7,631 nt of DNA, from the IMG/VR virus record IMGVR_UViG_2531839585_000017; one strand, 5' to 3'. Both the position numbers and the translations under genes were made by a program. The notes beneath the pieces were generated by a model. It had not been told where the DNA came from and did no database searches. It was given only the letters and a program-made list of their open reading frames with translations. Positions 1-7,631 of this stretch are shown one piece after another. This stretch comes from a virus. Its lineage: Duplodnaviria > Heunggongvirae > Uroviricota > Caudoviricetes. Every line of letters begins with the position of its first letter. The stretch's first letter is position 1.

Positions 1-2
1 CA

Positions 3-194
3 GAAATTTCAGACAACTATGACAATCTTCCTGAGAAAGTATCCAAGCTTGTTGAAAACTATAAAGGATTTAGATTTAACTCAGAAGCAGAGACAATCAG
101 AAATTTATTACGCTATATAGTCAACACACGGAAATTAAGTGATTTCTCACAAGCACTTTTGAAGATTGAAGAGATAATAAATAATTACAAATAA
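3..194 (+). CDS. 3' end (last 63 codons) of a gene whose start lies upstream of the window; product unknown; sits at the cos-proximal accessory position of a P4-type satellite
   Basis: Frame 3 is open from the window edge to TAA at 192..194 (…RYIVNTRKLSDFSQALLKIEEIINNYK*). About 30% G+C by hand count (58/194) against a visibly GC-rich remainder. Hairpin plus T-run terminator directly downstream. No domain recognisable from 63 residues. Confidence 0.5.
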   Translation, partial: EISDNYDNLPEKVSKLVENYKGFRFNSEAETIRNLLRYIVNTRKLSDFSQALLKIEEIINNYK

Positions 195-212
195 TTTCGT
201 TCCTAGCGCGCA

Positions 213-231
213 GTGCTTTCCCCGCCTCGCC
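213..231 (-). other. cos: cos cohesive-end 19-mer of P2/P4-type phages (packaging site)
   Basis: Plus strand 213..231 is GTGCTTTCCCCGCCTCGCC, the exact reverse complement of GGCGAGGCGGGGAAAGCAC, which I recall as the 19-nt cohesive end shared by P2, 186 and P4. It lies about 165 bp beyond the psu stop, where cos is expected in a circularised P4 genome. Confidence 0.65.
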
Positions 232-255
232 CGCCCGCTTTGCGGGGCGGTTTTA
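231..255 (+). terminator. GC-rich hairpin plus T-run; putative intrinsic terminator for the upstream plus-strand gene (overlaps the cos flank)
   Basis: ccgcccgc (231..238) / gcggggcgg (242..250) stem with one bulge, 3-nt loop, followed by TTTT (251..254). Confidence 0.4.
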
Positions 256-332
256 ATGCAGTTGCACTGACACGCTCAGACCGCGCCGGGAATGGCGCGG
301 TTTGCAGAAAATGAGGCAGGGAAACGCATGCA

Positions 333-365
333 AAGCCATGCACCTTATCGATGCATGGCTTTTTT
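333..365. terminator. Perfect 10-bp stem hairpin with T-run; putative terminator between the convergent cargo gene and psu, possibly bidirectional
   Basis: aagccatgca (333..342) pairs perfectly with tgcatggctt (352..361), 9-nt loop, followed by tttt (362..365) on the plus strand. An A-run precedes it when read on the minus strand, 35 bp past the psu stop. Confidence 0.45.
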
Positions 366-395
366 CAGTAAAAACGGGCGGATTTTCGGGGAATT

Positions 396-967
396 TTACA
401 CAGACTGATGTGATGCCAGTTGCGCACTTTTACGCGAAAAAATCATGTTCTGCGCAGGAGTGAATTTTTCACGGCTGTCATCCACCGAAGCCGCGTCAGG
501 CCTGAATCCGATGGCCGTTAAAATGTCGCTATCCTGTGCGGAATAATTAATTTTTTCACCCTTCGCAAGCCAGGACAGAAGGGCTTCACGCAGGGCATCT
601 GTGGCACGCTGTATGGCACAGTTTCGGGCAATGGCCGTCAGCTCACTGTAGCCCATCAGCTCCGGTGCCAGTGCCGCCGCCAGTGCTGTGCCGTGCTGCT
701 GCATAAAATCATTCAGCCGGTCGCGGATGCTGATGTGCTGAACGCTTCATGCGAACGAATATAACGACCGGCGGCCTGATTCACCTGCCATTTTCTGACT
801 TCGATAATATTGCGTAATTCGTCCAGGCGACTGACGTTTCTGCCTTCTCCTGACAGAAGCCGCAGATATTCCTGTTCGGCCGCTGCCAGCTCATTTTTGC
901 GTTGCAGCCATGCTGCTTTGTTATTCTGACAGGTGTCAAAGGCCTGCTGTAAGGCTGTGCTTTCCAT
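396..967 (-). pseudogene. psu: Psu (polarity suppression / capsid decoration) homologue; frame broken by one single-base deletion near 740
   Basis: Track ORFs 713..967 and 396..704 are consecutive. The downstream frame is open upstream to 746 and overlaps the upstream frame, so one missing base near 739..741 (observed ctgaacgc, expected ctggaacgc) joins them. Span 572 nt = 190 codons + stop minus 1 nt, matching the recalled 190-aa P4 Psu. Last gene of the sid-delta-psu operon, ending near cos. Identity rests on synteny and length, not motifs. Confidence 0.6.
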
Positions 968-1040
968 CGTTATCTCTTTCTCATCATGCTGAAGAATAAA
1001 AATACGGTGTGCGGCGACGGCCGGTGTTAACCGGCAGCCC

Positions 1041-1541
1041 TCATTCCAGACGCAGCGAATATGATTGTGTTTTTAACCGTACTGGCGGCAGTTCCTGTTT
1101 TTCATGCAGGCGTTCTGCCAGTTCGTCCGGCGTGACCGGGCGGACAATGAAACGGTTGATGGTCTGAAGCGTTTTAAACACCAGACCACAGCCCGGATCC
1201 GTGCACACATAAAAACGCTCGGTGACTTCCTGAGACAGACGCCGCGATGTTCTTGACAGTGCAAGGCCTTTACATCTCCGACAACAATATCCGGTAACAA
1301 GCATTCTTTTCGGGCGTTTCATACTGCCGGAGGCTGACGTCAGTGAATCGCGGTATCTCTGTTTGCCTGAAATGTATTCCATTCCTGAATCTTTACTGTC
1401 AGAGAAAAAGCTTTCACTCGCTTCAAATGTCGCAGAGCAATAAATATTCCGGCACTGTGCAATCATTATCTTGGTGCCATCGTCCATGAAATGTGCGCGA
1501 CGGGTGTGAGCAACATGTCCACACGACGGGCAGTAAATCAT
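1041..1541 (-). CDS. delta: Delta late-gene transcriptional activator (Ogr/Delta zinc-finger family; two fused Ogr-like domains)
   Basis: Intact 166-aa ORF. The N-terminal domain MIYCPSCGHVAHTRR…QCRNIYCSATF matches the Ogr signature (C-P-x-C…H-x-R…QC-x-N-x-x-CSATF); a second domain carries CRRC…CTDPGC. 166 aa equals the recalled P4 Delta length. Start ATG 1539..1541 overlaps the sid stop as ATGA (translational coupling). Confidence 0.85.
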   Translation of the reverse strand: MIYCPSCGHVAHTRRAHFMDDGTKIMIAQCRNIYCSATFEASESFFSDSKDSGMEYISGKQRYRDSLTSASGSMKRPKRMLVTGYCCRRCKGLALSRTSRRLSQEVTERFYVCTDPGCGLVFKTLQTINRFIVRPVTPDELAERLHEKQELPPVRLKTQSYSLRLE

Positions 1542-2270
1542 GACAGCAGTCCTCTGGCCTTAAGCTCTGCTCCCTGCTGGTCTATTTTGTCCTGCCACAC
1601 CTTGCGCTGTGCCGGTGTGCCTGCCACCTCATAATCCATGTGCGGGAGTGTTGCCGCTGACAGTCCGGTCAGCCGGAGAACCGGCTCGCCGGTGAGGCTG
1701 ATTTGCATCTGTTTAATTTTCTGTTCCAGCGATGATTTCACCTGCTGCATGACAGCCTTTTCCGGTGCGACGTAGCCCTGATGGCCGGTGGTGTTGGCGA
1801 GCGGATTTTCCTGTACCAGAATGCTCAGATGCATTGCCCGGACAAGCGCCTCACAGGTTTCATTCAGGGCGTGTTCCAGCTCATGCTCTGCATACAGACT
1901 CAGAAGGTGATGATGTGCCTTCCGGTAGGCGGTGGCCGTGCTGTCACACGCCCCTTTCAGGCGTTCCGTTCAAAATTCAGCACCACGCCAGATTGTCATA
2001 TTCCTGTACCAGCTCCCGGCGTGCCACGCGCTCAATGTGGCGCTGTTTCAGCTCGTCGCTCAGGACACCACCGGCTGCACGAAAGGCCGTGCGCCAGTCG
2101 TCAGCGTCGTTTCCGTCGGCCTGCGCCAGCGCATTTTTTTCCTGCTCTGCCCGTTCAATGGCCGTAACGGTCTCATCCATCAGGCGGGCGTTCTCAAGAT
2201 GGGCGGCTCTGGACTTTTCCAGTTGTGCCAGTGCGGGTTGCAGATATTCAGGGATGGTGTTGTCAGACAT
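1538..2270 (-). pseudogene. sid: Sid (capsid size determination) homologue; frame broken by two single-base deletions near 1965..1985
   Basis: ATG at 2268..2270 (minus strand) with SD GAGGAG 7 nt upstream (plus coords 2278..2283) gives MSDNTIPEYL…; the track's start at 2288 is an in-frame upstream GTG. The frame ends …YDNLAWC* at 1977, an overlapping frame reads VVLNFERNA, and the third frame runs from 1969 to the stop at 1538. Span 733 nt = 244 codons + stop minus 2 nt, matching the recalled 244-aa P4 Sid. First gene of the late operon, downstream of Delta-type dyads. Confidence 0.6.
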
Positions 2271-2295
2271 TTTCCGGCTCCTCGTCACTTCAGGT

Positions 2296-2360
2296 TAAGA
2301 AAATTGTGACGTACACCGGACAACAACACGACGCATTGCAGATGTGCCAGCCCTGACACA
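2296..2360 (-). promoter_or_regulatory. Psid-like late promoter with two Ogr/Delta-type dyads (TGT-N12-ACA)
   Basis: TGT-N12-ACA at 2343..2360 and again at 2305..2322, 38 bp apart. If the distal dyad is centred at -55, the start is near 2296 and the proximal dyad falls near -18, the two-site arrangement I recall for P4 Psid and PLL. The sid SD and ATG follow at 2283..2268. Confidence 0.5.
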
Positions 2361-2438
2361 GGAGACTCATCCTCACACCGGCAAGCCAGGAAAAGGTCGC
2401 AGGAAAAACCGGCTTACTGTTTGTTTTTTTATATTTTA

Positions 2439-2543
2439 CTGTTCACCTCTGTTCACAATAAGAAAAAAGATAAGTAATACAGTAAGTTAAAGGGTGAACA
2501 ATCGCAGTAATGACTGTTCACCGTCTGTTCACCACTGTTCACC
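2439..2543. repeat. Cluster of P4 type-I iterons (TGTTCACC / GGTGAACA) with adjacent AT-rich tract: ori-like replication origin
   Basis: TGTTCACC at 2439..2446, 2515..2522, 2526..2533, 2536..2543; variant TGTTCACA at 2449..2456; inverted copy GGTGAACA at 2493..2500. The last three are tandem at 10-11 bp spacing. An AT-rich stretch (2560..2640) follows. The same octamer recurs in the crr repeats about 4.8 kb away, matching the recalled P4 ori-crr arrangement. Confidence 0.6.
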
Positions 2544-2647
2544 CGTTGATGGGCTTTTTGTGCTGTTTACTACTGTTTGTTTTTATTAATTCGCCGTGAA
2601 TGAATAAGAAGAAACGATTTGTATTTCACTATAAAAATTACGAATTG

Positions 2648-2677
2648 CTTTAAGTGGCTTTAAATGACTTTAAGTGG
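2648..2677. repeat. Three tandem 10-bp repeats (CTTTAAGTGG / CTTTAAATGA / CTTTAAGTGG) upstream of the vis promoter: candidate regulator binding sites
   Basis: Exact helical-turn periodicity, seen directly: 2648..2657, 2658..2667, 2668..2677. Confidence 0.35.
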
Positions 2678-2701
2678 AATGAACAAAAAACACACAGTCA
2701 T

Positions 2702-2719
2702 TGTAAGGCTGCCGGAACA
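2702..2719 (+). promoter_or_regulatory. TGT-N12-ACA dyad upstream of vis: candidate Delta-responsive PLL-like promoter element
   Basis: TGTaaggctgccggaACA at 2702..2719. A -55 centre would put the start near 2765, giving a leader of about 55 nt before the vis ATG at 2822. No clear -35. Confidence 0.35.
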
Positions 2720-2821
2720 AATCCCCCCTGTTGCGTCTGCCAAAAATATTCACAAAATAAAGCGCTACCCGAAGCCGGACGGACTTATCCGGTGCTGTAT
2801 GGACATTAACGAGGTAGCCCG

Positions 2822-3088
2822 ATGCAAGCTGTTTTTTCTTCCCCGTCTCCCGCCCCTGTGACGCCACTGATGCCGCTGCCGGACATCACGCAGGAGCGTT
2901 TTTTACGTCTGCCGGAAGTGATGCACCTGTGCGGCCTGTCACGCTCGACCATCTACGAACTCATCCGTAAGGGGGAATTTCCGCCGCAGGTGAGTCTTGG
3001 CGGTAAAAATGTGGCCTGGCTGCACTCTGAAGTCACCGCATGGATGGCCGGACGCATTGCCGGACGCAAACGGGGGTACGACGCATGA
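2822..3088 (+). CDS. vis: AlpA-family (excisionase-like HTH) phage regulatory protein; positional equivalent of P4 Vis
   Basis: Intact 88-aa ORF with SD GAGG (2811..2814) 7 nt before the ATG. The core …[51 protein letters not shown]… is the typical AlpA/Xis-type helix-turn-helix. Its 88 aa and position between the PLL-like and PLE-like promoters fit P4 vis as I recall it. An internal ATG at 2870 is an alternative start. Confidence 0.8.
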
Positions 3089-3123
3089 TGATGCCCGCTC
3101 TGCAAAAACTCCCTTTTTCTGGC

Positions 3124-3153
3124 TTGCCTTTTTCCGGCATTTGCGGATATAGT
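3124..3153 (+). promoter_or_regulatory. Candidate sigma70 promoter (PLE-like) for the immunity/replication operon
   Basis: TTGCCT (3124..3129), 18-bp spacer, TATAGT (3148..3153). About 400 bp downstream of the PLL-like element, as recalled for P4 PLL/PLE. Sequence-only prediction. Confidence 0.3.
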
Positions 3154-3157
3154 TTTT

Positions 3158-3450
3158 CCGCTGCCGCAAAATCGGCAGCCGGGCGTGAGAACCCGAGTAA
3201 TTCAAAGGCGACATATGACGCGCCATGCGTCTTTTTTTGTGTCGCAATCAACGCCACAGAGCGCCAGATTATGGTGTGGCGTGTGGTTTGCCGTGCAGGT
3301 ATGATCCTGTTCGCAATCGCATGTTATGCCACTGAGTCAATGGTAGCTCAGGCGGGGCAGCCTCCGGGCTGGCCGGTATCCTTTGAGGCCGGTATTCTCA
3401 CCCCCGTCTGGGCTATCGCCATCGAGCGTGAGAACTCCGGCGATAGCGTT
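3158..3450 (+). promoter_or_regulatory. Structured leader with short direct and complementary repeats and two terminator-like hairpins; candidate CI-RNA-type immunity region
   Basis: Hairpin 3160..3179 at the predicted 5' end. Direct repeat GCGTGAGAAC at 3183..3192 and 3426..3435. Partially complementary element gtattctcaccc at 3392..3403 (8 of 10 pairing with the repeat core). Hairpin gacgc/gcgtc plus T7 at 3217..3238. 9-bp stem hairpin 3412..3420 / 3439..3447 with the second repeat in its loop, followed by a T-rich tail. Confidence 0.3.
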
Positions 3451-3473
3451 ATTTCGCTTTACGGAGGTGCCTT

Positions 3474-3581
3474 ATGGCTACACCCTTACCCCCTCACACC
3501 CTGAATTTGTCTTTGTGTTTGCGGCTGTCCGTCGCGCAGACCGTCATCCCCGTATCTGATGCTTCGCACCGTCGCCGGTGA
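3474..3581 (+). CDS. Small ORF (35 codons as read) with strong SD; possibly the 5' part of a frameshifted small gene of about 65 codons
   Basis: GGAGG (3463..3467), 6-nt spacer, ATG 3474, encoding [35 protein letters not shown]. Overlapping frames continue as protein-like sequence (…[29 protein letters not shown]) to a double stop TAATAA at 3667..3672. The true frame and extent cannot be resolved without a reference. Confidence 0.25.
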
Positions 3582-3661
3582 TGAACGCAGCGCCCGCCGT
3601 TCCCTTGTCCGTGACTATGTGCTCTCCCTTGCTGCCCGTCTGCCGGTGGTGGAGGTGTCCC

Positions 3662-3948
3662 GTGCGTAATAAAAAAGCCCCTCAGACCGTCTCAGCCGTC
3701 ATGACGCCCGTGAACACCTCAGCATTGAGGCTTACCATAAGCTCAACCGCGCCAGCGCCGTATCCCAGTTTGTTGGGGGTGATTTGATTCACCGTGAACT
3801 CTCCGGCCTGCATCAGCTCTACATTCCGCATATTTTCAGCTACCTGAATGAAGATATTGATTTTGTGCTGAATGAGCTGAAAGCCAAAGGCCTGTGCCGC
3901 GATTTTCTCGCCCAGCAGAAAGACCGGGGAGACAGGACGCATGTTTGA
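3662..3948 (+). pseudogene. Epsilon-position gene (hypothetical protein immediately upstream of orf151); frame and start uncertain, apparently interrupted
   Basis: A protein-like frame (…EAYHKLNRASAVSQFVGGDLIHRELSGLHQLYIPHIFSYLNEDIDFVLNELKAKGLCRDFLAQQKDRGDRTHV*) ends at 3948, overlapping the orf151 ATG (ATGTTTGA), but has no ATG after the stops at 3667..3672. Candidate starts GTG 3662 or ATG 3701 are in the adjacent frame, so a -1 frameshift is implied. GTG 3662 plus one deletion would give 95 codons, the length I recall for P4 epsilon. Positional assignment only. Confidence 0.35.
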
Positions 3949-4396
3949 TTTTCCCCAGCCCGGTGAGATTTACCGTTCTGCCGGTTTTCCCGATGTGGCC
4001 GTGGTCGGCATTCTGGAAGACGGTATTCCGTGGGAAATGCCGTACCGCTGCCCGGACATTGTCTGGAACCCGTACCGCCGTAAATTCAGTATCCTTGTGC
4101 GTATCCTCGCTGACGGGCGCACCACAGACATCCCGCTGGGGCGTTTTCTGCGGGAATTTACCTGTGACCGTCCTGACCTGTTTAAACGCAGCCCCGTAAA
4201 CCGGCATGCGGTACTGAAAGAAATGGCCGGAGACCCGGAATTACAGAAATGGCGGGAAAAATATCTGGATATTTACCCGCAGGACACTGTTCCGGTCAGC
4301 CGGGCAGCACCGGTGGCGCGGGAATGGCGGGAAATTCCCCGCACGGAGCCTGACCCGGAAACCACCCCGGATAACAGTTACCGCAATTATCTGTAA
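3941..4396 (+). CDS. Hypothetical protein, 151 aa (positional equivalent of P4 orf151)
   Basis: Intact ORF, ATG 3941 to TAA 4394..4396, with a purine-rich SD upstream and start overlapping the preceding stop. Protein-like composition. Length and position upstream of alpha match the orf151 I recall in P4. Confidence 0.75.
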   Translation: MFDFPQPGEIYRSAGFPDVAVVGILEDGIPWEMPYRCPDIVWNPYRRKFSILVRILADGRTTDIPLGRFLREFTCDRPDLFKRSPVNRHAVLKEMAGDPELQKWREKYLDIYPQDTVPVSRAAPVAREWREIPRTEPDPETTPDNSYRNYL

Positions 4397-4469
4397 TTAA
4401 AAAACGACACCCGAAAAATTAAATGTGCGTATTCGCGCAGGGATACGCACGTCTTCAGGAGACGCAGAT

Positions 4470-4535
4470 ATGCCTTATCAGTTAATGCAACCGGCACGGA
4501 ATGCAGTCATCTGTCACAGGGAGAAAAGCAAATGA
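4470..4535 (+). CDS. 21-codon upstream ORF translationally coupled to the next gene ([21 protein letters not shown])
   Basis: AGGAG (4457..4461), 8-nt spacer, ATG 4470. Its stop TGA 4533..4535 overlaps the ATG 4532..4534 of the next gene (ATGA). Preceded by an 8-bp stem hairpin at 4425..4450. Confidence 0.3.
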
Positions 4536-4851
4536 AAACACCCTTACCGCCCGTCTTACGCGCTGCCCTTTACCGTCGCGCTGTCGCCTGTGCCTGGCTG
4601 ACCGTGTGCGAACGTCAGCACCGCTACCCGCATCTCACCCTTGATCACTGGAGGCGGCCATCGCCGCTGAGCTGGAAGGCTTTTATCTGCGCCAGCACGG
4701 TGAGGAAAAAGGGCGTCAGATAGCCTGTGCCCTGCTGGAAGATTTAATGGAATCCGGCCCCCTGAAGGCCGCGCCGTCGCTGTCCTTTCTCGGGCTGGTT
4801 GTGATGGATGAACTCTGTGCCCGTCACATAAAAGCGCCGGTACTGCACTGA
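4532..4851 (+). pseudogene. Hypothetical protein of about 106 aa directly upstream of alpha; frame broken by one single-base deletion near 4647
   Basis: Track ORF 4532..4723 ([39 protein letters not shown]…) switches by -1 near cactgg (4645..4650) into an open frame (…[67 protein letters not shown]) ending at TGA 4849..4851, just before the alpha SD. Span 320 nt = 106 codons + stop minus 1 nt. Confidence 0.55.
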
Positions 4852-4865
4852 AGGAGAACAACACC

Positions 4866-7194
4866 ATGAAAATGAACGTAACCGCCACCGTCAGCCATGC
4901 GCTCGGCCACTGGCCGCGTATTCTCCCGGCGCTGGGGATTCAGGTGCTGAAAAACCGTCATCAGCCCTGTCCGGTCTGTGGCGGGAGTGACCGCTTCCGT
5001 TTTGATGACAGGGAGGGGCGCGGCACCTGGTACTGCAATCAGTGTGGTGCCGGTGACGGCCTGAAACTGGTTGAAAAGGTGTTTGGTGTTTCCCCGTCCG
5101 ACGCGGCCGCAAAGGTGGCTGCCGTGACCGGCAGCCTGCCCCCGGCTGACCCGGCAGTGACGGCTGCCGCCGGTGCTGAAACAGACGCTGCCCGGAAGAA
5201 CGCCGCCGCACTGGCACAAACCCTGATGGCAAAAACCCGTCCCGGAACCGGTAACGCCTACCTGACCCGCAAGGGCTTTCCCGGCCGGGAATGCCGGATG
5301 CTGACCGGCACACACAGAGCCGGTGGCGTGAGCTGGCGCGCCGGTGACCTTGTGGTGCCACTGTATGACGACAGGGCGAACTGGTTAACCTTCAGTTAAT
5401 CAGTGCTGACGGCCGTAAGCGCACCCTGAAAGGCGGCAGGTCAGGGGCACCTGTCACACCTTGAAGGACAGAATCAGGCCGGAAAACGTCTGTGGATAGC
5501 GGAGGGATACGCGACCGCACTTACCGTCATCACCTGACCGGTGAAACGGTGATGGTGGCGCTTTCTTCCGTGAACCTCCTTTCTCTGGCCAGCCTTGCCC
5601 GGCAGAAGCATCCGGCCTGTCAGATTGTCCTTGCCGCAGACCGTGACCTCAGCGGTGACGGCCAGAAAAAAGCGCCGCAGCCGCAGATGCGTGTGAGGGC
5701 GTTGTTGCCCTGCCGCCGGTCTTCGGTGACTGGAATGATGCCTTCACGCAGTACGGCGGGGAGGCCACCCGTAAGGCCATTTACGATGCCATCCGGCCAC
5801 CGGCTGAAAGCCCGTTCGACACCATGAGCGAAGCAGAGTTTTCCGCCATGAGTACCAGCGAAAAGGCCATGCGTATCTATGAGCATTACGGCGAGGCGCT
5901 CGCGGTCGATGCCAACGGCCAGCTTCTGTCCCGTTATGAAAATGGTGTCTGGAAGGTGCTGCCGCCACAGGACTTTGCCCGGGATGTGGCCGGGCTGTTT
6001 CAGCGTCTGCGCGCGCCGTTCTCCTCCGGGAAGGTGGCCTCCGTGGTGGACACCCTGAAGCTGATTATTCCGCAGCAGGAAGCCCCCTCCCGCCGCCTGA
6101 TTGGCTTTCGTAACGGCGTGCTCGACACGCAGAGCGGCACGTTCCACCCGCACAGTCCGTCACACTGGATGCGCACCCTGTGCGATGTGGATTTCACCCC
6201 GCCGGTGGACGGTGAAACGCTGGAAACCCACGCCCCCGCGTTCTGGCGCTGGCTTGACCGTGCCGCCGGTGGCCGTGCGGAAAAACGCGACGTGATTCTG
6301 GCCGCACTGTTTATGGTGCTGGCAAACCGCTACGACTGGCAGCTCTTTCTGGAGGTGACCGGTCCCGGCGGCAGCGGCAAAAGTATCATGGCCGAAATAG
6401 CCACCCTGCTGGCCGGGGAGGATAACGCCACGTCGGCCACCATTGAGACGCTGGAATCCCCGCGTGAACGTGCCGCGTTAACTGGCTTCTCACTGATACG
6501 CCTGCCGGACCAGGAAAAATGGAGCGGCGACGGTGCCGGACTCAAGGCCATCACCGGCGGCGATGCGGTGTCCGTGGACCCGAAATACCGGGATGCGTAC
6601 TCCACGCATATCCCGGCGGTGATTCTGGCCGTGAACAATAACCCGATGCGCTTCACCGACCGCAGCGGCGGCGTGTCACGCCGGCGGGTGATTATTCACT
6701 TCCCGGAACAGATAGCCCCGCAGGAGCGCGACCCGCAGCTTAAGGACAAAATCACCCGCGAGCTGGCGGTCATCGTGCGTCACCTGATGCAGAAGTTCAG
6801 CGACCCGATGCTCGCCCGGTCACTGCTTCAGTCCCAGCAGAACTCAGACGAGGCGCTGAACATCAAACGGGATGCCGACCCGACGTTTGATTTTATCGGC
6901 TATCTGGAAACCCTGCCGCAGACCAGCGGCATGTATATGGGGAACGCCAGTATCATCCCGCGTAATTACCGTAAATACCTCTATCACGCCTATCTGGCCT
7001 ACATGGAGGCAAACGGCTACCGGAATGTACTCAGTCTGAAAATGTTCGGGCTGGGGCTGCCGGTGATGCTGAAGGAATACGGACTGAATTACGAGAAGCG
7101 CCATACCAAACAGGGGATACAGACCAACCTGACGCTGAAAGAGGAAAGCTACGGCGACTGGCTGCCAAAATGTGACGACCCTGCAACAGCCTGA
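4866..7194 (+). pseudogene. alpha: Alpha primase-helicase of P4 type (zinc-binding/primase N-terminus, D5-like P-loop helicase C-terminus); primase half interrupted by five single-base deletions between about 5370 and 5672
   Basis: SD AGGAG (4852..4856) and ATG 4866. N-terminal zinc motif CPVCGGSDRFRFDD…WYCNQCG; primase-type segments LWIAEGYATALTV and VLAADRDLSGDGQ appear in shifted frames. Intact 456-aa C-terminal ORF (5824..7194) carries Walker A GPGGSGKS (6361..6384). Frame path 0->2 (~5375, GGG), 2->1 (~5440), 1->0 (~5462), 0->2 (~5528), 2->1 (A6 run 5666..5671), every step a -1. Span 2329 nt = 777 codons + stop minus 5 nt, matching the recalled 777-aa P4 alpha. Confidence 0.85.
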
Positions 7195-7201
7195 CCCACC
7201 T

Positions 7202-7226
7202 GACCGGCATCTGCCGGTCTTTTTTT
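7202..7226 (+). terminator. Rho-independent terminator downstream of alpha
   Basis: accggc (7203..7208) / gccggt (7213..7218) stem with 4-nt loop, followed by T7 (7220..7226), 8 nt after the alpha stop. Confidence 0.6.
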
Positions 7227-7240
7227 ATCCCTGAATCCCC

Positions 7241-7540
7241 CGAAGGTGAACAATCCACTGTTCACCCTTCACCGTATATTCACCCGTTATCACACTGAAA
7301 TTAAAAGAGAAAAACGAAAGGTGAACAGTGTGAACAATCAAATCAAAAAAAACTTTTTTCTTCCTGAGTGATTTCAGTGCGGAGGATTAATCACCGGTAT
7401 GAGTCACACCGGCAGAATGCCGGAGGTGAAGAATCGAATGTTCACCCTTCACCCATTATTCACCACCTATCACTCTGAAATAAAAGGAGAAAACAGAAAG
7501 GTGAACAGTGTGAACAGTTCTTTCGAAAAAAAATTTTTTA
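7241..7540. repeat. crr-like cis replication region: two ~120-bp direct repeats, 180 bp start to start, each carrying type-I iterons in both orientations
   Basis: Repeat 1 about 7241..7360 and repeat 2 about 7421..7540 align at roughly 85% identity by eye. Iterons GGTGAACA 7245..7252, TGTTCACC 7259..7266, GGTGAACA 7320..7327, TGTGAACA 7329..7336, and the same set in repeat 2 (TGTTCACC 7439..7446, GGTGAACA 7500..7507, TGTGAACA 7509..7516). This matches my recollection of P4 crr (two 120-bp direct repeats separated by about 60 bp). Confidence 0.6.
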
Positions 7541-7560
7541 TGTGGATAAAAGATGCACTG

Positions 7561-7587
7561 GTTTGGATCCGAGCTACGGATCCAAAC
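7561..7587. repeat. Perfect 11-bp inverted repeat with 5-nt loop (gtttggatccg-agcta-cggatccaaac) distal to crr; function unknown
   Basis: Seen directly. Contains two GGATCC hexamers. No T-run on either side, so not a classical intrinsic terminator. Followed by AT-rich sequence to the window end. Confidence 0.4.
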
Positions 7588-7631
7588 TTACTGATTAAAA
7601 ATGATTTAACTTTCCGATTTATTGATGGGCT

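Follow-up and report, generated by a model that had tools for sequence, protein, structure and literature searches.

The leader that lies downstream of vis in this caudoviral DNA raises the question whether an RNA-based switch like the immunity system of phage P4 is encoded there, or whether its repeated and partially complementary sequences have another origin. The window, the whole stretch of DNA analysed, has a length of 7,631 nucleotides, and the region in question spans positions 3158-3450. What best explains its sequence is, very probably, the region by which a P4-type satellite prophage controls immunity, or lysogeny maintenance. The system is already known, being the well-studied P4 RNA immunity switch, and this copy is ordinary save for the loss of one of four pairing sites.

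Identity of the locus

Alignment of positions 2800-3700 with P4 gives 94.9% identity, and base-for-base agreement extends over the PLE promoter, hairpins I and II, seqA, the terminator t1, seqB, seqC and the CI core. Together with three Rfam matches, this upholds the P4-like RNA immunity switch proposed in a first-pass annotation. By sequence comparison, region 3158-3450 is an orthologue of the P4 immunity region and not a mere resemblance, the same locus by descent with the shared gene order vis, leader, kil/eta, epsilon, orf151, cnr and alpha. Differences from P4 include a 9-nt indel and clustered substitutions in the spacer 3290-3335. Equally, the whole window shares 98.8% identity with E. 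coli P4-like elements whose annotation includes the satellite core genes, and the core set of P4-like satellites is present in its order, with psu, delta and sid, then ori, then vis, the leader, kil-eta, epsilon, orf151, cnr and alpha, and finally crr; both the ori iterons and the crr repeats were found in the window. The integrase lies beyond the window. Directly 5' of the leader, the list of open reading frames holds vis (2822..3088, + strand), an AlpA-family excisionase and regulator of 88 aa, which aligns to P4 ORF88, labelled 'excisionase and transcriptional regulator', and is described as an HTH regulator in the E. coli relatives.

The Rfam matches all exceed their gathering score, lie on the + strand and follow the expected order; they concern isrK, c4-a1b1 and C4 antisense RNA. 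The isrK family (RF01394) covers a short leader RNA, the seqA RNA, at 3160..3237 (+ strand) with 72.9 bits (gathering score 50), and the c4-a1b1 target motif (RF03163) covers 3147-3199 (+ strand) with 50.8 bits against 46.7. The search for P4 CI-type families that the first-pass annotation had suggested was successful, with C4 antisense RNA (RF01695; 76.0 bits against 45, E 5e-14, model positions 1-87) marking the CI RNA gene at 3336..3423 (+ strand). The order of isrK and then C4 recurs in 11 of 13 P4-like loci from different genera, and CI was found at 76 places in the P4-like loci examined.

Related RNAs occur beyond the satellites. The c4 antisense RNA of P1 and P7 belongs to the common families RF01695 and RF03163 and is likewise a cloverleaf embedded in its own target transcript, with targets 5' and 3' of the RNA gene and a downstream operon that opens with an Icd-like gene; the operon controlled in P1/P7 encodes an antirepressor (ant), whereas satellite replication functions are concerned here. 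The complementarity of c4 consists of two parts, and its downstream site covers a ribosome-binding site. Furthermore, phiKO2, PY54 and Klebsiella N15-like phages match the CI part (window 3340-3447) at 76-88% identity, and in one of these phages an 'Icd-like' CDS overlies the matching stretch. N15, phiKO2 and PY54 are temperate linear plasmid-prophages, not satellites, and the RNA core alone is similar, while leader and downstream genes mostly are not.

PGAP draws a single CDS across the entire leader in over 1000 E. coli genomes. P4 records equally hold a 137-aa CDS termed 'cI gene product' or 'transcriptional repressor', and an ORF at 3040-3504 is present in the window. These annotations would fit a protein-coding region, expressing either a long 'Icd-like protein', with a length of 196 aa in relatives, or the 'cI' ORF known historically from P4, with the repeats as by-products of codon conservation, a reading which has very little probability. 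The Icd-like HMM (NCBIfam NF033153) covers only residues 143-190 of the 196-aa CDS of an intact relative, which is the kil/eta part, and matches neither the window ORF 3040-3504 nor the frameshifted kil; ORF 3040-3504 is without any family match. Moreover, the frame is not conserved, with a 4-nt length difference before kil and a spacer between t1 and CI that cannot be aligned between genera, its length varying by about 39-45 nt, and the variation present is of the RNA type, with compensatory change at paired positions. The protein-coding reading was therefore rejected on HMM coverage and the unconserved frame, and no conserved protein frame, which the first-pass annotation had considered as a competing account, explains the region.

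The leader, the CI RNA and their complementary sites

A promoter scan identified PLE (3124..3153, + strand) as TTGCCT, an 18-nt spacer and TATAGT, identical to P4, with the -10 element TATAGT (3148-3153) mapping on the '-10 consensus' feature of P4 record X02534. The leader RNA that follows is predicted to fold into hairpin I (3160-3179), a 4-bp hairpin II (3180-3195) and the terminator hairpin (3217-3238), and the isrK-family helices are 99.8-100% paired in 70 relatives. The 10-mer GCGTGAGAAC is, as first noticed, exactly repeated, its only two occurrences being 3183-3192 and 3426-3435, both on the + strand. Its first copy constitutes seqA or site a1 (3183..3192, + strand; core GUGAGAA at 3185-3191). 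This copy had been placed just after a 5' hairpin, which is correct as to position after hairpin I, but its actual location is the loop of another hairpin, hairpin II. The other copy, seqC or site a2 (3426..3435, + strand; core 3428-3434), is indeed found in the loop of a hairpin with a 9-bp stem (3412..3447, + strand), built from GCTATCGCC (3412-3420) and GGCGATAGC (3439-3447). In 70 related leaders this stem is 99.2% paired, and 3 of its pairs show change on both sides.

Between the repeats, the described partial complement was recovered as ATTCTCACCC at 3394-3403, which agrees with the complement of GCGTGAGAAC in 8 of its 10 positions, including a contiguous stretch of 7. It contains seqB or site a' (UUCUCAC; 3395..3401, + strand), the exact complement of the GUGAGAA core and so of 3185-3191 and 3428-3434, which places targets on both sides of the CI gene. 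The pairing that had been regarded as short and imperfect represents the a part only; a second, b part, by which 3380-3387 pairs with 3201-3208, had been missed. In this second part, site b' (CCUUUGAG; 3380..3387, + strand) occupies the loop of CI hairpin 2, and site b1 (UUCAAAGG; 3201..3208, + strand) is complementary to that loop, with a 7-nt exact complement at the fixed offset seen in 73 loci and an RNAduplex energy of -8.8 kcal/mol, a duplex strength that ranks 71st of 73.

A chance origin of the 10-mer repeat and its partial complement in a GC-rich leader has a practically negligible probability. When one mismatch is permitted, two or more matches to the 10-mer arise in 25 of 200 shuffles, which renders that test uninformative. 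On the other hand, the core GTGAGAA has 5 occurrences on both strands against 0.68 expected, a count reached by 0 of 200 shuffles, and on the + strand it is restricted to the two GCGTGAGAAC sites. The three sites are furthermore fixed in position and change together in six specificity types among 70 loci. From the window alone, chance is not fully excludable; judged from the sequences of relatives, it is excluded by conservation and three-way covariation.

The mature CI RNA is predicted to be about 80 nt in length, with estimated ends at approximately 3341 and 3421. A small RNA had been expected at 3380..3450, and the Rfam match (3336-3423) moves it to this upstream position. In P4, CI is processed by RNase P and PNPase. 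The architecture of CI comprises a 17-bp closing stem, two hairpins, a single-stranded bulge carrying the antisense sequence and a 3' CCA, and the CCA (3419-3421) together with the acceptor-like 17-bp stem would resemble a substrate of RNase P. C4 precursors are among the known RNase P substrates (PMC2190699), and by analogy c4 of P1/P7 and the CI found here may be likened to each other in this respect. Folded on its own, the 3341-3421 RNA adopts a cloverleaf as its minimum free energy structure (-49.3 kcal/mol, z -4.96), and seqB is unpaired in this fold as well as in the Rfam consensus. Among 70 homologues, pairing at its 27 base pairs amounts to 99.8%, with compensatory change in 7 of them and slid controls at 28-52%, and compared with P4 the RNA is identical except for 2 loop bases. 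The stretch 3412-3418 serves both as 5' arm of the seqC hairpin and as 3' arm of the stem that closes CI, so that either fold excludes the other.

The P4 leader has been described with the terminators t1, t4 and timm and with the details of kil and eta. A terminator scan of the region finds one terminator, t1 (3217..3238, + strand), with the stem at 3217-3231 and a T7 run at 3232-3238, and thereby agrees with the hairpin and T7 noted beforehand. Two terminator-like hairpins had been proposed; this first one stands, while the second (3412-3447) is followed by GUUAUUUCGCUUU without a clean U run and is not a canonical intrinsic terminator. The t1 stem is 100% paired in 70 relatives, including one G-C/C-G swap in 16 sequences, and its T7 run is invariant in 70 leaders. 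When a1 and b1 are blocked in silico, the t1 hairpin becomes more probable, at 0.95 instead of 0.72, a modest and purely computed shift. For a GGCG/CGCC antiterminator candidate 5' of t1, whose bases are invariant and so lack covariation, this modest shift is the only result. A stem enclosing t1 (3208-3213 with 3240-3245) was not kept as a part, being 83% paired with little covariation.

Covariation among related leaders and a proposed mechanism

The covariation survey covered 70 P4-like leaders, drawn from about 30 enterobacterial genera, with a and b sites defined by the covariation itself, so that these labels may not map one-to-one on the a/b nomenclature of P1. Across the 70 leaders seqB co-varies with both seqA and seqC in six a specificity types, and about 15 types are found for the b specificity. 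The upstream pairing (a1:a' and b1:b') reaches 99.5%, against 36-49% in slid controls, and 12 of its 15 pairs show change on both sides; the downstream pairing (a':a2 and b':b2) is 99.0% paired, again with 12 of 15 pairs compensatory, and seqC is 100% paired with seqB. Cognate duplexes are stronger than non-cognate ones by 5-7 kcal/mol. The pattern of repeat and complement is hence conserved and co-varying in related satellites, where the first-pass annotation had advised to look for it. The element analysed here shares the a-type specificity of P4 (GUGAGAA/UUCUCAC) and departs from it in the b part, in which the CI hairpin-2 loop is CCUGUGAA in P4 and CCUUUGAG here, differing in two bases, and b1 is UUCACAGG in P4 and UUCAAAGG here, a change that matches the one in the loop. 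Also in comparison with relatives, b' and b1 of this element differ in a mutually compensating manner.

These observations, namely the P4 identity, the RNA folds, the four complementarities and the covariation in relatives, all of them derived from sequence, are consistent with a mechanism well studied in P4. Processing of an untranslated transcript gives rise to the P4 CI RNA, whose pairing with seqA and seqC leads to premature termination (PMC4825925), and IsrK and C4 are structural homologues of seqA and CI (PMC3632133). In the element at hand, the constitutive PLE would start transcription at about 3160 and produce a leader with, in order, hairpin I, hairpin II with seqA/a1, b1, t1, the spacer, CI, the seqC/a2 hairpin and b2 at the kil ribosome-binding site, followed by kil/eta, epsilon, orf151, cnr and the alpha primase gene. 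CI, as a cloverleaf of about 80 nt, would be excised from its own leader transcript, and its bulge (a') and hairpin-2 loop (b') would pair antiparallel with a1 and b1 and with a2 and b2 on new leader transcripts. Pairing at a1/b1 may favour a stop at t1, yielding a short IsrK-like RNA and limiting CI synthesis. Pairing at a2/b2 would occlude the kil start, upon which the untranslated RNA would terminate early and the replication genes would remain silent, a link between b2 and kil that is presumed.

The short leader RNA (3160-3237) might, besides or instead of being a target of CI, act in trans like IsrK of Salmonella Gifsy-1, binding to the read-through transcript and turning on translation of kil as the first downstream ORF. 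The leader matches the isrK family with the score given above, IsrK has been called a structural homologue of the P4 seqA RNA with STnc1160 suggested in the role of CI, and the short IsrK of Gifsy-1 acts as a translational activator of the read-through isoform, with the AntQ antiterminator as the outcome (PMC4825925). Furthermore, IsrK-like elements of P4-like prophages are required in S. Typhi according to TraDIS (PMC3632133). Hfq binding and trans-activation of the read-through isoform are features described for Gifsy-1 IsrK only, and a1/b1 and a2/b2 are direct repeats of each other, so that mutual pairing is impossible. CI pairing moreover fully accounts for the covariation. A trans-acting role is quite unlikely.

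A mismatched site before kil

The one pairing site lost in this copy is b2, whose position together with the kil Shine-Dalgarno sequence (GGAGG, 3463-3467) spans 3455..3467 (+ strand). It is a perfect UUCACAGGA in P4, whereas here it is degenerate (CGCTTTACGG) and non-cognate to the CI of this element, for which CUCAAAGGA would be cognate. With -6.3 kcal/mol its RNAduplex value is the weakest of 73 and equals the non-cognate mean. In 69 of 70 relatives b2 is matched to b'; the site in relatives abuts the kil ribosome-binding site. Alignment with the closest relatives reveals four bases missing in 22 nt of the b2 segment (3448-3470), and this segment found no match in viral or metagenome contigs and none in complete E. 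coli genomes, where the nearest sequence has 88.6% identity with a 4-nt gap; equally, the b' loop is unmatched in both contig collections, viral and metagenome. The b2 lesion may be a real divergence or a sequence error. Downstream, kil (3474..3581, + strand) is frameshifted by single-base deletions, as compared with both P4 and the E. coli relatives, and encodes 35 aa instead of the 65 aa reproduced for Kil from the P4 sequence, while eta (3559..3669, + strand; 36 aa), nested in the P4 kil frame, is intact and identical to P4 and corresponds to the part with the Icd-like domain match. A non-cognate b2 and a frameshifted kil make it probable that the switch is weaker in its downstream arm or that the prophage is in decay.

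Decay could extend to the whole locus, with a P4 immunity region by descent that is now a non-functional relic, in which conserved RNA elements reflect recent inheritance only. Such a fate is possible but somewhat unlikely. In its favour, 14 single-base deletions and no insertions separate the window from a 98.8% identical relative, with psu, sid, kil, epsilon, cnr and alpha disrupted, and both the degenerate b2 with its missing bases and the absence of b2 segment and b' loop from viral and metagenome collections point in the same direction. However, PLE, seqA, t1, CI and seqC are without lesion, as in P4, and the mutually compensating changes in b' and b1 argue for selection on the pairing. 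A pattern of deletions only is also typical of assembly errors, so that the frameshifts may be unreal. The copy may thus be non-functional, or its sequence error-prone.

A different, and in its entirety unlikely, interpretation of the b sites is a combinatorial immunity code in P4-like satellites, with seqB (at least six types) and the hairpin-2 loop (about 15) as two independent sites. The a and b specificities would then assort freely and co-resident satellites would differ in at least one site; the present element would be a natural hybrid, whose b' and b1 have together evolved into a type seen nowhere else, with b2 left behind. If the hybrid reading were true, autoregulation of CI at t1 would be uncoupled from the repression of kil and the replication genes.

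As an immunity region of P4 type, the locus adds little that is new to textbook antisense-RNA-controlled premature termination, which is captured by three Rfam families. For genome annotation, it is of relevance that the 196-aa 'Icd-like' CDS annotated over this RNA switch in those E. coli genomes has support for its last approximately 50 residues only. The mismatched kil-proximal site of this element provides a natural test case for the contribution of the second pairing. Equally, the survey of 70 leaders represents a natural compensatory-mutation data set for both pairing elements, which could help to predict cross-immunity among P4-like satellites that carry defence hotspots.

Identity and anatomy of the immunity leader

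As judged from its ORF map and similarity searches, the window is a P4-type satellite prophage from Escherichia coli. Of 5426 complete E. coli genomes, 2390 carry chromosomal elements that match its whole length, with a best identity of 98.8%, and phage P4 (X51522, 8136-9052, reverse strand) is 94.9% identical to positions 2800-3700. The annotated order in a relative reads SIR2 cargo gene, psu, delta, sid, the HTH regulator vis, 'Icd-like protein', epsilon, orf151, DUF5375 (cnr) and the primase alpha; as in P4, four copies of the ori iteron ACTGTTCACC (2438-2543) stand upstream of vis and two crr direct repeats of 120 nt each, 82% identical (7240-7359 and 7420-7539), downstream of alpha. The low-GC positions 1-194 are the 3' end of a cargo gene, which in the 98.8% identical E. 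coli relative encodes a 906-aa SIR2-family protein between int and psu, an interval described as a P4 defence hotspot (Rousset et al. 2022). Different sets of E. coli relatives cover the two window ends (1-201 and 7540-7631), with the top matches ending at 7539 and others beginning at 202, which indicates mosaic flanks; an inverted repeat, GGATCCGAGCTACGGATCC, lies at about 7566-7584.

A first-pass annotation had proposed that the leader at 3158-3450 is an RNA-based immunity switch resembling that of P4, and the elements on which it built are all found where it had placed them. The repeated 10-mer GCGTGAGAAC occurs at 3183-3192 and 3426-3435 and nowhere else in the window, positions 3394-3403 agree with its complement at 8 of 10 positions, a terminator scan gives a stem at 3217-3231 followed by seven T, and the second 10-mer lies inside a 9-bp hairpin (3412-3420/3439-3447). 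Counted over both strands, the repeat core GTGAGAA is present five times, against 0.68 expected, a count reached by none of 200 shuffles; on the + strand it is limited to the two 10-mers, and its exact complement lies at 3395-3401.

The proposed likeness to P4 proves to be orthology. The Rfam comparison that the annotation had suggested gives exactly three matches, all on the + strand and above the curated thresholds: the target motif c4-a1b1 (3147-3199; 50.8 bits, threshold 46.7), isrK, the family of the seqA leader (3160-3237; 72.9 bits, threshold 50), and the C4 antisense RNA, the family of the small RNA CI (3336-3423; 76 bits, threshold 45). IsrK and C4 are structural homologues of the P4 seqA RNA and CI RNA, and CI, cut from the untranslated primary transcript, pairs with seqA upstream and seqC downstream to cause premature termination (PMC4825925; PMC3632133). 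Because all parts of the switch, namely PLE, the two hairpins of the leader, seqA, the terminator, the CI core with its seqB and the hairpin that holds seqC, are identical in the alignment with P4, the relationship goes beyond resemblance.

The PLE promoter (TTGCCT-18-TATAGT, 3124-3153) was located by a promoter scan, its -10 element being an annotated feature of the P4 record X02534, and the leader RNA starts at about 3160. Hairpin I (3160-3179) is followed by hairpin II (3180-3195), with seqA (site a1) in its loop, and, after a short linker, by the intrinsic terminator (3217-3238). The small RNA, previously placed at 3380-3450, is predicted instead at about 3341-3421; folded alone, it adopts the C4 cloverleaf (-49.3 kcal/mol, z -4.96) with a 17-bp closing stem, hairpin 1 (3358-3371), hairpin 2 (3372-3393), the 3' end CCA and a single-stranded bulge, AUUCUCAC, which includes seqB (a'). 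Positions 3412-3418 serve both as 3' arm of the CI closing stem and as 5' arm of the 9-bp seqC hairpin, so the two folds are mutually exclusive in the unprocessed transcript. Display of seqA and seqC (site a2) in hairpin loops would correspond to the usual layout for fast antisense recognition. The spacer between terminator and CI (3239-3335) holds a hairpin at about 3253-3282 (GCCACA...TGTGGC), present as dyad symmetry in an old P4 record, and differs from P4 at 3290-3335 by a 9-nt indel and clustered substitutions.

Covariation of the antisense RNA with its targets

For comparison, 80 P4-like loci were fetched with a C-terminal alpha probe from one-genome-per-species contigs of Citrobacter, Klebsiella, Enterobacter, Raoultella, Edwardsiella, Pantoea, Erwinia, Pectobacterium, Dickeya, Serratia, Yersinia and other genera. 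In 11 of the 13 loci tested, Rfam detects isrK and then C4, the remaining two being L008, whose sequence extends about 1.5 kb upstream from the probe match and stops short of the leader, and L037; an HMM locates CI at 76 places in the relatives' loci. The C4 structure is 99.8% paired over 70 distinct CI sequences, and in 7 of its pairs both partners have changed (slid controls 28-52%). In 70 distinct leaders, pairing likewise reaches 99-100% in hairpins I and II, in the terminator and in the hairpin of seqC; the compensatory changes there include a G-C pair replaced by C-G within the terminator and three pairs of the seqC stem altered on both sides.

The pairing itself covaries. At least six versions of seqB occur, each with its exact 7-nt complement at seqA and seqC alike: UUCUCAC with GUGAGAA, UUCCUAC with GUAGGAA, UUUCCAC with GUGGAAA, ACGCCAA with UUGGCGU, CUGCAAA with UUUGCAG, and CUGCUAA with UUAGCAG. 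A second interaction had been missed by the first-pass annotation: b', in the loop of CI hairpin 2 (3380-3387), is complementary to b1 (3201-3208), about 10 nt 3' of seqA, and in relatives also to the kil-proximal site b2, which extends into the GGAGG ribosome-binding site of kil, the first ORF. About 15 versions of b combine freely with those of a. Upstream (a1:a' with b1:b') 99.5% of positions are paired and downstream (a':a2 with b':b2) 99.0%, and in either case both partners have changed in 12 of 15 pairs; slid controls reach 36-49% and 33-45%, respectively. At all four sites, cognate pairing is much stronger than non-cognate pairing (-14.1 versus -7.6 kcal/mol at a1, -9.5 versus -4.5 at a2, -11.1 versus -4.3 at b1 and -13.1 versus -6.6 at b2). 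Conservation of repeat and complement across related satellites, on which the annotation had made its proposal depend, is thereby borne out.

A protein-coding leader is the reading embodied in existing records, since pipelines annotate a single 196-aa 'Icd-like' CDS across the entire leader and old P4 records a 137-aa 'cI' CDS. The Icd-like HMM matches only residues 143-190, which correspond to the kil/eta part, and the window ORF 3040-3504 matches no family in an HMM scan. Furthermore, the reading frame is not kept among P4, the E. coli relatives and the window, and the terminator-CI spacer, which cannot be aligned between genera, exceeds that of other genera by about 39-45 nt in the P4/E. 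coli group. The changes observed are of the RNA kind, and the protein reading is rejected; the conserved frame that the first reading had named as speaking against a switch is absent. The observation made there is thus confirmed and its interpretation, with the small RNA repositioned, supported. The 196-aa RefSeq/PGAP 'host cell division inhibitor Icd-like protein', seen at L003 6089-6679, L084 246-836 and in more than 1000 E. coli genomes, spans PLE, seqA, terminator, CI RNA and seqC and looks like a systematic over-extension over non-coding RNAs.

Regulatory model and specificity of co-resident satellites

The best-supported account of the switch is the P4 model, in which PLE transcripts would give rise to CI, whose a' and b' would pair with a1/b1 and a2/b2 on further transcripts. 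Upstream pairing would favour termination at 3217-3238; in silico, the terminator-hairpin probability rises from 0.72 to 0.95 when a1 and b1 are unavailable, a modest predicted effect that is only suggestive. Downstream pairing would cover the kil start, and the satellite would be quiescent because the untranslated RNA would end ahead of epsilon, orf151, cnr and alpha. A terminator that depends on CI, t1, reportedly lies between PLE and cI and has a part in CI autoregulation, and a further terminator, t4, is said to lie between cI and the Rho-dependent timm. Translation of the nested kil (65 aa) and eta reportedly prevents termination at timm; consistent with this, a Kil of 65 aa and an Eta of 36 aa are encoded in the P4 sequence where they would be expected. 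CI is also said to be processed by RNase P and PNPase. C4 precursors are RNase P substrates (PMC2190699), which is consistent with such processing.

The two elements of E. coli 504237 (L003, L085) have b in common and differ in a, and among the three of Enterobacter chuandaensis a or b is common pairwise, L013 and L027 sharing the a site only and L013 and L042 the b site only. Co-resident satellites thus differ in seqB type, hairpin-2 loop type or both and are never the same in both, in a set of pairs too small for statistics. In Mangrovibacter yixingensis, the upstream targets of L043 (40-326; a1 GUAGGAA, b1 CUCAAUGG) fit the CI of the co-resident L044 (40-332) and not its own, whereas its downstream targets fit its own CI, a hybrid that suggests recombination or cross-regulation between co-resident satellites. 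One contig, L024, carries two P4-like immunity modules 6.9 kb apart (533-620 and 7474-7561), whose seqB differ by one base (CUGCUAA and CUGCAAA), compensated at seqA and seqC in both. The modular a-by-b specificity across genera and the co-resident differences, by-products of checking a known system, may already be covered by the older literature.

The window copy within the P4 system

The locus belongs to the P4 CI/seqA/seqC system, a kind that is already known, with P1/P7 c4, Gifsy-1 IsrK/STnc1160 and the C4-like RNAs of N15-type phages as kin, and all sequence-testable defining features are present except the second pairing element at the downstream target. Both b' and b1 differ from P4 and the closest E. 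coli relatives and yet remain complementary, CCUUUGAG to UUCAAAGG with a single G-U pair, at -8.8 kcal/mol (rank 71st of 73). At the b2 position, CGCUUUACGG pairs with the window's own CI at -6.3 kcal/mol, which is the weakest value among 73 and the same as the mean of non-cognate pairings. Since, relative to GTCATTTACGCTGTTATCGGAGGTTGCC of the nearest relatives (L003, L004), positions 3448-3470 lack four single bases and carry one substitution, this b2 looks like a damaged site of the relatives' type and not one of the type fitting its own CI. Neither the b2 segment nor the b' loop has a match in viral or metagenome contigs; among complete E. coli genomes, the nearest b2 segment is 88.6% identical with a 4-nt gap, and none exceeds 96.2% identity over 3140-3480.

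Compared with the 98.8% identical relative in E. coli 504237, the window has 14 single-base deletions (743, 1966, 1986, 2675, 3481, 3558, 3696, 4643, 5374, 5436, 5458, 5527, 5672 and 7344) and no insertion. These split psu, sid, epsilon, cnr (DUF5375), alpha and kil, the last reduced from 65 to 35 aa, and leave eta, vis, delta and orf151 intact. On the sequence, the deletions may be either genuine mutations that create pseudogenes or assembly errors of the deletion type. In the former case, the window would represent a decaying prophage in which the RNA switch is intact upstream and weakened at the kil site.
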